Shown here: positions 1-62,437 of the stretch, piece after piece
Numbering within the stretch: position 1 is the first letter of the stretch
How the letters are laid out: each line of letters opens with the position of its first letter
Origin: an uncultured Bacilli bacterium
GTDB taxonomy: Bacteria > Bacillota_I > Bacilli_A > RF39 > UBA660
Length of the DNA stretch: 62,437 bases
Reading direction: 5' to 3'
Assembly (NCBI GenBank): GCA_944332555.1
Contig: CALVKF010000003.1
Coordinates: 1-62,437, forward strand
Notes under the pieces: generated by a model
What the model was told of the DNA's origin: nothing
The model's input: only the letters and a program-made list of their open reading frames with translations
Database searches by the model: none
Made by a program: the position numbers and the translations under genes

Positions 1-88
1 TACTTTTAAATAAAGTTAATGATAATGTTGTAATAATTATTGCTATTACAAATGCACTACTTACTCCAATTAATATTTTTTTCTTCAT
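1..88 (-). CDS. 5' end of a gene running off the left edge; signal/TM-like N-terminus (MKKKILIGVSSAFVIAIIITTLSLTLFKS...)
   Basis: ATG at 88 read on the minus strand. A Lys-rich n-region is followed by a hydrophobic helix. Only 29 codons are visible and the RBS is weak. Confidence 0.3.
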   Translation of the reverse strand, partial: MKKKILIGVSSAFVIAIIITTLSLTLFKS

Positions 89-126
89 ACCTAATCAACT
101 ACTTTCAAGTTGATTATATCATTTAT

Positions 127-141
127 TGGACATTTTGTCCA
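127..141. promoter_or_regulatory. Inverted repeat TGGACA-TTT-TGTCCA upstream of the XRE gene; a related imperfect copy TAGACTTATAGTCCA lies at 152-166
   Basis: Read directly. It overlaps a TTGGAC -35-like hexamer and abuts TATAAT at 142-147. Confidence 0.4.
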
Positions 142-190
142 TATAATTTTATAGACTTATAGTCCATAATTAAAATATGGAGGTAGTAAT

Positions 191-448
191 ATGTTACATG
201 AAGATAATTATTATTATAATTTAATTAGATATAATATTAAAAAATATAGAGAAAAAGCTAATTTAACTCAACAACAACTTGCTGATTTAGCGGGTATTAC
301 TATGAATTATTTAGCTAAAATTGAAAGTGTTAAAATGCAAAGAGGATTTACAATAGTTATTGTAGGTCGTATTGCTGATGCTCTAAATATTGATATAAGA
401 TGTTTATTTGAACCTATTGAAGAAGAAAACAGTGATAGTAAAAACTAA
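191..448 (+). CDS. XRE-family helix-turn-helix transcriptional regulator
   Basis: HTH_3-type core (ANLTQQQLADLAGITMNYLAKIES). GGAGG RBS 7 nt upstream of the ATG. Confidence 0.85.
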   Translation: MLHEDNYYYNLIRYNIKKYREKANLTQQQLADLAGITMNYLAKIESVKMQRGFTIVIVGRIADALNIDIRCLFEPIEEENSDSKN

Positions 449-457
449 CACTGTTTT

Positions 458-1324
458 CTATTCACCATCAAGTTTATCAGTTATACTAATAAAGAAGTTA
501 CTACTCCACAAATCAAGTGATGATTGATTTTTAATAAATGGTTTAACATCTTCTTTAGCATTATCATAATTTATTTCTTTAAATTTCTCTTTTAATAACT
601 TTTTTAATATATCTAGATTAAAAGAATCATTCTCTTCAATATATTTTGATTCAATTAATTTGTTTTTAACTAAATCAATGTTCACTTTAGTATTTAAAGA
701 TAAGAAAAACACATAATCATATAAATCTCTTCCCTTTGTTCTTAAATTCCATTTTCTACATAATATAGCATGAATTTTACCTGCAAATAAAGAAGGAAGA
801 TCATAAAGTCTAATTTGATATGGCGACGGTAATAATTGATATTTTAGCTCATAATTAGCACCAGCTGGTGGATTAATATCAACTTCAAACTTTATTTTAA
901 TATCTTTTAATAATTTATTATTTGTTTGATGATTGTTATCTGTAAAAAACAACAAAATATGAGTCATTGTATCTCCCTTTAAAAATGCCGAAGTTATATT
1001 AGACTCTTTTCCCTTTTCTTTTTTATTAATAATAAGTTTTAAGCCATAAGATTTAATTTCTTCTTCAATAAAACTAAAATATTTCGACAAATCAAAATTA
1101 GGATTTGGTTTAATCAATGCAAAATCTAAATCTTCCGAAAATCTATCCAATCCATAAAATATTCTTAAAGCCGTTCCACCATAAAATGCCGCCTCATCAA
1201 AGAATTTTCCTCTACTCAATCCCGATAAAACTATTTCTTGTATAATTTCTTTCATTGCATTAATTTCATCTTGTTCACTATTTATTTCGTATTTTTCAAG
1301 CATTTTTTGTAAAATGTTATTCAT
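458..1324 (-). CDS. abiEii: AbiEii/AbiGii-family nucleotidyltransferase toxin (DUF1814) of a type IV TA / abortive-infection pair
   Basis: Signature FYGGTALRIFYGLDRFSEDLDFAL. There is a 4-nt overlap with the upstream antitoxin gene. Confidence 0.85.
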   Translation of the reverse strand: MNNILQKMLEKYEINSEQDEINAMKEIIQEIVLSGLSRGKFFDEAAFYGGTALRIFYGLDRFSEDLDFALIKPNPNFDLSKYFSFIEEEIKSYGLKLIINKKEKGKESNITSAFLKGDTMTHILLFFTDNNHQTNNKLLKDIKIKFEVDINPPAGANYELKYQLLPSPYQIRLYDLPSLFAGKIHAILCRKWNLRTKGRDLYDYVFFLSLNTKVNIDLVKNKLIESKYIEENDSFNLDILKKLLKEKFKEINYDNAKEDVKPFIKNQSSLDLWSSNFFISITDKLDGE

Positions 1325-1905
1325 TTATCCCTCCTTAAAAACTTATATAAAAATGATACATTAGTTGAATGATACACTTCACTAAGCTCTTTTATAATAT
1401 TCATATTTAATTTTTCTAATTCTTCTTCATAAATTCTTAAATCATACAACAATAAATTCTTCATTTGTTCTATATTTTTAACAGGACTTAATGTGTATAA
1501 CTTATCACATAGTGCTTTTTCTTTTGTTGCCAAATGAAAAGTATATCCATTTTCTTCTATTAAATTAACATAAAGTGGAAAAACTCTTTCTGGAACATCT
1601 CGATATATTAGAGTTCCAAATGGTGTGTTATAAGTCCTTTTCTTATTTTTATTAAATGTTGCACATGTAACAACCTCTACTCTCTCAAGTATTAAACCAT
1701 AAAAAGACAAAGCAAAATCAAATGAGATATAAGATGGTCCATATATAAAATTAGCTAAATAATATGCTGGAGTATTGGGATTAGTTTCATATAATCCCTT
1801 CTTAATTTTAATTAACTTTCCTTCTTTAACATCTCTAGCCAACTTCGTATCTTTATTAATATAATTTATATACTTATTCTTTTGAATATTATTTGAAACT
1901 ACCAT
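1321..1905 (-). CDS. abiEi: AbiEi-family antitoxin / transcriptional autoregulator
   Basis: KEGKLIKIKKGLYE and GPSYISFDFALSFYGLI match the AbiEi pattern. Start moved to ATG 1905, preceded by GGAGGAAAT; the track start at 1953 has no RBS. Confidence 0.75.
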   Translation of the reverse strand: MVVSNNIQKNKYINYINKDTKLARDVKEGKLIKIKKGLYETNPNTPAYYLANFIYGPSYISFDFALSFYGLILERVEVVTCATFNKNKKRTYNTPFGTLIYRDVPERVFPLYVNLIEENGYTFHLATKEKALCDKLYTLSPVKNIEQMKNLLLYDLRIYEEELEKLNMNIIKELSEVYHSTNVSFLYKFLRRDK

Positions 1906-1919
1906 ATTTCCTCCTCTAA

Positions 1920-1953
1920 TTATCATTATATGATAAATTCCGGAGGAAATCAA
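1920..1953 (-). promoter_or_regulatory. abiE promoter TTGATT-N17-TATAAT with inverted repeat TTATCAT-N3-ATGATAA (1920-1936) over the -10
   Basis: -35 at 1948-1953 and -10 at 1925-1930, read on the minus strand. The palindrome overlaps the -10 and the transcription start. AbiEi proteins are known autorepressors that bind promoter inverted repeats. Confidence 0.5.
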
Positions 1954-1977
1954 GTAATTTTTGCTTTTTTAAACAAA

Positions 1978-2015
1978 GAAAGCGACCGCGCTGTCAAGTC
2001 AGCACGACCGCTTTC
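1978..2015. other. GC-rich imperfect hairpin (GAAAGCG...CGCTTTC arms) in an otherwise AT-rich spacer between ncRNA unit A and the abiE promoter
   Basis: A 7-bp perfect stem base plus further interrupted pairs. On the minus strand it is followed by TTTGTTT. It may act as a read-through terminator or insulator. Confidence 0.35.
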
Positions 2016-2121
2016 TAAATATAATATATTACATTTTATAATATTAATCAATAGTTATTTACTAAAAAAGACAAAACACATATAAATATCTTGTGCTGTT
2101 TCTTATGTTGTTTTATAAAAT

Positions 2122-2438
2122 CAATTAAAAAAGGAATTAGATGTACAATACCTAGAATTATAAATAATTCGTCACTGATTTAAAAAATCTAATTCCTTTT
2201 TATTTACTTATATATTTTTATATAAGTATTCTATTAACTATATATGGGCTTGGGCTACAATTGCCTGTGCCATAAATAATTAATAGGTTTAAAAGAGTTC
2301 TAGTCTCTGCGTCTAATGCATAAATCCCTAGACTAACGCCCGAAACGAGCAGAGATACAAACTCTTTTCAAAAAGAAACCACCAAAGTACCTGTTATCAA
2401 AAATGATAAGTCTCTCCTATAAAACGGCTTCTTTCTCT
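2122..2438 (-). ncRNA. Unassigned structured non-coding transcription unit A (~320 nt)
   Basis: The promoter is TTGACA (2468-2473), N17, TGG-TATATT (2445-2450). No ORF exceeds 11 codons on either strand. Helix AAAGAAGCC/GGTTTCTTT encloses ATAGGAGAGA, a hairpin, then AGGTACTTTG. The 3' long stem AGGAATTAGAT/ATCTAATTCCT (2132-2197) encloses GTGACGAATTAT..ATAATTCTAGG and is followed by a U-tract. Confidence 0.55.
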
Positions 2439-2483
2439 ATAAAGAATATACCATAAAATTTATTATATGTCAATCGTCTTTGT

Positions 2484-2864
2484 AAAAAAATAAAAAGGGA
2501 TTAGACAAACAGTCCCTAGAATTAATAATTATTATTAATTCGTCACCGATGTAATATCTAATCCCTTTTTAAATGAAACAATAGCAATTGCCATCAAGTA
2601 CTAATTAATATTGCTTCATTTAAACAAATTTTGCCATTGCGTTCAATACCGTCGCAACGGGAAAATTTGTTATTAAGACTCTTGCTATTGCTTCTGATAC
2701 CTATTGTCCCAGATTTAAACGCCTTATAACGACAACAGTACAAGTCCTTGAATAAAAGGAACCGTCAAAGTACCTAGCACAAATAGTGCATCACTCCTAT
2801 TAACCCATTTCCTTTTATTTTTATAGATTGGCCCTAACCCATACGGGTTACGACCAATCTAACT
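2484..2864 (-). ncRNA. Unassigned structured non-coding transcription unit B (~380 nt), paralog of unit A
   Basis: The promoter is TTGACA (2894-2899), N17, TGC-TATAAT (2871-2876). Helix ATAAAAGGAA/TTCCTTTTAT encloses ATAGGAGTGA, a hairpin, then AGGTACTTTG. The 3' stem AGGGATTAGA/TCTAATCCCT (2496-2566) encloses GTGACGAATTA..TAATTCTAGG and is followed by a U-tract. The central part is unrelated to unit A. Confidence 0.55.
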
Positions 2865-2900
2865 AATTTAATTATAGCATCGATTTTATTATATGTCAAC

Positions 2901-2927
2901 AAAAACAAAGCTCCCTATTTGGGAACT
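2901..2927 (-). terminator. Rho-independent terminator-like hairpin (AGTTCCC/GGGAGCT, then TTGTTTTT) immediately upstream of the unit B promoter
   Basis: 7-bp stem including one G-U pair, 5-nt loop, T-rich tail on the minus strand. Confidence 0.5.
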
Positions 2928-2980
2928 TCAAGATATTACTCTTCAATATCGTTAGTAAACTAATACTAGATTGATATCGA

Positions 2981-3024
2981 AAAAAAAATAATCATGTACT
3001 TAAGTAATACCTGTAGTACATGAT
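2981..3024 (-). terminator. Rho-independent terminator of the yihY-like gene
   Basis: 10-bp stem ATCATGTACT/AGTACATGAT followed by T8 on the minus strand, 9 nt after the stop codon. Confidence 0.8.
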
Positions 3025-3032
3025 ATTATTAT

Positions 3033-3893
3033 TTACTTATTATTCGTTTTTATAGAACCTGTTTTTTCCAATTCTACTTCTTCTTTACGATAGTTTAGAG
3101 CCATACCAATTGTAAATACATAAGCAAGTATGTATATCCAGATCATTAACATGACAATATTGGCAAGACTTCCATAAAATGTTGAGTAGTATGCAATATT
3201 ATTGATATAAAATGAATAACCATAAGTTATAAGTATCCAAGAAATACTTGTAAATATTGCCCCATATCCGACATTTTTACTCTTTATTCTTTTATTCGGA
3301 GCAATAGTATAAAGTATTTTTATAAAGAAATACATTATTAACCAAGTAACAGGACCTTGTAATAATCTTATAATAGTTGTTACTTTATCAGTAATTGAAC
3401 TATTTAAATCAACATATTGAAATAATTCTATAATTTTATCCCCAAAAATGGGAACTATTAACATGAAAATGAAAAGTAATACTAAAAATATTGTCATAAT
3501 AATTGATTTTAATCTTCTTTTAAAGAAACCCGTTTGCTTTTCGCCATATATAGCATTAGATGTAATAATAATTGATGCTGGTCCATTGGATGCCGTATAG
3601 TAACCGACAATCAAAGTTATTACTAAACCCCAACCTGAAGCATTTGATTCGGGAAGATTTAATAGCATTGCTGCAATATCTTCTGAAAAAGCATTAGCTA
3701 AAAAATCATATATTATGTCTGTTGATAAATTAAGTAAACTTGCTCCATAACTAATAAGGGTTATAGTAGGAACAATAGCAAGCACAAAGAAAAAGGCCAG
3801 TTGTCCAGGAAGTATTGCCATCTCCGGCCTTTTTAAAACTTTTATAAAATTATCAAAAAATTCTTTAACCTCACTTTTTAACTTCTTTTTCAT
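3033..3893 (-). CDS. YihY/BrkB (ribonuclease BN-like) family integral membrane protein
   Basis: About 6 TM helices. N-terminus KRPEMAILPGQLAFFFVLAIVP is typical of the family. Confidence 0.8.
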   Translation of the reverse strand: MKKKLKSEVKEFFDNFIKVLKRPEMAILPGQLAFFFVLAIVPTITLISYGASLLNLSTDIIYDFLANAFSEDIAAMLLNLPESNASGWGLVITLIVGYYTASNGPASIIITSNAIYGEKQTGFFKRRLKSIIMTIFLVLLFIFMLIVPIFGDKIIELFQYVDLNSSITDKVTTIIRLLQGPVTWLIMYFFIKILYTIAPNKRIKSKNVGYGAIFTSISWILITYGYSFYINNIAYYSTFYGSLANIVMLMIWIYILAYVFTIGMALNYRKEEVELEKTGSIKTNNK

Positions 3894-5892
3894 TTTTTAT
3901 GGCACCCTTTTGTTTCTTCATATCTTCAACCGCTTCATTCATGGCATCTTCAATAGTTTTTATATCATCATCTATCACGCTGTAGCCGAATTCTGCTCCA
4001 AAGTCATACGGTAATTTCTTTATTTCTTTATTTAATTTATGAATATAATTAGTTATTTGTTTTTGATTATAACCCACTAAATAAATAACAAATTCATTAC
4101 CATCAGTACGCATTATTTCACTATTATCAAGTTGTGTCTTAATTAATACATTAGCACATGCTTTAATTTGTTTATCCCCTTCATTATAACCATTTAAATC
4201 ATTAATTTCTTGTATTTTATTTAAATCTACTACGATTATAGTTTGTGGATAAATTGTATTATTATTCCATGTTGCAATATTTTCGTTTAAATAATTTCTA
4301 TTTTTTAAAGATGTTAATTGATCAATAAATTTCATTTTATCATCTTTTTTAATCTTTCTCGCAATAGAAATCTTTTTACTTTTACGAATAATTATTAGAG
4401 CAATAATTATAGCTATAATTACCGCATATAAAATGTATTCAGCTATTTTTGTAACAATTCCGCCACTTTGAACAGTTTCACTATGGTTATTAAGTCCTTC
4501 TAAAATTATTTCATCTTGATCTAGAAAACTTACATATTTATCAAGTAAATTATATAATGCACTATCAGTTCTTACTTTAAAATTATATTCATCGGCGATA
4601 TAATCACTATATCTTGCTGAATAGTTATCTAACTCATCCAAACTATAATAATCAAAAGTATTTTTATCTATTACTAATATTACATCTCTTTTATTTAATT
4701 TAAATAAATCTTTTGTTGTACTAAATGTTTCAACATTTATACCATTAATATTGCTAATATAATCATATATTTTAGAGTTTTCTTGTACATATACAGTTTC
4801 TCCAATTAAAGAATTAATTGATTTTATAACCATATTATTATCTTTTCTAACTGCCACACTATATTCGATATTTATCCCATTTGTAGCATTAAAATTATCG
4901 GAATAATTATAATAATTAAAATATAAATCGACATCGCCATTTTCTACAGCATTCATAAATCTATCATAATTACGGTATTTTTCAAAATTAAATTCAACTC
5001 CCGCAAAATCACTGAATTTACTTAAAACAACTGCAGCAATTCCGCCATATTTACCTCCCATAATAACTTCATAAGGAGATGCATTAACAAAACCATAGTT
5101 ATATTCAATACTTTGCATCGAATCTATTTCCGTTGCTGATATATTTAAAGAAGTTGTAAAAGTATTAAATAATGCTTCGTTATATAATGTATCAATTTCT
5201 TCCCAATTATTATAAAATTTTCTTAAAATGCTACTTAAAGTATCATCTGTAGTTTGCATTGTATAATATATTTTAATATCACTAAAATGGTATAAGATAT
5301 TATAATTATTACTTAAAATAGTATCTAAATAATAAGTTAAAGGTACTATAGCATAAGTTACATCACTGCCAATTGCATTAAATAATTCTTCACTAGATTC
5401 ATATTGGGTAAATGTAATATTGGTAGAATTTATATAAGTTGATACATAACTTAAATCACTAGTTAAAATACCTATTGTTCTACCTATTAAATCATCAGTA
5501 TCACTAATTATTTCATTATTAGTACCAATTAACGCATAATGATCTGTAAAAAATACTACATCATTATTTCCTACACTAGTTTTAGCACCTAGTGTTATAC
5601 CTGATGGATTAGTTCCATTTCTAAAAGTAATTGGATTGATATTTAAACCATATTCTTCTTCGAAATCTTCTATAAAGCCATAAAATACTCCACTACCATT
5701 TTTACCAAAAACATTAGCATCATCCAAAACATTAATATTTGGTACGGTATTAATATTTTCATTTATCCAATTGCGTTCTGCAACAGTCAATTTATTTTCA
5801 TCATTTAAAAGAAAATATAAAAGGATTGCAATACCTATAACAACAATTGCACTTACAACTATAACAATTATATTTCGTCTTTTTTTCATCAC
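3871..5892 (-). CDS. Membrane sensor with two extracytoplasmic solute-binding-like repeats, a second TM helix and a C-terminal degenerate GGDEF domain
   Basis: N-terminal TM helix, then a second TM helix (YILYAVIIAIIIALIII). The GGDEF-fold tail reads LTSLKNRNYL...MRTDGNEFVIYL, so the active-site motif is DGNEF rather than GG(D/E)EF. Confidence 0.7.
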   Translation of the reverse strand: MMKKRRNIIVIVVSAIVVIGIAILLYFLLNDENKLTVAERNWINENINTVPNINVLDDANVFGKNGSGVFYGFIEDFEEEYGLNINPITFRNGTNPSGITLGAKTSVGNNDVVFFTDHYALIGTNNEIISDTDDLIGRTIGILTSDLSYVSTYINSTNITFTQYESSEELFNAIGSDVTYAIVPLTYYLDTILSNNYNILYHFSDIKIYYTMQTTDDTLSSILRKFYNNWEEIDTLYNEALFNTFTTSLNISATEIDSMQSIEYNYGFVNASPYEVIMGGKYGGIAAVVLSKFSDFAGVEFNFEKYRNYDRFMNAVENGDVDLYFNYYNYSDNFNATNGINIEYSVAVRKDNNMVIKSINSLIGETVYVQENSKIYDYISNINGINVETFSTTKDLFKLNKRDVILVIDKNTFDYYSLDELDNYSARYSDYIADEYNFKVRTDSALYNLLDKYVSFLDQDEIILEGLNNHSETVQSGGIVTKIAEYILYAVIIAIIIALIIIRKSKKISIARKIKKDDKMKFIDQLTSLKNRNYLNENIATWNNNTIYPQTIIVVDLNKIQEINDLNGYNEGDKQIKACANVLIKTQLDNSEIMRTDGNEFVIYLVGYNQKQITNYIHKLNKEIKKLPYDFGAEFGYSVIDDDIKTIEDAMNEAVEDMKKQKGAIKNEKEVKK

Positions 5893-6389
5893 TCTTCTTC
5901 ACTTTCTACTGGTGTATTATTATTCCAAACAACACCTGAACCAGCAACATTTCTAGCTCCCATTATGGTAAATCCTTCACTATTTTCTGTTGCTGCACAT
6001 TCTAATGTAAAGTTAATATCATAATAAGATAAAGTATCTTCACTAAATAAATCTAATGATGCTACAGCTTTACTTTCAGCATCTACTAGTGGTGTATCTG
6101 GAGCAAAAGTAATAGCTACATAAATAACTCTACCTTGAGTATGGATTGTTACATCCTCCACTGTTTCATCTTCAGCAAAACTAGCTACATATTCATCCAT
6201 AAATTCTTCAGTCACCGGATAATTTTCAATACCATCTAATCTATCGCCATAAACTGATTCACTACCTCCGAAGAAAAAGGATACAGCAACCACAATTATA
6301 GCAATTAGACATATTATTAGAACTATCCCTAGTACTATTAACACCTTATTCTTCCCCCATAATTCTTTTAGTTTATTCAAATTATTCAC
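5889..6389 (-). CDS. Membrane-anchored hypothetical protein with an acidic extracytoplasmic domain
   Basis: A single N-terminal TM helix. There is a 4-nt overlap with the downstream gene. No family recognised. Confidence 0.6.
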   Translation of the reverse strand: MNNLNKLKELWGKNKVLIVLGIVLIICLIAIIVVAVSFFFGGSESVYGDRLDGIENYPVTEEFMDEYVASFAEDETVEDVTIHTQGRVIYVAITFAPDTPLVDAESKAVASLDLFSEDTLSYYDINFTLECAATENSEGFTIMGARNVAGSGVVWNNNTPVESEEE

Positions 6390-6428
6390 CTCTTTAAGTA
6401 ATATAATTATACTACATATTTAGAAATA

Positions 6429-9318
<2,890 letters not shown>

Positions 9319-9319
9319 T

Positions 9320-11410
9320 TTACATCCTCCTTAAACCTTGATAATTACTCAATAATTTTTTAATTCCAAACCTTTTATCAAAAGCAATTGTTACAAATCT
9401 TTCATCAGCATCAATTACAACACCTTTGCCATATGTATCATGTATTACTATATCACCATGATTATATAAAGTGTTTTCTGTCTTGTAATATCTTTCTTTA
9501 TTAAATTCTTTTACTCCACTTATATTATTTACTTTTTCATCTTTTTCAATTAAATCATGATCAATTTCATTAATAAATCTACTTGGTGGATTAAAATTAA
9601 CATTTCCATAAAGCATTCTTCTTTTAGCATTAGTTATGTATAATCTTTCTTTAGCTCTAGTTATTGCTACATAACAAAGTCTTCGCTCTTCGTCCATTTC
9701 TTCTTTACTATTACTCGAATTAGCATGAGGCATTATACCTTCTTCCATACCCGCTAGAAATACTACTTTAAATTCGAGTCCCTTAGCAGAATGCATAGTC
9801 ATTAAAGTTATAGCATTACCATCTTCTATATGTTCTTTAGCATCCGCAACTAAACTAATATCTTCCAAGAAATCTTCCAAATTAACTGAACCAGTTTCTT
9901 TTTGATAACTCTCGGTAATACTTCTAAATTCTTTTAGGTTTTCAAGTCTAAGATCTGCTTCTAGAGTTTTATCTTTTTCCAGTTCCGCTTGCATACCTGA
10001 TAACTCTAAAACTTTGTCAATAAGTTCTGTTAAATCCACATTTTTAGCAATTTCTTGTAAATTTAAAATTAAATTTTTAAATTCTAGTTCTTTTGGTTTT
10101 TCTAATGCTTCAAACATACTGATATTATTCATATCTGCTCTTTGTTCTAATTCTTCAATCGATTTATTTCCAATACCTCTTTTTGGTACATTTATAACTC
10201 TAGAAAGAGATACATCATCATGTGTATTTGATATTAATCTTAAATAACTAATTAAATCTTTAACCTCTTTTCTTTTATAGAAATAATAACTACCCACAAC
10301 TTTATAAGGATAATTCTTACTTAAAATACCTTCTTCTAGTATTCTTGATTGGGCATTAGTCCGATAAAGTATAGCAATATCTTTATAATCATACCCATCA
10401 TCTAGTAACTTCTTTATCTCATCAAGTATTGTCTTAATTTCATCGGCCTCATCATTACATCTTGTATATTTTATTTTAACACCTAAACCAAAATCACTAT
10501 GTAGTTCTACTCCCTTACCTTCATTATTATTCTTAATAACTGAATTTGCAGCCTTCAAAATATTATTAGTACTTCGATAATTTTGGTATAAAGTAATTAC
10601 TTCAACCTCTGGATAATCACTTTCAAAATTCATAATATTTTTATAATTTGACCACCGAAATCCATATATTGATTGACAAGGATCACCCACAACAAAAATA
10701 TTACGATATTTCTCTGCCAGTTTTTTAACTAACTTATATTGTACTTCATTAGTATCTTGATATTCATCAATTAATATATAACGATACTTCTCTTGATAAT
10801 AATCGAGTATTTCTTCATGAGTATAAAAAAGCTCTACTGGGTTCTTTAACAAATCATCAAAATCAACAGCATTATTTCTTCTTAAAACCTTTTGATATTC
10901 AAAATATATTTTTAATGCCACTTTTTCAGGTGGAGATGCTAAATACTTTTCCGCTTCACTATCACTAAGCATTTCATTTTTAATAAAACTTATTTTATTT
11001 TTTATAAAACCTGGACTATATTCTTTAGGATCATATCCTAAATCTTTAAGTAGTTTCTTTATTATACTAGTAGCATCATCACTATCAATAATTGTAAAGT
11101 TATGAGTTAGTCCCAAAGCTTCATAATTTTCCTTAATTATTCTTAAACCAAATGAATGAAATGTTCCCACAAAAGCTTTATTTTCTCCCACAACATTGTT
11201 AATTCTTTCCCGCATTTCCTTCGCGGCTTTATTAGTAAAAGTTATCGCTAAAATATTTCTTGAATCAATTCCATTACTTATTAAATTAGCAATACGCATA
11301 GTAAGTACTTTTGTCTTACCAGAACCCGCTCCCGCTAACACTAGACAAGGACCATCAATGTGTTCTACTGCCTTAACTTGTTCTTTATTTAGTCCATCTA
11401 ATATATTCAT
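9320..11410 (-). CDS. pcrA: ATP-dependent DNA helicase PcrA (UvrD/Rep superfamily 1)
   Basis: Walker A AGAGSGKTKVLT, DEYQDTN, TMHSAKGLEF. Start moved to ATG 11410, preceded by TGGAGGATAT; the track's 30-aa N-terminal extension is hydrophobic junk. Confidence 0.93.
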   Translation of the reverse strand: MNILDGLNKEQVKAVEHIDGPCLVLAGAGSGKTKVLTMRIANLISNGIDSRNILAITFTNKAAKEMRERINNVVGENKAFVGTFHSFGLRIIKENYEALGLTHNFTIIDSDDATSIIKKLLKDLGYDPKEYSPGFIKNKISFIKNEMLSDSEAEKYLASPPEKVALKIYFEYQKVLRRNNAVDFDDLLKNPVELFYTHEEILDYYQEKYRYILIDEYQDTNEVQYKLVKKLAEKYRNIFVVGDPCQSIYGFRWSNYKNIMNFESDYPEVEVITLYQNYRSTNNILKAANSVIKNNNEGKGVELHSDFGLGVKIKYTRCNDEADEIKTILDEIKKLLDDGYDYKDIAILYRTNAQSRILEEGILSKNYPYKVVGSYYFYKRKEVKDLISYLRLISNTHDDVSLSRVINVPKRGIGNKSIEELEQRADMNNISMFEALEKPKELEFKNLILNLQEIAKNVDLTELIDKVLELSGMQAELEKDKTLEADLRLENLKEFRSITESYQKETGSVNLEDFLEDISLVADAKEHIEDGNAITLMTMHSAKGLEFKVVFLAGMEEGIMPHANSSNSKEEMDEERRLCYVAITRAKERLYITNAKRRMLYGNVNFNPPSRFINEIDHDLIEKDEKVNNISGVKEFNKERYYKTENTLYNHGDIVIHDTYGKGVVIDADERFVTIAFDKRFGIKKLLSNYQGLRRM

Positions 11411-11498
11411 ATATCCTCCATAACTACTACATATAATTATACCAAAAATATAAACATTAAAAAAGAGAAAAAAATATTTATCAATTACTTTAGTATAC

Positions 11499-11525
11499 AC
11501 TTATTTTTAGATTATTCATAAATTA
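11499..11525 (+). promoter_or_regulatory. Sigma-K-like mother-cell promoter match (AC-N16-CATAAATTA) upstream of the CotY/Z-like gene
   Basis: It fits the Bacillus sigma-K consensus AC-N16/17-CATA---TA and lies about 30 nt upstream of the start codon. Chance matches are frequent in AT-rich DNA. Confidence 0.3.
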
Positions 11526-11556
11526 TTAATGAAAGTACATGAAAGGGTGAAAGTTT

Positions 11557-12003
11557 ATGAATAATCAAAATTCAAACAGCAATGGAAATTGCATTAATGA
11601 AATATTATGTGTAATTTTAGTACTACAAGAAAATGCATGTCCAGATAACTGTTTACAAACTTGTGATAGACCAGTACTCGGCGGAGGAACTAATTGTATA
11701 GTATGTAACACTAGACCAGTAATGCTTTATACTTGCTGCGGAAATGGCGTTCCATGGAGTATGCCAATAACTAAAGATTCAACAATAAGTTGTGCAGGAT
11801 CTGATATTAGCACTACTTGCTCAAATGTCTTTAGAGTAGAAAAGATTGAAGGAAATTGTTGTACATTTAGAGTTCTTGCTGAAAATACAGATACTACTAG
11901 TTTATTTCCATATGTAGCTACTAATGTCTTCTTCACAATGGATTGTAGTTGTTTGTGCAGTATAAGATGTCTATCTGATACATTTGTAGATTGTGTTTGT
12001 TAA
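11557..12003 (+). CDS. CotY/CotZ/ExsY-family cysteine-rich spore coat/crust protein
   Basis: NTRPVMLYT, FRVEKIEGNCCTFRVL and the C-terminal DCSCLCSIRCLSD align with the CotZ/CotY pattern. Confidence 0.8.
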   Translation: MNNQNSNSNGNCINEILCVILVLQENACPDNCLQTCDRPVLGGGTNCIVCNTRPVMLYTCCGNGVPWSMPITKDSTISCAGSDISTTCSNVFRVEKIEGNCCTFRVLAENTDTTSLFPYVATNVFFTMDCSCLCSIRCLSDTFVDCVC

Positions 12004-12006
12004 ATA

Positions 12007-12032
12007 AAGCCTCAACTTGAGGTTTTTATTTT
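12007..12032 (+). terminator. Terminator of the coat gene
   Basis: Stem AAGCCTC/GAGGTTT followed by a T-rich tail. Confidence 0.6.
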
Positions 12033-12061
12033 GCTAGAAAATATATTTGAAAAATAGTTAA

Positions 12062-12098
12062 CAAAAAACCACCTTACATCCCTTCGGACTTGGAGTGG
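12062..12098 (-). terminator. Terminator of rny
   Basis: Interrupted GC-containing stem CCACTCCAAGTCC-GAAG-GGATGTAAGGTGG followed by T6 on the minus strand. Confidence 0.6.
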
Positions 12099-12135
12099 TC
12101 TAAACATATGTTATACAACATATTATTACATTTTT

Positions 12136-13689
12136 TTATTTTGCTTCTTCTTGAACTCTGGTTTCTCTAATTACTGTTATTTTAATAGTACCAGGATATT
12201 GCATTTCACTCTCAATTTGTTCTTTGATATCCCGTGCCATTTTATAACTTTTAGCATCATCAACTTCTTCAGGTTTGACAATAACCCTAAGTTCACGACC
12301 AGCTTGCATTGCAAATGTTTTTTCAACGCCTTCATAAGAGTTACCTATTTCTTCAAGTTGTTCTAATCTCTTAATGTAATTTTCTAAAGTATCATTTCTA
12401 GCACCAGGTCTTGCCGCAGAAAGTGTATCTGCAACTGCTACTAAAACAGCAATTGTTGTTTTAGGTTCTGTATCACCATGATGTGATGCAATAGCATCAA
12501 GCACTACATCGGGTTCATGATGTTTTTTTGCAAAATCTAATCCTACTTCAACATGTGAGCCTTCAACTTCAAAATCAATTGCTTTACCAATATCATGAAG
12601 TAAACCAGCTCTTTTAGCAAGAGTGATATTTTCTCCAAGTTCGGCTGCCATTAAACCGGTAAGGTTAGCAACTTCAATAGAATGTTGTAAAGCATTTTGA
12701 CCATAGCTTGATCTAAAGTTTAGCTTACCAACTAAAGTAACCAATTCTGGATCCATTTTAGCAATACCTAAATCATTAATAGTTTGATTACCTATTTGAA
12801 TAATTCTCGCATTAACATCTTTTACGGTCTTGTCATAAATTTCTTCAATTCTACCAGGATGAATTCTACCATCCTTAATTAAAGATTCAATAGTAAGTTT
12901 TGCTATTTCTCTTCTTAACGGATCAAATGAAGAAATGGCAATTGCTTCAGGTGTATCATCAATTATTAAATCAACACCAGTAACTGATTCAATTGTTCTA
13001 ATATTTCTTCCTTCACGTCCAATGAGTCTACCTTTCATATCATCATTAGGTAGGCTTATAGTACTTACTGTTTGAAGTCCCACAACATCATCAGAGTATC
13101 GCTCCATACTACTAATAATCATTTGTTTAGCAACTTCATGCGCCTCTAACTTTGCTTTAGCTTCGGCATCTTTAATGTAATTAGTAATTTCTAATTCCAT
13201 ATCTTGTTCTACTCTCTCCATTATAGCTGCCTTAGCTTTTTCTTTGCTATATTTAGCAATACTTTCAAGTTTTGCTACTTCTTCTTTAAGTAGCATATCC
13301 ATTTTTTCCTCTTTTTCTTGTAAATTTTTTTGTTTAGCTAATAAATCATTTTCTTTCTCTTGCAATAAATTATCCCTATTTTGTAGCATTTCTTCTCTTT
13401 TATCCAAGTTGTTTTCTCTGGTTAATAATCTATCTTCACTTTGTAAAAGTTCGGCCTTTTTAGCCTTTATTTCAGCATCTGTTTCTTGTTTTAAGCGAAA
13501 ACTTTCTTGCTTTAATTCTGATAAAGCATCTCTTTTACTTTTTTCCGCTTCTAACTTAGCGGCTTCAATTAATTTATTAGCTTTACTTACTGCTCGTGAT
13601 GCTCTAATTGTAAAAACAATCCATATAATAACACCACCCAGCAAAATTCCAACAATAAGAGTCAAAATGGCAATCAAAACATTATCCAT
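12136..13689 (-). CDS. rny: Ribonuclease Y
   Basis: N-terminal TM helix, coiled coil, KH domain (GREGRNIRTIE), HD domain (LLHDIGKA). Start set to ATG 13689, 5 nt after GGAGG. Its own TTGATT-N17-TATAAT promoter lies upstream. Confidence 0.95.
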   Translation of the reverse strand: MDNVLIAILTLIVGILLGGVIIWIVFTIRASRAVSKANKLIEAAKLEAEKSKRDALSELKQESFRLKQETDAEIKAKKAELLQSEDRLLTRENNLDKREEMLQNRDNLLQEKENDLLAKQKNLQEKEEKMDMLLKEEVAKLESIAKYSKEKAKAAIMERVEQDMELEITNYIKDAEAKAKLEAHEVAKQMIISSMERYSDDVVGLQTVSTISLPNDDMKGRLIGREGRNIRTIESVTGVDLIIDDTPEAIAISSFDPLRREIAKLTIESLIKDGRIHPGRIEEIYDKTVKDVNARIIQIGNQTINDLGIAKMDPELVTLVGKLNFRSSYGQNALQHSIEVANLTGLMAAELGENITLAKRAGLLHDIGKAIDFEVEGSHVEVGLDFAKKHHEPDVVLDAIASHHGDTEPKTTIAVLVAVADTLSAARPGARNDTLENYIKRLEQLEEIGNSYEGVEKTFAMQAGRELRVIVKPEEVDDAKSYKMARDIKEQIESEMQYPGTIKITVIRETRVQEEAK

Positions 13690-13801
13690 TTTTTCCTCCA
13701 ACTTTCTATAGAATATATATAATTTATTGTTAAATATATTTATATCTACAATTTAATTATAAAATTAATTCACAAAATAATCAAGTAGTTTTTATAAATA
13801 T

Positions 13802-13825
13802 GAAAAAAAGCTAGGTATTCTAGCT
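13802..13825 (-). terminator. Terminator after the orphan Panacea-domain gene
   Basis: Stem AGCTAG/CTAGCT overlapping the stop codon, then T7 on the minus strand. Confidence 0.65.
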
Positions 13826-14305
13826 AAATTCTAAAGCTTCTATTAATCCTTTATATCGGTTTTTATATTCATCAATGTTGTCTTCAATATTCATTATAGG
13901 TGCATTATATGTATCATCACTTAATTTTTGCCATGTTGGATCCTCATAAGTTATTTCAATTAATTCATCAAATGAAGCATTTTCTAAAGACATATATATT
14001 TTATCCAAAAATTGTTTATCAGAATCGTTTATATTTATTATATTATTTTGATTAATCATAAATCCATATGACTTTACAATATCTTCAATTACTGGGCCAT
14101 TATCATATGCTTTAAAATCATCTTTAAACAATCTTTTATTATATAATGCCAAATATACAACTTGAGCTAAAAATAAATATTTATTAATTCTTATATTACC
14201 TTCATATGATTTTATATCATTATAAACAACTACATTTTTGTTGAACAATTTTCGCTCTGGGTCTTTAGATAAAAAATACATAGCCACATCTTTAGCACTT
14301 AACAT
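13820..14305 (-). CDS. Stand-alone DUF4065 / Panacea (SocA/GepA-like) antitoxin-domain protein
   Basis: INKYLFLAQVVYLALYNKRLFKDDFKAYDNGPVIEDI matches the KLxKLLYfaq...yGPV core of DUF4065. Confidence 0.7.
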   Translation of the reverse strand: MLSAKDVAMYFLSKDPERKLFNKNVVVYNDIKSYEGNIRINKYLFLAQVVYLALYNKRLFKDDFKAYDNGPVIEDIVKSYGFMINQNNIININDSDKQFLDKIYMSLENASFDELIEITYEDPTWQKLSDDTYNAPIMNIEDNIDEYKNRYKGLIEALEFS

Positions 14306-14378
14306 AATATATCACCTCGCATTAATATAATATAATATTTAATAATTTTTTGCAACAAATAATTAATTTTATATTATT

Positions 14379-15332
14379 TTATATTTTTGTTTCTAATAAA
14401 TTATCTTCAATTATATATCTAGGACGTTGTTTAGTTTCATTATATACTTTACCTATATATTCTCCCACAATTCCTAAAGAAAGCATTTGCAGTCCCCCTA
14501 AAAACCAGATAGATATAGTTATAAATGTCCAACCTTCAACATTATTACCAGTAACTTTTCTAATAAATGCATAAATCATTATAATTATACTAATAAATAA
14601 AATTAAAAATCCCAATACACAAATAAATCTTAATGGTTTTACACTAAATGAAGTTATTCCATCCCAAGCAAAATTTAACATTTTTTTTAAAGGATATTTG
14701 CTTGTTCCCGCAAAACGTTCAGCCCGTTCATAATATACTACATCTGTTTTAAAACCTATTAAAGGAAATATACCTCTTAAAAATAAATTTACTTCTTTAA
14801 AATTAGAAAATTCATCTAATACTCTTTTACTAGTTAAACGATAATCAGCATGATTATAAACAATATCAACACCCATTAATTTCATAAATTTATAAAATCC
14901 TTCAGCTGTTACCTTTTTAAAAAAGGTATCTTTTTTTCTAGCTGATCTAACTCCATAAACAATATCACAACCATTATGATATTTTTCTAACATTTCATCA
15001 ATCGCATTAATATCATCTTGTAAATCAGCATCCATTGATATTACAACATCAGCATAATTTCTAGCGGTAAGTAATCCAGCAACTAAAGCATTTTGATGTC
15101 CTTTATTTCTTGATAAAGAAATACCTGTAAATAATTTATCTTCTTTATTAATTTGCATTATTTTTTCCCAAGTTTTATCTTTACTACCATCATTTACATA
15201 CATCACTTTACTATCTTTACTAATTATTTTTTTCTTAATTAAATCATTTACTTTAATGCGTAATCTTTTAGTTGTTTCATCAATTACTTCTTCTTCATTA
15301 AACATTGGTATTACAATATATAATGTTTTCAT
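14379..15332 (-). CDS. GT2 polyprenyl-phosphate glycosyltransferase (GtrB/CsbB/ArnC-like) with two C-terminal TM helices
   Basis: IVIPMFNEEE, VNDGSKDKT, DADLQDD, then two C-terminal TM helices. Confidence 0.85.
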   Translation of the reverse strand: MKTLYIVIPMFNEEEVIDETTKRLRIKVNDLIKKKIISKDSKVMYVNDGSKDKTWEKIMQINKEDKLFTGISLSRNKGHQNALVAGLLTARNYADVVISMDADLQDDINAIDEMLEKYHNGCDIVYGVRSARKKDTFFKKVTAEGFYKFMKLMGVDIVYNHADYRLTSKRVLDEFSNFKEVNLFLRGIFPLIGFKTDVVYYERAERFAGTSKYPLKKMLNFAWDGITSFSVKPLRFICVLGFLILFISIIIMIYAFIRKVTGNNVEGWTFITISIWFLGGLQMLSLGIVGEYIGKVYNETKQRPRYIIEDNLLETKI

Positions 15333-15353
15333 TTTTTATTCCTTTCATAATAT

Positions 15354-16073
15354 TTAAGATTTTTTATAACTTTTTTTCTTTATCTTAAACATAAATTTAA
15401 CATTACTATTCCAAAACCTTTTTAATCTTTTAGGTTCCGTAATTATTCTATAAAACCATTCTAAATTAAGCTTAATAAATATCTTCGGGGCTCTTTTTTT
15501 AGAACCACTTAAAACATCAAAAGAACCACCAACACCTATATATATGCCTTTTTTAGCTTTATCAAAGTGTTTATAAATTAATTTTTCTTGATATGGTATA
15601 CCTAATGCTACCATACATATATCAGGATTTAATTTAACTATGTCTTCCATTATCTTTTCTTTATCATCTACATAGCCATTACTAAATCCCAATAACTTAA
15701 TATTTTTATATTCTTTTTTTATTTTTTCTACTAATTCCTGTATAACATCTTCTTTAGCTCCAAATAAATACATTGAATATTTATTGGTGTTGGCAACATT
15801 TAGTAAATGCTCTGCTATATCTATACCAGTAATTCTTTCACTTACATTTATGTTTAATTTTCGAGCAGCTTTTACAACAGCAATACCATCTGGTACAAAA
15901 CTATAATTACTATCTAAAATATTTTTTAATTCTTCATCTTTTTCACTCATCATTAAAGTTTCCGGATTAACAGTAATTATAAATCTTTTCTTTTTATTTT
16001 TTAAATCCTTATCTAATTCTTTATAATAATTATCTTTACTATTTTTATATAGTTTTTTTAAATATTTTTGCAT
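15354..16073 (-). CDS. tagA: WecB/TagA/CpsF-family glycosyltransferase (ManNAc transferase of the linkage unit)
   Basis: Family-typical VNPETLM..., PDGIAVV, GVGGSFDVLSG..KRAP...LEWFYR. Confidence 0.85.
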   Translation of the reverse strand: MQKYLKKLYKNSKDNYYKELDKDLKNKKKRFIITVNPETLMMSEKDEELKNILDSNYSFVPDGIAVVKAARKLNINVSERITGIDIAEHLLNVANTNKYSMYLFGAKEDVIQELVEKIKKEYKNIKLLGFSNGYVDDKEKIMEDIVKLNPDICMVALGIPYQEKLIYKHFDKAKKGIYIGVGGSFDVLSGSKKRAPKIFIKLNLEWFYRIITEPKRLKRFWNSNVKFMFKIKKKSYKKS

Positions 16074-16085
16074 AACTTCTCCTTT

Positions 16086-17009
16086 TTATTTTTCTATATT
16101 ATTAATGTATTCTGAAAAACTTCTGCTAATTTTATCTGCTCCGGTATACGATAAATGTCCAGAATCGTAAAAATCTCCAAACTCTAAAGTTAACAATTCA
16201 ATTTGTTTATTATAATCTAAATATTCAATATTGTTGGCTTCGGCATATTGTTCTACCCAATTAAATTTCATTTGTTTTTCTTCAGTTAATTGACTTGGAG
16301 TTTTTACCAAAATTAAAATAATATTATATTTGTTACATAGTTCAATTATTTTTTCTAAATATTCTAAATTTTTAGCAGAAATTTCACTTGTATTTTCAAT
16401 ATCAATTATTTCACTATTATCTATCATAATATCATAATTTTGCGGTAATGATGTAAACCCTTTATTATCAAATCCGATTTGAGTAATGCCAATTTCAAAA
16501 TCAGCTTTATTTAGTTCATTATATCTGGTATGATATTTTATTATATTTAAATAATATGAAATCCTATCTTCTTTGTCTTGAACACTAACATTTATGGCAT
16601 CAATTTTATTTTTAGACAATTTCATTTTGTCTAAAGCATCTCTATTAACACCTTCCGTAGCATATTCATCATCAATAGAGGTCATTAATGTTTCTAGTAC
16701 AAAATATTTTGGACGCTGACTCTTTAATGCCTCAATCATATAATGATAAGTTATATAAATTGGCTGTTGTTGAGTCGCAAAATTATATGACTTTAAGTTT
16801 GTTTCTTCTTCTATTACATCTGGAGAAAATGATGCATAACTATGAGAAGAGCCAAAAAATATTATATCTAAACTATTTTTCTTTAAGTTATAAAAAGATA
16901 TAACATCCGAACCAAATCCGTTTCCTTTTAGTTCAAATATATTAGAACAAACATGCAATAATATTATAAATATTGTTAAAAATATAATACTTTTTATTAA
17001 ATTTTTCAT
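16086..17009 (-). CDS. Secreted SGNH/DltD-like partner of the MBOAT acyltransferase
   Basis: Signal anchor, FFGSSHSY block-I-like serine motif, C-terminal DSGHLS. Adjacent to the MBOAT gene. Confidence 0.55.
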   Translation of the reverse strand: MKNLIKSIIFLTIFIILLHVCSNIFELKGNGFGSDVISFYNLKKNSLDIIFFGSSHSYASFSPDVIEEETNLKSYNFATQQQPIYITYHYMIEALKSQRPKYFVLETLMTSIDDEYATEGVNRDALDKMKLSKNKIDAINVSVQDKEDRISYYLNIIKYHTRYNELNKADFEIGITQIGFDNKGFTSLPQNYDIMIDNSEIIDIENTSEISAKNLEYLEKIIELCNKYNIILILVKTPSQLTEEKQMKFNWVEQYAEANNIEYLDYNKQIELLTLEFGDFYDSGHLSYTGADKISRSFSEYINNIEK

Positions 17010-17017
17010 CTTTCACC

Positions 17018-18457
17018 TCAAAATTGAATATAAATAAATTCTTGTGTAGAAAATCCAGGACCATATATACCAAATATAATTATTGAAAATAACAAAATAT
17101 AATAAAATGCCCATCGCAAAATTATATTTTGCTTATAAAAAGTTTCTATCAAATTTATTTTTGTAGATAAAATTTCTAATACAAATACAAATGCAATAGC
17201 TATTAATAAAATAATAAACTCTATTAAATTCATTCCTAATAATGAAAAATCCATCACCATACCGAAATCGAATAAGTGAGAAACTATTAACCAAGCATCA
17301 TTTAAACTATTAGCTCTAAAAAATAACCAAGCAAAATCAACTAAACAAAATGTAATAATTATACTAATTATTTTATTGAACAAGCCATTTTGTTGAAATT
17401 TATGATATTTATGAATAATATTTTCTAATATTTGATAAACGCCATGTAATAATCCCCATATTAAGAATGTCAAAGCAGCACCGTGCCATAATCCACTAAC
17501 AAGAAATACAAATAAAATATTTAATTGAGTTCTAAAAAACCCTTTTCTATTTCCTCCAAGAGGAATATACAAATAATCTTTAAACCAAGTACTTAATGAT
17601 ATGTGCCACCTTCTCCAAAAATCTTTGATTGACGTTGCGAAATATGGTAAATTAAAATTGTTAGTTGTTTCATAACCTAATATTTTTGAACTACCTTTAG
17701 CAATAATTGAACAAGCATTAAAGTCAAAATATATTTGTATTGCATATAAAATTGTTGCTATTATAAAGTATATTCCTCCGCCATTTATGTAATCACTTAC
17801 ATTATTGTATACTTGATTAACCGCTATTGCAGCCCTATCTGCTATTACAAGTTTGTAAAAAAATCCAATTGTAATTAAAAACGAACCTTGAAATAAATTA
17901 TTCCAACTAAAATTATGTTTATAGTCAAATTGTTTCAAAAAATCTTTGGACTTTTCAATCGGACCAGATACAATTTGAGGGAAAAAGGATACAAATACAG
18001 CATACTTAATAAAATTTTTTTCTACTTTTACATCTTTCCTATATATATCTATAGTATAACTAATTGCTCTAAATGTATAAAAACTAATTCCTAGTGGTAA
18101 TAATAAATTTAAGCTTTCTGGTACAGATAAAGATATCTTATTTAAAATGAGATTTAACATTTCAGCTAAAAAATCATAATATTTAAATAATATTAAAATA
18201 CCTAAATTAATAAATATAGATAAAAATACCCAAAAATTTTTAATGCTTTTTTTATGAGTTTTAGATATTAAAATTCCACTTATGTATGTTATTATAGTTG
18301 AAACAAATAAAAGTAAACTGTATTCGATGTTCCATGACATATAAAAATAATAACTACAAATTAACAACCAATATATCTTTATTTTTTTAGGCAATCCAAA
18401 ATATACTAGAGATACTATTACTAAAAAAATCAAATATTGTAATGATGTGAAATTCAT
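17018..18457 (-). CDS. MBOAT-family O-acyltransferase (AlgI/DltB-like)
   Basis: Multi-TM protein with the conserved FWRRWHISLSTWFKDYLYIPLGGNR. Start set to ATG 18457, which forms an ATGA overlap with the mnaA stop and lies 9 nt after GAGGAA. Confidence 0.88.
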   Translation of the reverse strand: MNFTSLQYLIFLVIVSLVYFGLPKKIKIYWLLICSYYFYMSWNIEYSLLLFVSTIITYISGILISKTHKKSIKNFWVFLSIFINLGILILFKYYDFLAEMLNLILNKISLSVPESLNLLLPLGISFYTFRAISYTIDIYRKDVKVEKNFIKYAVFVSFFPQIVSGPIEKSKDFLKQFDYKHNFSWNNLFQGSFLITIGFFYKLVIADRAAIAVNQVYNNVSDYINGGGIYFIIATILYAIQIYFDFNACSIIAKGSSKILGYETTNNFNLPYFATSIKDFWRRWHISLSTWFKDYLYIPLGGNRKGFFRTQLNILFVFLVSGLWHGAALTFLIWGLLHGVYQILENIIHKYHKFQQNGLFNKIISIIITFCLVDFAWLFFRANSLNDAWLIVSHLFDFGMVMDFSLLGMNLIEFIILLIAIAFVFVLEILSTKINLIETFYKQNIILRWAFYYILLFSIIIFGIYGPGFSTQEFIYIQF

Positions 18458-19572
18458 AATTTCCACTTCCTCGTAAAATGTTTTATTATCGCATCAACAA
18501 TATACTCACTAGCATGTCCATCACCATAAGGATTTGATGCCTTACTCATTTTATTATATTCTTCTTTATCAGTTAATAACTTTTTAGTTTCTTCATATAT
18601 TACATCCTCATCAGTTCCAACTAATTTTAATGTACCAGCGGCAATTCCTTCTGGTCTTTCTGTAGTATCACGAAGTACTAAAACCGGTTTACCAAGGGAA
18701 GGCGCTTCTTCTTGAATACCTCCACTATCTGTAAGAATGATATATGATTTATTTTGAAAGTTATGAAAATCAAATACTTCCAGTGGTTCAATCAACTTAA
18801 CTTTATCACATCCAGCAAATACTTCATTTGCAACTTCTCGAACTTTAGGATTCATATGAATTGGATAAATAACTTTAACATCTGGAAACTCATCTACAAT
18901 TTTTCTTATTGCTCTAAATATATGACGCATTGGTTCACCTAAATTTTCTCTTCTATGAGCAGTAAGTAAAATCATTTTTTCACCCGGTTTTATCCATTCT
19001 AATTCTGGATGAGTATAATTTGGATCAACAGTTGTACTCATAGCATCAATAGCAGTATTTCCCGTTACATATATTTTAGATTCATCTTTATTTTCTTTTA
19101 AAAGATTTTCTTTGCTAATTTCCGTTGGAGCAAAATACATATCAGTCATACAGTCCACCATCTGACGATTCATCTCTTCCGGAAATGGTGAATATTTATC
19201 ATTAGTCCTAAGTCCTGCCTCAACATGCCCTATCGCCACTTGATTATAAAATGCCGCAAGAGCTCCTGCAAAAGTAGTTGTAGTATCACCATGTACTAAA
19301 ACTATATCTGGTTTTACTTCTTTTATTACTCCTTCAAGGCCATTTAAAGCTCTAGTTGTTACATCACCTAAAGTTTGACCTTGTTTCATAATATTTAAAT
19401 CATAATCGGGTTTAATTTTAAATGTTTCTAACACTTGATCAAGCATCTCACGGTGTTGGGCAGTAACACAAACAATACTCTCTATTTCTTCTCTACTCTC
19501 TAATTCTTTAACAAGTGGAGCCATTTTTATAGCTTCAGGTCTTGTTCCAAAAATACTTAATACTTTAATCAT
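18454..19572 (-). CDS. mnaA: UDP-N-acetylglucosamine 2-epimerase (non-hydrolysing)
   Basis: MIKVLSIFGTRPEAIKMAP, HVEAGLRT and DSGGIQEEAPSLGKPVLVLR are family hallmarks. Confidence 0.93.
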   Translation of the reverse strand: MIKVLSIFGTRPEAIKMAPLVKELESREEIESIVCVTAQHREMLDQVLETFKIKPDYDLNIMKQGQTLGDVTTRALNGLEGVIKEVKPDIVLVHGDTTTTFAGALAAFYNQVAIGHVEAGLRTNDKYSPFPEEMNRQMVDCMTDMYFAPTEISKENLLKENKDESKIYVTGNTAIDAMSTTVDPNYTHPELEWIKPGEKMILLTAHRRENLGEPMRHIFRAIRKIVDEFPDVKVIYPIHMNPKVREVANEVFAGCDKVKLIEPLEVFDFHNFQNKSYIILTDSGGIQEEAPSLGKPVLVLRDTTERPEGIAAGTLKLVGTDEDVIYEETKKLLTDKEEYNKMSKASNPYGDGHASEYIVDAIIKHFTRKWKL

Positions 19573-19589
19573 AAAACACCTTTATTTTT

Positions 19590-22184
19590 CTATATATATC
19601 TATCTAAAATTTTACTCCAATTTTCACTTATTTTCTTTGGATAATAATTTTCAGCTACCTTTTTTGCATTTTTACTAAATTTTTTACATAAAACATCATC
19701 AGTTAATAGTTGGTTTAGTTTGTTAATAAATTCTACTTCATTTCTATTATCTATTAAAAAGCCATTTTTATTATTTTCAATTATATCTTTTGTTCCATCT
19801 ATATTATAAGCAATACAAGGTATTCCATGATTCATAGCCTCTAATAAAACCATTGGCAAGCCTTCACTAACAGATGCCATTATAAAAATTCTGGAATCAC
19901 AATAATATTTTTCAATTTCTGATTGATCTTTATAACCTACAAGATCTATTTTATTTTTTAATTTTAACTTTGTTATTTTATCTTTTATTTTTTCGTATTC
20001 TTCTCCATCACCAACAATATAAAATTTATTATAATTTTCAATTTTACTAACTATATCTACTAATTCGTCTACTTTTTTACCAACATGTAATCTTCCAACA
20101 CTAATAATATTTTTACTATCTAAATTTGCTAATTTAACTTCTGTATTTGAAAGCATATTAGGCATAACTAAAATTTCTATATTATTATGTTTTTTTAAAA
20201 TTTGTTTATAATCATTACACAAAGTATTAGTTAATGCAAATAAATAATTAATATTTTTATATTTATTTTTAAGAACATTTAAATATTTTTTATCATTATT
20301 ATGATGATGATGTTCTTGAGCAATAGCAATTGCATTTTTATTTTTATATTTAGATAAAATTTTAGTAAAATCATATCTAGTTGAAACAATTATTTTACTA
20401 GTACTATTATAAATATATTTTTTTATTAAATATTTTTTTAAAAATAATATTTTTACGGATTTTAATCCTTCCTTAAACGTCCTTAATATTTTTTTTCTTT
20501 TAAAAGCATCTAAAAACTCTTTTCTATTGGGTTCCATTTTAGATAGGTAAATTATTTTTACTCTTTTATCTAATAAATTTTCTTGATTATTTTTTAAATT
20601 ATACAATGATACAATTTCTACATTATATTTATTACATAATTCATTTGCAGTATTAATTGTAGCACTTTCTATTCCCCCATAACCTAAATGCAACATCAAA
20701 AATGAAACTTTTTTTTCTAATTTTATATTTTTATATGTAAATTTAACATAAGCAAAAGCAATTATTAAAGCCAAATAAATATTTCCATTCGGCCTTCTTA
20801 ATAAAGCCCCGGTATATTCAGATCCGATTAATAATAAACCAATTAATACAAACCATATCATATACTCCGATTTTAAAATTAGTTTATAATTTATGAATAA
20901 AGAATTTATTATTTTGATAACAAAGTAACATATAAACCCTATATATAAAGCAAAACCTATATAACCACAATAATAAAATATTGCCGTTAAATCATTTTCT
21001 AAATCATTTATTTCTGCTATTCCATTTTTATCCGTAATATTGTTAATTTTTGTAAATTCAAAACCAAATAAATGACTTACAAAAGACTCATCATCATAAA
21101 TTAAACTAGCCGCTATTCTTTTTTTCAATCTAGCATCAGAGAGCACAAATGAATCCTTTACATAATCGTATTTAATTACAACTTCTTCGATTCCAAAATA
21201 ATCTATTAAATTTCCTAATGTATATGTTCTATATAATGAATCATAAAAAGACAATTCTGCACTTAAAGAGGGGTTTTGATTATTTGGGGGTATACTGGGG
21301 TTTTGATTATTTGGGGGTATACTGGGTTTTTGAGTATTATCACCATTATTAATTCCATCAGTTATTTCTTCATTTTTATTAGTTTGTTCAGAAGCATAAT
21401 AACTCATATTATTATTTGTTGGGGAATATTCAAACAACAATATTGTTAGCGAAAATAAAATTAAAGAAAATATTGCTTTTTTGCCAGATTTATGTTCAAA
21501 AATAGCATAAAATATACAAAACAACATAAAACAAACTAAAGATATATAAGCAGTTTTAGTCGCATTAAAATATAATACTAAAAATATTATAGGAGCAACA
21601 AAATAAAACCATTTACTTTTTAAACTATATGCTCCACAAATATATGCCAATACTACCAATATCAAACTTTGAGTATTTTTATTATAAAACCATCCTATTA
21701 TGCCCCACGATAAATTATTTCCATATGTATAATTTGCAGTATCTGTAATTAATGATAATATAATTGAAATTATTGTTATTACAAATGCAATTGCGATGCC
21801 TTGCACTACATCTCTCTCAAAATCTTTTTTGTTCTTAAATATAGTTATAAAAGAAAACAATAGGATTGGCATATATAATATTCTAAACATATTAGAAATG
21901 TCTTCATATATATTTATATAACCTATCATAGAACACGAAATAATATGTCCAATCATATATAAAAATATTATGCCTGAAAATATATAAAATTGCTTTTTGT
22001 TTTTAGATTTAACAAAAGAGTATATAAAAATTATCCCCGCTAATAAAAGGCGAAAAAAAGTTAGTATACTCCCAATACTTGTATCCATTAAAAAATAAGT
22101 TACTATATCTAATACTGGTAACATACCTATGAGAATGATTAACCAATGATTAATTATTTTTTTAAATAACTCTTCCATATTCAT
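19590..22184 (-). CDS. Fusion protein: N-terminal multi-TM O-antigen ligase/polymerase-like domain, Pro/Asn-rich repeat linker, second TM block, C-terminal GT4 glycosyltransferase
   Basis: About 10 or more TM helices in the first 480 aa, interrupted by QKPSIPPNNQNPSIPPNNQNPS. The C-terminal part carries EGLPMVLLEAMNHGIPCIA, a GT4 E-x7-E region. Confidence 0.7.
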   Translation of the reverse strand: MNMEELFKKIINHWLIILIGMLPVLDIVTYFLMDTSIGSILTFFRLLLAGIIFIYSFVKSKNKKQFYIFSGIIFLYMIGHIISCSMIGYINIYEDISNMFRILYMPILLFSFITIFKNKKDFERDVVQGIAIAFVITIISIILSLITDTANYTYGNNLSWGIIGWFYNKNTQSLILVVLAYICGAYSLKSKWFYFVAPIIFLVLYFNATKTAYISLVCFMLFCIFYAIFEHKSGKKAIFSLILFSLTILLFEYSPTNNNMSYYASEQTNKNEEITDGINNGDNTQKPSIPPNNQNPSIPPNNQNPSLSAELSFYDSLYRTYTLGNLIDYFGIEEVVIKYDYVKDSFVLSDARLKKRIAASLIYDDESFVSHLFGFEFTKINNITDKNGIAEINDLENDLTAIFYYCGYIGFALYIGFICYFVIKIINSLFINYKLILKSEYMIWFVLIGLLLIGSEYTGALLRRPNGNIYLALIIAFAYVKFTYKNIKLEKKVSFLMLHLGYGGIESATINTANELCNKYNVEIVSLYNLKNNQENLLDKRVKIIYLSKMEPNRKEFLDAFKRKKILRTFKEGLKSVKILFLKKYLIKKYIYNSTSKIIVSTRYDFTKILSKYKNKNAIAIAQEHHHHNNDKKYLNVLKNKYKNINYLFALTNTLCNDYKQILKKHNNIEILVMPNMLSNTEVKLANLDSKNIISVGRLHVGKKVDELVDIVSKIENYNKFYIVGDGEEYEKIKDKITKLKLKNKIDLVGYKDQSEIEKYYCDSRIFIMASVSEGLPMVLLEAMNHGIPCIAYNIDGTKDIIENNKNGFLIDNRNEVEFINKLNQLLTDDVLCKKFSKNAKKVAENYYPKKISENWSKILDRYI
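21270..21338. repeat. 27-bp tandem repeat (2.5 copies) inside the fusion gene, encoding PSIPPNNQN repeats
   Basis: GGGGTTTTGATTATTTGGGGGTATACT occurs at 21270-21296 and again at 21297-21323, followed by a partial third copy. Confidence 0.9.
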
Positions 22185-23146
22185 CCCTTCAATTTAAAAA
22201 TCAATTTCGTCAAAAAATAAAATTTATGGCTATTTAAATAATATATTATTTTTCTATTAAAATCAAGTTTTTTTATATATTTATTGTTTGTATAATTAGG
22301 AAAATCCAATTTAATAAAATTCCAATATTCTTTTAAATACTCTCTACATCTTTTTTTTCCACAAATTAATCTAGTAAATGTAGATATTATTATATTATCT
22401 ATCATTAAAAATTCAATTTCATCTTTAAAAGCTTCATATTTATTTTCTTGTTCATAAAATGATTTAATACTTTTTATAGCATCTATAATTTCTAAATTTT
22501 TTTCAACATTAATATCTTTCATAATTGAGTTTGTTCTTTCAATATAATAATAACAAAAATCATCTATAAAAGATATTTTATTACATAATAAGTATAATTT
22601 GCTAATTAATCTTAAATCCTCATAATATTTGCCAACATCAAACCGCATAATATTAAATAATTCTTTTTTATACATTTTATTACAAGCGGTTGGCTGGTTT
22701 AATAATATTCTTTTATTATCTATCAAATTTGTTGCCCCTGGATTATAATTATAATTTTTAATTTCTTTACCTGCTGGATTAATTCTTATAAAATTACAAA
22801 TCGCCAAATCACTATTTTGAGTTTGTATGCAATTATATAATTTTTCAATCATGTCTTCAGCGATATAATCATCGCTATCTACAAACATCAAATATTTCCC
22901 CGAAGATTTTAATATTCCCATGTTTCTAGCATCTGACAATCCACCATTTTCCTTTTTATAATATTTTATTTTTTGAGGATATTTTTTTAAATACTTTTTA
23001 ATAATTGCTTCACTATTATCTGGTGAGCCATCGTTTATTATAATTATTTCGTAATTATTAAATGTTTGATTCACTACTGAATCTAAACATTTATCTAAAT
23101 ATTTTTCTACATTATAAACCGGCACAATGACTGATACATCAATCAT
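22181..23146 (-). CDS. GT2-family glycosyltransferase
   Basis: VSVIVPVYNVEKYL, IINDGSPDNS, FVDSDDY. Confidence 0.88.
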   Translation of the reverse strand: MIDVSVIVPVYNVEKYLDKCLDSVVNQTFNNYEIIIINDGSPDNSEAIIKKYLKKYPQKIKYYKKENGGLSDARNMGILKSSGKYLMFVDSDDYIAEDMIEKLYNCIQTQNSDLAICNFIRINPAGKEIKNYNYNPGATNLIDNKRILLNQPTACNKMYKKELFNIMRFDVGKYYEDLRLISKLYLLCNKISFIDDFCYYYIERTNSIMKDINVEKNLEIIDAIKSIKSFYEQENKYEAFKDEIEFLMIDNIIISTFTRLICGKKRCREYLKEYWNFIKLDFPNYTNNKYIKKLDFNRKIIYYLNSHKFYFLTKLIFKLKG

Positions 23147-24072
23147 ATATTTACACTCCTTTTTATTTTCAAAATAATATGTGAAAGATAACCTAAACCA
23201 TAATAATTTAAAAGCATTATAATTTTTCTTTTAATATTAGTATTTTTAAATTCTTTAGTTTTAAAAATACTTTTGATATGTTTATGAATATATTCGTTTA
23301 ATGTTTTAATAACTAATTTTTTTTCTGCACTTTTTTGGTTATAAACTCTATTTATTGTATCAATTAAAATATGATTAATAATTAACGTTTCTTCAATTTG
23401 CTTGGAGATTCCCTTTTTAATTATGTCTTCTGTAGCAATAATAATATCTAAATTTTTTAATGAATTGTTATTATTCATCGTTGACCCCACATGAGTTACA
23501 TAAACATATAAAGGCTTTTTACATAAAGCATATGTAGGATTTTTAAGACAAATATTCATAAAATAGTTATAATCTTCATACCAAATTTTCTCAATAAATG
23601 ATATATTATTTAAGATTTTTCTTTTAAAAATTTTATTCCACAAACTCACTGGACATGAATAAATATTATCGAAAGTAGTTGCTGAATATACAGTTTTTTT
23701 ACCTTCTTTTTCTAAATAAACATCACACATAACCATATCAACATCTTTTTCTTTCAATATATTAATCATATCTTCATACATTGTTGGCAATATATAGTCA
23801 TCACTATCAACAAAAGTTATTAAATCGCCAGATGCGGATTTTAGCCCAACATTTCTGGCATGGGCTTGACCACTATTTTCTTGTTCTATATATTTTATAT
23901 ATTTCTTGTATTTCTTCAGATATTTATCAATTATCTTTTTGGAATTATCGGTTGAACCATCATTTATAATTATAATTTCCAAATTTTTATATGTCTGATT
24001 TATAATTGATGCTAAACATTTATCTAAAAATTTTTCAGAATTATATACAGGTATAATTATGCTTAGTTTCAT
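23143..24072 (-). CDS. GT2-family glycosyltransferase
   Basis: LSIIIPVYNSEKFL, IINDGSTDNS, FVDSDDY. Confidence 0.88.
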   Translation of the reverse strand: MKLSIIIPVYNSEKFLDKCLASIINQTYKNLEIIIINDGSTDNSKKIIDKYLKKYKKYIKYIEQENSGQAHARNVGLKSASGDLITFVDSDDYILPTMYEDMINILKEKDVDMVMCDVYLEKEGKKTVYSATTFDNIYSCPVSLWNKIFKRKILNNISFIEKIWYEDYNYFMNICLKNPTYALCKKPLYVYVTHVGSTMNNNNSLKNLDIIIATEDIIKKGISKQIEETLIINHILIDTINRVYNQKSAEKKLVIKTLNEYIHKHIKSIFKTKEFKNTNIKRKIIMLLNYYGLGYLSHIILKIKRSVNI

Positions 24073-24081
24073 AAATCCTCC

Positions 24082-25002
24082 CTAAAACAACTTTATATAT
24101 AAATTATAACTAATTTTACATATTAACTTTTTAATTTTTTGTTTATAATTTATACTTAACAAATATTGATACATCTTGTTTTCTTTCAATTTTTTAACAT
24201 ACTTCTTTTTTTGAAGACTATTTAATAGTTTTAGTTTATTAATTGATCCATTTGCATAAAAACTTAACAAGTATGATTTGGTTTTTAAATCTACATCTAA
24301 ATTTTTTATTATTTCTATATTTTTTATAGAAAAGAACAAAGCATCATTTGCTCTTTTTTCTGCTTTTGTTGAATCATTTACTATACTACCTTCTCGCTTA
24401 ATATAATAATATCCAAAATAATTTAGATAATAAATTGATTTAGCTTTACATAAAATTAGAGGGATTAGTCCATAATCTTCATGATATCTTCCAACTTCAA
24501 ATTTAAAATTATTGTTTTTATAAAAATTTAAACTATAACAAAAACTCCAAGCTGGTTCAAAGTAATTAAAATATATAATGTCTTCCAATTTTACAATTTT
24601 ACTCTCTTCAATTTTTTCAGTTTGCTTATATAATTTGTCATCAATAACATCTATAACATTAAACTTTATAACGTCTACTTGTTCTTTTTCTAACTTCTCA
24701 TTTATTTTTTCAAGCAAAAATTCATCTATATAATCATCACTATCAACAAATAGCAAATAATCTCCAGTTGCAAATTTTACTCCATAATTTCTAGCATCTG
24801 ACAATCCACCATTTTTCTTTTTATAATATTTAAATCTCTTATCTTTTAAATATTTTTTTATTATTTTTTCGCTATTATCTGGTGACCCATCATTTACTAT
24901 GATAGCTTCAAAATTAGAATATGTTTGAATCTTTATGCTATTTAAACATTTTTCTATATAATCCTCAACATTATATACTGGTATTACTATACTAAATTTC
25001 AT
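24082..25002 (-). CDS. GT2-family glycosyltransferase
   Basis: FSIVIPVYNVEDYI, VNDGSPDNS, FVDSDDY. Confidence 0.88.
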   Translation of the reverse strand: MKFSIVIPVYNVEDYIEKCLNSIKIQTYSNFEAIIVNDGSPDNSEKIIKKYLKDKRFKYYKKKNGGLSDARNYGVKFATGDYLLFVDSDDYIDEFLLEKINEKLEKEQVDVIKFNVIDVIDDKLYKQTEKIEESKIVKLEDIIYFNYFEPAWSFCYSLNFYKNNNFKFEVGRYHEDYGLIPLILCKAKSIYYLNYFGYYYIKREGSIVNDSTKAEKRANDALFFSIKNIEIIKNLDVDLKTKSYLLSFYANGSINKLKLLNSLQKKKYVKKLKENKMYQYLLSINYKQKIKKLICKISYNLYIKLF

Positions 25003-26174
25003 TTATCCTCCATTTCTTCTATAATTTGCAAAAATTGTTCATAATATTTTTCTTCATTATATGATAAGCTTTGCTTATAAGCTTCATTGCTAAGCGTCGA
25101 ACACAATTGGGGATTTTCATACAATCTCAAAATGTTTTCATATATTTGTTCAATTAAATCTTTATCTTTGTTAATGAATATTACCGCATTTTTATTGGCG
25201 TATTCTACATTACCTCCACTGATCGTACTTATAATTGCTTTTTTATTTGCCATTGCTTCTATTAAAGTCATTTGTGCAGCTTCTTCACACAAAGAAGCAA
25301 AAACACAAACATCCATTATATCCAAATATTTATATAATTTACTATTTTTAACATAACCAGTAATCACTATTTTATTGTTTGATTTCTTTACCATTTTTTC
25401 TATTTCTTTATTATACGATGTAATTTGTGTTGTATCAAAATTATAAGATCCTACTATTAATAATTTAACATTTTTATTTTTTATTTTCAAAAATGCCTCT
25501 ATTATTTCTTTTACACCTTTTATAGGATTAATTCTGCCAAAATAACCTACAACAAAATCATTACTATTAAATCCCAAACTTTTTTTTAACTTATCTTTTT
25601 CAGATTGAGAAAGATGTTTATCAAAATTTTTAAAATTAATACAATTTTTTAAAATGTAATATTTTTTTATACCAGATGTCTTTGCCCATTCATTTTTAAT
25701 ATAATTACTTGGTGCAATTATTTTATCAAAAACCTTATCAATTTCAAAATTACTTTTGCATTGACTATGCAAATGTAACACTAATTTTTCTTTGTCAAAA
25801 TAATTCAAATAATTCACAAATAAATCAATTGCTCCAGCCTCTACGATAACCTTATCAAATTCTTTTTTTTTAATCTTTCTTAAACACATTTCATTATATG
25901 TATTTAATTTATGGGAGCTAATCAAATTATTTATTTTAGCAATCACAGACAATAAAATATAATTAAAATCTCTTTTGATGTAAATAAAATTAGTGTTTTT
26001 ATAATTTTTAGAACTTTTTTTTGCTTCTTTATCATATGTTGATACTATAGTTAAGTTTATTTTTTTCCACTTTTCATTTTCATCAGCTAACATATTCATC
26101 AAAGTTTCTATTGCACCACCCTTTAAAGCTGGAACAGGTAATCCTCTAGGAATTATAAGACAAATCTTTTTCAT
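24999..26174 (-). CDS. GT4-family (group 1) glycosyltransferase
   Basis: GGAIETL N-terminal motif and C-terminal EEAAQMTLIEAMANKKAIIS. Confidence 0.8.
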   Translation of the reverse strand: MKKICLIIPRGLPVPALKGGAIETLMNMLADENEKWKKINLTIVSTYDKEAKKSSKNYKNTNFIYIKRDFNYILLSVIAKINNLISSHKLNTYNEMCLRKIKKKEFDKVIVEAGAIDLFVNYLNYFDKEKLVLHLHSQCKSNFEIDKVFDKIIAPSNYIKNEWAKTSGIKKYYILKNCINFKNFDKHLSQSEKDKLKKSLGFNSNDFVVGYFGRINPIKGVKEIIEAFLKIKNKNVKLLIVGSYNFDTTQITSYNKEIEKMVKKSNNKIVITGYVKNSKLYKYLDIMDVCVFASLCEEAAQMTLIEAMANKKAIISTISGGNVEYANKNAVIFINKDKDLIEQIYENILRLYENPQLCSTLSNEAYKQSLSYNEEKYYEQFLQIIEEMEDK

Positions 26175-26193
26175 TTTAAATATTTATCCTTTC

Positions 26194-27111
26194 TTAATAC
26201 ACATCTTTAAAAAATATCTTTTTTAATCTCTTAAGACAATTATAATTTCTTTTTCTTATTGCCAATTTTGTTAAAATTCTATCTTTAAAAGTTATTTTTT
26301 TTAACTCCTTCTTTTTAACTGTAAGATGATTACCACCATATTCTTTTAAAGGCATAAACCAATCACTTTTAAATATTTGATATCTATCTTTGTGTTTTCT
26401 GTAAGACATTAATAATAATGTTTGATCATCATCAATAAAACCAAAATCTATTAATTCTTCCATAGCTTTTTTGTTGTCTTCCCAAAATTGAAATGCTAAA
26501 TGTTCTGGGACAATACATGGAGCTCCCATAATATAAGTATCATATGCTTGGATTATTTGAAATAATGGTTTTCCAATATCCTTCTCAATATAAAACAAAG
26601 TTATTTTATCATCAGACAGATTAGTTCTCCACAAAAAGTCGAATTCTTCAGGATTAGTATAAACCTTTCCTCCATGATTAAAACCAAAATCTAGCCATGC
26701 TAACAAACCTTTTGCATACCCTTTTTCTACAGCATCTTTAATGCACCAACTTTTTAATAACATCACATAATCATATTTTGCATTATTATCCGCCGGATTG
26801 TCAATATAGCGATATAATAAAAATGTTTCATTTTTTGATATTTTTTCCATACTTTTATATATTTCTGGTTCAATATTTAAATAATCATCTATAACAACAA
26901 CTTTTGTCTTATCCAACAATCCATATTCTCGTCTTACTTCTTCCACTTTTTTAGCCATTATTTTATTAGTATACACTACTAAATTATTTTGAATTCTAGC
27001 CCAAAATTTAAAATATTCTAAATATTGATCATTAGACCTTGAAAATTCTTTAAAGTTCTCCCTACCAATATCAAAAAATGCCGTAATAATTGTTAGTTCT
27101 TTTAAATTCAT
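26194..27111 (-). CDS. Probable WlaTC/HtrL/YibB-family glycosyltransferase
   Basis: The N-terminal TIITAFFDIGR motif and the size fit my recollection of that family. The gene is embedded in the glycan locus. Confidence 0.5.
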   Translation of the reverse strand: MNLKELTIITAFFDIGRENFKEFSRSNDQYLEYFKFWARIQNNLVVYTNKIMAKKVEEVRREYGLLDKTKVVVIDDYLNIEPEIYKSMEKISKNETFLLYRYIDNPADNNAKYDYVMLLKSWCIKDAVEKGYAKGLLAWLDFGFNHGGKVYTNPEEFDFLWRTNLSDDKITLFYIEKDIGKPLFQIIQAYDTYIMGAPCIVPEHLAFQFWEDNKKAMEELIDFGFIDDDQTLLLMSYRKHKDRYQIFKSDWFMPLKEYGGNHLTVKKKELKKITFKDRILTKLAIRKRNYNCLKRLKKIFFKDVY

Positions 27112-27125
27112 AATTATCTCCTTTT

Positions 27126-28649
27126 TTAACTAAATAATTTGTTTTTTATTTTATTTTTTATATAATTAAGTTCTTTTTTATTTAGCAATATTAATCCATT
27201 TATTATTAAACCTAATATACCACAAATAATAATACTAGCAAATAAATTAATCCAATTATCCACATCAAATATTAAACGAATTAGATAAAAAATTATTATC
27301 ATTATAACTGTAGCTAAAATATATTGCATTATAGGAGCAAAAAAAGTATTCCATTTTAAATTAAAACACTTTGCAGCATAAATTGGTACAATTATAAAAC
27401 CTTTAATAAGTCCAACTATAGCACTACACCCTACAATAGCAAATGCCCCTAAATCAGTAGTATATAACAATAGCAAAACTAATAAAGTTGATAACATAGC
27501 ACTAACTAAAGCCATAATTGCATTTGTTTTAACATTATTTGTAATTGTAAACACATTATATAAAGGACTAATAATTCCACCAGTAAATACATTTATAAAC
27601 GAAAGAATACACAAAATAGTCAAAAATTTATTATCCATATTTGGCATCCATATCATGCAAAATGCAGTACCGAAGATAACAATATAACTAAATGGTATAT
27701 TACCTAATATACCGCTGATTTTCATTGACTTTATTATTTCTAACTTTGTATTTTCAGTATCATTATTTGCATAATATTCTAAAGTTTGTGGTTGAAATAC
27801 CGTTAATATTGAAGAAATTATATTATTAAAAGCTGAACCGGGAACTTTTGCTACTGCTATTACTCCCATTGTTGTTGCTCCTACAAAAATATTGCTTATT
27901 AATAAATCTAAACCATCGGCTATTACATTTCCTAAATTAGTAATTGAGTTCCATAGGCCGCTACTTAACAAAATTTTAATTTCTTTTATTGAAAAATATT
28001 TTCTTTTAATTTTTATATTTGGTAATAATACTTTTGTATATTTTACATTAAATATTAATACGTAAATAGAAGCTATTAAGGTCGCAATTCCTACATAAAA
28101 AACAGAAGGTTTTAAAAGAAAAAACAAAAATAATATTATTATAAACTTTATTATTGCAGATTCCATTGTTCTTAACGATGATAAATATAATTTATTTTTA
28201 CAATATGTGGCAACTGTAAATACTCCACCAATTAAAGTTATGAAAAAATTTATAAAAATTAATAAAAACAGGATTTTAACATCGAGTACTAATTCAGGAG
28301 GAATATTTACAACTTTATCTAAATATAATATTAAAATAATTGATGGAATCATTAAAACTGCTATAATAATAATATTAGCAATAAGAACTGAACTAAAAAA
28401 TCTATTAGCCGTTTTGATTTTCTTTTGATGTATATTTAATGTTATAAATCTTGAAGCCATTGAATTTATTGCTGTAGTAAATATTGTAGCATAGCTTATA
28501 AAATTATTTGCTAAAGAAATAAAACCATAAGCACTTTCACCAATATAATCAACTACATATCTAGAAAGGAAAAAATTTATAACAGTGTTAATAACTAAAA
28601 CTAATACAGTTGTTCCTAAATTTATAAGCAATTGTTTGTTTTTGGTCAT
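27126..28649 (-). CDS. Wzx-type oligosaccharide flippase (MOP superfamily)
   Basis: About 14 TM helices, 507 aa, located in the glycan locus. Confidence 0.8.
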   Translation of the reverse strand: MTKNKQLLINLGTTVLVLVINTVINFFLSRYVVDYIGESAYGFISLANNFISYATIFTTAINSMASRFITLNIHQKKIKTANRFFSSVLIANIIIIAVLMIPSIILILYLDKVVNIPPELVLDVKILFLLIFINFFITLIGGVFTVATYCKNKLYLSSLRTMESAIIKFIIILFLFFLLKPSVFYVGIATLIASIYVLIFNVKYTKVLLPNIKIKRKYFSIKEIKILLSSGLWNSITNLGNVIADGLDLLISNIFVGATTMGVIAVAKVPGSAFNNIISSILTVFQPQTLEYYANNDTENTKLEIIKSMKISGILGNIPFSYIVIFGTAFCMIWMPNMDNKFLTILCILSFINVFTGGIISPLYNVFTITNNVKTNAIMALVSAMLSTLLVLLLLYTTDLGAFAIVGCSAIVGLIKGFIIVPIYAAKCFNLKWNTFFAPIMQYILATVIMIIIFYLIRLIFDVDNWINLFASIIICGILGLIINGLILLNKKELNYIKNKIKNKLFS

Positions 28650-28651
28650 GT

Positions 28652-29650
28652 TTATTTCCTTTGACTAAATTTATAAGCACTACTAAGCATACTCTCTAAT
28701 CCTAGTTTTGCTTCCCATTTAAGCACTTTTTTGGCATAGCTTGGATCAGCGTAACAAGCGGCAATATCACCAGGTCTTCTAGCTACTATTTTGTATGGAA
28801 TTTCAACATTATTAACTTTTTCAAATGTTTTAACCAATTCTAAAACGCTATATCCTTTACCCGTACCTAAATTATAATAATCTATTCCTTTATTATTCAT
28901 TATAAAATCTAAACTATTTAAATGTCCTTTAGCTAAATCAACTACATGTATATAATCTCTAACTCCTGTTCCATCTGGGGTATCATAATCATTACCAAAA
29001 ATATTTAAGTATGGTAGTTCTTTATTAGCTACTTTTACTATATATGGAACCAAATTATTTGGTATACCATTAGGTTCTTCACCAATTAAACCACTTTCAT
29101 GAGCTCCTACTGGATTAAAATATCTAAGTATAGCTATACTCCAATCATTATCAGAAATATATAAATCTTTTAAAATACCTTCAATATATAATTTAGTTGC
29201 CCCATAAGGATTAGTAACTGCAAGACGACATAATTCATCAATTGGCAATCTTTCCGGTTCACCATAGACAGTAGCACTTGAAGAAAATACTATTTTTTTG
29301 CAGTTATATTCTTGCATAACCTCAAGAAGCGATAATGTACACCCAATATTATTACGATAATACATTAATGGTTTTTCAACGGATTCTCCAACCGCTTTAT
29401 AACCCGCAAAATGAATAACTGCCTCTATTTTATGTTCATTAAAAATAACTCGTAATATATCTTTATCACGTACATCACCTTCATAAAAGGCAAAATTTTT
29501 ATTTGTTATTTTCTTGATATTTTCAATAGCTTCAGGTTTAGAATTATAAAAATTATCAATTATTACTACTTCATAACCAGATTCTAATAATTCTACTGCC
29601 GTATGAGAACCGATATATCCAGCACCGCCAGTTACTAATATTTTTTTCAT
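28652..29650 (-). CDS. galE: UDP-glucose 4-epimerase
   Basis: GGAGYIGSH Rossmann motif, SSSATVYG, YGATK (YxxxK). Confidence 0.93.
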   Translation of the reverse strand: MKKILVTGGAGYIGSHTAVELLESGYEVVIIDNFYNSKPEAIENIKKITNKNFAFYEGDVRDKDILRVIFNEHKIEAVIHFAGYKAVGESVEKPLMYYRNNIGCTLSLLEVMQEYNCKKIVFSSSATVYGEPERLPIDELCRLAVTNPYGATKLYIEGILKDLYISDNDWSIAILRYFNPVGAHESGLIGEEPNGIPNNLVPYIVKVANKELPYLNIFGNDYDTPDGTGVRDYIHVVDLAKGHLNSLDFIMNNKGIDYYNLGTGKGYSVLELVKTFEKVNNVEIPYKIVARRPGDIAACYADPSYAKKVLKWEAKLGLESMLSSAYKFSQRK

Positions 29651-30732
29651 TTTTTCTTACCTTCTTTCTTCTTTATTTTTTTATCCTTCTTAACTTTATG
29701 ATGATTAAATAAAATGTCAGTTTTTAGTATTAGGAATAAAAAGAAAATCATCAAAACAACATATAATGCTATAGCTTGTTGATTATCACCTAAAACAAAT
29801 AATATTGATGTTGCTGAAAACAAAATATTAATTATATATATTATTATAACAGTTTTTTTAGTTGATGATGTCATTCTAAGCAATTGATGATGTAAATGTT
29901 CTTTATCAGGAGTACCAATTGATTCACCTTTTAATACTCTTCGGATAATTGCAAATAAAGTATCAAATATTGGAATTGTCAATAAAATTATTGGAATAAT
30001 TATTGATGTCATTGTTGCCACTTTATAACCAAGTAATGCTATAACAGCTATCATAAAACCTAAGAACATACTGCCAGTATCCCCCATAAATATTTTAGCT
30101 GGAGGATAATTATGAACTAAAAATCCCATTGTACTACCAATCATTATAACTGCGAGAATTACGTCTAAACCCCCAAGACTATTAAGGACAAAACCAATAA
30201 TGGCTATGGTGATAAAATAAATTGTACTAATACCGGCCGCTAAGCCATCTAAACCATCAATTAAATTGATTATATTAACACAAGCAACAACAAAAACAAT
30301 TGATAATATTATATTAATCCAAGTTGGAAATTCAAACACGAAACCAAATAAAGTTATTCTTTCAAAATACAATTCTCCATAAACAACTAAAATAATGGCA
30401 GCAACTACTTGAGCTAAAAATTTATACCTAGCTTTAATTGGTTTTATATCATCAACCATACCAGTTATGATAATGACAAAACCACCGATTAATACACTTA
30501 GCATTTGGGTTGATACAGTACCATATAACATATAGCCAATAATAAAAGATCCATATATAGCTAGTCCACCTAACCTAGGCATTGGTTTTTTGTGGACCTT
30601 TCTTTCATTTGGCATATCCAATGCACTAATGTGTATTGCTATTTTCTTAACAATAAGAGTTAAAATCATACTAGCAATTAGTGTTATAAAAAATATATTA
30701 AAAATGTTATATCCATTTACTTCTAAATCCAT
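29647..30732 (-). CDS. tagO: Undecaprenyl-phosphate GlcNAc-1-phosphate transferase (MraY/WecA/TagO family)
   Basis: About 11 TM helices, MVDDIKPI, NLIDGLDGLA, FMGDTGSMFLG. Confidence 0.9.
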   Translation of the reverse strand: MDLEVNGYNIFNIFFITLIASMILTLIVKKIAIHISALDMPNERKVHKKPMPRLGGLAIYGSFIIGYMLYGTVSTQMLSVLIGGFVIIITGMVDDIKPIKARYKFLAQVVAAIILVVYGELYFERITLFGFVFEFPTWINIILSIVFVVACVNIINLIDGLDGLAAGISTIYFITIAIIGFVLNSLGGLDVILAVIMIGSTMGFLVHNYPPAKIFMGDTGSMFLGFMIAVIALLGYKVATMTSIIIPIILLTIPIFDTLFAIIRRVLKGESIGTPDKEHLHHQLLRMTSSTKKTVIIIYIINILFSATSILFVLGDNQQAIALYVVLMIFFLFLILKTDILFNHHKVKKDKKIKKKEGKKK

Positions 30733-30829
30733 TTAAAATCCTTCCTAATCAAACTTTAAATTATAATAATATTATAACCTAAAAACAGATAAAAAAAAAG
30801 GAAAAACAATAAAACTATAATTAATTTTA

Positions 30830-31180
30830 CTATTTTTCTTTAAAATTCGTCATCCAATAAAAATTTACTAGCCAAAATTCGTTCATTAAATCTGTATATT
30901 CACTAGCTTGTACAGGAACAAACTCTTCATCTTCTTCATAATATATGATATTTATGACATCAATATATTCTTTTACATCATTAGTAAACTGGGTATACTC
31001 ATTTCCTTCATAACCCACATATTCAAAAAACTCATTTATTAGAAAATTAGGACTAATATAACCTAAATCACCAACAAATTCTTTATCAAATACTTTTTTA
31101 GCTTCATCATTAGCATTTTCTTGAAAGTAATTTTTAAATCCCCAAATTGTTTCATTTAAATATTCCTTTTTTAGATTCAA
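30830..31180 (-). CDS. Small acidic hypothetical protein, last gene of the AlbA_2/Fic cluster
   Basis: 116-aa ORF with no recognisable family. Confidence 0.5.
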   Translation of the reverse strand: MNLKKEYLNETIWGFKNYFQENANDEAKKVFDKEFVGDLGYISPNFLINEFFEYVGYEGNEYTQFTNDVKEYIDVINIIYYEEDEEFVPVQASEYTDLMNEFWLVNFYWMTNFKEK

Positions 31181-31243
31181 TTCTATTAAATCATATATTG
31201 TTTTTGCATATTTATTAATATCACCCTTTATTGCAAAAAAATA

Positions 31244-32097
31244 CTAATTTTCCATATTAAATAACTCTTTTACAATAAGATCTTTTGAATGCAAATCATT
31301 ATTCTTACCTAATAACAAGTTTTCATAAAATTTTATTAAGAAACTATTATCTTGTTTTATATTTAAATAATTATTAAAGTAATTACTTCTTACTAGTGCA
31401 TTTCTATAATAAACAGATTTATCTTTGAACATAGTATTATCTACCGTATATCCAAGCGATATTAGATTAGATACTTTTCTATAAATAAGGCAGTAGTTCT
31501 AGTGTTACCTTCTCTAAAGGGGTGAACCTGCCACAAATTAGAAGAAAAGTTAGTTATATTAATAATTACATCAACCATATTCATTTCTTTATAATTTTTC
31601 ATTTTTTCTAATGATATATCATAATCGAGTGATTGCTCTAAAAATCTACAATCACCATAAGCAACTGAATCATTATTTAAAATCCTTTCATGTTTAGAAA
31701 AATCTACTTTTCTAAATTCTCCAGCGAATTCATACACATCTTTGAATAAAAATTTGTGAATATATTTTATATAGTCTACTGATAATTCAAAATTATCTTC
31801 TTCTAAGAGCTCAACTATTCTCGTAGAAACTAAATCGCATTCAAATTCATCCCAAACTATTTCATCTGATTTATCTTTTTCTACATAATATCGTTTTAAT
31901 TCATGTTCAACTTCATAAATTGTTTTTTCACCTGTTATATTTTCTTGTAACAACTTTTCTAAATACTTTGATGGCTTTAAATTATCAACTTCTTGAAGTC
32001 CAATTGCCATATCCCACTCTTGTTGTTTTATATTATATTTAGTTGTCCCCATTTCAATATAATTATTAACACTTGAATCTAATTCTTTTTCAGACAT
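31244..32097 (-). pseudogene. Fic-domain protein split by a 1-nt frameshift at CTAATCTAATA (around 31458-31470)
   Basis: The 211-aa ORF ends just after the Fic motif HPFREGNTRTTALFIEKYL. In the -1 frame the reading continues ...NLISLGYTVDNTMFKDKSVYYRNALVRSNY into the 62-aa ORF. The motif itself deviates from HPFx(D/E)GNGRxxR, with G to T and the final R to A. Confidence 0.75.
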
Positions 32098-32144
32098 TTC
32101 TACCTCCTCTTGCTAAGTTTTTTTACTAAACATAAAAATATATA

Positions 32145-33800
32145 TTACTTTATTTTCCAAATTTGTGCTTTATTATCAAAAATTATTTTATTTTCGTCTT
32201 TTAATATTTTAATTAAATATCTCACTCTATTAATTTTATTTTTCCTATTCATAAAATTGGGTAATTTAGAATCTAATAGTTGTATAATATCATTTCTTGT
32301 AGCTCCATTAAATTTTTTTATATATTTTAAAATTAATTCTTTATAGAAATCATTACTTAATCCAACATTTAAAATATAATCTTCTTTATTATCAGTAAGT
32401 TCTGCAATTGAAGAAGATATATAAATATTTGGGTATCTTCCTTCAACTAAATCGGATTCCTTTAAATGTTCAAATTGTTCTTTAGTTATAAATAAGTTCT
32501 TTTGAACTCTATCTAATAACACTACATCACTTAAAGAAAGTTTAGTTTGTTCAAATAACAATTTACTATATTTTTCATCAATTATCGTTCCATATAAAGT
32601 TACTTTAACTCTGTTTTGTTCACTAAAGTCATAGTCAGGCATTGGAAAATATTTATCCCTTTGAATTTTATATATTCTTTTAATACCACTACCAGCTGTA
32701 TCAATCATATTTAAATTAACCATTGCTTGAACTAAAAATGGATTTCGATAAAATGGCGATGAAAATCCATTTTCTAATACTTTATTAATATCTTCTGGGA
32801 TAAAATTTCCTTCATTTATAAACATTAGTTTATCCTTAAACTCAACTACATTAATCATCCTACTTAAGCTATAATTTTGATGTACAATACAATTATTAAT
32901 TAATTCATGAATAGTAAATGAATCATATTGATAAATTTCAATTGGGAATAAAGAACTATCATCAACTATATATCTATATCTTAAATTTCTTATTTTAGAA
33001 TATAAATTTTCTATATTTACTAAAAAGGGTATACCAAAATGTTCATAATCAATTATATTATCTTCACCAGCTAATTTCCAAGTCATTCTTGGAGCATTTC
33101 CCTCAATTAAGTAATCATAATCATTTTTTCCCAACAACAACATTGCTGTATTTGTAATTTTTCCATTTAATGTTAATTTAGCCTTATTTAAAAATTCTTC
33201 ATCGCTTAACTCGTCTATTTCATTAGCTATTTCTTTTCCTTCATGCTTTTTCTTAAATTGTTCTCTTGCTAACAAAATGGCTTTTGAATCTAAATTATTA
33301 ATACTTGCTGATGATATAATTTGCCTTGACCAATCATATATGGCAGTATTTCTAATTTGTTCAATTTTATTTTGACTTAACGGTTTAAGCGATTCACCAA
33401 CTCTACCATAAGCAAAACCTTTCCAGCTTATTGGAATACCAACAGCTGCCGGTACTTGAAACATAATTACTCTTTTACCATTGATAACTAAAGGATAAAT
33501 TTCTATAAAACCTATGCTATCGGTCGTATTATCCATAATTTGTTTTTTAACATGATTAAAATTATTATCAGGACAATATCTAGTATTTGTAAATTCATGA
33601 GTTTTATCATCAACTCCAAATACTATCCAACTATATTGCTTATTTCTTAAAGTTGCTTCATTACCTATAGCTGAAAAATATTTTCCAAGTTTATCAATAT
33701 CAAAATTATTTTCTGCTTTTTTGAACTCAACACATTCTGTTTCATAATTTTTAATTAACATTTCTAAAATAGATACTAATTCTTCTTCTGTTTTATACAT
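32145..33800 (-). CDS. AlbA_2 (Schlafen-like DNA-binding) plus HATPase_c_4-type putative regulator (RecG-like annotation class)
   Basis: N-terminal ETECVEFKKAENNF...YFSAIGNEATL is typical of AlbA_2. The middle and C-terminal regions (IVHQNYS..., GSGIKRI) fit an ATPase-like fold. Start set to ATG 33800, 6 nt after GAGGTG. Confidence 0.7.
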   Translation of the reverse strand: MYKTEEELVSILEMLIKNYETECVEFKKAENNFDIDKLGKYFSAIGNEATLRNKQYSWIVFGVDDKTHEFTNTRYCPDNNFNHVKKQIMDNTTDSIGFIEIYPLVINGKRVIMFQVPAAVGIPISWKGFAYGRVGESLKPLSQNKIEQIRNTAIYDWSRQIISSASINNLDSKAILLAREQFKKKHEGKEIANEIDELSDEEFLNKAKLTLNGKITNTAMLLLGKNDYDYLIEGNAPRMTWKLAGEDNIIDYEHFGIPFLVNIENLYSKIRNLRYRYIVDDSSLFPIEIYQYDSFTIHELINNCIVHQNYSLSRMINVVEFKDKLMFINEGNFIPEDINKVLENGFSSPFYRNPFLVQAMVNLNMIDTAGSGIKRIYKIQRDKYFPMPDYDFSEQNRVKVTLYGTIIDEKYSKLLFEQTKLSLSDVVLLDRVQKNLFITKEQFEHLKESDLVEGRYPNIYISSSIAELTDNKEDYILNVGLSNDFYKELILKYIKKFNGATRNDIIQLLDSKLPNFMNRKNKINRVRYLIKILKDENKIIFDNKAQIWKIK

Positions 33801-33907
33801 AGTAAACACCTCAAATACATTATACAGTATTATAAGAATTTTTGCATTATAATTCTATTAAAAAATTCCAATTTGTTACAATTCACAGTCTAAATAATTT
33901 TAAACTC

Positions 33908-33945
33908 GAAAAAATGAAGCAGTTTATTTTATTGTTGCTTCATCT
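33908..33945 (-). terminator. Rho-independent terminator of the jet operon
   Basis: Stem ATGAAGCA/TGCTTCAT with a 14-nt loop, then T5 on the minus strand. Confidence 0.7.
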
Positions 33946-33970
33946 TTATCTAAAACAATTTGTGATAATA

Positions 33971-34120
33971 AGTTTTTTTGCTCTCACCACAGCATTTTTT
34001 GCTCTCCCACAGCATTTTTTGCTCTCATCACAGCATTTTTTGCTCTCACCACAGCATTTTTTGCTCTTATCACAGCATTTTTTGCTCTCACCACAGCATT
34101 TTTTGCTCTCGTCACAGTAC
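33971..34120. repeat. Tandem array of about 7 units of a 21-bp repeat (CACAGCATTTTTTGCTCTCNN) between the jetD stop and the operon terminator
   Basis: Unit starts are at 33988, 34008, 34029, 34050, 34071, 34092 and 34113. The first spacing is 20 bp and the rest are 21 bp. Each unit contains a T6/A6 tract flanked by AGCA/TGCT. Confidence 0.95.
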
Positions 34121-34145
34121 AAACTAACAAATTTCTGTCAGTAAA

Positions 34146-35345
34146 TTAACAGAATTTATTTTCCTCTACCCATTTCATTATATCATCAATTAACTTTTCT
34201 TGATACCCAGTTCTTTTAGTTTTTAATATTTCATCTTTAATTATAAATAATTCCTCACATTTAATATTATCTAATTTTTTTATTCTACTATCACTTATAA
34301 TTTTATCTGAAATAGCTTTCTTAAAATAATATTCATCATAAAAGATTAATTTTAAATTAGGATATTTTTCTTTTAACCTATCGGCAATTAATAACCCTTC
34401 TGGATCAAAATCCCCATTATAATAAAGTTCATGATTATCTAGTTTATTAATTAAAGAAAATACTGCTAAATTAGGATTACCATTAGTTACAATTATTCCA
34501 ATATTAGCATCCATTTTAATTAAATCATTTAATATTGAAGGATTTTCAACTATTAATATTTTTTTATTTAACGAAAATACATTATCTAATTTATTAATAT
34601 TATTTAAATTAAGAATAATTGATTCTTTATTATCCGCTAATATATTTAGGTAATTATTACCTCTTAAATTAAATGTTAATACAGTATTAGAAAAACTATC
34701 AATAATTATATTTACAGAATTTAATAATTCTATTTTAAAAGTTCTAGTATTTATGTAATCAACATTTTTATAAATTGCTAAATACTTTAAAAATATATTA
34801 GAATTTTTAGTATCTAAATCAAAATAATGGGGATCTTTAGCAATACTCGCCGCAAATATACTGAGTAATGTAGGATTTTTAGGTAAATTTAATATTGCTT
34901 TAATTACATTATAAAATAATTCTTTGTCATTATTTAATAAATAAATTATTTTTTTATAATTTTTAAGTATTAAATAATCTATAAATTCATTATTAAAAAA
35001 ATTTCTAAATTCATCTATTAAAACATCATCTTTATTTTTCTTTATATTCTTTAATTCCTGTTTAGTTATAATATCTTTATATAAATAATTAATAATATCA
35101 TAAATATTATAATCACTATATTTACTTTTTTCTAAAGATTCATTTATATCACTAATTTTTATTTTATTAATACCTATATTTAAATATTTATTATTTCGAA
35201 GAAACATTTCTATTTCTTTTATTTCAGATTCATTAGTAATATTTACATTAACTATTCCCTTTATATCTCCCTTTTTTATATATTTTTCTTTAATTGCCTC
35301 AAATAAAGGAGATAATTCTTTGGTTTTAAAATACTGTAGATTCAT
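34146..35345 (-). CDS. jetD: Wadjet JetD-like protein (DUF2399/Toprim-type nuclease subunit)
   Basis: It is the fourth gene of the operon. The C-terminal domain carries ELYYNGDFDPEGLLIADRL, a Toprim-like DxD. Start chosen at ATG 35345, giving a 20-nt overlap with jetC; the track start at 35393 is unsupported. Confidence 0.75.
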   Translation of the reverse strand: MNLQYFKTKELSPLFEAIKEKYIKKGDIKGIVNVNITNESEIKEIEMFLRNNKYLNIGINKIKISDINESLEKSKYSDYNIYDIINYLYKDIITKQELKNIKKNKDDVLIDEFRNFFNNEFIDYLILKNYKKIIYLLNNDKELFYNVIKAILNLPKNPTLLSIFAASIAKDPHYFDLDTKNSNIFLKYLAIYKNVDYINTRTFKIELLNSVNIIIDSFSNTVLTFNLRGNNYLNILADNKESIILNLNNINKLDNVFSLNKKILIVENPSILNDLIKMDANIGIIVTNGNPNLAVFSLINKLDNHELYYNGDFDPEGLLIADRLKEKYPNLKLIFYDEYYFKKAISDKIISDSRIKKLDNIKCEELFIIKDEILKTKRTGYQEKLIDDIMKWVEENKFC

Positions 35346-38300
35346 ACTCTTCATACTCCATATCACTAGTAACCAAATTCTTTTTAGAACCATTCCAAAT
35401 ATAACGAATTACACTAATAACATCCGACTCTGGCATATGATAAAGCTCAGCAATAGACAACTTTTTAACACTTTCATAATCACCCCATAACATTTGACTT
35501 GTTAAAATATAATCTAAATCAAGTTCACTTAAAATACGGAATGAATCAAGGATATTCACATCATCTACTCCTGCAAAGGCTTCATCTAAAGCAATAACTC
35601 TTGGAGCATCACTTCTAGCAGAATTATATTTAGCATTAATCCCCGCAAATAAAGGGATATACATAGCAATAGCTTTTTCTCCACCACTAAATTTACTAAA
35701 TTCTTTATCAGTTAATTCTTTTTTATCTTGATTAGCTCTTTTTACATAAAGTTTAAATTGAAACCATTTACGATAATCTAAAACATTTTTAATTATTTCA
35801 ATATAATTAACTTCCCCTTTTTCATATTTTTCTTCTTCAGCTCTAATTTTACTTCTAAAGTGCTCTACTATTCTTTGTTGATCACTTTCACTAACCATTT
35901 GGGCACTAGCATTAAATATATCAACAATTTCTTTTGTATCTAACTCTTCTTCCGCTTCCCTATCTTTTCCTCTCCATTCTAAAGAAAAACTAAGGCCACT
36001 TGAAGTATTCATTCGCTCCATAATACTCTTAACTTCCATAACCCATTTATTACTGCTTTTAATTTTTTCTCTAATACTATCACCAACATTATTTAAAAGT
36101 AAATCTTCAAATAACTTTCTATCTTCAATACTAAGTAGTTCTTTATTACTTTCCAATTCAATAAAAATATTATCACTAAGTTCTAATATATTTATACTTT
36201 TACCACTACTTGCTCTAAACAATAAATCCTTTCTTTTAGCACTACTTAATATTTCTTTTATTTTTTCTTGTAATTTTATATCTTCTGTATATTTTATTGC
36301 CTCATCTTCTAAATCACTAAATAAATCAATTCTTTTACCACCATAATTTTGCAACTTAAATAAGTGATCACTAGTTCTATCATAAAATGCACTATTAGCA
36401 TCATCTATAGTTCTATTTTTCTCTAATTTAAAATTTTTAAACCATTCATTAAAATCTTCAATTGGTTCTTGATATCTACTATAATGTAAATTATATTCTA
36501 AATCAAAAATATCTTTTAAAACTTTATTAATAATTATTTCTTCATTCAAATTTTCTTGTTCATCCTTATAATCTTTTTCTTGATGGAACAATTCATTTTC
36601 AGCAGTTGCTCGTTCTTTAATTATCTCATTATTTCTATTTTCTAATCTACTTTCTTCTTCTTTTAAATTTTTAATAGTATATAAAATATCTTTATTTTCA
36701 TCTTTATTAAGTTCTTCTTGTATTTTATCTATTTCTTTTATTTTACTATTTAACAAAGCTTCATTATTATTAGCACTAGTAATCATATTATCTATTGATT
36801 CTTCTAAATCTTCTATGTTACTTTTAATACTATCTATAATATCTTGTTTATGTAAAATATTATCATTTTTAGTTTGCATTTTATTAATATTATCTAAAAG
36901 TTCATTTAAATTATTTAATGATTCACTTAAATTATTAGAATTTACTTCTACATTAAAATCATATTTATTTAATAAAATATCTTGTTCTATTTTTTTAACA
37001 TCATCTAAAATAATTGCTATATTTTCTTTTTTACTATCAATAATTTCTTTAGAACTATTTATCTTTTGTTCTATATTTTTTATACTGTCTATTAGCATCA
37101 AATATTTATCAAAACTTATATTTTGATTTTTTTCATTTTCTAATATATTTAAATTACTTAAAATATTTTGATAATCATTATTAAAATCATCTATATTATT
37201 ATTAATTATAGTTATTTCATTATCTATATCTTGAGTTAATTTATTTATATAATTTTCTCTTTCTTTATGACCAATATATTTTAAATCATAATCACTAATA
37301 ACTTTACCAGTTATAATACCCATACTATAATTGCCAGATTCATCTATATATACATCATCTATATTACTACCAATACTATTTAAAATATCAGTAACTTCAT
37401 TAACATAATCTTTATTAATTATCTTGAAATATTTTAAAATAGAATTATTTTTATTTCTTAAATTACCAAAAGTTTTTGGTAAAACCAAAGAATTATTTTT
37501 AATAACTAAAGTTTGTAATAAACCAAGTGCTCTTAAAGAATTTTCAATATTTTTTCTAATACTAATATCTATACCATCTCTAAATTCAATCAGTTCATAT
37601 AAATATGCACATTCTATACCTTTAGATTTAGCATATTCCCCTCTTTCATAATCATTAATATTACTTTCAAATATATTTTTTATATTTAATTTTTGTTCAT
37701 TTAAAACATCTAACTTACCTTTTTCCTTTATTAGTTTATTGTCAAGAATATTTTTAGCTTTATTTAAATCATTTTTAATATCAAAATAAACTTTATTAAA
37801 TATTTCTGTAACTAAATAGATATTATTATCCATTTTATTTAAAATATTCTGTATATCACTTATATTATCATCATTTAACTTAAATACTTGATTATTTTTA
37901 GTATTATTAAAAATAACCATTAAATTTTGAATTTCTGAAACCATGCTTTTTGATACAATTATTTTTTCATCATTAAATTTAACAATATTATCTTCTTCTT
38001 TTGAAATAACATCTTCTAGTAATTTAGAACTTTCTAAAAGTTTATCTTTTTTATTTACAAATTTAAATAAATTATTTATTATATCTTTTTTAGATTTTAT
38101 AATATCTGATATTCCTTTATCTTCAATTTTATCTTTAAATAAATCACTAAAATTGCTATTTTCTAAATTGTATTTAGCTTCATCATAATAAATATTATAT
38201 TCTCTTTTAGCAATATATAATTCATCTTCAGTGCTCTTTAAAGCAATATTTTTATCATTAATTTTTTCATTGCATTTATTAATAATTTCTTTATCTTTAT

Positions 38301-39351
38301 CCAATTTTTCTTTTAATTCATCTACATCTTTTTCTAAGCTTATCTTTTTATCTACTAAAGAAACTATATTATTACTATCTAACTCTTCACTCTTAGATTT
38401 AATATTATATATTTCTAAATTTATTTCTTTTTGTTCAATATCTAATAAGTTAATATTTTCTTTTAAATTTTCTATTTTTGTTTTTATATCTTCAATATTC
38501 TTTTTACTTATTTTTAACTTATCATTAGATTTTATATAATTACTTGCTTTATGATAAAGATAAACATCACTATAATCATAAAAACTGTTTTTAAGTAAAT
38601 TTAAATTATTATATTCAACTGTTAAATCATCTATTTTTTCTTTATATTGATTCATATTTTCAATAGAATCAGACATTTTTTGAATATCAGCATCACTAAT
38701 TGGATCAAGTACACTTGCTAAGATATTAACAAGTATAGTTGGTTTATATTCTTTAGATAATTTAGGACTTCTAAGTTGCAACATTAAATTTATTAATTCC
38801 GAATACATACTAGCATTTTCATAGCCAAATAATAATCTATTAACCATATTTTTATATTCTTTTTGGCTAGTTACAAATTCTCCACCAGTACCAACAGCAA
38901 CCTTACATTCATTTTTAGATAATGGTATTTTATTTAAATGATCTTTATAAAGTAAAAATCCATCCTTTATTCTCCGATTATCTGTTAAAGCAAAGCCCCA
39001 AAAATCCATACTTCTATTTTTTACTGCTCTAAGACCTATTCCTATAGTTAAATATTTATTTATATCCTTTCTAAAAAACTCCATATAAATATAACTAGTA
39101 TTTTCAGGCATATCACTATTACTAGGTAATACATATTCTTCTATTTTTCTATCTCTGCTACCAAAGGTATCAAATCGCTCAGCATTTTTATTGCCATCAA
39201 ATAAAAGAGGAAATGCTGAAACCATCGTAACCGTTTTACCAGCACCATTTCCTCCGCGAAGAAGTAATTTGCCATCACAAAAATGAAATTCTTCTTCATC
39301 ATATAACCAATAATTTAAAAATCCAATTTTATTAATTTTATAACGCTCCAT
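35326..39351 (-). CDS. jetC: Wadjet JetC-like SMC-family ATPase
   Basis: Walker A GGNGAGKT near the N-terminus, about 1000 aa of coiled coil, signature FSGGEKAIAM and Walker B RVIALDEAFAGVD near the C-terminus. Start ATG 39351 forms a TAATG overlap with the jetB stop after GGGAGGAATA. Confidence 0.85.
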   Translation of the reverse strand: MERYKINKIGFLNYWLYDEEEFHFCDGKLLLRGGNGAGKTVTMVSAFPLLFDGNKNAERFDTFGSRDRKIEEYVLPSNSDMPENTSYIYMEFFRKDINKYLTIGIGLRAVKNRSMDFWGFALTDNRRIKDGFLLYKDHLNKIPLSKNECKVAVGTGGEFVTSQKEYKNMVNRLLFGYENASMYSELINLMLQLRSPKLSKEYKPTILVNILASVLDPISDADIQKMSDSIENMNQYKEKIDDLTVEYNNLNLLKNSFYDYSDVYLYHKASNYIKSNDKLKISKKNIEDIKTKIENLKENINLLDIEQKEINLEIYNIKSKSEELDSNNIVSLVDKKISLEKDVDELKEKLDKDKEIINKCNEKINDKNIALKSTEDELYIAKREYNIYYDEAKYNLENSNFSDLFKDKIEDKGISDIIKSKKDIINNLFKFVNKKDKLLESSKLLEDVISKEEDNIVKFNDEKIIVSKSMVSEIQNLMVIFNNTKNNQVFKLNDDNISDIQNILNKMDNNIYLVTEIFNKVYFDIKNDLNKAKNILDNKLIKEKGKLDVLNEQKLNIKNIFESNINDYERGEYAKSKGIECAYLYELIEFRDGIDISIRKNIENSLRALGLLQTLVIKNNSLVLPKTFGNLRNKNNSILKYFKIINKDYVNEVTDILNSIGSNIDDVYIDESGNYSMGIITGKVISDYDLKYIGHKERENYINKLTQDIDNEITIINNNIDDFNNDYQNILSNLNILENEKNQNISFDKYLMLIDSIKNIEQKINSSKEIIDSKKENIAIILDDVKKIEQDILLNKYDFNVEVNSNNLSESLNNLNELLDNINKMQTKNDNILHKQDIIDSIKSNIEDLEESIDNMITSANNNEALLNSKIKEIDKIQEELNKDENKDILYTIKNLKEEESRLENRNNEIIKERATAENELFHQEKDYKDEQENLNEEIIINKVLKDIFDLEYNLHYSRYQEPIEDFNEWFKNFKLEKNRTIDDANSAFYDRTSDHLFKLQNYGGKRIDLFSDLEDEAIKYTEDIKLQEKIKEILSSAKRKDLLFRASSGKSINILELSDNIFIELESNKELLSIEDRKLFEDLLLNNVGDSIREKIKSSNKWVMEVKSIMERMNTSSGLSFSLEWRGKDREAEEELDTKEIVDIFNASAQMVSESDQQRIVEHFRSKIRAEEEKYEKGEVNYIEIIKNVLDYRKWFQFKLYVKRANQDKKELTDKEFSKFSGGEKAIAMYIPLFAGINAKYNSARSDAPRVIALDEAFAGVDDVNILDSFRILSELDLDYILTSQMLWGDYESVKKLSIAELYHMPESDVISVIRYIWNGSKKNLVTSDMEYEEYESTVF

Positions 39352-40505
39352 TATTCCTCCCAAAAAGATAACATTTCAATGTTTTCCTCTTCTTTTTCTT
39401 CAATTTTATCAAACATTCCTTCATACATATAAGTAATTGGATAGATTAATACATTATCTTCCATTATTTTTAGCATTTTAAAAGATTCCATATAATTGCT
39501 TATTTCTATACAAAATTTCAAACTAGATAATTCTCTATATTTTTTAGAAAAATATTTATAATTTTCTTCATATACATTTTGTAATATATTATTAAAATTT
39601 GTTTTACTAATCACATTAGTATTATTTTCTTCTATATAATTTCTCACATAATGGCAAACTAAAAGTATAATATCAGTTATTGATTTATTTAAATTAGGAA
39701 ATATATCATCACACTCATCAGTACTTACTACCGCCATATCTTTAACAAATATTAGTTCTCCTTTTAAATACTTTTCTACATCCTTTGATATATTATTACG
39801 CATATTGCGTAAATACAAAAAAGCATCATTTCTAAGATCTAATAAAGGCACCAGTGGATATAAAAATAAAGCTCGATAGGCAATTATCCTTTTATATTCT
39901 AAATTATCAAAAGTCATTAATTCCTTATCAATAAAATCTTGTGCCTCACTACACTTAAATACATCAAATTTAAAATTACGAACTACATAATGAGATAAGG
40001 TAGTATTTTCATATAATGCCTCAGCCCTTATATCATCTGAAAAATCTAAACTTTTATCTCGAAGACGAATTATACCAATAGATGTTGCATATTTTAAAAC
40101 ATCAACTAAACTCTTACGATCTTTATACTTAGTCCAATCTGGTTTTATATCACCATTAATACCCGCTAGAATATTATCTATATACTCGGTTAAATTAGAT
40201 AATACGAATTGTTCATCTAATCCTTTATCTTCTAAAAACATTATTAGAATAATATATAAAACATAATCTAATTCATCATCAAATTCATCTATTTTATACA
40301 CATCATCTAACCATATTGGAACCTTTTCCATTTTTATTAACTTATTATTAGCAATTACATCACACCCCATTTTATTAGCGATTTCTCTTATATCAGTTAT
40401 TTTACTTTTGATTTTATAAAAATCACTATCATCTTTAGTAACCCATAATTTATTTAAAAGACTACTAAATTCTTCTAAATATTCTTCATTCACTTCTATC
40501 ACCAA
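39351..40505 (-). CDS. jetB: Wadjet JetB-like kleisin-associated subunit (DUF2398-size class)
   Basis: Assigned from its position between jetA and jetC and its 384-aa size. The start is uncertain: TTG 40505, GTG 40502, or GTG 40493 after GGTGA. Confidence 0.65.
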   Translation of the reverse strand: MVIEVNEEYLEEFSSLLNKLWVTKDDSDFYKIKSKITDIREIANKMGCDVIANNKLIKMEKVPIWLDDVYKIDEFDDELDYVLYIILIMFLEDKGLDEQFVLSNLTEYIDNILAGINGDIKPDWTKYKDRKSLVDVLKYATSIGIIRLRDKSLDFSDDIRAEALYENTTLSHYVVRNFKFDVFKCSEAQDFIDKELMTFDNLEYKRIIAYRALFLYPLVPLLDLRNDAFLYLRNMRNNISKDVEKYLKGELIFVKDMAVVSTDECDDIFPNLNKSITDIILLVCHYVRNYIEENNTNVISKTNFNNILQNVYEENYKYFSKKYRELSSLKFCIEISNYMESFKMLKIMEDNVLIYPITYMYEGMFDKIEEKEEENIEMLSFWEE

Positions 40506-41958
40506 ACACTATCTTTAAATCAGGCATATGAAACACACCATCATCACTAATTAAATCAATATATTCATCACTATTTTTAACTACTATATATTTAACACCA
40601 TGTTCACTATCATTTACATATTTATTTTTATTTATTCCATTACTAATTAATGATAATATAAATCTTCTTTCAAATTGTGAAATTTTTTCTAAATTTTTCA
40701 ATTCTATAAAACCATTTTTAATATATTGATTTAATATTTCTTGCTCTCTTTTTCTTATAGCTAAAATCGCTTCCAATTGTTCTTGTTTTGCCAGTGTTTT
40801 ATCAACAATTGCTCTTTTAGTAATATTTTCTTTTATTTTTCTACTATGACTTTTAACTTCTATCCATAATGGATCTAACAAAAGAGCATCTATTCCAATA
40901 TCATCAGTTTGTTTTTGAATCTTAGAAAAATGCTTGATACTAGAAATACCAAAAGCAACTGCAGCTATATTTTCTGATTCTCTCAAAGATTTAGAATTAC
41001 AAAACATTGCTAATAAATGTCTATATTCTTCTTTGCGATTAATACTATTTTGTTTTAATTCCATTATAGCACTAACATTTTTAAGTATTTTACTAATAAT
41101 ATCATTTATAGCATTTTTAAGTCTCATACTTTCAGATATCCCAGAATCATTTTTAAACCAATGTATGATACTATGCCATTTTCCTAAATTAATTTCTCTT
41201 AAATAATCAAAATCAAAATTAGGTTCTAAGTTAGGAATGTTCTTTTGATAAGCTATTAAACTATCCATTAATTTTTGTTCAAAATTATTTGGCAAATTAT
41301 CTAATAAATCAACAATTTTTAAATTATAATTTTGAAAACCTACAACAAAATCATTTAAGTATTTAACAATTGAATTTTTATAAGCTAAAAATTCCGCTGT
41401 TTTCATTAAATCTTCAGTTTTAGCTTCATTAAATGTTTTTAGAAAATCTTTATAGTGTTCATTTAATGTTGTAAAATTATAGTTTAATTCTTCAAAATAA
41501 TCATGTATATTACTAATATCTTCTTCTTTTTCTAAATTAATTATTAACATACGAATTTTTTCAAACAATTTAGGTTCTAAAGATGATCTTTTAACTTGCA
41601 AACTTTCAAGACGCATTACAAATCTTTCGATTTCAATCGCATAATCAGTCATCTGATAACGAAATTTTTTATTCTTAAATTCATCAATTGTAAGTACATT
41701 ATCTGTATCTTGAAAATAAGTTAAACTTTGCCATAAAACCAATTGATTTAAATCTTGTTCACATAACTCAAGTGAATAATTCGCAAAATCTATATTATCT
41801 TTAAGTTCATTATATACTTGTTCTTTATAAAGCCAATAATCAAGTTTTTCATAATGTTCAAAAAATATTCGCATTATTGGTCGATATCTATTAGTATTTT
41901 CAACATTTAAATATTTAGTTTCTAATATTTGTTTAGTTAATTTATCATTTATTTCCAT
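40486..41958 (-). CDS. jetA: Wadjet JetA-like subunit (DUF2397-size class)
   Basis: First gene of the four-gene operon, 490 aa. N-terminus ...NTNRYRPIMRIFFEHY resembles the family N-terminus as I recall it. Confidence 0.65.
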   Translation of the reverse strand: MEINDKLTKQILETKYLNVENTNRYRPIMRIFFEHYEKLDYWLYKEQVYNELKDNIDFANYSLELCEQDLNQLVLWQSLTYFQDTDNVLTIDEFKNKKFRYQMTDYAIEIERFVMRLESLQVKRSSLEPKLFEKIRMLIINLEKEEDISNIHDYFEELNYNFTTLNEHYKDFLKTFNEAKTEDLMKTAEFLAYKNSIVKYLNDFVVGFQNYNLKIVDLLDNLPNNFEQKLMDSLIAYQKNIPNLEPNFDFDYLREINLGKWHSIIHWFKNDSGISESMRLKNAINDIISKILKNVSAIMELKQNSINRKEEYRHLLAMFCNSKSLRESENIAAVAFGISSIKHFSKIQKQTDDIGIDALLLDPLWIEVKSHSRKIKENITKRAIVDKTLAKQEQLEAILAIRKREQEILNQYIKNGFIELKNLEKISQFERRFILSLISNGINKNKYVNDSEHGVKYIVVKNSDEYIDLISDDGVFHMPDLKIVFGDRSE

Positions 41959-42277
41959 TTGTTTCTCCCTTGCCTAATATATTACAAAAAACCAAACAAA
42001 AATTCAAGTATTAATTGCAATATTAGTCCTTTTGCTTTTATCGGTTCTTCTAATGATTTACTCCCTCTAATACCCAAACATATCTTCCCACTTTATATTC
42101 ACCACATAAATACTCCTCATAATGATTCTTTTTTATACCTTCTACAAATTCTTTTATCATATAAATACAATTGACTAACCTACATTTACAAATAATCATA
42201 CCATAAAGTTCATACAAGTAAAACTTGAAAAAAAATCAAAACAATAATATAATATATTTAAGAAAGGAGTTAATAAT

Positions 42278-42562
42278 GTGCTAGAACATTTAAATAATGT
42301 AATTAAAGACATTTACGAAATAAAAAAAACAAATCAATATAATTTAAAAAATACTGATATTTATGTATTAGAAAAAAAAATAATCGAAATAACTGAAAGT
42401 TTAAACAGAAAAATTGACTTAAAAGAAGTAAAAACAATATCTGAAATGATTTATCAGCTTAATTTAGATAATACATTTTCTGAATTAACAGATCACATTA
42501 GCAACGAATTTTATGCTTTTGAATTTCTGCTAGAACAAAATATTAAGGAGGGAAAAATATAA
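42278..42562 (+). CDS. Hypothetical 94-aa helical protein (GTG start)
   Basis: AAGGAG RBS 8 nt upstream of the GTG. It is 1 nt from the next gene. No family recognised. Confidence 0.55.
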   Translation: MLEHLNNVIKDIYEIKKTNQYNLKNTDIYVLEKKIIEITESLNRKIDLKEVKTISEMIYQLNLDNTFSELTDHISNEFYAFEFLLEQNIKEGKI

Positions 42563-42563
42563 C

Positions 42564-43151
42564 ATGGCCGGAAAAGACAAATATGGATACAAACATGAAG
42601 ATGGTCACTATTCAAAAATGACCGGTAAGGGTTCAAGTTCATCATATTCAATATATGATAAAAATCCATCAGAAAAACATCATTCTGGAACTCACGTGAA
42701 TATTAATTTAAGCAAAGGAAAAAATGGATCTATAGTGGAACATGGTCCAGATGGAAAAACAATTAAAACAGATATAAGCTGTTATTTAACTACGGCTTGC
42801 ATGAAATTTTACCAAGATAATTTCAATGACGATTGCTATGAATTAAAAGTATTAAGATGGTTTAGAGATAATTTTGTAACTGAAGAAGACATATTACATT
42901 ATTATGAAGTTGCTCCTATAATTGTTGAAGCCATTAATAGCGAAGAAAAAAGCAAATTAATTTACGATTATATCTATGATAATATAATTGACTTTTGTAT
43001 CTCAGAAATCGAAAACGGAAATTATGATGTAGCATATTCTAGGTATAAAAATAGTATATTATGCTTTGAAGAAACATTTGCAAAACCATTACTTGAGCAA
43101 AAGTTTATAAAAGTTCTTAAAAAATCTGTGCCAACAAATAATACAAAATAA
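42564..43151 (+). CDS. Hypothetical protein: Gly/Lys/His/Ser-rich N-terminal region plus a conserved Cys-containing C-terminal domain (CYLTTAC...DDCYELKVLRWFRDNFV...HYYEVAPIIVEAI)
   Basis: GGAGG RBS upstream. The C-terminal motif resembles a widespread uncharacterised domain that I cannot name. Confidence 0.65.
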   Translation: MAGKDKYGYKHEDGHYSKMTGKGSSSSYSIYDKNPSEKHHSGTHVNINLSKGKNGSIVEHGPDGKTIKTDISCYLTTACMKFYQDNFNDDCYELKVLRWFRDNFVTEEDILHYYEVAPIIVEAINSEEKSKLIYDYIYDNIIDFCISEIENGNYDVAYSRYKNSILCFEETFAKPLLEQKFIKVLKKSVPTNNTK

Positions 43152-43282
43152 TTTATTAAGAACTGTTTGAAAAGTAATATTAAATTTGCTCTAAAAGTTT
43201 CAGTGAAAAAAATTAGAGTTGGTCTCCGCGAAATAGTGGGATTAAGAAAATAGTAAAAAACACGAATCAACTGGATAATTTA

Positions 43283-43320
43283 AAAATATAACTCCAAGTT
43301 TTAATGGGGTTATATTTTTT
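43283..43320 (+). terminator. Terminator of the 42278-43151 gene pair
   Basis: Stem ATATAAC(T)CC/GG(G)GTTATAT followed by T7. Confidence 0.6.
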
Positions 43321-43334
43321 TAAACTCCAATTAA

Positions 43335-43348
43335 TCAGACGCGTCTGA
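43335..43348. promoter_or_regulatory. Perfect 14-bp GC-rich palindrome TCAGACGCGTCTGA in AT-rich intergenic DNA
   Basis: Read directly. It contains an MluI site core. A strong AAAGGAG RBS and a 17-codon TTG ORF follow. Confidence 0.3.
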
Positions 43349-43578
43349 CCAATTCAAAAAGGAGAAAATTTGTTAGAAAAAGTTAATAATAAAATAATTA
43401 AAGAAATAAACAGAGTTAGTTAATCAAACAAAAAAATAATTTAGTGTAAGATATTAATAAATCTATTTTAAAAAATCTAGTATTTGCGTAATCTACACTT
43501 TTATAAATTGTTAAATACTGATAAAAATATATTTTCTCTGAAAAACCACATAGTAATTGCAATATACTTTAATAATAT

Positions 43579-43794
43579 TTATTCTAAATTTTCATATTTT
43601 GTTAAATAAGCAATATTTATTTTATGTACAAATGTATCATAATCATCAAAATCATATTCAGCTCCACATATTGAACAAGTAAAAATTCTTTCATCAATCA
43701 CCACATTTTGACCATGAATATTATGATTAGTTTTTTCTTCTCTTAATTCACCAATTACATCTTTATCACATTTATAACAATACATTTTTTCCAT
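43579..43794 (-). CDS. 71-aa Zn-ribbon protein, truncated paralog of the N-terminus of the upstream antitoxin
   Basis: MEKMYCYKCDKDV...FTCSICGAEYDFDD versus MEKMYCFECDKDV...FTCPICGTEYDFDE, about 60% identity over 62 aa. The start lies 22 nt after the upstream stop. Confidence 0.7.
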   Translation of the reverse strand: MEKMYCYKCDKDVIGELREEKTNHNIHGQNVVIDERIFTCSICGAEYDFDDYDTFVHKINIAYLTKYENLE

Positions 43795-43816
43795 TTTATC
43801 ACATCCTTTTCAGTTA

Positions 43817-44719
43817 TTAAATTTTCAAATCCTTAGCATATTTAAAATCAATTATTTCTCCATCTTTAGTTTCAGTCCATCCCTTAAACTTATGAGACCA
43901 ATCCGACAAATCTTTAGCACTCATTCCCTTAAATTCATCAATTATTTTATCTAATACTTTTATTTCATTTTCATTAAAACAAGATAAATCAGTATCTTGA
44001 AGAGGTGCAAATAACATAGCTGAATCATCAACTGATGAAGCAAGCTTAATATAATCTTGTTTAATTAGTAAATTAAGTAAGGCATCTTGATTATTAACAA
44101 TTGGACCAAATGGTGCATGAGCATATTTAAAATTACTTATTGCTTTATTAAATAATTTATAATTTAGAAAATCAGATGCAAATAAATATTTCATCAACTC
44201 TGTTCTATTTAATATAACTTTATTAAGTATATATAAAATAACGTTTATACTCTTATAATTAATATCAACATTTATTCTATTTAATATTTTATAATATTTT
44301 TCTTTAGATAAATTCTTATTATTTTTTATTATATTATAGATATTATTTTTATTATTCAATAAACTTATATAAGTATCAAGATATTCTTTCTGCGGCAGTG
44401 ATTCGGCATTTTCATATCTTGTTATTGTTTTTTTGCTCCATCCAAGAGCTTCCGCAAATAACTCTTGAGATAAGTTTAGGGCCTCTCTTATTTCTTTTAG
44501 TTTTTCAAAACTCAAACCAAATAAATTTAAATAAGCATTATAAATTCTATAAAGCCCTTCATCAAGTTCATCAAAATCATATTCAGTCCCACATATTGGA
44601 CAAGTGAAAATTAAATCATCAACCACTACTTCTCTACCATGAATAGTATATTTTGTTTTTTTAAGGTTTACTTCACCCATTACATCTTTATCACATTCAA
44701 AACAATACATTTTTTCCAT
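43817..44719 (-). CDS. Fusion antitoxin: MqsA/YgiT-type Zn-ribbon, XRE HTH, and C-terminal DUF4065/Panacea domain
   Basis: CxxC...CxxC ribbon, HTH (LNLSQELFAEALGWSKKTITRYE), Panacea core (MKYLFASDFLNYKLFNKAISNFKYAHAPFGPIV). Confidence 0.8.
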   Translation of the reverse strand: MEKMYCFECDKDVMGEVNLKKTKYTIHGREVVVDDLIFTCPICGTEYDFDELDEGLYRIYNAYLNLFGLSFEKLKEIREALNLSQELFAEALGWSKKTITRYENAESLPQKEYLDTYISLLNNKNNIYNIIKNNKNLSKEKYYKILNRINVDINYKSINVILYILNKVILNRTELMKYLFASDFLNYKLFNKAISNFKYAHAPFGPIVNNQDALLNLLIKQDYIKLASSVDDSAMLFAPLQDTDLSCFNENEIKVLDKIIDEFKGMSAKDLSDWSHKFKGWTETKDGEIIDFKYAKDLKI

Positions 44720-44735
44720 ATTATCAAATCATTTC

Positions 44736-44926
44736 CTAACTATAATTACTTTCGTGAAATGACAAACATACCACTTTATTTCTATATGTTAATTTTATAT
44801 ATACTTTCTTACCATTAATCATTTTTAAAAACACATACATCTCTGTATTAAAATCTCTAAAAATATCACTTTTTTACATAATTTCAAAAAACTTTCTACT
44901 GCATTTTTATCTAGTGTTGATAACAT
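44736..44926 (-). pseudogene. MqsR-like toxin gene interrupted by a frameshift in an A6 run (44870-44875); absent from the ORF track
   Basis: AAAGGAGG RBS, then ATG 44926 reads MLSTLDKNAVESFLKLCKK. After a +1 A the frame gives SDIFRDFNTEMYVFLKMINGKKVYIKLTYRNKVVCLSFHESNYS*. Its C-terminus resembles the E. coli MqsR ...SDFYKSM...VYLKITVIHDVLIVSFKEK. Toxin-first order upstream of a MqsA-like gene. Confidence 0.5.
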
Positions 44927-44956
44927 ATATCCTCCTTTACGTCCTTTCGTAAATTA

Positions 44957-44996
44957 ATTATAGCAAAAAACTATATTGGTGTCAATTGTCACCAAT
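44957..44996 (-). promoter_or_regulatory. Consensus promoter TTGACA-N17-TGC-TATAAT with inverted repeat ATTGGTG-N8-CACCAAT across the -35
   Basis: -35 at 44980-44985, -10 at 44957-44962, inverted repeat at 44975-44996. It drives the mqsR-like/antitoxin operon. Confidence 0.7.
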
Positions 44997-45024
44997 TATT
45001 TTTTCAATAAAAAAAGGTCGTTTT

Positions 45025-45456
45025 TTAACGACCTCTACTTTCTTGATTTAACATATTAGCAACTAATCTTCTTATGTAATATTGATAATTCATATAAACA
45101 AAAGGTATATTGTTTTCTTCAAAATAATTAATAACTTCCATTTTGATTTCATCTGTAATTTCAATACCACCAATATTTAGCTTTTCACTTTGTAATCTTT
45201 TAAAGAAATCTTCTCTAGACAAAGTTACTCCACCAAATTTAATAGCAAAAGCTCTTATTGAACTTCTTTCATGTTGCGTCAAACTAACTCCATTATCTCT
45301 TAAATGAATAATTAAATTGCGAATATTAATATCACATATTTCATAATAATCAATGATATCTGCTTTTCTAATATTACCATCTTCAGTTTCTATACCATGA
45401 TCAATCATTTCACATAAGATATTTTCTACTACATTTAAATCACTTATTTTTTGCAT
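45025..45456 (-). CDS. Hypothetical 143-aa protein
   Basis: Start set to ATG 45456 after GAAGGGGGAAAAT. A terminator hairpin GGTCGTT/AACGACC overlaps the stop codon. No family recognised. Confidence 0.6.
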   Translation of the reverse strand: MQKISDLNVVENILCEMIDHGIETEDGNIRKADIIDYYEICDINIRNLIIHLRDNGVSLTQHERSSIRAFAIKFGGVTLSREDFFKRLQSEKLNIGGIEITDEIKMEVINYFEENNIPFVYMNYQYYIRRLVANMLNQESRGR

Positions 45457-45542
45457 ATTTTCCCCCTTCACAGGGATATATGATAACATATTTTTTCAAA
45501 AAATGCAAATACCATAAAATAAAAAGGTAAATTCATACCTTT

Positions 45543-45875
45543 TTAACAACATCTGTCAAAGACATTTTCACAAACATTTTCTTCGCAGCAAGTATAGGCT
45601 GGTTCATAAGTATGTCTATAAACATGATGATTTATAATTCTGGTGTTACATGGAATAATGTGTGGCACATTGTAGCAAATATATCTATGACATACTCTTT
45701 CCCTAGGACATTCATAAATTGGCATGCAGCCACAACCATAATTCATTCCCATATCCATCCCCATATTCATGTTCATATTCATACCACTAGAACAAGTAGT
45801 ATTTTCTCCCATTGCTTTTTTATCATAAGCCTTAGCATTTACATCTTCATAACTTTTTTCATTAAAATAATTCAT
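45543..45875 (-). CDS. cotD: CotD-family inner spore coat protein with a Met/Asn/Gly repeat and a Cys/His-rich C-terminus
   Basis: VPHIIPCNTRIINHHVYRHTYEP matches the CotD IVPHIHP.HTT.VNHH pattern. Start set to ATG 45875, 8 nt after AAAGGAA. Confidence 0.75.
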   Translation of the reverse strand: MNYFNEKSYEDVNAKAYDKKAMGENTTCSSGMNMNMNMGMDMGMNYGCGCMPIYECPRERVCHRYICYNVPHIIPCNTRIINHHVYRHTYEPAYTCCEENVCENVFDRCC

Positions 45876-45896
45876 AATCAACATTCCTTTCTAGTG

Positions 45897-45923
45897 TATC
45901 TTATGAGTATTTTAAATATGTGT
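45897..45923 (-). promoter_or_regulatory. Sigma-K-like promoter match (AC-N16-CATAAGATA) upstream of cotD
   Basis: It fits AC-N16/17-CATA---TA and lies about 20 nt upstream of the RBS. Confidence 0.3.
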
Positions 45924-45949
45924 CTAGGACATAGTACAAAAAAAGCAAC

Positions 45950-46561
45950 TTATTTTGCCCTTTTAGATTCTTTTGGAAATAAAAATTCTCTTGAATTATA
46001 ATAATATTGACAGCCAGATACAACAGAAAGGATTGTTGCAGCGATTAAAAATAAATCAGCAATAGGCAGTCCAATAAGTTCAAATGGAAGGTTATAAAAT
46101 AAAGTTAGAGTTAAACCAACCATCATACAAATTGTTTTAAGTTTTCCAAGGATAGAAGCCGCAACGACTTTACCTTTATTACCACTAATCATTTTACAAG
46201 AATCTACTACTATGTCTCTAGTAATAATAACTACTGGTATAACCACGGAAATAACACGGTTATATGCAAGCACTATTAAAAGTCCATTTACTAATACTTT
46301 ATCCGCAATAGCATCTGCTACTTTACCAAAATCAGTAACTAAATTATTCTTACGAGCTATATGGCCATCTAAAAAGTCTGATACTGAGGCAATTAAGAAT
46401 AAAATTCCCACCACTATATATTTTAAATCAACTTGTGAAACATTTCCTACTTGATAAACTGGCCATTCAACACCTAGTGAATACCATGGCACTAACATAA
46501 TCACTAAAATTAATACTGCCATTATAATTCTTGCTATTGTTATTTTATTTGGTAAATTCAT
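45950..46561 (-). CDS. pgsA: CDP-diacylglycerol--glycerol-3-phosphate 3-phosphatidyltransferase
   Basis: NKITIARI... and the CDP-alcohol motif DFLDGHIARKNNLVTDFGKVADAIADK. Start ATG 46561, 8 nt after GGAGG. Confidence 0.93.
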   Translation of the reverse strand: MNLPNKITIARIIMAVLILVIMLVPWYSLGVEWPVYQVGNVSQVDLKYIVVGILFLIASVSDFLDGHIARKNNLVTDFGKVADAIADKVLVNGLLIVLAYNRVISVVIPVVIITRDIVVDSCKMISGNKGKVVAASILGKLKTICMMVGLTLTLFYNLPFELIGLPIADLFLIAATILSVVSGCQYYYNSREFLFPKESKRAK

Positions 46562-46562
46562 A

Positions 46563-47045
46563 CTACTTTCCTCCATAACTTATTGTATCTGTTACATTTT
46601 TATTTATTGTTACTTGTTTAACTGACCAAAATACAGCAATGCATATCATTAAAAATATAAAAACGTAAATTACAATATATACCCAACTATTATATTTCTT
46701 ACTTTCCCTAGTATAAGGGGACGCTACTACCTCATGATTTTCTTTCTTTTCTTCTTTTAATTTTAATTCGATAGTTTTTTCAATGTCTTTGACTGGTATT
46801 TTAGATGTATATTCAAACATATATTCATTGAATTCATCTATTAAACTTTTCTCATCCAACCCTAAATATTTGGCATAACTTGTAATATACTCTTTTAACT
46901 CAAAAATATCTTTAAATGCTCCAGTACGACCATCTTCAATATTTTCTAACATTTCAACTTTAATGTCTAAATCTTTACTTGCTTCATTCAAACTAACACC
47001 TGATGATTCTCGAGCCTCCTTGAGCATCTCACCAATCTCGTTCAA
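46563..47045 (-). CDS. rodZ: RodZ-like HTH membrane protein (YmfM homolog)
   Basis: MNEIGEMLKEARESSGVSL resembles B. subtilis RodZ MSELGQRLKEAR... A single TM helix follows. TTG start 7 nt after AAGGAG. It is upstream of pgsA as in Bacillus. Confidence 0.8.
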   Translation of the reverse strand: MNEIGEMLKEARESSGVSLNEASKDLDIKVEMLENIEDGRTGAFKDIFELKEYITSYAKYLGLDEKSLIDEFNEYMFEYTSKIPVKDIEKTIELKLKEEKKENHEVVASPYTRESKKYNSWVYIVIYVFIFLMICIAVFWSVKQVTINKNVTDTISYGGK

Positions 47046-47076
47046 AATCTCACTCCTTTTTTACGAAAATAAAAAA

Positions 47077-47424
47077 ATAATTCTTTATAAGCCATGTTCT
47101 GTACTTTCTTACGAAAGTGGCAAATATTTATCTCCTGCAAGCAGGCCCTATTTCAGTTTGATTCCTGAAATAGAACTCCCCTACCATAATTTGGGTTTCT
47201 CACTCGTGGGGTTTACCGCGTTCCACTTAGCTTGTTTCCAAACTAACTCGTCTCTATGGCACTTTATGTTTACTAAAACCATTTGACAGGTTTCCTCAAC
47301 GCCGTTAGCCTAAGCTACCCTAGGTTATTTTTTCCCTAGGCACGAACACTACAAACATCACAGCTTGTGTGAGCATGGACTTTCCTCTACATTACAATAT
47401 ATGCAGCATTTGCCCAAGAATTAT
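47077..47424 (-). ncRNA. rnpB: RNase P RNA, type B
   Basis: On the minus strand: GAGGAAAGTCCATGCTC (P4 5' strand), GTGGAACGCGGTAAACCCC, ACAGAACATGGCTTA (P4 3' strand). P1 pairs ATAATTCTT with AAGAATTAT. It is adjacent to gpsB as in B. subtilis. Confidence 0.93.
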
Positions 47425-47765
47425 TCATTATTACCATAAACAATTTTTTCTAAATTACTAATTCTTTTTAGAAGGTCGACATTACTAATGCTCCTTGATG
47501 GGGCATTATTAGTAGAATCAACTTCACTTTGTAATCTTCTAATTTCTTGTTTTAATTTCGAATTATCCTCCATTAGATTCTTAATGTCTTTTTCTAATTT
47601 TTTAATAATATTTGCATATTCTGTATAGTCTCTAATAACCATATCCAAAAACTTATCAACCTCTTGAGGTCGATATCCCCTGGCATCCACCTTAAATTCT
47701 TTTTCCAATATTTCTTGTGGTGTTAAATAGAACCTATCATTATACAAAATATCACCTTCTAACAA
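47421..47765 (-). CDS. gpsB: Cell-division/elongation regulator GpsB (DivIVA-domain)
   Basis: TPQEILEKEFKVDARGYRPQEVDKFLDMVIRDY and the C-terminal LLKRISNLEKIVYG closely parallel B. subtilis GpsB. The start is either TTG 47765 (no RBS) or TTG 47747 (after AAGGTGA). Confidence 0.9.
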   Translation of the reverse strand: MLEGDILYNDRFYLTPQEILEKEFKVDARGYRPQEVDKFLDMVIRDYTEYANIIKKLEKDIKNLMEDNSKLKQEIRRLQSEVDSTNNAPSRSISNVDLLKRISNLEKIVYGNNE

Positions 47766-47811
47766 GAAAATTATATACTATTTTAGATATGTTTGTCAAT
47801 ATGCCAAAAAT

Positions 47812-47910
47812 TTACTTTTTCTTTCTTTTTTTCTTATCCACTAAATAAGTATTAAGTATTGCCCAATCAATTTTTTCTAACATCGCATTTAAAAAATAAT
47901 TTATATTCAT
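47812..47910 (-). CDS. Possible 32-aa small protein (MNINYFLNAMLEKIDWAILNTYLVDKKKRKKK)
   Basis: GGGTGA RBS 5 nt upstream of the ATG, in the gpsB-recU intergenic region. It is below the ORF-track length cutoff. Confidence 0.25.
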   Translation of the reverse strand: MNINYFLNAMLEKIDWAILNTYLVDKKKRKKK

Positions 47911-48064
47911 TATATTCACCCAAAAGTATTGTACTATAAATATTATTATTTTGCATTAACATCGACAAATATCGACAAAAGTTTTATTGTCAAATTAAAG
48001 TTAATTAATTATAAGTAGTTTTTAAAAATTCCAATATGTGGTATAATTATATAGGTGATTTATT

Positions 48065-48619
48065 TTGTTATATCCAAACAACATTAAAAAAGATTATCAA
48101 AAAACTACAACTTATAGTAATCGTGGTATGGATTTAGAAGGTATAATTGAAAGTACTAATGAACACTATCGGGATAATGATATAGCATATATTTATAAAA
48201 AGCCAACTCCTATTGGAGTTACAAAAGTTGCGTATAGTAATAAAGGAAAAAGAATTCAAGATGGATTTTATAAAAGTCCATCAACTCTAGATTTTAATGG
48301 ACTTTATAAAGGCTATTACATTGAATTTGATGCAAAAGTTACAGAAAATAAGACTGCTTTTCCAATAAGTAATGTCCATGAACACCAAATTAAACATATA
48401 TATAATATAAATAAACATGGAGGTATAGTTTTTTTAATAATTATGATGAATAATAAATATTTTTTACTTATGGGTACTACTTTTTTAGATTTTTTAAAAA
48501 ATAATGAAAGAAAAAGCATTCCTTATAAATATTTAGAAGAAAATGCCTATGAAATGAAATTAAGTTTAAAAGGATTAGATTACTTAAAAATAATTGATAA
48601 ATTTATGGAGGATAGATAA
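48065..48619 (+). CDS. recU: Holliday junction resolvase RecU
   Basis: YSNRGMDLEGIIESTNEHY, IYKKPTPI, DFNGLYKGYYIEFDAK. TTG start after AGGTGA. It is followed by ponA as in Bacillus. Confidence 0.92.
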   Translation: MLYPNNIKKDYQKTTTYSNRGMDLEGIIESTNEHYRDNDIAYIYKKPTPIGVTKVAYSNKGKRIQDGFYKSPSTLDFNGLYKGYYIEFDAKVTENKTAFPISNVHEHQIKHIYNINKHGGIVFLIIMMNNKYFLLMGTTFLDFLKNNERKSIPYKYLEENAYEMKLSLKGLDYLKIIDKFMEDR

Positions 48620-51222
48620 TGAAAAAAATAAAAGTTGGAAAATTAAAAATTAAGAAAAGTAATTCAAAAAAGAAAGAAAATAACGACAATAAAACAAAAA
48701 AACCAGTTAAAACCATAGTAATTTCTAGTATATTAATATTAGGTATTGCTATAGTTTCTATAATTTTAGTATTTGCCTTATATATAATTATTACATCTCC
48801 TAATTTTGATCGAGATGAATTATATTCTAAAGAATCAACTGTTCTTTATTATAGCGATGGCGTTACCGAACTCGCTAGAATTGGAGCAGAAGATCGAGTT
48901 TTAGTATCATATGATGATTTACCTCAAGTATTAGTAGATGCCATTATTGCTACAGAAGATTCTAGATTTTTTCAACATAAAGGTATGGATGTCTTACGTT
49001 TTATTAAAGCAGCATTTGGCCAATTACTAGGAAATAGTTCAGCTGGTGGAGCATCTACATTAACTATGCAACTTGTAAAGCAAGTTTATACTAATTCCGA
49101 AGATGAAGGTCTTGCAGGTATAATTCGTAAATTTACAGATATTTATATGGCTATTTTTAAAGTTGAAAGCAATTATACTAAAGAAGAAATCATTGAGTTT
49201 TATGTCAATTCCCAATGGCTAGGTAATGCCGGAAGTGTCAATACATCAGGAATTTATGGTGTTGAACAAGCTTGTCAATATTTCTTTGGTAAGTCAGTTT
49301 CAGATATATCTTTAGCGGAAGCATCAATTATTGCGGGAATGTTCCAAAATCCCAGAACTCGTAACCCTTACACTTATCCTGAAAATGCTCGAAATAGACA
49401 AGAAACTGTTTTAACACTTATGGTCGACCACGGATATATTACAGAAGCTGAAAAAGAAGCGGCTTTAGCTATTCCAATTGAATCATTACTTACAACTAGA
49501 GATTCTAGTAGTTCCGCTAATCAAGCTGTAATTGATTATGTAGTTGATGATGTCACTGATAAAACAGGATATGATCCATTTTATGTATCAATGGAAATAA
49601 TTACAACCATTAATCCTGATGTTCAAGAAGTACTAAATCAATTAGAAAGCGGCGAATTATACGAATTTCCAAATGATGTTATTCAAGAAGGTATAGCCAT
49701 AACTAGTATTGAAGACGGTTCAATAGTTGCCCTATCTGGTGGTAGAAACTATACAGCTTTAGGTACAAACCGTGCAACCATAAGAAGACAACCAGGTTCA
49801 ACCGCCAAACCAATATTTGACTACGGTCCTTATATTGAATATTTAAATGGTTCTCCAGGAACTTACTTTCTAGATGAGCCTTATACATATAGCAATGGTA
49901 CAACAATTAATAACTCGGATAGACAGTATATGGGACTAATTACAATGCGTTCAGCGCTTATTAATTCTCGAAATATTCCAGCTCTCAAAGCTTTCCAAGC
50001 AGTATACAATGAAGATCCTGATTATATTTCTGATTTTGCTCATAGTTTAGGAATTAATTATGGAACTGACCTTTATGAATCAGCATCTATCGGTGGTTTT
50101 GAAGGAATTTCTCCAATTGAAATGAGTGTCGCTTATGCTGCTTTTGGCCGCGGAGGATATTATATTGAACCATATTCATTTACAAGAGCTGAAAATCTAG
50201 TAACTGGTGAAGTTTATGAATATAAATATGAACAAACAAGAGTAATGAGTGAAGAAACTGCTTACATGGTAACTGATATGCTCGTATCTGCTGCTGAATC
50301 AGGTGTTGGGGGTGTAGAAGTTAGTGGTACTGATATAGCTGCTAAATCTGGTACATCAAATGTTGATAGAACCTGGGCGGAAAATAACGGTGTCCCAACA
50401 TCAGCAACCAGAGATGCTTGGAATGTTACCTACTCTCCAGAATATGCTATAGCCTTATGGGTTGGTTATGATAGTACATCAAAAGATAATTATCTAACCG
50501 TATCTGTTGGTAATAGAGTTCGTTCAGGAGTTATGAAAGCTGTTGGATCAAGAGTCTATTCAAGAAACCAAACATTTGACCAACCTAGTGGTGTTATTGA
50601 AGTCGAAATCGAAAGAGAAACCTTCCCATTACAACTTGCCAGTGAATATACTCCAGAAAACATGAAAACAATTGAATTATTTAAAGAAGGTACAGAACCA
50701 ACAGAAACATCTACTAGATATCAAAAATTAGATACTCCAACAAATGGTGATTATACATATGATGGTACAACTCTAAATTTAAGTTGGGATGCAATTGCTA
50801 CACCTGATGCCATAAATACATCATATTTACAAGATTATTTTAATACCTATTATGATAATCAGGCAAGTAAATATTATGAACAAAGATTAAGTTATAACAA
50901 TTCAAATATCGGTACAATAGAATATCGCATTTATAAACAAGAAAATAATGGTACACTTACTTTAGTAGGACAAACATCTAATACAAACTATACATTACAA
51001 CCTACTGAAACTGGTGAAGTTACCTATGTAATAAGAGCATCATATACAATATTTACTGCTAATATGTCAGATAACTTGGAAATAGAAGTAAATCTAGGAA
51101 TGGATTCTAATATTGATGACATTATAAACCCAAATCCAGGTGATGATACAACACCAGATAATCCAAATAGACCAACTACTCCAAGTGATGATAATGAAAA
51201 TACCGATACAGGATTAGAATAG
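48619..51222 (+). CDS. ponA: Class A penicillin-binding protein (glycosyltransferase plus transpeptidase) with a C-terminal extension
   Basis: GT51 motifs (EDSRFFQHKGMD, GASTLTMQL, RKF), transpeptidase STAKP, SRN, KSGT. ATGA overlap with recU. Confidence 0.93.
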   Translation: MKKIKVGKLKIKKSNSKKKENNDNKTKKPVKTIVISSILILGIAIVSIILVFALYIIITSPNFDRDELYSKESTVLYYSDGVTELARIGAEDRVLVSYDDLPQVLVDAIIATEDSRFFQHKGMDVLRFIKAAFGQLLGNSSAGGASTLTMQLVKQVYTNSEDEGLAGIIRKFTDIYMAIFKVESNYTKEEIIEFYVNSQWLGNAGSVNTSGIYGVEQACQYFFGKSVSDISLAEASIIAGMFQNPRTRNPYTYPENARNRQETVLTLMVDHGYITEAEKEAALAIPIESLLTTRDSSSSANQAVIDYVVDDVTDKTGYDPFYVSMEIITTINPDVQEVLNQLESGELYEFPNDVIQEGIAITSIEDGSIVALSGGRNYTALGTNRATIRRQPGSTAKPIFDYGPYIEYLNGSPGTYFLDEPYTYSNGTTINNSDRQYMGLITMRSALINSRNIPALKAFQAVYNEDPDYISDFAHSLGINYGTDLYESASIGGFEGISPIEMSVAYAAFGRGGYYIEPYSFTRAENLVTGEVYEYKYEQTRVMSEETAYMVTDMLVSAAESGVGGVEVSGTDIAAKSGTSNVDRTWAENNGVPTSATRDAWNVTYSPEYAIALWVGYDSTSKDNYLTVSVGNRVRSGVMKAVGSRVYSRNQTFDQPSGVIEVEIERETFPLQLASEYTPENMKTIELFKEGTEPTETSTRYQKLDTPTNGDYTYDGTTLNLSWDAIATPDAINTSYLQDYFNTYYDNQASKYYEQRLSYNNSNIGTIEYRIYKQENNGTLTLVGQTSNTNYTLQPTETGEVTYVIRASYTIFTANMSDNLEIEVNLGMDSNIDDIINPNPGDDTTPDNPNRPTTPSDDNENTDTGLE

Positions 51223-51254
51223 AAAAATCAAGGAGAAATTTCCTTGATTTTTTA
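51223..51254. terminator. Bidirectional terminator between ponA and the convergent gene
   Basis: Stem AATCAAGGA/TCCTTGATT flanked by A5 and T6. Confidence 0.75.
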
Positions 51255-52358
51255 TGTTCGATATTTTTTCATATATTTATCTTTAATATGATAAAATTTA
51301 GCAACTGATTCTTCTAGATCAATATAATTATCAGGATTTTTATCCATTAGCTTTATCTTCTCTGGAGTAATAATAGCTGGTTCATAAGCATTTAATAAAT
51401 CTTCGGGATTAGGAAAATGTTCTAATACTTCATCTAAATAATCTAGTAATGATGATTGAATATGAGCAAATAAATTCTGTGGTTCATTATCATTTTCAAT
51501 ACAATAATATATTTCAATATCTCTAAATAAAGCAAAAGATTTTGCTTGATCTCCATCAATTTGTTCTAATTTTGCTTCTAAAGGTCTAGTACCTTTGTTA
51601 CCAAAATAACAAATCTTTAATAACTCATCTCCCCCAAGTAGAGCTATTAGTTGTAAAATTAAACATTCTTCAATAAAGTAACCACTAGCAATTTCATGAT
51701 TACTAGGTATAGCAATTGATGCAAGTAGCTCGGTAAAACCTTCAGTTAAACCTCTGTTTTTTTCAGCTATATTCTCTGATGGATATTTATCAAAACCCGT
51801 TAAACTAATATTTTTATCATGATCATAGTTAGCTGATGCCATATGTAATAATTCATGAACCAAAGTATGAATTAAATCTCTAGTAAAATAATCTTCGGGA
51901 TTTTTGGTAATATGAGCTATTTGATATACTACTTTTACTGCTTCTCTATTAAATATTATCGTATTATCTTTAGCATTATAATTACCAGTTGCACCGATTT
52001 CCTTATATCTTTCATTAGGTATTTCAGGCATATTAATAGCATCTAAATTTAAATCTATTTTCAATGTTTTTAATTTTTTATAAAAGTTTTCTCTATATAT
52101 CCCTGGAATAATGCTCTCAATCCAATTTAATAAAATATCGACATTATTATATTTATTTAATTCCGGATTACTAGCTATAATTTCATTTAAATAAGCACTA
52201 TTATAAATATATTTATATCTATGTAATAAATTATGTATTTTAATTTTTTCCGCTTCATTTAAAGATATTACTTTATTATTTTCAAATTTAGATATTATTA
52301 ATTTTTTATTATCATAAGTTATAATATATTTAATACCATGATATGTAAAATATTTCAT
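51252..52358 (-). CDS. Hypothetical protein with an HExxH zinc-metallopeptidase-like motif
   Basis: LIHTLVHELLHMAS is the only recognisable feature. There is a 4-nt overlap with nth. Confidence 0.55.
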   Translation of the reverse strand: MKYFTYHGIKYIITYDNKKLIISKFENNKVISLNEAEKIKIHNLLHRYKYIYNSAYLNEIIASNPELNKYNNVDILLNWIESIIPGIYRENFYKKLKTLKIDLNLDAINMPEIPNERYKEIGATGNYNAKDNTIIFNREAVKVVYQIAHITKNPEDYFTRDLIHTLVHELLHMASANYDHDKNISLTGFDKYPSENIAEKNRGLTEGFTELLASIAIPSNHEIASGYFIEECLILQLIALLGGDELLKICYFGNKGTRPLEAKLEQIDGDQAKSFALFRDIEIYYCIENDNEPQNLFAHIQSSLLDYLDEVLEHFPNPEDLLNAYEPAIITPEKIKLMDKNPDNYIDLEESVAKFYHIKDKYMKKYRT

Positions 52359-52972
52359 TTTTGCTCCTTAATGTATTTGCATTTATAAAATGGACAGTTA
52401 CTACAATCAGGATTTTTACTTTTACAGGTGTATCTACCAAATAATACTAATTGATGATGAACTCTACTCCATTTATCCTTGGGAAAAAACTTCATTAAAT
52501 CTTGTTCAATAATAGATACATCATCACTTTTTGTTAAACCAAGGCGTTGAGACACTCTTGCTACATGAGTATCTACAGCAATAGCAGGAACATTATAAAT
52601 ATTTGATAAAACGACATTACAAGTCTTTCTTCCTACTCCAGGAAGACTTTCTAAATACTGTCTATTATTTGGTACTATACCATTGTAATCACTAACTAAT
52701 CTGGTGGCAACTACTCTTATATATTCAGCTTTTCTTTTGTATGTTCCAACAGGATAAATAATTTTTTCAATATCTTTTAAATCTGCATCTTTTAAACTAA
52801 AAATATTATATTTAGAAAATAACACTTTAGTTACTTCATTTACCCTTTTATCAGTTGATTGAGCTGATAAGATTGTCGCAATTAAAAGTTCATAATCTTT
52901 GTTATATAAAAGTTCACATCTCGCATCAGGATACAAATAATCTAATTTTTCTAATACTTCACTACTTTTCAT
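52355..52972 (-). CDS. nth: Endonuclease III
   Basis: HhH-GPD region (LPGVGRKTCNVVL, VDTHV) and a C-terminal 4Fe-4S Cys cluster CKSKNPDCSNCPFYKC. Confidence 0.93.
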   Translation of the reverse strand: MKSSEVLEKLDYLYPDARCELLYNKDYELLIATILSAQSTDKRVNEVTKVLFSKYNIFSLKDADLKDIEKIIYPVGTYKRKAEYIRVVATRLVSDYNGIVPNNRQYLESLPGVGRKTCNVVLSNIYNVPAIAVDTHVARVSQRLGLTKSDDVSIIEQDLMKFFPKDKWSRVHHQLVLFGRYTCKSKNPDCSNCPFYKCKYIKEQK

Positions 52973-53588
52973 TTAACCAATCAAAATTTAGTATACTTGT
53001 TTCAAATAATTTATCTTCTCTAGCATCATCATTAAACCTATTATTAACTTCATCTATTGTTTTATAACCTTTTCTATTCCATTCATATAAAACTTTATCA
53101 ATATATCTTAAACTACATACCCCATTATAAACGGCTTCCTTTAAGGCCGCAATAATAACTTCTTCACTAAATCCTTTATCAATCCAAGCATTAATTATTT
53201 CATAATCCATTGCTGATAAAGTTTTACCAAATTCACTTTCAAATACACTAAATATATCCTTTCTACTATTTTCAATTTCGGCTTTTTTATTATCACTTTT
53301 TATTTCATTATAAAAATTATCTAAACTAACTCTTTCCACAACTTTACCTTCATCATCTTTTTCGGCTTTAACCTTAATTAATTTCTTACTCATTAATTTA
53401 GAATAAGCCTCTAATATTTTATCTTCACTCATAGATAAAGATTTACCAATAACTTTGATATTAAAAATAGAATCAAAAGAGTTATCAAAATACATTAAAA
53501 GTAAAAATTCGTTTAAAGATAAATCCTGTTTTAATGCCTCTTTAATGAAAATGCTTTCTAAAACAAACTTTTTATTATCTTTAAACAT
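52962..53588 (-). CDS. dnaD: Replication initiation/membrane attachment protein DnaD
   Basis: DnaD C-terminal domain (INAWIDKGFSEEVIIAALKEAVYNGVCSLRYIDKVLYEWNRKG). dnaD-nth synteny as in Bacillus. Start set to ATG 53588, 9 nt after AAGGAA. Confidence 0.85.
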   Translation of the reverse strand: MFKDNKKFVLESIFIKEALKQDLSLNEFLLLMYFDNSFDSIFNIKVIGKSLSMSEDKILEAYSKLMSKKLIKVKAEKDDEGKVVERVSLDNFYNEIKSDNKKAEIENSRKDIFSVFESEFGKTLSAMDYEIINAWIDKGFSEEVIIAALKEAVYNGVCSLRYIDKVLYEWNRKGYKTIDEVNNRFNDDAREDKLFETSILNFDWLNEK

Positions 53589-53593
53589 AATTC

Positions 53594-54658
53594 TCACTTC
53601 CTTTTTAATAAATATTTAATTATATCCCCTTTTTTATTTTTTAATCTTTTATGCAATATCATTTCTTTTAAATCTTCATACACAATATTTATATCTTTAC
53701 CATGAATATCTAGTAAATCACTAATTTCATTACCTTTAATAGCAATATCGCTTCGATCTTTAATGGGTAATTTTTTATACATACTACTTATTCTTTTACT
53801 GCTAATATTCATAATCATTCCAGCAATTATATTAACATACAAACCGTATTTATAAAGTGTATCATTATTTACAGTGCCATAATTTATTATCTCGGTAATA
53901 TTTATTATATTGCTTTTTTCAACATTTGTAAATGGGATATCGGAAATTTTTACTTGAACCCACATACCTACAATATCTTTTGTATAAACTACATCTTCGT
54001 ATTCTATTCCTAATTCCTCACTTATTTTAAATTCATCACATAATTTTAGGCCTTTCCTATAATTTGGACTCATTAATATTTTACTAAATTCTCTTTTAAC
54101 TCTGTCTTTAGATAAAGTGTTAACTAGCTTATATTTTTTCTTTATAGCTTTTATTAACTCTTCATCTAAATTAAAATCTAGAACAGTTGCAAAACGAATT
54201 GCCCTAAGTATTCTTAGTGGATCTTCAACTAATCTCTCGATGTTATCTCCAATCATTTTGATAGTTCGGTTATTTAAGTCATTAACGCCATTTAATAAAT
54301 CAATAATTTTGCCATCTTTATCCATACAAATAGTATTAATAGTAAAATCTCTTCTTTTTAAATCGGTCATTAAATCAGTAATATATTCTACTTCCATAGG
54401 TCTTCTTTTATTATAATGGGAATCTTTTCTAAAAGTAGTTATATCAATATTATAATTATCAACAATTAATTTAGAACCACCATAATTATTGGCACAAATA
54501 TTAAAAATACTATAAATATCTTTAGGTAAAGCGGTAGTACATATATCTACATCATAAGTTTTAATTCCGAGTAAATAATCTCTAACATATCCTCCGACGA
54601 GATATGCCTCATACTCTTTATTTAATTCATCAAGTACACTTTTTATAACTTTATCCAT
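53594..54658 (-). CDS. cca: CCA-adding tRNA nucleotidyltransferase
   Basis: GGYVRDYLLG....DVDI, RRDFTINT, DPLRILRAIRF. Confidence 0.9.
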   Translation of the reverse strand: MDKVIKSVLDELNKEYEAYLVGGYVRDYLLGIKTYDVDICTTALPKDIYSIFNICANNYGGSKLIVDNYNIDITTFRKDSHYNKRRPMEVEYITDLMTDLKRRDFTINTICMDKDGKIIDLLNGVNDLNNRTIKMIGDNIERLVEDPLRILRAIRFATVLDFNLDEELIKAIKKKYKLVNTLSKDRVKREFSKILMSPNYRKGLKLCDEFKISEELGIEYEDVVYTKDIVGMWVQVKISDIPFTNVEKSNIINITEIINYGTVNNDTLYKYGLYVNIIAGMIMNISSKRISSMYKKLPIKDRSDIAIKGNEISDLLDIHGKDINIVYEDLKEMILHKRLKNKKGDIIKYLLKRK

Positions 54659-54713
54659 ATTATCCCCATTTAATTATACAACACTTTTATTATATTTAAT
54701 ATCATTAAAAGAA

Positions 54714-54739
54714 AAAACAATCATTTTTTTGATTGTTTT
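54714..54739 (-). terminator. Terminator of the SDR gene
   Basis: Stem AAAACAATC/GATTGTTTT overlapping the stop codon, with a T-rich tail on the minus strand. Confidence 0.6.
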
Positions 54740-55502
54740 ACACTCCCATAGTGGTTGTTTCTGGTAAGGTTGAACCACCATCAATTATAATGCCTTGACC
54801 GGTGATATAACTAGATTCACTACATCCCAAAAATGCTACTAATTCGCCAATTTCTTCTGGTGTTGCAAGTCTTTTTAAAGGAACTGCACTAGCTATACCT
54901 TCAATAACAGATTCTGGGTTATCAGGATTACTATCTTTAGCCATATTATCAACCATTGGTGTATGAATATAACCAGGCATTACCGCATTAACTCTTATTT
55001 TTTTGCTAGCAAGTTCTGCCGCTAAAGATTTAGTAAATCCCAATACTGCAGCTTTACTTGTAGCATAAGCAACTTCTCCAGGATCAGCCACATTTGGTCC
55101 AGTTACACTAGACATATTAACAATAGCAGATCCTTCTTTTAAATATGGAAGAGCACATTTAGTTACATTCCAAGTACCTTTAATATTAATATCAAAGTGA
55201 TAATCTCTCTCTTCATCAGTCATATCAGCAAAAGGCACAAGCTTACAAACCCCAGCATTATTAACCAAAATGTCAAGAGATTCCATTTTTTCCATTGCTT
55301 CATCAATAGCTAATCTTACATCATCAACATTTCTAATATCAACATGACTCGCAATTACATTATCACTATTCATAGTAGTCACTTCTTCATCATAATCAAG
55401 TACTATAACCTTCGCACCATATTTTAAAAATACATCTACTATGCCTCTGCCGGCGCCTTTAAACCCACCAGTTACAAGAGCAACTTTACCTTCTAATTTC
55501 AT
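54738..55502 (-). CDS. Short-chain dehydrogenase/reductase (UcpA/FabG-like)
   Basis: KVALVTGG..GAGRGI, NNAG, YATSKAAVLGFTKSLA (YxxxK). Start set to ATG 55502 after AAGGAGGATTGATAAA; the track's 68-aa N-terminal extension is rejected. Confidence 0.88.
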   Translation of the reverse strand: MKLEGKVALVTGGFKGAGRGIVDVFLKYGAKVIVLDYDEEVTTMNSDNVIASHVDIRNVDDVRLAIDEAMEKMESLDILVNNAGVCKLVPFADMTDEERDYHFDINIKGTWNVTKCALPYLKEGSAIVNMSSVTGPNVADPGEVAYATSKAAVLGFTKSLAAELASKKIRVNAVMPGYIHTPMVDNMAKDSNPDNPESVIEGIASAVPLKRLATPEEIGELVAFLGCSESSYITGQGIIIDGGSTLPETTTMGV

Positions 55503-55618
55503 TTTATCAATCCTCCTTATCTTTATTATAATTAATATTTCCCAATAAATAAAGATTAAACTAATTTTTTTGACATTAATACTATAAAAAAAGCAAAAAA
55601 ATGTTATTATATTATATA

Positions 55619-55635
55619 TAGACAAATTTTGTCTA
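55619..55635. promoter_or_regulatory. 17-bp palindrome TAGACAAA-T-TTTGTCTA abutting TGATAAT, upstream of the second XRE gene
   Basis: Read directly. It lies in the divergent SDR/XRE intergenic region. Its half-site GACA..TGTC resembles the 127-141 repeat. Confidence 0.45.
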
Positions 55636-55659
55636 TGATAATAAAAGAAAGGACGGAAA

Positions 55660-55887
55660 ATGAATAGATTAAAGGAATTACGGGAAAGCAAAAACTTATT
55701 AGCCAAAGATGTTGCAAAACATCTAGAAATTGACGAAGAAAAATATAATCAATATGAATTAAATAAAGAAAAAATGCCTGCAGATTACTTAATTAATTTA
55801 GCCAAATTTTATAATACATCAATTGATTATATTCTTTATCAAACAGATGTCAACAAACCTTATCCCGCATTAGAAGAAAAAGAATAA
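55660..55887 (+). CDS. XRE-family HTH transcriptional regulator
   Basis: MNRLKELRESKNLLAKDVAKHLEIDEEKYNQYE is an HTH_3 core. Divergent from the SDR gene. Confidence 0.8.
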   Translation: MNRLKELRESKNLLAKDVAKHLEIDEEKYNQYELNKEKMPADYLINLAKFYNTSIDYILYQTDVNKPYPALEEKE

Positions 55888-55908
55888 TTCAAAGCGAATT
55901 ATTCTTTT

Positions 55909-56496
55909 TTATACCACAATTCTTATAGGATTACTTGAAGTTCCTGTACCACTAGAATATAAAACATTGGAGTTAAGGTAAAAAACCGGTCTATATGGAT
56001 ATTGAGTTGAAGGTCTAGCACTAGTTATTGAACCAGAATAAGATGATATTATCATAATAGAATTAACATTTGTGCTCGGGGAAATTGTTAAATCATAATA
56101 ATCATTATAATATAACCAATTACTATCTGCGGCTAAATGATAATCTCCCAAAACTGTATTCCAATTATCTGGAGTTGCTGCATATCCATAATCAGATACA
56201 TACATTAATCCTATCTTGGCATTATAAATCGTACTACTACTAGGTCGATCCCCAAATTCGAACTCGTAATACTCTTTAGCCGTGTAATATTCACTATCTC
56301 CTACACCCCCAACATGCCAATTCGTATCAACAATTAAACTAGCCCAAGTACTATCAAAACTTGATAAATAAGTTCCATTTACTATATTTAGAATTGAAAA
56401 TGATTTAAATACTCCTCTAATAGATACTTTTGGTAAAATTGCTATAGCACTCGAATTAAGTGATAAAGAAATTGCTGATGAAATAAAAAAAGCCAC
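55909..56496 (-). pseudogene. Secreted-protein gene with a disrupted 5' end (possible T7-tract frameshift)
   Basis: The ORF has no RBS at its GTG. An ATG at 56527 gives MNLFF... and would join in frame as MNLFFLFSFKVAFFISSAISLSLNSSAIA (signal-peptide-like) if the T7 run (56512-56518) lost one T. The C-terminal ...YRPVFYLNSNV resembles uncharacterised surface-protein domains. Confidence 0.4.
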
Positions 56497-56547
56497 TTTA
56501 AAGGAAAAAAGAAAAAAATAAATTCATAATAAAAGGTAGCGAATTTG

Positions 56548-57429
56548 CTACCTCTTTTTAGTAACTGATGCTTTATATATTTCTTTAATAGATTTACTTA
56601 AGGCATCACTAAATTCTTCATCACTTTGATTAATACTTAAGCTTTCAAGTAATGCTCTAGAAAAACTTGCTATCATTTTTTTGTTTTCTCTTAATTTTTC
56701 GCAAGCAACTTCTCTTGAATAGCCACCAGATAAAGCCACTAATCTTAAGACATTTTTTGGAGTTAAAAGGGGATTATAATAATTTGGAACATCTGGTAAA
56801 GTTAATTTTATTATTACATAATCTTCTTTTTTTAATTTATATAAATTTTTTAATAATTCTTGTCTTAAAAATGATTCTATTAACTTTTTATTTTTAGCAT
56901 CAATACTTACTTCTGGTTCTATAATGGGAATTAGACCTTTCGCGATGATTTGTCTTGCTAACTTAAATTGTTGTTCAACAACCTTTTTAATTCCATATTC
57001 ATTATATTCATTAATTACAGAACGCATTTTTGTTCCAATTACGCCATAACTAACTGCTTCATCTAAAACTTCATCTAAGGCAGGAATATCTTTAAGTATT
57101 CTTACCCCATCACATTCATCTTCTAAACCAACATCTATTTTTAAAAAAGCATATATTCCTTTATTTTTTAAATACTCTACGGTATTTATACCATCAATAT
57201 TTCTTTTCATAGTATCATAAAATAAAATTGCCCCGATGATAGAATCAGAATTAAAGGCATCATTACCAATAATTCTTGAACGCATTTCATGAATATAGTC
57301 AAACATTACTTCATCACTAGTTATTAGCCTCTCATCTACTCCATAATTGGCCAAAGTCTTTTTACTAGATCCACCACTTTGATCCATGGCTGCAATAAAG
57401 CCTTTTTTTGTTTTTAAATCTTCAATCAT
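56548..57429 (-). CDS. fda: Class I fructose-bisphosphate aldolase
   Basis: KGFIAAMDQSGGSSKKTLANYGV and the overall length match the Gram-positive class I aldolase. A GGTAGC/GCTACC terminator hairpin lies at the stop codon. Confidence 0.88.
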   Translation of the reverse strand: MIEDLKTKKGFIAAMDQSGGSSKKTLANYGVDERLITSDEVMFDYIHEMRSRIIGNDAFNSDSIIGAILFYDTMKRNIDGINTVEYLKNKGIYAFLKIDVGLEDECDGVRILKDIPALDEVLDEAVSYGVIGTKMRSVINEYNEYGIKKVVEQQFKLARQIIAKGLIPIIEPEVSIDAKNKKLIESFLRQELLKNLYKLKKEDYVIIKLTLPDVPNYYNPLLTPKNVLRLVALSGGYSREVACEKLRENKKMIASFSRALLESLSINQSDEEFSDALSKSIKEIYKASVTKKR

Positions 57430-58388
57430 TATTCCCTTACCTCTCTTTTTATTAATTTAGCATGAAGTACTACTCTTTCTTCATCATTATAACAAGTTGA
57501 TAAAGTAAGAATTTTATCTTCTGCACTAAATTCAACATTAAAATCATATTGACTTCTACTCTTTAACATATTAATAAAATCTAAAAAATCTGTATCATTA
57601 CTAAATTTAACTTGTAAGTAATCACTAGTTGTAGGTATATGATAAACACTAAATACTTGCCATAAGGTATTTTCAGTTGGTGTTGATAATTTCACAACAT
57701 GATTATTGATATCATTAAACCAATCACTATTAAAGATATTTTTTAGGGAACCAAACATTGTTCCATTAAGTCTTCCATGAGCATAAATTATGGTATTTTT
57801 ATCAAGTTCATTTATATTATTTCGATAATCTAAATATACCCAACCTGCTGAATTATATTCTTTATTAAAATCTCTTTTTAAATAATAATCATTATCACTA
57901 GTTTGCACAAATGGATAATTAATATTGGTGCCACTTACTTGAAGCCAGCCCTTAGTATCACTATTTATTTCTAAAAGATTAGAAAAATCAACATTAATTA
58001 AATTCATTTTGATATAATCCCAATATGGATTGGCAGGATCTTCTTCTACCGGAGGATTAACAATCTCTGTTGCTTCAGTATCCTCTACTTCTTCAACTAC
58101 CGCATTATCTGCAATTAACTCCATTTGCGCATAGGTTTTATCGGAATCAATTTTCCAAGCCAGTATTTGATAACCGGAAAATGACGCAATACCTAAACAA
58201 ACTAAAAATATACAAAATACCACGCATTTCATCAAAGATAGTTTTTTTTCAACTATCCTTTTTTGATACATTTTTTTCTTAGCCTTTTCGGCCTTTAACA
58301 TTGGCAGTATTACTTCATCTATATCATCTGGCATCAAGTATTCTAATAATTTATCATTTTTACTCTTCCCCATATAATCACTACTCAT
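57429..58388 (-). CDS. srtB: Class B sortase with an extended cytoplasmic N-terminus
   Basis: TM anchor, GWLQVSGTNINYPFVQTSDNDYYL, IIYAHG, catalytic TLSTC, RVVLHAKL. Confidence 0.88.
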   Translation of the reverse strand: MSSDYMGKSKNDKLLEYLMPDDIDEVILPMLKAEKAKKKMYQKRIVEKKLSLMKCVVFCIFLVCLGIASFSGYQILAWKIDSDKTYAQMELIADNAVVEEVEDTEATEIVNPPVEEDPANPYWDYIKMNLINVDFSNLLEINSDTKGWLQVSGTNINYPFVQTSDNDYYLKRDFNKEYNSAGWVYLDYRNNINELDKNTIIYAHGRLNGTMFGSLKNIFNSDWFNDINNHVVKLSTPTENTLWQVFSVYHIPTTSDYLQVKFSNDTDFLDFINMLKSRSQYDFNVEFSAEDKILTLSTCYNDEERVVLHAKLIKREVRE

Positions 58389-58887
58389 CTAAATTTAAAG
58401 TTATTTCTTTATTTTTAGCATCAACCATTCTGTAGGTTACACCACATTTATCAAATAATCTTTTAGATGCAATATTACCTTCAGTACCATTATATTTATC
58501 ACTTAAATAAACTACTTCTTTGATACCACATTGAATAATAGCTTTAGCACATTCATTACATGGAAATAAAGCTACATATATGCGTGCTCCTTCTAAATCT
58601 CTTCGATTACCACGGAAATTTAGTATAGCATTTAATTCCGCATGGCAAACATAAAAATACTTAGTATTTAGAGCATCTCCTTCTCTATCCCAAGGAAAAT
58701 CACTATCAGGAAATCCATTCGGAGTACCATTATAACCAATTGATAAAATCCGATTATCAGCTCCAACTATACAAGCTCCAACTTGAGTTGATGGATCTTT
58801 ACTTCTTAAAGCTGATAATTTAGCAACTCCCATAAAGTATTCATCCCAAGATAAATATTCTTTTCTTTGTTTATTGATGTTTTCCAT
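58381..58887 (-). CDS. comEB: dCMP deaminase (ComEB-type)
   Basis: CMP/dCMP deaminase zinc motifs HAELNAI and PCNECAK. GGGTGAGG RBS. Confidence 0.92.
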   Translation of the reverse strand: MENINKQRKEYLSWDEYFMGVAKLSALRSKDPSTQVGACIVGADNRILSIGYNGTPNGFPDSDFPWDREGDALNTKYFYVCHAELNAILNFRGNRRDLEGARIYVALFPCNECAKAIIQCGIKEVVYLSDKYNGTEGNIASKRLFDKCGVTYRMVDAKNKEITLNLDE

Positions 58888-58905
58888 ATTACCTCACCCT
58901 ACTAA

Positions 58906-58937
58906 CTATTGTATCAAAATATTGAAGTAAAATCTAT
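58906..58937. repeat. 32-bp direct repeat copy 1 (CTATTGTATCAAAATATTGAAGTAAAATCTAT), containing the comEB extended -10 promoter TGATACAAT on the minus strand
   Basis: Identical to 60069-60100. Confidence 0.95.
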
Positions 58938-58945
58938 ATTAATAA

Positions 58946-59078
58946 TGAAAAAAAAGTAATCATTCCTGATTACATATTATGATGGGTACCCCAGGCGAGA
59001 TGAATGCTCACATACTATAAGGTATGCTTACTGGCATTGCCAACACATCGTTATTCCTTCACGAGTACCACATCTATA
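58946..59078 (-). ncRNA. Candidate ~130-nt small RNA, or structured 3' UTR of the DUF3644 gene
   Basis: Extended -10 TGATATAAT (59084-59092) lies just after the DUF3644 stop. The segment is locally GC-richer. It has a closing helix GATG(T)GGTAC/GTACCCATC, internal hairpins (CATAC/GTATG, GGC/GCC), and then the terminator GTAATCA-GGAA-TGATTAC plus T8 (58948-58973). No ORF. Confidence 0.35.
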
Positions 59079-59104
59079 TAAATATTATATCACAAATTAC
59101 TAAA

Positions 59105-60043
59105 TTATGCACTTTTTTTATTATTAGCAAATTCTTCTATGTAAGTTTGACTAACATATTCAATTGTTATATCACTGTATTTATAAATTTTATTTGTAGA
59201 ATATGGAAATTGATAACAATAATCTTGATTATTTTTTATTCCTTTTTTTCTACAGATTTTTTGAAATGTATTCGAAGTAAAACCGTGATTTGGTCCAAGA
59301 GATAATTCCAATGTTTCTTTTATTTTCTTGATAACTTCAGTAGTTGTATATGGGTGTGTTTTTTCAATATCTTTTGGCACATTAATCATAGTCGCTTTGT
59401 TATCACCATTTTTTACTACTGTATATACAATATCCGCTTCAGATTCCTTTTTTGTAGCAACAAGCCTTAATGTTTGTCCTAAAGACTCATCAGAAGCCAA
59501 TTCATTTTTAATATTTTCAAGCAACAATAAATTGGTTGGATTTAATATTAAAGATGAAATATTATCATCATTTCCTGGATTTACTAAAGCTATATAAGGG
59601 GTCACTTTTTCATTCAAATTGTAATCTGGAAAATGTTTTTTAAAAAATCTATTATAATTTGTAAGACATCTTTGAAATGCTGGAGATAATATATAATCAT
59701 ATTCTGGCAAAATTAAATGTGTCGCTTTATTTCTTATATTTCTAATAAAAGATATATTATTTTTGGTTTTATCAGTAGTACTAGTAAAGATTTTTTCAAC
59801 ACATTCATCCAATCCTATAGTTCTATTTGAATCATCTTTATAATTAATAGCACTAATATTTTGATTTTTATTTATTAAATATGCCTTTAACAAAAGTTCC
59901 CAAGCATTACATATAAAAAAGCAAAAACCTTCTGTTCTATAGTTTATGGTAGGTTTATTAATAATTTCAATAGCCATTAAATACGCTTCTTCTGACTTAC
60001 TTAAAAGTGCATTTATATATTTATTCAACTCGACGCTGGTCAT
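59105..60043 (-). CDS. DUF3644-like protein
   Basis: N-terminal SKSEEAYLMAIEIINKPTINYRTEGFCFFICNAWELLLKAYL matches my recollection of the DUF3644 core (...YNKP...R...F.....AWELLLKA). Start set to ATG 60043, 9 nt after GAGGAG. Confidence 0.6.
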   Translation of the reverse strand: MTSVELNKYINALLSKSEEAYLMAIEIINKPTINYRTEGFCFFICNAWELLLKAYLINKNQNISAINYKDDSNRTIGLDECVEKIFTSTTDKTKNNISFIRNIRNKATHLILPEYDYILSPAFQRCLTNYNRFFKKHFPDYNLNEKVTPYIALVNPGNDDNISSLILNPTNLLLLENIKNELASDESLGQTLRLVATKKESEADIVYTVVKNGDNKATMINVPKDIEKTHPYTTTEVIKKIKETLELSLGPNHGFTSNTFQKICRKKGIKNNQDYCYQFPYSTNKIYKYSDITIEYVSQTYIEEFANNKKSA

Positions 60044-60068
60044 TAATATCATCTCCTCATATAGTTAT

Positions 60069-60100
60069 CTATTGTATCAAAATATTGAAGTAAAATCTAT
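60069..60100. repeat. 32-bp direct repeat copy 2, providing the same TGATACAAT promoter to the DUF3644 gene
   Basis: Identical to 58906-58937. Confidence 0.95.
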
Positions 60101-60193
60101 GGGTTTACAGGAAATTTTACTAAATTACATCAAACCTATGATATAATAAATGCATAACATTTACATATATTTATATTCAAGGGGGTAATATAA

Positions 60194-60508
60194 ATGAACA
60201 CGCAAATAATTTATGATAATCCCAATAATACTTATTATATTTATAATGGAATATATAAAGGTAATAAGTTAAGTACAAAACTTATTACTGATGGTAATAC
60301 TTTTAAACAAGATTATACAGATGATTTAATAAAATATTATTTAGATAGTCCTGATGATAAAAGTATTAGATTAGAAAGTGGTAGTATTTATGAAATAGTT
60401 GTAACTAACGCAAGTTTCGTTACAATTCAAGGTTTTATTAATGATGAATTAGTAAGCACTAAAACATATTTTGAAAACAAAGAAAATTTAAAAAGAATAA
60501 AAAACTAA
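60194..60508 (+). CDS. Hypothetical 104-aa protein
   Basis: AAGGGGG RBS 8 nt upstream. No family recognised. Confidence 0.55.
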   Translation: MNTQIIYDNPNNTYYIYNGIYKGNKLSTKLITDGNTFKQDYTDDLIKYYLDSPDDKSIRLESGSIYEIVVTNASFVTIQGFINDELVSTKTYFENKENLKRIKN

Positions 60509-61221
60509 ATTTTATTCTTTTTAAGTGATAGTAAAATAATAAAGCCTACTACTATAAAAATTAGACTAATATATTGATTAATAGATAAGATAACATTTTG
60601 ATGAGACATTCTAAAAAAATCTAATATAAATTTAGCAAGGCCACAAAGGATAAAACTAATACCTATTGTTTGTGTGTTAAATTTATTTTGTAGCTTCTTA
60701 TTTAACATATAAATAAATATTAACAAAAATACTATTGATTCTACTAATTGGATAGGAAATAAAGAAACACCTACTGGGGCATGCAATGAATAATTATAAA
60801 CAACACTAAATATACCACTATATTTTATTCCATAACAACATCCCACTAAAAAACAACCTATTTTACCTATCGCATACATTAGAGGTATTGGCACAATAAA
60901 TAGACTCAATAAATCTTTAAATAATTTTTTAAATTGCAAAGAAAATAACAAAAGAAATAATAAAGCTCCAATTACTGCTCCATACGATGATAAACCTAAT
61001 TTAAAAAAATCAAATTCATCATATTTAGAATAATTTAAAATATATGTAAGTAATTTTGCTCCTAATAAGATACCTGTATTTTCATATAATAATAAACATA
61101 TTGTTTCAATTTTACTATATTTACTTGTTAATAATATAATAATTATATTACTAAGTAATGCAATTATTATAAATAAACTATATAATGGAAAATCTGTATT
61201 TATCATAATTAACCTGGACAA
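60505..61221 (-). CDS. Divergent Lgt-family (prolipoprotein diacylglyceryl transferase-like) membrane protein
   Basis: About 7 TM helices with SSYGAVIG, IGKIGCFLVGCCYG and FPIQLVES motifs. At 238 aa it is shorter than typical Lgt. Confidence 0.55.
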   Translation of the reverse strand: MSRLIMINTDFPLYSLFIIIALLSNIIIILLTSKYSKIETICLLLYENTGILLGAKLLTYILNYSKYDEFDFFKLGLSSYGAVIGALLFLLLFSLQFKKLFKDLLSLFIVPIPLMYAIGKIGCFLVGCCYGIKYSGIFSVVYNYSLHAPVGVSLFPIQLVESIVFLLIFIYMLNKKLQNKFNTQTIGISFILCGLAKFILDFFRMSHQNVILSINQYISLIFIVVGFIILLSLKKNKI

Positions 61222-61547
61222 GAACCCACTAAAGTATCACAAGCGTTATTTAAAAATGAGCCCATAAAGAAATAAATTCCTACAAATAATAAAAATACCA
61301 CAAATAATATTCTAATTAAAGAATTATTAGGACATGTTATAATACCAGTTACTATTGATATTAAGCAAATTACTAAAAAAACTTCTATATATTTAGGAAA
61401 TATTAGAGCCCCTAATAAACTTAAAATAAAGATAACTACACATGATATAGCTTCAACATCTTTTTCTTTTTTATTTATTTCAGTTCCACAATTAGGACAT
61501 TGTTTTGCATTTTTATCTATTTCTTGACCACATTTCTTGCATTTCAC
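61209..61547 (-). CDS. Zn-ribbon (CxxC...CxxC) membrane protein
   Basis: MKCKKCGQEIDKNAKQCPNCG followed by 2-3 TM helices. There is a 13-nt overlap with the Lgt-like gene. Confidence 0.65.
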   Translation of the reverse strand: MKCKKCGQEIDKNAKQCPNCGTEINKKEKDVEAISCVVIFILSLLGALIFPKYIEVFLVICLISIVTGIITCPNNSLIRILFVVFLLFVGIYFFMGSFLNNACDTLVGSCPG

Positions 61548-61659
61548 TAAAAACCACTTCCATATCTTAATATTATTATACCTTATTTTTAATTTTTAGA
61601 AAAGAAAAAAGCAATCATTTCTGATTACCTCTTTTTACATAATAATGTTTAATATATAT

Positions 61660-61989
61660 TCATTTATCACTAGAATCCATAAAATGTCTACACAAAACTC
61701 GAGATTTAGAATTAATTTGAAATTCTCCAGGGCAAAAGCCATAGATACCATTGTTTCTTTCACAATCACTATCACAGTAGTATTGTTCAACTACAGTTTC
61801 ATCATTACTTTGTTCGTAAGAATATGCTAATAAGATATCTAAAGATTTATAAAATTCTTCTTCAGTCACTGCACTATCCATAGTGCCATATTTTTGGCAT
61901 CGCATAAATTCACAGACATCATAACAAGCTTTTCGTACACTGTTTTCTGGAAAATCTTTAGTTAAATATTCATAATATTTTTTATCCAT
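61660..61989 (-). CDS. Cysteine-rich hypothetical 109-aa protein
   Basis: The ORF is followed by terminator GGTAATCA-GAAA-TGATTGC plus T6. No family recognised. Confidence 0.5.
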   Translation of the reverse strand: MDKKYYEYLTKDFPENSVRKACYDVCEFMRCQKYGTMDSAVTEEEFYKSLDILLAYSYEQSNDETVVEQYYCDSDCERNNGIYGFCPGEFQINSKSRVLCRHFMDSSDK

Positions 61990-62015
61990 ATTCCAAAACC
62001 TCTATAATATAAAAA

Positions 62016-62101
62016 TGGTGCCCGAGGTCGGACTTGAACCGACATGGTATTGCTACCAACGGATTTTGAGTCCGCCGCGTCTACCATTCCACCACTCGGG
62101 C
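62016..62101 (-). tRNA. tRNA-Leu (anticodon CAA) with long variable arm and encoded CCA
   Basis: Minus strand: GCCCGAG acceptor pairs with CTCGGGC, followed by ACCA. Anticodon loop CTCAAAA, variable arm GTTGGTAGCAATACCATG, T-loop GGTTCAAGTCC. Confidence 0.96.
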
Positions 62102-62111
62102 AACTAAGAAG

Positions 62112-62140
62112 ATTATAACATAAAATGTTTAATTTTTAAA
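62112..62140 (-). promoter_or_regulatory. Extended -10 promoter (TGT-TATAAT) for tRNA-Leu
   Basis: TATAAT at 62112-62117 on the minus strand, 10 nt upstream of the mature 5' end. Weak -35 TTTAAA at N17. Confidence 0.5.
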
Positions 62141-62437
62141 CATTTACTCATAATATTTCTTATCTTTTAGCTAAATTTTTATTAAGTTTATTAATTTTAT
62201 AAATATAAATAAAGAACTTTCTAATCTTGAAGGATAAGGTTCTTTTGATGCATGGTGAGAAAATCCATATTATTTTTTTTGAAAGAATAAATTCAAATTA
62301 AAGTAGTATTTAAAATATTTGAAGTAATTCATATTTTTGATTAACCATTATTATAAAATCCCGGAGTTTGCCACTTAACTTTTTATATAAAATGCATAAA
62401 AGTCCTATTTTTAGGTCTTTTTTTATTGCATTATATA

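Follow-up and report, generated by a model that had tools for sequence, protein, structure and literature searches.

Several type I toxin-antitoxin loci consist of convergent genes whose RNAs overlap at their 3' ends. Among these are par of Enterococcus faecalis pAD1, where RNA I, the Fst mRNA, and RNA II share a bidirectional terminator, and the txpA/RatA and bsrG/SR4 loci of Bacillus subtilis. The classical type I toxin is a hydrophobic membrane peptide of fewer than 60 amino acids. SymE/SymR and RalR/RalA of E. coli are type I systems with nuclease-like toxins; the overlap of SymR is with the 5' end of symE, and RalA pairs in trans, assisted by Hfq. Multicopy paralogous sRNAs, such as Listeria LhrC1-5 and the streptococcal csRNAs, are conserved genus-wide and possess short seed regions.

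Here, we describe a computational analysis of two paralogous non-coding transcription units, designated A and B, that are located in tandem on the minus strand at positions 2122-2927 of a 62,437-nucleotide stretch of DNA from an uncultured Bacilli bacterium (hereafter, the window). Each unit extends from a promoter to a terminator, possesses selected secondary structure, and falls outside the known RNA families. In our judgement there is an even chance that these units are type I toxin-antitoxin-like antisense sRNAs whose toxin gene was lost and which were later elaborated. Relatives of the units resemble par, txpA/RatA, and bsrG/SR4 in several respects: a short non-coding RNA with a strong promoter converges on a putative toxin gene, which it overlaps at the 3' end and the terminator with perfect complementarity over roughly 80 nt, the loci are situated in mobile or variable DNA, and orphan and duplicated antitoxin RNAs occur. 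Unlike these type I loci, however, the window has no adjacent, overlapping toxin gene; contigs L141-L144 and L019 do have one, and the partner there is a predicted RNase of about 290-345 aa (291-345 aa among the proteins found) combining an HExxH motif with a PBECR3 domain rather than a small hydrophobic peptide. The RNAs of the window do have their own promoters, terminators, and conserved structure, as a type I antitoxin does, but at a predicted 315-380 nt, and with extra modules (M, X, and H0, described below) that have no equivalent in the known type I antitoxins, they differ from the latter and are predicted from sequence. As in SymE/SymR and RalR/RalA, an antisense or base-pairing sRNA would be coupled to a nuclease-type, here predicted, protein; unlike in those systems, the overlap in the PBECR3 loci lies at the 3' end, and there is no sequence or Rfam relationship to either. 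Finally, the units are tandem paralogous sRNA genes, each with a consensus promoter and an intrinsic terminator, as are LhrC1-5 and the csRNAs, but they do not extend beyond one species-level clade, and their RNAs are much longer and almost wholly base-paired.

In the passages on PBECR domains in the survey of Iyer et al. 2017 (PMC5512222), PBECR3 is a family of predicted RNases known only from computational work on the "polyvalent" proteins of phages and plasmids, and the pairing of a metallopeptidase (MPTase) domain with a PBECR domain is described as typical of the polyvalent proteins of phages and conjugative elements. Those passages make no mention of an antisense RNA partner. The partner protein considered here shares with these proteins PF18812 and an N-terminal HExxH motif, but unlike them it is a short, chromosomally encoded two-domain protein of gut Bacilli, and no relatives were found in viral contigs.

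Units A and B are separately bounded and non-coding

An earlier note on this DNA had proposed two tandem non-coding units with identical -35 regions, an exact 17-nt spacing, and extended -10 elements, and the promoters, the terminators, the stable folds, and the lack of a credible open reading frame all bear this out. The unit B promoter (2871..2899, minus strand) consists of TTGACA, a 17-nt spacer, and TG-n-TATAAT, and in a promoter scan it matched the consensus at 12/12 positions in addition to the upstream TG. The unit A promoter (2445..2473, minus strand) has TTGACA, the same spacing, and TG-n-TATATT, with 11/12 matches and the TG. The 15-mer TTGACATATAATAAA occurs exactly twice in 62 kb, both times within the units, and both promoters are at or near consensus in every strain compared. 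The terminators proposed to lie upstream of the pair were located at 2906-2930 and 2981-3034. Together, the units account for a 0.8-kb intergenic region that would be annotated as empty.

The statement that no open reading frame here exceeds 11 codons fails if TTG starts are admitted, which yields frames of 49, 32, and 30 aa. The units are nevertheless regarded as non-coding because all of these frames lack a Shine-Dalgarno sequence and, in strain L019, a stop interrupts the 49-aa one after 9 codons. A search for small open reading frames, also under genetic code 4, gave no credible coding frame in either unit.

The absence of a match to RNase P, tmRNA, SRP, 6S, T-box, or riboswitch signatures was confirmed by comparison with Rfam. 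At the gathering threshold the window yields only RNase P and a tRNA, both away from the units, and no family, including ROOL, GOLLD, raiA, and OLE, reaches that threshold over the units. Relaxing the search to E values of up to 10 produced only noise over the units; within 1850-3100 the top-scoring family is an unrelated plastid one, which reaches 23 bits where its threshold is 48.4. A match to symR (16.8 bits, E 3.6) is also noise and lies outside the units. The core sequences are absent from the first 200 of the 408 supplementary files of a catalogue of structured RNAs of the human microbiome (PMC8040213). A riboswitch or other cis-regulatory leader was rejected: each unit ends in a terminator, and in single-unit strains the next gene is either convergent (encoding an HTH protein) or lies behind a strong hairpin.

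Both ends of each unit are predicted copies of one hairpin motif

The earlier note divided each unit into a conserved 5' module, a variable centre, and a conserved 3' module, and took the whole for a functional RNA family. Paralogous structured units are indeed present, but this picture is too simple because both ends are copies of the same element. Judged from covariance-model matches, the 5' and 3' modules represent a single predicted hairpin motif, M, that occurs four times in the window. A model of M (R1), built from the 3' modules only, recovers the 5' modules of unit A (2363..2436, 37.9 bits, E 8e-7) and unit B (2746..2817, 30.7 bits, E 6e-5); the 3' modules, each an M copy followed by a U-run that would act as terminator, score 99.8 bits in unit A (2121..2201) and 87.8 bits in unit B (2485..2570), all on the minus strand. 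The 3' core GTGACGAATT..AATTCTAGG has two occurrences where none is expected by chance, and AGGTACTTTG matches exactly only at 2383-2392 and 2766-2775. The outer stems of the 3' modules, previously put at 10-11 bp, are real and extend to 15 bp with 100% complementarity (2128-2142/2187-2201 and 2491-2505/2557-2571). The inner hairpins of the four copies diverge in sequence yet all are paired, and their flanking GNGAY/YAGG bases are kept.

Other modules, all on the minus strand, distinguish the two units. The 5' end of unit B bears H0, a 17-bp hairpin (2824..2861; 88% complementary and present in the MFE fold) that also occurs in unit B'' of strain L019. The centre of unit B includes two long, near-perfect hairpins (2568..2671) with arms of 19 nt (89% complementary) and 22 nt (86%), again present in the MFE fold. 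Region X (2207..2287), which the MFE fold resolves into two hairpins, is found only in unit A; no homologue was found, and it has no match in the PBECR3 loci. The density of the tetranucleotide TAGG in the units is about 6.6 times that of the window (8 occurrences versus 3.0 expected in shuffles, p about 0.01).

Secondary structure is selected in both units

Unit A is predicted to fold at -92.6 kcal/mol (z -6.76 relative to shuffled sequence) and unit B at -128.6 kcal/mol (z -10.21), with 12 and 17 G.U pairs, respectively; the corresponding antisense strands fold at -73.7 and -93.6 kcal/mol. Across strains, unit A has acquired 10 substitutions at 218 paired positions versus 11 at 96 unpaired positions (Fisher p = 0.046), and 7 of the 10 stem substitutions retain pairing. 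The closing helices of the two 5' modules both pair although their sequences have diverged, as had been claimed, and the compensatory A:U to G:C change reported for the 3' outer stem is accompanied by a G.U intermediate in other strains. At columns 8/74 of the M-stem alignment, AU occurs three times and GU and GC once each. All one-sided changes in M stems yield G.U, and never A.C.

The loops are less constant than the earlier note supposed. Core sequences shared by the units are real in the window, but loop bases are polymorphic among strains: ATAGGAG reads ATAGTAG in several single-unit strains, and AGGTAC reads ATGTAC in L126. This polymorphism fits weak constraint.

The central hairpins are related to RNA genes of PBECR3 cassettes

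The long central hairpin of unit A, a branched structure designated H_A (2286..2369, minus strand), is 92-94% identical to the shared terminator and 3' overlap of PBECR3 cassettes in other contigs; L141 1021-1114 matches window positions 2273-2368 at 91.7%, and the L142 match is at 93.7%. H_A, the unit promoter, and the leader constitute the same RNA gene of approximately 83 nt in four other contigs, where it is convergent with a gene for an HExxH-PBECR3 predicted RNase and overlaps its 3' end. All intact PBECR3 loci (L141-L144) contain the convergent promoter, the leader AUUUAUAG, H_A, and the U-run, giving a predicted sRNA of 82-84 nt that overlaps the last 2-36 nt of the CDS and the whole terminator. 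The promoter type and spacing of unit B also precede this RNA in L141, L142, and L144, and L144 retains the -35 box, the -10 box, and the 17-nt spacing even though its DNA identity is only 69.5%. Covariation supports H_A: across its 28 pairs, 98.9% of alignment cells are paired and 4 pairs have changed on both sides, which none of 500 shuffles reaches.

The first central hairpin of unit B (H_B; 2668..2752, minus strand) is a diverged homologue of H_A, contrary to the claim that the two centres are unrelated. A covariance model built from H_A (R2) detects it at 22.9 bits (E 0.003), which is the best sense-strand match in 62 kb apart from H_A itself. The proposal that M is in turn a diverged copy of this hairpin was rejected, the similarity being insignificant (p 0.34).

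The intact PBECR3 homologues are encoded elsewhere in the genomes, in L141, beside TK-RecO-Era in L142 and L143, and beside DUF421/TGT in L144; they include P0121 (345 aa, 83% identical) and P0122 and P0124 (56-62%). At the locus under study, strain L019 carries a 5'-truncated PBECR3 open reading frame (PF18812, E 3e-13) whose 3' end overlaps a unit-A-type RNA. A tblastn search of the window found no PBECR3 gene, only the H_A region matching, and no other convergent or overlapping toxin gene lies beside the units. The match at H_A extends about 15 nt into what would be the end of the former PBECR3 CDS. Both units of the window are thus orphans, since no PBECR3 gene accompanies them. The suggestion of a link to mobile or conflict elements was right in spirit, but the link to AbiE is not supported; the partner in relatives is a PBECR3 nuclease gene, which could not be seen from the window, where it is missing.

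The units occupy a variable hot spot in a single clade

Only one species-level clade of uncultured gut Bacilli (relatives of Candidatus Onthocola) carries the units. A GTDB scan found them at one locus per genome, in only three species, and sister species with a BrkB of 87% identity or less lack them. This locus is a variable hot spot that follows the BrkB/YihY gene, between BrkB and LytR, and its cargo among strains is Fic, IS110, AbiE, PBECR3, IS200, or nothing.

The number of units and their module content vary as well. Four architectures occur among near-identical strains, and modules have been lost or reshuffled between strains with BrkB 95-100% identical: both 5' M copies, including that of unit A, are missing from L004, and unit B'' of L019 has a different terminator. 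A minimal unit of promoter and M alone is found in L004 and L019. Unit A persists as a single unit in many strains, drawn from several studies. Among the strains sampled, those with a variant BrkB allele have unit A but lack AbiE.

Searches beyond this locus recovered only chance similarities. Exact-pattern scans of viral contigs for the 3' and 5' cores gave 5 matches, all in coding or GC-rich DNA, and none of the 62 matches of the 5' core in JGI metagenomes carried the M hairpin or the 3' module or was of fitting base composition. A distant-mode blastn search of phage and plasmid collections gave no match.

Origin and possible role of the units

We propose that A and B are independently transcribed sRNA genes whose ancestor was the cis-antisense RNA belonging to a mobile nuclease cassette. 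The ancestral form would have been the RNA of approximately 83 nt, convergent with the 290-345-aa nuclease gene and having a strong promoter of the sigma-A type followed by the leader, a single branched hairpin (H), and a U-run. H would serve as a bidirectional terminator of the sRNA and nuclease transcripts, so that each would be the full complement of the other along some 80 nt, the end of the CDS included. By analogy with 3'-overlapping type I pairs, an abundant sRNA may pair with the mRNA of the putatively toxic nuclease and lead to its degradation or silencing, possibly with the help of convergent transcription. The convergent promoter could also work by transcriptional interference alone, and H could matter solely as the terminator of the nuclease gene. 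In the lineage of the window, the nuclease gene would have been deleted, leaving the short 3' remnant beside H_A; the sRNA gene would have been duplicated, with divergence of H_A and H_B; and M would have been added to both units, one copy between the leader and H and one as the final terminator. The present RNAs may act in trans as silencers of PBECR3-type mRNAs, either encoded elsewhere in the genome or arriving on mobile elements, and so be orphan antitoxin or "immunity" RNAs, or they may be decaying. If the antisense reading holds, type I-like antisense-RNA control would extend to large predicted PBECR3 RNase effectors, and the locus would exemplify antitoxin-like RNAs that outlive their toxin genes, duplicate, and gain modules in a hot spot.

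A less probable, though serious, alternative is that the units are decaying remnants, namely promoter and terminator debris that stayed behind in a recombination hot spot after the loss of toxin or defence cargo and that, transcribed or not, has no present function. The varied cargo between BrkB and LytR, the four architectures in near-identical strains, the PBECR3 gene that is truncated in L019 and absent in the window, the loop bases that vary within the population, and the absence of units from sister species are all consistent with decay. However, both promoters have stayed at or near consensus in every strain, the stems are poor in substitutions and most changes there preserve pairing, the four M copies keep their pairing and flanking bases, and single unit A persists widely. 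Even as debris, the locus would still document well how rapidly promoter-terminator modules turn over.

We consider two further readings improbable. In the first, the locus would be an "RNA immunity array" in which H_A, H_B, and perhaps also M and the remaining hairpins are orphan antisense modules. Each module would match the terminator region of a distinct mobile nuclease or toxin cassette and would be kept to silence incoming PBECR-type effectors of phages or conjugative elements; the approximately 83-nt RNA that controls a large HExxH-PBECR3 RNase would then define a new type-I-like class and M a new functional RNA element. The second, to which we would give a similarly low rating, holds that the PBECR3 ancestry is incidental and that each unit is an autonomous sRNA, acting in trans or binding a protein, with M as its functional core, a long A/U-closed hairpin whose conserved internal loop (GNGAY/YAGG) would bind a protein or act as a conditional terminator. 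The four M copies, in which loop bases are conserved and inner hairpins covary, the minimal promoter-plus-M units, and the enrichment of TAGG point in this direction. Against it, the GTDB scan found M only at this locus, the JGI matches to its 5' copy are due to chance, M is dispensable in some strains, and there is no known candidate binding protein. Comparison of the M loop, by eye, with K-turn, RAT, PyrR, TRAP, and HutP sites gave no convincing match, a CsrA-type sponge was ruled out by the lack of GGA enrichment in the units, and possible antisense targets within the window amount to 11-15-mers at chance level, with no long target among them.

It is very unlikely that the element functions as DNA, whether as a dispersed MITE- or REP-like repeat or as folded attC-like recombination sites for cassette exchange. 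The way in which units come and go as modules at a cargo hot spot, the layout of M (stem, bubble, stem, variable tip), which is reminiscent of attC, and an IS200 inserted in a nearby hairpin in L010 would suit such a role. The motifs, however, are found only at one locus in 62 kb and, in the three GTDB genomes, at a single locus in each, rather than in the many scattered copies of a MITE, REP, or BOX-type repeat; a consensus promoter precedes each unit; and the sense folds, whose G.U pairs become mismatches on the other strand, are more stable by 19-35 kcal/mol. An integron attC was also rejected: the outer arms of M, ATTAGAT...ATCTAAT, correspond to the reverse order of RYYYAAC...GTTRRRY at 6/7 positions, and there is no integrase among the neighbours.

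Least credible of all is the original idea that the units are an RNA component, regulator, or cis-acting leader of AbiE, which has their adjacency in the window and about ten near-identical contigs in its favour, but which is opposed by units without AbiE in L004, L025, and all 11 sampled variant-BrkB contigs (L120-L130), by AbiE's own promoter (1953..1925) and inverted-repeat operator (1906-1950), by two to three terminators between the units and AbiE, and by the protein-protein (type IV) nature of AbiEi/AbiEii. No RNA partner of these proteins is described in the titles or abstracts of the 8 papers listed out of 21 that a text search on AbiEi, AbiEii, and non-coding RNA returned, and an exact-protein look-up of AbiEi placed every copy at this same locus. 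The adjoining AbiE is thus a misleading guide to the assignment of the RNA, a caution for annotation. One of the intervening elements, a GC-rich, 17-bp terminator-like hairpin outside the units (1977..2016, minus strand), shows a compensatory U-A to C-G change between strains and, in strains that have no AbiE, adjoins the 3' end of the HTH gene.

Two structured minus-strand units beside BrkB

Reading of the minus strand across 1900-3300 recovered the two tandem non-coding units (A and B; 2122-2927) described in an earlier note, which lie between a BrkB/YihY-family gene (3033-3893) and abiEi/abiEii (1321-1953 and 458-1324). A promoter scan placed TG-extended promoters on the minus strand ahead of both, TTGACA-17-TATAAT for unit B (2899..2871; 12/12) and TTGACA-17-TATATT for unit A (2473..2445; 11/12). 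The 15-mer reported as common to the units is indeed so, and it, the 3' core and AGGTACTTTG have exact copies nowhere else in the 62 kb. A repeat finder recovered the blocks shared by A and B as well as many long inverted repeats, and the outer stems of both 3' modules proved to be perfect over 15 bp. Relative to dinucleotide shuffles, unit A folds at -92.6 kcal/mol (z -6.76) and unit B at -128.6 kcal/mol (z -10.21). The sense strand is more stable than the antisense strand by 19-35 kcal/mol, with 12 and 17 G.U pairs, consistent with a minus-strand RNA. The units have no match in Rfam. The note's statement that the interval holds no ORF longer than 11 codons does not stand, as TTG-initiated ORFs of 49, 32 and 30 aa are present; no ribosome-binding site precedes any of the three, and the longest of these frames is broken in strain L019. 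The G+C content of the window (25.8%), a class B RNase P RNA (47083-47421, minus strand, 300.6 bits) and a tRNA found by RNA family search (62019-62101, minus strand) are together consistent with a low-GC Bacillota host.

A covariance model built solely from five distinct 3' modules detected both 5' modules (37.9 and 30.7 bits; E 8e-7 and 6e-5), which outranked every other match in the window apart from the 3' modules that were the source of the model. In the model alignment this motif, M, opens with an A-rich strand, a 5-bp helix and GNGAY bases, continues with an inner hairpin of 4-6 bp whose sequence varies by copy (GAAUUA, UUAUCA, GCAC) while pairing is always retained, and ends with YAGG, KAYU, a U-rich strand and a U-run. 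Detection of the 5' modules by the 3'-module model, and the single layout, indicate four copies of M in the window, each of which looks like an intrinsic terminator. Every one-sided change in the M stems yields G.U, and one pair occurs as A-U, G.U and G-C. A model of H_A, the long central branched hairpin of unit A (2286-2369), also picked up the first central hairpin of unit B (2668-2752; 22.9 bits, E 0.003), and thus the units are paralogous over their entire length. Their parts follow a common order: promoter, (H0, a 17-bp hairpin at the 5' end of unit B), M, H, extra hairpins and M.

A predicted convergent RNA in a PBECR3 nuclease cassette

Strain L019 carries, in reverse orientation, a fragment encoding the C-terminal half of a PBECR3 nuclease (PF18812, E 3e-13) that lacks a start codon. 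Intact homologues, of 291-345 aa with an N-terminal HExxH motif, occur on four further contigs, which represent no fewer than two genomic settings besides that of L019. In all four, a promoter of the same type as those of the units is convergent with the PBECR3 gene and is followed by the leader ATTTATAG, the H_A hairpin and a U-run. The predicted RNA of 82-84 nt covers, in antisense, the final 2-36 nt of the coding sequence together with its terminator, and the promoter boxes and their spacing are retained in one contig (L144) despite only 69.5% DNA identity. Among ten distinct H_A sequences the 28 pairs are 98.9% paired, four of them having changed on both sides; none of 500 shuffles scored as high, and slid controls fell to 31-56% paired. 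The H_A of the window shares 92-94% identity with the copies linked to PBECR3, and the match extends about 15 nt into the former end of the coding sequence. Mini units in L004 and L019 have the length and leader of the PBECR3-linked RNA, with M in place of H; sequence similarity between M and H is not significant.

The evidence best supports descent of the units from the cis-antisense sRNA of the HExxH-PBECR3 nuclease cassette. We hold this descent, together with the cassette geometry, to be very probable; the full statement, in which this RNA family also silences in a type-I-like manner, we regard as evenly poised. Convergent antisense RNA beside a toxin-like gene is a well known class of mechanism, and the cassette resembles the type I toxin-antitoxin pairs par of pAD1, txpA/RatA and bsrG/SR4 in their shared bidirectional terminator or 3'-end overlap. 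On this reading the window RNAs are orphaned, duplicated and elaborated with motif M, and could silence a PBECR3 gene located at another site in the genome or brought in by a mobile element; they may still be acting, or may be decaying. The narrow distribution of the units and the lack of a PBECR3 partner for the window copy (no such gene was found in the window) moderate their significance.

In conflict proteins of phages and conjugative elements, PBECR domains are predicted to be RNases and have a metallopeptidase domain as a frequent companion (PMC5512222). A literature search that rested on the PBECR passages of that paper turned up no RNA partner for PBECR3. The HExxH of proteins P0121, P0122 and P0124 (contigs L141-L144) reads HEITH or HELTH, and these look like miniature metallopeptidase and RNase 'polyvalent' proteins at chromosomal sites. 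The gene appears split in L142 and L143, with two parts of 166-226 aa and 109 aa.

Strain variation and structural constraint

Four unit architectures occur among strains. The window has B, A and AbiE. Unit A alone, without AbiE, is found in L120-L130 and L025, and accompanies the variant BrkB alleles P0007 and P0015 in 11/11 sampled contigs (L120-L130). L004, also without AbiE, has a mini unit (promoter and 3' module only) and then a unit A devoid of its 5' module, and in L019 a mini unit and a truncated unit A are followed by the gene fragment in reverse orientation, a B-type unit that ends in another terminator, and lastly AbiE.

Across 13 distinct unit-A sequences, 10 substitutions fall in 218 paired positions (7 keep pairing) versus 11 in 96 unpaired positions (Fisher p = 0.046), modest evidence for selection on structure. 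The change of ATAGGAG to ATAGTAG in several single-unit strains and the gain and loss of whole modules count against strong constraint. In a single strain (L001, 7770-7853) an extra insertion of ~84 nt, holding a further small hairpin with a T-run, directly follows the unit A terminator.

AbiE and the genomic setting of the units

The suggestion that the units are linked to AbiE is unsupported, since AbiE has its own promoter (1953..1925, TTGATT-17-TATAAT), overlapping a predicted operator with a 21-nt inverted repeat (1906-1950), lies behind a GC-rich 17-bp hairpin (1977-2016), and is missing from strains that retain unit A (L120-L130, L025 and L004). The inverted repeat is likely the site of AbiEi autoregulation. 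The longest abiEi ORF (210 aa, TTG start) probably overextends the gene, for which gene callers give 194 aa from 1905. All exact copies of the AbiEi protein are at this one locus. At hairpin 1977-2016 strains differ by a compensatory U-A to C-G change, and in some (L010, L133, L135) an IS200-type element (Y1_Tnp) has inserted there.

An exact-protein look-up of BrkB returned ten metagenome contigs of near-identical strains. A GTDB scan with the 3' core, at one genome per species, gave 25 matches, three of them real: Candidatus Onthocola stercorigallinarum, an uncultured Bacilli MAG and 'uncultured Tenericutes' UMGS910, all after BrkB at the same locus. Each carrier has a single locus, which rules out a dispersed repeat. 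Searches of viral contigs and JGI metagenomes, and of phage and plasmid records, turned up only chance matches or nothing. Three mutually unrelated contigs from JGI and other metagenomes (L067, L090, L110) have in common ATAGGAGNGA-CGAACTTCGGTTCC-AGGTACTTTG and, with it, a UUCG-type hairpin; this is probably a conserved stretch of another gene or of rRNA and has no relation to the units.

Beside BrkB orthologues of 87, 81, 78 and 75% identity, the upstream synteny LigA, GGDEF, BrkB is retained and the units are absent; between BrkB and a LytR-family gene these species have Fic (L043-L048), IS110 (L049), other genes, or almost nothing (212 nt in L050), and L053-L057 were also sampled. The units thus arrived recently, in a single species-level clade and at a site that serves as a cargo hot spot. 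Throughout the genus-level group the BrkB-LytR interval is such a hot spot, holding Fic, AbiE, PBECR3, IS110, IS200, or an XRE-type HTH with a large fn3-like protein, or being nearly empty.

Just after BrkB in the window (2940-3034, minus strand), L041, L044, L049 and L053, the terminator hairpin of BrkB and an element of ~50 nt (GATATCAATCTAGTATTAGTTTACTAACGATATTGAAGAGTAATATC) are near-invariant between species whose BrkB proteins share only 75-87% identity, a conservation far above expectation for intergenic DNA. The element marks the left border of the hot spot; candidate identities for it are a small RNA, a 3'-UTR element and a recombination/att site. Tandem 12-nt ACAGCACAAGAT-like repeats (2-4 copies, the number differing between strains) follow unit A in the window (2085-2110) and directly follow the second terminator in species without units (L041 at about 5030-5085, L043 and L044); they may be operator or iteron-like sites.

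Follow-up and report, generated by a model that had tools for sequence, protein, structure and literature searches.

The locus analysed here, in a window of 62,437 nucleotides from an uncultured gut Bacilli bacterium, very probably belongs, in decayed form, to the published MqsR:PanA class of type II toxin–antitoxin (TA) operons. Its toxin gene has been destroyed by a 172-nt out-of-frame internal deletion spanning codons 20–77. The main value of this finding lies in correction. An earlier note on this DNA had taken the architecture to be undescribed, yet MqsR:PanA pairs with a zinc-binding domain (ZBD), a helix-turn-helix (HTH) and a Panacea domain are already published (PMC8832971, PMC10440598), and what was read there as a frameshift is a deletion pseudogene.

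In intact relatives, a single strong promoter would drive a toxin of 119–126 aa with the MqsR fold, which presumably acts as an RNase that cleaves mRNA. The Zn-binding head of the 300-aa antitoxin PanA, encoded downstream, would bind and neutralise this toxin, an expectation drawn from E. coli MqsA and B. fungorum PanA. Acting as a dimer, the HTH would shut the operon down via a conserved palindrome over the –35 element. The C-terminal Panacea domain is a proposed sensor and may contribute in that role. In the window, an autoregulated orphan antitoxin would be left after deletion of the toxin. The features of the locus are collected in Table 1.

Table 1. Features of the decayed toxin–antitoxin locus, in window coordinates
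Feature	Position	Strand	Basis or detail
Intrinsic terminator of the preceding 154-aa gene	45013..45036	-	Delimits the operon upstream
Putative operator, imperfect palindrome ATTGGTGACAATTGACACCAAT	44975..44996	.	Overlaps the –35 element
Predicted sigma-70-type promoter of the operon	44985..44957	-	–35 TTGACA 44985..44980, 17-nt spacer, TG-extended –10 TATAAT 44962..44957
Ribosome-binding site of the toxin gene, AAAGGAGG	44938..44931	-	Read from the sequence; conserved in alignment with relatives
5′ remnant of the mqsR-like toxin gene, codons 1–19	44870..44926	-	tblastn with the intact L036 toxin: residues 1–19, 95%
3′ remnant of the toxin gene, codons 78–120 and TAG stop	44736..44868	-	tblastn with the intact L036 toxin: residues 78–120, 98%
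panA, 300-aa antitoxin	43817..44719	-	Pfam and NCBIfam domains; AlphaFold2 model
208-nt fragment of a "type B" panA 5′ end, within the 71-aa ORF region	43602..43809	-	blastn
71-aa Zn-ribbon-only ORF, ZBD and 7-residue foreign tail	43579..43794	-	All four Cys kept

The toxin gene is a deletion pseudogene

Both ends of the toxin gene persist, the 3′ remnant lying in the –1 frame with respect to the 5′ part. Reading on from the 5′ remnant, the open frame leaves the gene's own frame and stops at 44825; the region holds two short minus-strand ORFs in different frames (44825..44926, 33 aa; 44736..44840, 34 aa). DNA alignments with L001, L036 and others reveal a 172-nt gap in the window gene, whose deletion junction falls between 44869 and 44868, just 3′ of an A6 run (44875..44870, minus strand). 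In intact genes this A6G string is a normal in-frame Lys-Lys-Glu, and the ancestral product is 119–120 aa long, not 63 aa. Since codons 20–77 are gone and the remainder is out of frame, no toxin can be made from the window copy, which cannot form the RelE/MqsR-type RNase fold without them. A search of the 62-kb window for a second toxin copy found none.

The earlier note had proposed a 63-aa MqsR-like toxin broken by a one-base change in the A6 run (A6 in place of A7), possibly phase-variable or restored by slippage. One added A does join the two short ORFs into that 63-aa product, and its last 24 residues match the Pfam MqsR_toxin profile (PF15723) with an E-value of 8e-4. At 20.1 bits, covering profile positions 72–95 only, the "repaired" product stays below the curated cut-off of 26.2 bits. 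The alignments with relatives rule this reading out, and we assign it next to no probability: in intact homologs the same AAAAAAG is in frame and leads into the 172 nt that are absent from the window, and L029, which shares the deletion junction, has its A-run interrupted by T (TATAAAAG). There is no homolog of about 63 aa, the short database entries being gene calls on broken alleles, and a repaired protein without residues 20–77 of the 120-aa fold would miss three strands, two helices and strand 4. Phase variation fares no better, because the A-run has the same length in the intact alleles and is broken in L029; the frame does not change with tract length among strains, as it would in a homopolymer switch. 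It is just as improbable that the deletion arose in assembly or sequencing and that the organism has an intact toxin. The window is probably from a metagenome assembly, but the artefact reading has no specific support, and three further contigs, which differ in sample and assembler, carry the identical 172-nt junction (L029, ENA; L032, Logan; L037, ENA); L029 also has private substitutions of its own.

The toxin has been lost repeatedly in related loci

In 23 of the 28 species-level loci, the panA homolog is immediately preceded by an intact ORF of 119–139 aa. The same conserved two-gene module, with an intact 120-aa toxin allele, is found in the syntenic strain L036, whereas the partner of panA in the window itself is a pseudogene. 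The intact genes of these relatives bear out the earlier proposal of a dead MqsR-family toxin gene upstream of the antitoxin, in toxin-first order.

Besides the deletion seen in the window, the related loci hold a TGG>TAG nonsense allele of the toxin gene (L030, L031, L033–L035 and L001), a combination of 1-nt and 8-nt deletions (L003), a frameshift (L010) and a near-total deletion (L013). The toxin has thus been lost repeatedly, by at least five independent routes, and the antitoxin is intact in every toxin-loss lineage. Because several alleles, including the intact one, occur in one syntenic population, and because panA DNA is identical between intact and nonsense toxin alleles, the decay is caught in progress. 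The locus offers a population snapshot of a TA module losing its toxin while antitoxin and operator stay constrained.

We note that the split of the L001 gene into 58 and 58 aa is not a matter of an alternative code in which TGA is read as Trp: the codon is TAG, and the long ORFs of the window are intact under code 11. None of the 28 related loci contains any of the neighbouring 154-aa, 195-aa or 94-aa genes. Phage and plasmid collections yielded distant relatives only, and an Rfam scan of the locus gave no match.

The intact toxins are probable distant relatives of MqsR

Scores of the intact relatives against MqsR_toxin range from 16.0 to 28.4 bits, with three of the six scanned passing the cut-off; among these, at 26.5 bits, is the allele type of the window in its intact form. 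PF15723 is also precomputed for most database homologs of the toxin. When the AlphaFold2 model of one intact relative (P0011, pLDDT 86) was compared with the PDB by Foldseek, the top two matches were E. coli MqsR (3HI2_B and 3HI2_D; E 3e-4, probability 1.0, TM 0.62/0.75), and these were the only PDB matches below E 1e-3. The intact relatives are accordingly assigned a RelE/MqsR-type RNase fold.

The kinship to E. coli MqsR is distant, with hhalign giving an E-value of 8e-4 at a probability of 24%. A family profile built without MqsR found nothing among PDB sequences, and the fold assignment therefore rests on the AlphaFold2 model together with Foldseek and Pfam. A match to 3HI2 obtained from a profile that included E. 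coli MqsR was circular and was discarded. Four residues are needed for E. coli MqsR toxicity, K56, Q68, Y81 and K96 (PMC2791442). The sole one clearly kept is Tyr81, whose equivalent (Y100) is invariant in the family. Lys96 aligns with an invariant His (His115). For Lys56 and Gln68, which are not clearly kept, the alignments are of low confidence and place variable or different residues opposite them. The intact toxins would presumably act as RNases.

PanA is a constrained three-domain antitoxin under a putative operator

As the earlier note had it, the partner of the toxin carries an MqsA-type Zn-ribbon, an HTH and a Panacea domain in one protein, and the Pfam and NCBIfam assignments agree. 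Its Zn-binding domain (residues ~1–65, with Cys6, 9, 40 and 43) is followed by an XRE-type HTH (~70–125) and Panacea (~170–285). The match to SocA_Panacea (PF13274) covers the whole profile over residues 175–281 (E 2.5e-17; 64.3 bits against a cut-off of 25.7), and that to HTH_3 is likewise above cut-off (1.4e-12, 47.8 bits). The head matches TIGR03830 (59.3 against a cut-off of 61.8, E 3e-16) and PF15731 (25.1 against 30, E 2e-5) significantly, in both cases just under threshold. C6, C9, C40 and C43 are invariant in 38 homologs and provide the MqsA-type CxxC...CxxC zinc site in an N-terminal beta-rich domain ahead of the HTH. The AlphaFold2 model of PanA (pLDDT 91) has full-length MqsA (3GN5) as its best PDB match, with an E-value of 1e-4 over 131–133 columns, and homologs on Clostridium plasmids appear in RefSeq as "type II TA system antitoxin MqsA family protein".

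Comparison with L001 gives a dN/dS of 0.14 for panA, which is under purifying selection. Within the gene, the Zn-binding head has a dN roughly ten times that of the HTH; it is the specificity module of these antitoxins, evolving fast and recombining.

The control region had been described earlier as a TTGACA-N17-TATAAT promoter with a palindrome over its –35 element, followed by a ribosome-binding site, and all of these are present, the ribosome-binding site being a strong one. The predicted promoter matches the consensus at 12 of 12 positions, has the TG extension and keeps its position in alignments of related loci. Over its –35 element lies the inverted repeat ATTGGTG-N8-CACCAAT (44996..44975). 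The palindrome core, GGTGACA(A/G)TTGACACC, is found again, unchanged or with 1–2 changes, ahead of the toxin gene in nearly all 27 related loci examined, whose PanA proteins are 44–94% identical, and both L029 and L005 show one matching change in the two arms (ATCGG..CCGAT). This palindrome looks like an operator to which the HTH may bind, which would lead to repression of the operon.

The 71-aa ORF is a recombination fragment of a sister panA

A second, Zn-ribbon-only ORF begins 22 nt after the panA stop, as noted previously, and shares 57% identity with the head of the 300-aa protein (the earlier estimate was about 60%). It had been taken for a paralog of this neighbouring head; its DNA is nearer to sister-type panA. 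In fact, the 208-nt fragment runs from position –15, including the ribosome-binding site, to codon 64 of type-B panA, with 88–90% blastn identity to L002–L005 panA versus 77–78% to L001 and the window's own panA. The cut falls exactly at the Zn-ribbon/HTH boundary. No similarity to panA was found beyond 43601 (shuffle test, z = –1.1), and the breakpoint is therefore clean; an apparent alignment that would have made the ORF a decayed full-length panA ending at a nonsense codon failed this test. The 71-aa ORF is thus a recombination fragment in which the ribosome-binding site and ZBD of a diverged sister panA are joined to unrelated DNA. The exact protein is present on 47 contigs, always after panA in this lineage, even beside the intact toxin, and is absent from the 28 species-level loci.

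Such a fragment could nevertheless be a working stand-alone mini-antitoxin, co-transcribed with panA and binding MqsR-type toxins without an HTH or Panacea domain. It could then buffer the resident toxin, relaxing selection on it, or protect against incoming "type B" toxins on other elements. The ORF is intact, keeps its four cysteines and its own ribosome-binding site, is cut precisely at the domain boundary and accompanies the intact toxin allele too. The isolated ZBD neutralises MqsR in B. fungorum (PMC10440598), as does MqsA-N in E. coli (PMC2791442). Other ZBD-only ORFs with unrelated tails exist, one of them directly after an MqsR-like gene and followed by an unrelated ORF. However, the 71-aa ORF is confined to one lineage with zero nucleotide variation, and its dN/dS against type-B heads (0.31–0.74, higher than the 0.18–0.46 among full-length type-B heads) comes from 64 codons and is underpowered. 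The clean breakpoint and foreign tail have the look of a recombination scar, and the junction between variable head and conserved HTH is a likely crossover point anyway. On balance, we regard a functional mini-antitoxin as a minority reading, if a serious one. Slightly more doubtful is the wider proposal that natural mini-antitoxins working on their own include both this ORF and similar ZBD-only ORFs of independent origin in other panA clades. They would neutralise MqsR-type toxins with no need of the HTH and Panacea modules, and in this way uncouple the toxin from the proposed sensor. If that is true, the toxin would no longer be needed, which could be why it has decayed so often in this lineage. 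Natural ZBD-only fragments could serve to test in a native setting whether an isolated ZBD suffices for neutralisation, as published.

Relation to known toxin–antitoxin systems

MqsR-like domains are the commonest recognisable Panacea-associated toxins (n=90), and 343 PanAs carry an HTH (Kurata 2022, PNAS, PMC8832971). The Bacillus fungorum MqsR:PanA pair, with its ZBD-HTH-Panacea antitoxin, has been validated and truncated experimentally (Ernits 2023, PNAS, PMC10440598), and toxin neutralisation by PanA was demonstrated for other PanAT pairs (PMC8832971, PMC10440598); neutralisation by the head of the window's PanA is probable by analogy. The B. fungorum pair and the PanAT class share with the window PanA the same three domains, namely an MqsA-type ZBD, an HTH and a C-terminal Panacea domain. 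Similarly to the window locus, the B. fungorum antitoxin has an adjacent MqsR-like partner, and the toxin gene comes first in the window's intact relatives. This likeness is one of domain layout, not of direct sequence comparison, and the window proteins come from uncultured gut Bacilli. Unlike B. fungorum, the window has lost its toxin through the 172-nt deletion and carries the extra ZBD-only ORF after panA.

With E. coli MqsR/MqsA (3HI2, 3GN5; Brown et al. 2009, PMC2791442), the locus has in common a toxin-first operon, the CxxC...CxxC zinc site and a palindromic site in the operon's own promoter. The MqsR fold corresponds to the toxin model and full-length MqsA to the N-terminal 130 residues of PanA. 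[quoted passage not shown]

Orphan antitoxins and decayed chromosomal TA loci likewise show repeated inactivation of the toxin with antitoxin ORF, promoter and operator intact, and PanA may be kept after toxin loss for a toxin-independent role. In contrast to the general pattern, several toxin alleles, the intact one included, coexist here within one syntenic strain population.

Locus layout and the PanA antitoxin

The sequence elements listed in the earlier note were all found at their reported positions (table). As it had proposed, the 300-aa PanA unites a Zn-ribbon, an HTH and a Panacea domain in one polypeptide: SocA_Panacea (64.3 bits) and HTH_3 (47.8 bits) score above cut-off, and the MqsA-type head is significant, slightly below the curated cut-offs (TIGR03830, 59.3 vs 61.8; PF15731, 25.1 vs 30). 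The predicted PanA structure (pLDDT 91) best matches full-length MqsA (3GN5), and its four cysteines are invariant across 38 PanA homologs.

Features of the locus and its flanks
Feature	Position	Strand	Remark
Terminator of preceding 154-aa gene	45036..45013	-
Imperfect palindrome, 22 nt	44996..44975		ATTGGTGACAATTGACACCAAT; over the -35
Promoter, perfect and extended	44985..44957	-	TTGACA, 17 nt, TG-n-TATAAT
Ribosome-binding site	44938..44931	-	AAAGGAGG; 5' of 33-aa ORF
33-aa ORF	44926..44825	-
34-aa ORF	44840..44736	-	frame differs from 33-aa ORF
300-aa ORF (panA)	44719..43817	-
71-aa ORF	43794..43579	-
195-aa gene	42564-43151	+	weak CFI-box-CTERM match
94-aa gene	42278-42562	+
JetA2	40486-41958	-
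JetB2	39351-40505	-
JetC2	35326-39363	-
JetD2	34146-35393	-

The palindrome core, GGTGACA(A/G)TTGACACC, is repeated exactly or with 1-2 changes at the same upstream position in nearly all of 27 loci compared (PanA identity 44-94%), with arms reaching 11 nt in some. This conservation supports the proposal, made by analogy, that an HTH dimer would bind the palindrome and repress from it. In E. coli, the zinc domain at the N terminus of MqsA is by itself enough to protect cells against MqsR, and the HTH at the C terminus binds the promoter of its own operon (PMC2791442). [quoted passage not shown] By analogy with both precedents, the toxin of intact relatives would be neutralised by the ZBD, and the HTH dimer would repress the operon at the palindrome. 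In the window, the toxin gene itself has suffered an internal deletion.

The architecture, which the earlier note did not recognise as described, has in fact been published. Kurata et al. 2022 found that, among the recognisable partners of Panacea antitoxins, MqsR-like domains were the commonest (n=90) and that 343 PanAs contain HTH domains; they cite a 2013 chapter in which DUF4065 already figures as an alternative MqsR antitoxin (PMC8832971). Ernits et al. 2023 validated an antitoxin with exactly these three domains and dissected it (PMC10440598). Homologs are publicly annotated as 'DUF4065 domain-containing protein', 'SocA domain-containing antitoxin' or 'MqsA family antitoxin'. This makes the locus a decayed member of the already published MqsR:PanA class.

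The toxin gene carries a 172-nt deletion

A survey that took a single genome per species returned 28 loci with relatives of PanA (44-91% identity), almost all from uncultured gut Bacilli; 23 of these have an intact 119-139 aa ORF whose end lies a few bases 5' of the start of the panA homolog. DNA alignment with the closest loci reveals that the window lacks 172 consecutive nt, between ...TGTAAAAAAG and TGATATTTTT..., corresponding to codons 20-77 of the toxin gene, a loss that shifts the frame. The A6G string, at which the earlier note had placed a one-base frameshift, is an ordinary Lys-Lys-Glu in intact toxin genes; adding one base therefore restores the frame, not the gene: of the predicted fold, three strands, two helices and the fourth core strand would be missing from the 'repaired' 63-aa protein.

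Three more contigs (L029, L032, L037), from other samples and other assemblers, share this junction, and L029 carries private substitutions, one of which interrupts the A-run (TATAAAAG). These observations rule out both an assembly artefact and the homopolymer phase variation raised earlier. In sum, the earlier observation stands for its sequence elements and falls for its frameshift, and its interpretation is supported in part.

The resemblance of the toxin to MqsR was examined in the intact relatives, which score 16.0-28.4 bits on Pfam MqsR_toxin, three of six passing the 26.2-bit cut-off; one of the three, the intact version of the allele type found in the window, reaches 26.5 bits, and a PF15723 match is precomputed for most homologs in databases. 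For one intact relative, the AlphaFold2 model (pLDDT 86) matches only two PDB chains below E 1e-3, 3HI2_B and 3HI2_D of E. coli MqsR (E 3e-4, probability 1.0, TM 0.62/0.75). The relationship is distant: with MqsR left out of the family profile, no PDB sequence matched, and hhalign gave E 8e-4. An earlier profile match to PDB was discarded as circular. E. coli MqsR requires K56, Q68, Y81 and K96 for toxicity (PMC2791442); here an invariant Tyr occupies the position of Y81 and K96 aligns with an invariant His, and the equivalents of K56 and Q68 are uncertain in our alignments.

Toxin loss is polymorphic

The interest of the locus rests on polymorphic toxin loss and on the ZBD-only fragment described below. 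Contigs whose 71-aa protein is identical share the gene order of the window (DivIVA, pgsA, Cys-rich protein, 143/154-aa gene, toxin, panA, 71-aa ORF, two reverse-strand genes, JetA/JetB). Their toxin allele is intact (120 aa) in L036, interrupted by a nonsense mutation (TGG>TAG at Trp59) in L030, L031, L033, L034 and L035 (an allele found in the species representative L001 as well), and reduced by the 172-nt deletion in the window, L032 and L037. These losses are recent, since panA DNA is identical between intact and nonsense alleles and differs at 6/903 positions in the deletion allele. Elsewhere, the toxin gene has 1-nt and 8-nt deletions in L003 and a frameshift in L010, and L013 has lost nearly the whole ORF and kept promoter and operator. 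Taken together, these are at least five independent inactivations.

PanA is full-length in 27/27 loci with a whole-length match, the match in L027 being limited to residues 168-298, and comparison of the window panA with that of L001 gives a dN/dS of 0.14 for the whole gene and 0.05 for the HTH. The window operon makes no toxin now and is an orphan antitoxin, presumably autoregulated. We note that the intact and nonsense alleles among L030-L036 have TTGGCA as -35, ~60-80 nt 5' of the toxin start, and a 6-nt duplication, GCTATAGCTATAAT, that lengthens the promoter spacer; the deletion-allele group, window included, has a perfect TTGACA-17-TATAAT.

The 71-aa ORF and apparent recombination at the ZBD/HTH boundary

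The 71-aa ORF is 57% identical to the neighbouring PanA head, and 54/67 residues match the head of the L002 PanA. At the DNA level, 43809..43602, from 15 nt 5' of the ATG (ribosome-binding site included) through codon 64, is 88-90% identical to panA 5' ends of L002-L005, compared with 77-78% for panA of L001 or the window. Past 43601 the sequence resembles no panA (z = -1.1 vs shuffles). The ORF is therefore a piece of a sister 'type B' cassette, joined exactly at the ZBD/HTH boundary to unrelated DNA that supplies seven codons and a stop.

Because an isolated ZBD is published as sufficient, a working mini-antitoxin is plausible, if rather unlikely; the present evidence fits this reading and a neutral scar alike. 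The ORF is intact with its four cysteines, also beside the intact toxin allele, and shows zero variation within the lineage; its dN/dS is 0.31-0.74, on 64 codons only. Further ZBD-only ORFs with unrelated tails exist. In two contigs of <1 kb, L038 (179-403) and L039 (347-571), a Zn-ribbon-only ORF of 71-74 aa, from a different panA clade and with an unrelated C-terminal tail, lies directly 3' of an MqsR-like toxin gene, and the next ORF is small and unrelated to panA; the arrangement resembles a natural pairing of a toxin with a ZBD-only protein.

The head is the hypervariable module of these antitoxins. Type A and B heads (L002-L005 vs window and L001) sit on near-identical HTH-Panacea bodies, and head dN between types (0.22-0.26) is about ten-fold above HTH dN (0.024-0.036). 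In L003 (3631-4903), a type-B head stands beside a broken type-A toxin, a combination that suggests swapping of modules via recombination at the head/HTH boundary; together with the variability of the head, this pairing indicates that such recombination is evidently common.

Neighbourhood and further loci

The locus is followed, ~1.6 kb downstream, by a complete type II Wadjet system (34146-41958, - strand). A JetA-like ORF, recognised by sequence similarity only, begins at most ~100 nt from the panA stop in L001 and L005, so the cassette borders on a defence island. Both loci lack a 1.8-kb segment of the window (42016-43815) comprising the 71-aa ORF, an AT-rich 428-nt spacer and the two plus-strand genes, which have no homolog among the 28 related loci.

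On Clostridium estertheticum plasmid pCF008-B (L041, 1501-3022) and in L042, a ZBD-HTH-Panacea protein of 336 aa, carrying the annotation MqsA family antitoxin, precedes a 112-aa 'hypothetical protein' ending in ...VIYIKIRFYPPNEVMCISFHED, the C-terminal motif of the toxins here; this is the same pair, antitoxin first, with its toxin unannotated.

Bacterial RNase P class B RNA (47083-47421, - strand; 300.6 bits) and a tRNA (62019-62101) are consistent with a chromosomal Bacillota context. A Cys/His-rich 113-aa protein with Met/Asn repeats (45543-45884, - strand) resembles, by eye only, small spore-coat proteins. Adjoining JetD2, a 554-aa ORF (32145-33809, - strand) weakly matches the PADLOC Argonaute-associated SIR2 model (E 8e-6, 22 bits) and may be a further defence gene.

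What the first reader, a model, noticed from the sequence alone, without database searches (positions are those of the whole stretch)
58906..60100. 1.16-kb DUF3644 cassette bracketed by 32-bp direct repeats that duplicate the comEB promoter
An identical 32-mer, CTATTGTATCAAAATATTGAAGTAAAATCTAT, occurs at 58906-58937 and at 60069-60100.

Read on the minus strand, each copy contains an extended -10 promoter, TGATACAAT. Each sits about 20-25 nt upstream of an RBS. One copy drives the core gene comEB. The other drives a DUF3644-like gene.

That gene is followed by a candidate small RNA and a strong terminator.

The segment delimited by the repeats therefore looks like a self-contained inserted cassette of promoter, gene, RNA and terminator. 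It would have entered exactly at the comEB promoter and regenerated it.

A 32-bp duplication is far longer than typical transposase target-site duplications. It is more like an att core, yet no recombinase is present.

I recall DUF3644 proteins as uncharacterised and often found in variable or defence-type neighbourhoods.
Basis: seen in the sequence. Interest (0 to 1): 0.65.

Follow-up and report, generated by a model that had tools for sequence, protein, structure and literature searches.

The report
Inserted HEPN defence gene with partner sRNA
A 1.16-kb piece of foreign DNA carrying a predicted RNA-cutting defence gene and a previously undescribed small structured RNA has dropped in exactly between the comEB gene and its promoter, copying the 32-bp promoter so that both genes keep one; the gene-plus-RNA pair recurs in many unrelated genomes and phages.

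Summary
The exact 32-mer occurs only at 58906-58937 and 60069-60100.

**Insertion.** A 96%-identical relative (L111) has the predicted empty site. It shows one 32-mer joined to the window's right flank on one side and to comEB on the other. The 1,163-bp unit is therefore a true insertion polymorphism. The 32-mer is comEB's native extended -10 promoter, and a diverged copy sits upstream of comEB in another species.

**Cargo, part 1.** A 312-aa protein of the EC042_2821/DUF3644 HEPN family. It carries an invariant Rx4H motif and a C-terminal REase-like domain, and matches PADLOC candidate PDC-S19.

**Cargo, part 2.** A ~95-nt structured sRNA at 58980-59075 with its own promoter. I found this RNA beside DUF3644 homologues in 7 of 7 unrelated chromosomal contexts and in 13 of 13 Gram-positive phage, satellite and plasmid loci. 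Covariation is strong and Rfam has no match.

**Repeats.** They are not a fixed att core. A second filled/empty pair (L120/L170) shows the same module bracketed by a different duplication of at least 41 bp, a tRNA terminator.

**Open questions.** The insertion mechanism and the RNA's role (antitoxin-like partner, as in AbiF/RCd22 or AbiV/abiV2) are inferred, not shown.

The parts
58938..60100 (.). Inserted unit: 1131 bp of foreign DNA plus one 32-bp copy of the target (1163 bp). Absent from the empty-site relative L111.
   Evidence: L111 joins window 58937 and below directly to window 60101 and above through one 32-mer.
60069..60100 (-). Upstream copy of the 32-bp comEB promoter (TAGATT-17 nt-TGATACAAT). 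It now sits where the module's own extended -10 promoter sits in other genomes, and presumably drives the HEPN gene.
   Evidence: Promoter function is inferred from sequence and position only.
60044..60068 (-). Short leader with the Shine-Dalgarno sequence GAGGAG (60053-60058). Homology to other DUF3644 cassettes begins here.
59105..60043 (-). 312-aa HEPN protein (an alternative ATG at 60052 gives 315 aa). N-terminal DUF3644/EC042_2821 HEPN domain with RNKATH (R104...H109), plus a C-terminal EC042_2821 REase-like domain. Matches PADLOC PDC-S19.
   Evidence: PF12358 E 2.6e-43; PF18740 E 2.1e-11; PDC-S19 E 2.3e-70
59084..59092 (-). Extended -10 promoter (TGATATAAT) of the sRNA, 8 nt before its first base. 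An equivalent element is present in every other context.
   Evidence: Sequence only; the TSS has not been mapped.
58980..59075 (-). ~95-nt structured sRNA: a long closing helix P1 and two hairpins P2 and P3. It is the conserved partner of DUF3644 genes and is not in Rfam.
   Evidence: 112 and 97.6 bits; covariation; no Rfam family
58948..58973 (-). Intrinsic terminator-like hairpin GUAAUCA-GGAA-UGAUUAC followed by U8. It is specific to this lineage's cassette; elsewhere P1 plus a U-run terminates the sRNA. A near-copy lies at 61605-61628.
   Evidence: -6.8 kcal/mol
58906..58937 (-). Downstream copy of the 32-mer: the native comEB promoter. It is present once in L111 and in diverged form upstream of comEB in L021.
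58381..58887 (-). comEB (dCMP deaminase), the core gene whose promoter was the target. It is not part of the insert.

Best explanation
**What it is.** The segment 58938-60100 is a recent insertion, in a chicken-gut uncultured Bacilli species, of a two-part HEPN module.

- Part 1 is a 312-aa EC042_2821/DUF3644-family HEPN protein: a predicted RNase effector with an Rx4H motif and a C-terminal REase-like domain.
- Part 2 is an independently transcribed ~95-nt structured sRNA that always accompanies this protein family in Gram-positive bacteria and their phages and satellites.

**Where it landed.** The DNA landed between the comEB promoter and the comEB ribosome-binding site, and 32 bp of target were duplicated. 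Those 32 bp cover the whole -35 to -10 region.

- The upstream copy now stands exactly where the module's own extended -10 promoter stands elsewhere, and would transcribe the HEPN gene.
- The downstream copy, lying behind the cassette's terminator, would keep comEB expressed.

**How the module probably works (inferred).** The protein is a toxic or defensive RNase of the kind shown for the DUF3644 proteins HEC-08 and Ishtar. The sRNA binds it as a cognate regulator or antitoxin, by analogy with AbiF/RCd22 and AbiV/abiV2. It does not appear to act by antisense pairing.

**How it got there (inferred).** There is no element-encoded recombinase and no fixed att core. I consider two routes:

- Microhomology-assisted illegitimate insertion with a long target duplication. 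AATAG is shared by the two promoters at the upstream joint.
- Campbell-type single crossover of a circular copy that already carried a short copy of the target.

Once flanked by repeats, the cassette can be lost or regained by repeat recombination.

**Status.** Shown: the insertion polymorphism, the duplication of the native promoter, family membership, and the gene-RNA linkage with RNA structure. Inferred: promoter use, RNase and defence activity, the RNA's role, and the insertion chemistry.
For: **Repeat.** It is exact and unique.

**Empty site.** L111 has the junction precisely at the repeat borders.

**Native promoter.** A diverged version of the 32-mer lies upstream of comEB in L021, a species with 76% comEB identity.

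**Protein.** It matches PF12358, PF18740 and PDC-S19. R104 and H109 stay invariant down to 22% identity. Published work gives HEPN assignment and defence roles for DUF3644 proteins.

**Module travels as a unit.** Nucleotide homology to cassettes in other genomes runs from the SD through the gene and the sRNA. It does not cover the repeats or the terminator.

**sRNA linkage.**
- The sRNA lies beside the gene in 7 of 7 chromosomal contexts.
- It lies beside the gene in 12 of 12 phage/satellite loci and in 1 Staphylococcus plasmid.
- No other copy was found in about 1.2 Mb of unrelated loci or elsewhere in the window.

**sRNA structure.** 93% of cells are paired against 71.5% in shuffles. 17 of 25 pairs carry double changes. 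Slid controls give about 42%.

**sRNA transcription signals.** It has its own extended -10 promoter and a U-tail in both orientations.

**Not antisense.** There is no sRNA-mRNA complementarity beyond shuffles.

**Second filled/empty pair.** L120/L170 carries an unrelated duplication of at least 41 bp.
Against: - No expression data of usable depth exist. RNA-derived Logan contigs are sparse, and two of them span the terminator and the 32-mer, so read-through into comEB cannot be excluded.
- No biochemical evidence exists for RNase activity, toxicity or defence in this protein.
- The AlphaFold model was unusable (pLDDT 49).
- L011 and L014 carry an IS element inside the sRNA promoter next to an intact HEPN gene. 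This is awkward for an essential-antitoxin role, unless the RNA is still expressed or the assembly is chimeric.
- L005 keeps the sRNA but only about 35 nt of a DUF3644 gene.
- The polarity of L111 versus the window could be deletion between the repeats rather than a never-occupied site.
- No enzyme is known here that makes 32-41 nt staggered breaks.
Confidence: 0.6

Rival explanations
1. The cassette is an integrase-less, att-flanked mini-element (CIME-like). A site-specific recombinase encoded elsewhere, for example by a satellite, prophage or IME, moves it, and the 32-mer is the recombination core.
For: - The direct repeats are exact.
- In phages and satellites the same module sits right next to the integrase at the element end.
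- In L120 the repeat has a perfect core preceded, in the downstream copy only, by a diverged tRNA-3'/spacer-like arm, as in attP-derived arms.
- The space upstream of comEB holds integrative-element scars in L005 and L021: tRNA 3' fragments and Mob_Pre.
Against: - The repeat sequences at the two proven insertion sites are unrelated and differ in length (32 versus at least 41 nt).
- Insert end-points are not conserved.
- Three contexts have no repeats.
- No integrase lies in or beside the cassette.
- The 32-mer was found next to no other cargo.
Confidence: 0.15
2. Integration was RecA-type. A circular copy of the cassette that already carried a short copy of the target crossed over once with the chromosome (insertion-duplication). 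The repeats are then the homology used, not a target-site duplication made by staggered cutting.
For: - The L120 downstream repeat copy is preceded by a homeologous (roughly 60-65% identical by eye) version of the tRNA-3'/spacer. The upstream copy is fully host-like. This is exactly what a single crossover inside the conserved hairpin would give.
- Competence genes are present in the clade: comEB here and ComEC in L023.
- Repeat-flanked cassettes can excise as circles by the same route.
Against: - 32 bp is near the lower limit for RecA-dependent exchange.
- The route does not explain how the first circle acquired the target copy.
- In the window there is no homeologous extension beyond the 32-mer.
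Confidence: 0.3
3. The structured RNA is a cis-regulatory leader (riboswitch-like) or an independent housekeeping RNA belonging to comEB, and its position next to the DUF3644 gene is coincidental.
For: It lies upstream of comEB and is followed by a terminator hairpin about 57 nt before the start codon. L005 keeps it without an intact DUF3644 gene.
Against: - It is absent upstream of comEB in L111, L021, L022 and L023.
- It is present next to DUF3644 genes beside completely different neighbours, and on the opposite strand in phages.
- L005 still has the last ~35 nt of a DUF3644 ORF in front of it.
Confidence: 0.03
4. The sRNA acts as an antisense (type I-like) regulator of the HEPN mRNA rather than as a protein-binding partner.
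For: In the 13 phage, satellite and plasmid loci the sRNA is convergent with the gene. It abuts or overlaps the gene's 3' end in most of them and lies within about 70 nt in the Corynebacterium phage.
Against: - In the 7 chromosomal contexts it is co-directional and non-overlapping.
- Predicted sRNA-mRNA duplexes are no better than shuffled controls.
- The high sequence conservation of unpaired regions across 22-35%-identical proteins suggests a protein-recognised scaffold.
Confidence: 0.12

Closest known systems
AbiF(Cd)/RCd22 of Clostridioides difficile (PMC12373285) and AbiV/abiV2 of Lactococcus (bioRxiv 10.1101/2024.05.05.592566): HEPN RNase plus cognate non-coding RNA
   Same: A single HEPN-domain effector gene sits next to a dedicated small structured RNA. 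The pair is carried on prophages and other mobile DNA of Firmicutes. In AbiF the RNA neutralises the protein by direct binding.
   Different: - The HEPN family differs: EC042_2821/DUF3644 here, not Abi_2 or AbiV.
- The RNA is unrelated, with no abiF-motif or other Rfam hit.
- The RNA lies downstream (tandem or convergent) with its own promoter, rather than upstream in the leader.
- Nothing has been tested experimentally here.
DUF3644-HEPN defence proteins HEC-08 (bioRxiv 10.1101/2024.01.29.577857) and Ishtar Ist1/Ist2 (bioRxiv 10.64898/2026.07.06.735840); PADLOC candidate PDC-S19
   Same: They share an N-terminal DUF3644 HEPN domain with Rx4-6H and a monogenic, patchily distributed protein part lying between core genes without an integrase. 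The window protein matches PDC-S19 HMMs at E 2e-70.
   Different: - HEC-08 has zinc-finger C-terminal domains.
- Ishtar's C-terminal domain is described only as an alpha/beta domain of unknown function.
- Neither paper reports a partner RNA in the passages I read.
- Sequence relatedness of the window protein to Ist1/Ist2 or HEC-08 was not tested.
Type III toxin-antitoxin systems (ToxIN, AbiQ)
   Same: A protein endoribonuclease is paired with an adjacent RNA partner and serves in abortive-infection defence on mobile DNA.
   Different: Type III antitoxins are tandem repeats upstream of the toxin, and the toxin processes them. Here the RNA is a single-copy ~95-nt three-helix molecule with its own promoter and no repeats.
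Cis-mobilisable elements (CIMEs) and other att-flanked integrase-less islands; insertion-duplication by Campbell integration
   Same: A small cargo is bracketed by exact direct repeats of the target, with no recombinase inside, and the target function is regenerated.
   Different: Repeat sequence and length differ between insertion sites. The element has no conserved ends and no partner integrase has been identified.
Integron gene cassettes
   Same: Both are single-gene, promoter-less-style defence cargo followed by a structured element and expressed from an external promoter. Ishtar homologues occur in Vibrio integrons.
   Different: There is no IntI and no attI or attC core sites. The structured element has its own promoter and U-tail and flips strand relative to the gene, so it behaves as an RNA gene.

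Membership tests
HEPN superfamily, EC042_2821/DUF3644 family | Match to the DUF3644 (PF12358) profile | tested here: met
   E 2.6e-43, 148 bits against a cutoff of 27.6, residues 16-146
HEPN superfamily, EC042_2821/DUF3644 family | Conserved Rx4-6H catalytic motif | tested here: met
   RNKATH (R104-H109) is invariant in 23 close homologues and in 13 sequences down to 22% identity, including phage, Flavobacterium and Mycolicibacterium homologues
HEPN superfamily, EC042_2821/DUF3644 family | C-terminal EC042_2821-type REase-like domain (PF18740) | tested here: met
   E 2.1e-11, residues 228-302. Catalytic REase residues were not examined.
HEPN superfamily, EC042_2821/DUF3644 family | HEPN fold and RNase activity | tested here: inconclusive
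   The AlphaFold2 model from a shallow alignment had pLDDT 49. There is no PDB sequence relative. Activity is not testable here.
PADLOC PDC-S19 (candidate single-gene defence system) | Full-length match to the PDC-S19 HMMs | tested here: met
   PDLC04952 at E 2.3e-70, residues 11-304 against profile positions 3-310 of 328
PADLOC PDC-S19 (candidate single-gene defence system) | Protection against phage or plasmid | not testable with these tools
The literature shows defence for other DUF3644 proteins only.
Type III toxin-antitoxin | RNA partner encoded adjacent to the toxin gene | tested here: met
   The sRNA lies beside the gene in 20 of 20 Gram-positive loci examined
Type III toxin-antitoxin | Antitoxin made of tandem repeats upstream of the toxin and processed by it | tested here: not met
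   The RNA is single-copy, lies downstream or convergent, and has its own promoter. There are no tandem repeats.
Type III toxin-antitoxin | RNA binds and neutralises the protein | not testable with these tools
   This needs co-expression or EMSA
Known RNA families (Rfam 15, including the abiF motif) | Covariance-model match | tested here: not met
   No hit at E<=10 over 58700-60300. No hit on the RNA in four phage loci at E<=1.
Site-specific integrative element (att-flanked) | Identical core sequence at both ends | tested here: met
   32 of 32 nt identical
Site-specific integrative element (att-flanked) | Cognate integrase in or next to the element | tested here: not met
   The only genes between the repeats are the HEPN gene and the sRNA. 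The neighbours are comEB, a 104-aa ORF and LGT.
Site-specific integrative element (att-flanked) | Same core and element ends at independent insertion sites | tested here: not met
   L120/L170 use an unrelated core of at least 41 nt. The insert ends differ. L125, L150 and L153 have no repeats.
IS/transposon | Transposase, terminal inverted repeats, short fixed-length TSD | tested here: not met
   There is no transposase and no terminal inverted repeats. The duplications are 32 and at least 41 nt.

The most novel reading that the evidence does not exclude
DUF3644/EC042_2821 HEPN proteins of Gram-positive bacteria and their phages and satellites are not monogenic systems. They would be obligate two-component protein-RNA immune modules, in which a so-far undescribed ~90-nt sRNA is the antitoxin or sensor. 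Such modules would spread as integrase-less cassettes that carry, or create, a short copy of a host regulatory signal (promoter or terminator). That copy would serve both as the integration homology and to keep host and cargo genes expressed.
Probability: 0.25. Interest if true: 0.8.

Novelty: new variant of a known kind. Interest (0 to 1): 0.68.

Why it matters
**A hidden RNA component.** DUF3644-type HEPN proteins have just begun to be shown as anti-phage (HEC-08) and anti-plasmid (Ishtar) effectors, and they are treated as single-gene systems. A strictly co-inherited structured RNA would change that picture. It is conserved from chicken-gut Bacilli to Streptococcus satellites, Staphylococcus, Listeria, Flavonifractor and Corynebacterium phages. 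If it is a functional partner, these systems have a hidden RNA component that heterologous tests may omit or include by accident. It would also add a third, unrelated case of HEPN RNase plus cognate ncRNA beside AbiF and AbiV, and a new RNA family for Rfam.

**Integrase-less spread.** The two filled/empty pairs give clean examples of a defence cassette entering core intergenic DNA without a recombinase. Each insertion duplicates exactly the regulatory signal it would otherwise have separated. This makes the question of how isolated defence genes spread outside islands directly testable.

Tried and rejected
- **Rfam.** Scans of the window and of the cassette at E<=10, and of four phage loci, found no family for the RNA.
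- **Exact-pattern scans.** The 32-mer and two sRNA core patterns gave nothing in IMG/VR viral contigs. blastn of the RNA against phage and plasmid collections gave nothing; only the covariance model found the phage copies.
- **Excision or polymorphism.** Logan contigs (k=31) break at the repeat and cannot show an empty junction. Cassette depth equals flank depth in run X1, and no raw-read runs were available.
- **RNA-seq.** Only a few low-depth contigs exist, so there is no usable TSS or abundance information.
- **Antisense pairing.** sRNA pairing with the HEPN mRNA is no better than shuffles.
- **Structure prediction.** pLDDT was 49 because all retrievable homologues are at least 77% identical. 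No fold search was done.
- **PDB sequence search.** Nothing was found.
- **ATAGATTTT as a target motif.** I considered that ATAGATTTT, shared by the 32-mer and the L147 flanks, marks a target. TAGATTTT occurs 25 times in the window, so the lead is weak.
- **SRP, 6S, riboswitch or attC identity for the RNA.** I rejected these on sequence and Rfam grounds, and because it carries its own promoter and U-tail in either orientation.
- **Wider phyletic reach.** Models R1 and R2 found no copy next to the Legionella, Flavobacterium or Mycolicibacterium plasmid homologues.
Full report
**1. Observation**

The 32-mer occurs exactly twice in the window, at 58906-58937 and 60069-60100. No further copy appears even at three mismatches, and none is expected by chance. 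The copies are 1163 bp apart, and the match extends to 35 nt with one mismatch.

On the minus strand each copy reads ATAGATTTTACTTCAATATTTTGATACAATAG. This is an extended -10 (TGATACAAT) with a -35-like TAGATT 17 nt upstream.

- The left copy lies 18 nt before the comEB start (58887).
- The right copy lies 10 nt before a GAGGAG Shine-Dalgarno sequence and 25 nt before the ATG at 60043 of a 312-aa ORF.

The arrangement is not an assembly accident. More than 25 independently assembled metagenome contigs carry both copies.

**2. It is a real insertion polymorphism**

One scan of JGI metagenome contigs with the 32-mer returned a single locus, L111.

- L111 is 95.9% identical to the window across aldolase-srtB-comEB.
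- It has one 32-mer.
- On the far side of that 32-mer comes the sequence that in the window follows the right-hand copy. This is the divergent promoter of the 104-aa gene, matched at 90%.

The inserted unit is therefore 1131 bp of foreign DNA plus one 32-bp copy.

A more distant species (L021, 76% comEB identity) has a diverged form of the same promoter directly upstream of comEB: CTAGATTTTACCTTAAATATTTGATAGAATAA. The comEB-proximal copy is therefore native, and the duplication copied a host promoter.

The organism is an uncultured chicken-gut member of the Bacilli.

**3. The protein**

- The ORF matches Pfam DUF3644 (E 2.6e-43) and the EC042_2821 REase-like C-terminal domain (E 2.1e-11).
- It matches the PADLOC candidate system PDC-S19 over its full length (E 2.3e-70).
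- DUF3644 was assigned to the HEPN superfamily as the EC042_2821 family, fused to wHTH, REase or ZnR domains and found in R-M operons (PMC3710099).
- The Rx4H motif RNKATH (R104...H109) is invariant among close homologues. It stays invariant in an alignment reaching 22% identity that includes phage, Flavobacterium and Mycolicibacterium homologues.
- DUF3644-HEPN proteins have shown defence activity. HEC-08 does so, and mutating the motif's histidine abolished its defence. The anti-plasmid Ishtar proteins are monogenic and lie between core genes without an integrase.
- A structure prediction from the shallow alignment failed (pLDDT 49), and there is no PDB sequence relative.

**4. The small RNA is the key extra finding**

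Close homologues of the protein (77-86% identity) lie in at least six other, mutually unrelated chromosomal neighbourhoods:

- sigma factor | LysR
- tRNA-Pro/VanZ-RDD | 253-aa gene
- MutS-NUDIX | RNase HII
- rhomboid | RNHCP
- Suf-CsoR | 476-aa gene
- Mob_Pre-CHAT | GluRS

Nucleotide homology to the window's cassette runs from the Shine-Dalgarno sequence through the gene and on through a ~95-nt element 20-60 nt after the stop codon. It does not cover the repeats or the terminator.

In every context the element has its own extended -10 box about 7-8 nt before its first base. It ends in a long closing helix, usually followed by a U-run. In the window the promoter is at 59084-59092 and the RNA at 58980-59075.

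A covariance model built from eight sequences gave these results:

- One copy in the window, and none in about 1.2 Mb of unrelated loci.
- A copy at the stop codon of every distant homologue (28-35% protein identity) that I fetched from phage records. These were Streptococcus satellite prophages, Staphylococcus, Listeria, Flavonifractor and Corynebacterium phages, 12 of 12.
- A copy beside the homologue on a Staphylococcus epidermidis plasmid.
- In all of those loci the RNA lies on the opposite strand, convergent with the gene.

On the 21-sequence alignment:

| Measure | Value |
|---|---|
| Cells paired | 93% (71.5% in shuffles) |
| Pairs with compensatory double changes | 17 of 25 |
| Cells paired with partners slid 1-3 columns | about 42% |

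That alignment was fitted to the model, which favours the structure. Hand inspection of individual MFE folds shows the same helices with compensatory changes.

Rfam 15 has no family for it. The RNA shows no antisense complementarity to the HEPN mRNA beyond shuffled controls.

I therefore read it as a protein-recognised partner RNA. The closest precedents are the HEPN proteins AbiF with RCd22 (direct-binding RNA antitoxin, PMC12373285) and AbiV with the abiV2 ncRNA.

Homologues on Legionella, Flavobacterium and Mycolicibacterium plasmids gave no hit with either model. The association is so far shown only for Firmicutes and a Corynebacterium phage.

**5. What the repeats are**

They are not a fixed att core.

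In L120/L135 the same module is bracketed by an unrelated exact repeat of 40-46 nt. This is the terminator hairpin downstream of a tRNA-Pro gene.

I found the matching empty site, L170. It is 94.6% and 92.1% identical on the two sides and has one hairpin copy.

L112 and L147 have diverged repeats, a terminator and a promoter-like sequence respectively. L125, L150 and L153 have none.

The insert end-points relative to the conserved module differ between the window and L120. So no conserved element ends exist.

In both proven cases the duplicated stretch is precisely the regulatory signal that the insertion would otherwise have separated from its gene.

In the window the upstream 32-mer's -10 occupies the position of the module's own -10 in other genomes. 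The two promoters share AATAG at the joint; compare TGCTATAATAGTAACT in L147 with TGATACAATAGATAACT here. This suggests a microhomology-assisted joint.

In L120 the downstream repeat copy is preceded by a diverged tRNA-3'/spacer-like stretch, whereas the upstream copy is fully host-like. That is what a single crossover of a circular donor carrying a homeologous copy of the target would produce.

I cannot decide between a long target duplication and Campbell-type integration. I rank a dedicated site-specific recombinase acting in trans third.

**6. Population data**

Logan contigs (k=31) break exactly at the 32-mer, as expected for a 32-nt repeat, so an empty junction is invisible to them. Cassette depth equals flank depth in run X1 and is close to it in X4. 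No excision signal could be sought, because no raw-read run was available.

Variants exist:

- L005 keeps the sRNA (93.5% identical, with a 5' half like other lineages), the terminator and the 32-mer. It retains only about 35 nt of a DUF3644 ORF, preceded by a hairpin like the L120 repeat and a tRNA 3' fragment.
- L011 and L014 have a DDE transposase IS inserted inside the sRNA's -10 box, at 59085.
- L012 has an IS110 element at 60386.

These show the slot is recombinationally active. They also caution against assuming the sRNA is an indispensable antitoxin.

**7. Verdict**

The att-core idea is not supported.

The cargo is a new variant of a known kind, a HEPN effector with a cognate ncRNA, with a new RNA family and an unusual integrase-less mode of entry.

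Function and mechanism remain inferences. The distribution, the empty sites and the RNA structure are shown.

Noticed in passing
L167 616-706(-) and L171 919-1008(-): Staphylococcus phage StB20-like and the related S. epidermidis plasmid pSep6-3 carry a second copy of the sRNA (72.8 and 65.2 bits with R2). It lies directly downstream of a CapA-family gene, about 1.8 kb from the copy at the DUF3644 gene.
   Followed up: partly
L111 2794-3530: The empty-site relative carries a broken Fic/DOC-like gene, split into 128-aa and 69-aa ORFs, between the divergent promoter and the homologue of the 104-aa gene. It also lacks the LGT and zinc-ribbon genes (window 60505-62000).
   Followed up: no
L011 1286-3260; L014; window 59085: A 609-aa DDE_Tnp_1 transposase IS sits inside the sRNA's -10 box in at least two samples. 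In L011 the far side of the IS joins to window 62356-62437. This is either a rearrangement or an assembly chimera through IS copies.
   Followed up: partly
L012 341-1627; window ~60386: An IS110-family transposase is inserted in the 104-aa divergent gene in one sample.
   Followed up: no
L005 121-230; L021 3850-3900; L023 6825-6897: tRNA 3'-end fragments (..CACCAGATTGATA) lie upstream of comEB in L005 and L021. The intact tRNA (cmscan: tRNA; my reading tRNA-Arg CCT) is in L023. These look like att scars of tRNA-targeting integrative elements; L021 also has Mob_Pre and radical-SAM genes there.
   Followed up: partly
window 61605-61628 (-): The terminator after the 109-aa ORF (GGTAATCAGAAATGATTGCTTTTTT) closely resembles the cassette's terminator at 58948-58973. 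The cassette's terminator may therefore have a local origin.
   Followed up: partly
window 58898-59037, run X28: A metatranscriptome contig with Illumina adapter on both sides covers exactly 58898-59037, from mid-sRNA through the terminator and 32-mer to the comEB RBS. It is either read-through RNA or DNA carry-over.
   Followed up: no
window 47083-47421 (-); 62016-62101 (-): RNase P RNA class B (300 bits) and tRNA-Leu(CAA). These are ordinary housekeeping RNAs, consistent with a Firmicutes chromosome.
   Followed up: no
L160 1029-1115; L161 3179-3328: There is a RatA-like antitoxin RNA hit (49.4 bits, at gathering score) in Streptococcus satellite Javan127, and rli48 (178 bits) in the Listeria phage. 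Both lie near the DUF3644 module.
   Followed up: no
L004 2033-2815; L108 2938-3558: A second variable slot lies about 2 kb away, between the Macro/ORF6N genes and the zinc-ribbon gene. Depending on the strain it holds a 260-aa Phage_integrase+LysM gene, an ORF6N gene, or a DUF3800 gene.
   Followed up: no
L147 2416-2450 and 3653-3685: The promoter after the L147 cassette (ATAGATTTTTTATTAAAAGTTTGATACAAT) matches the window's 32-mer at 24 of 32 positions, although the downstream gene is different (RNHCP). A decayed copy lies upstream of the cassette. TAGATTTT is frequent in these genomes, so this may be a shared promoter style rather than a target motif.
   Followed up: partly
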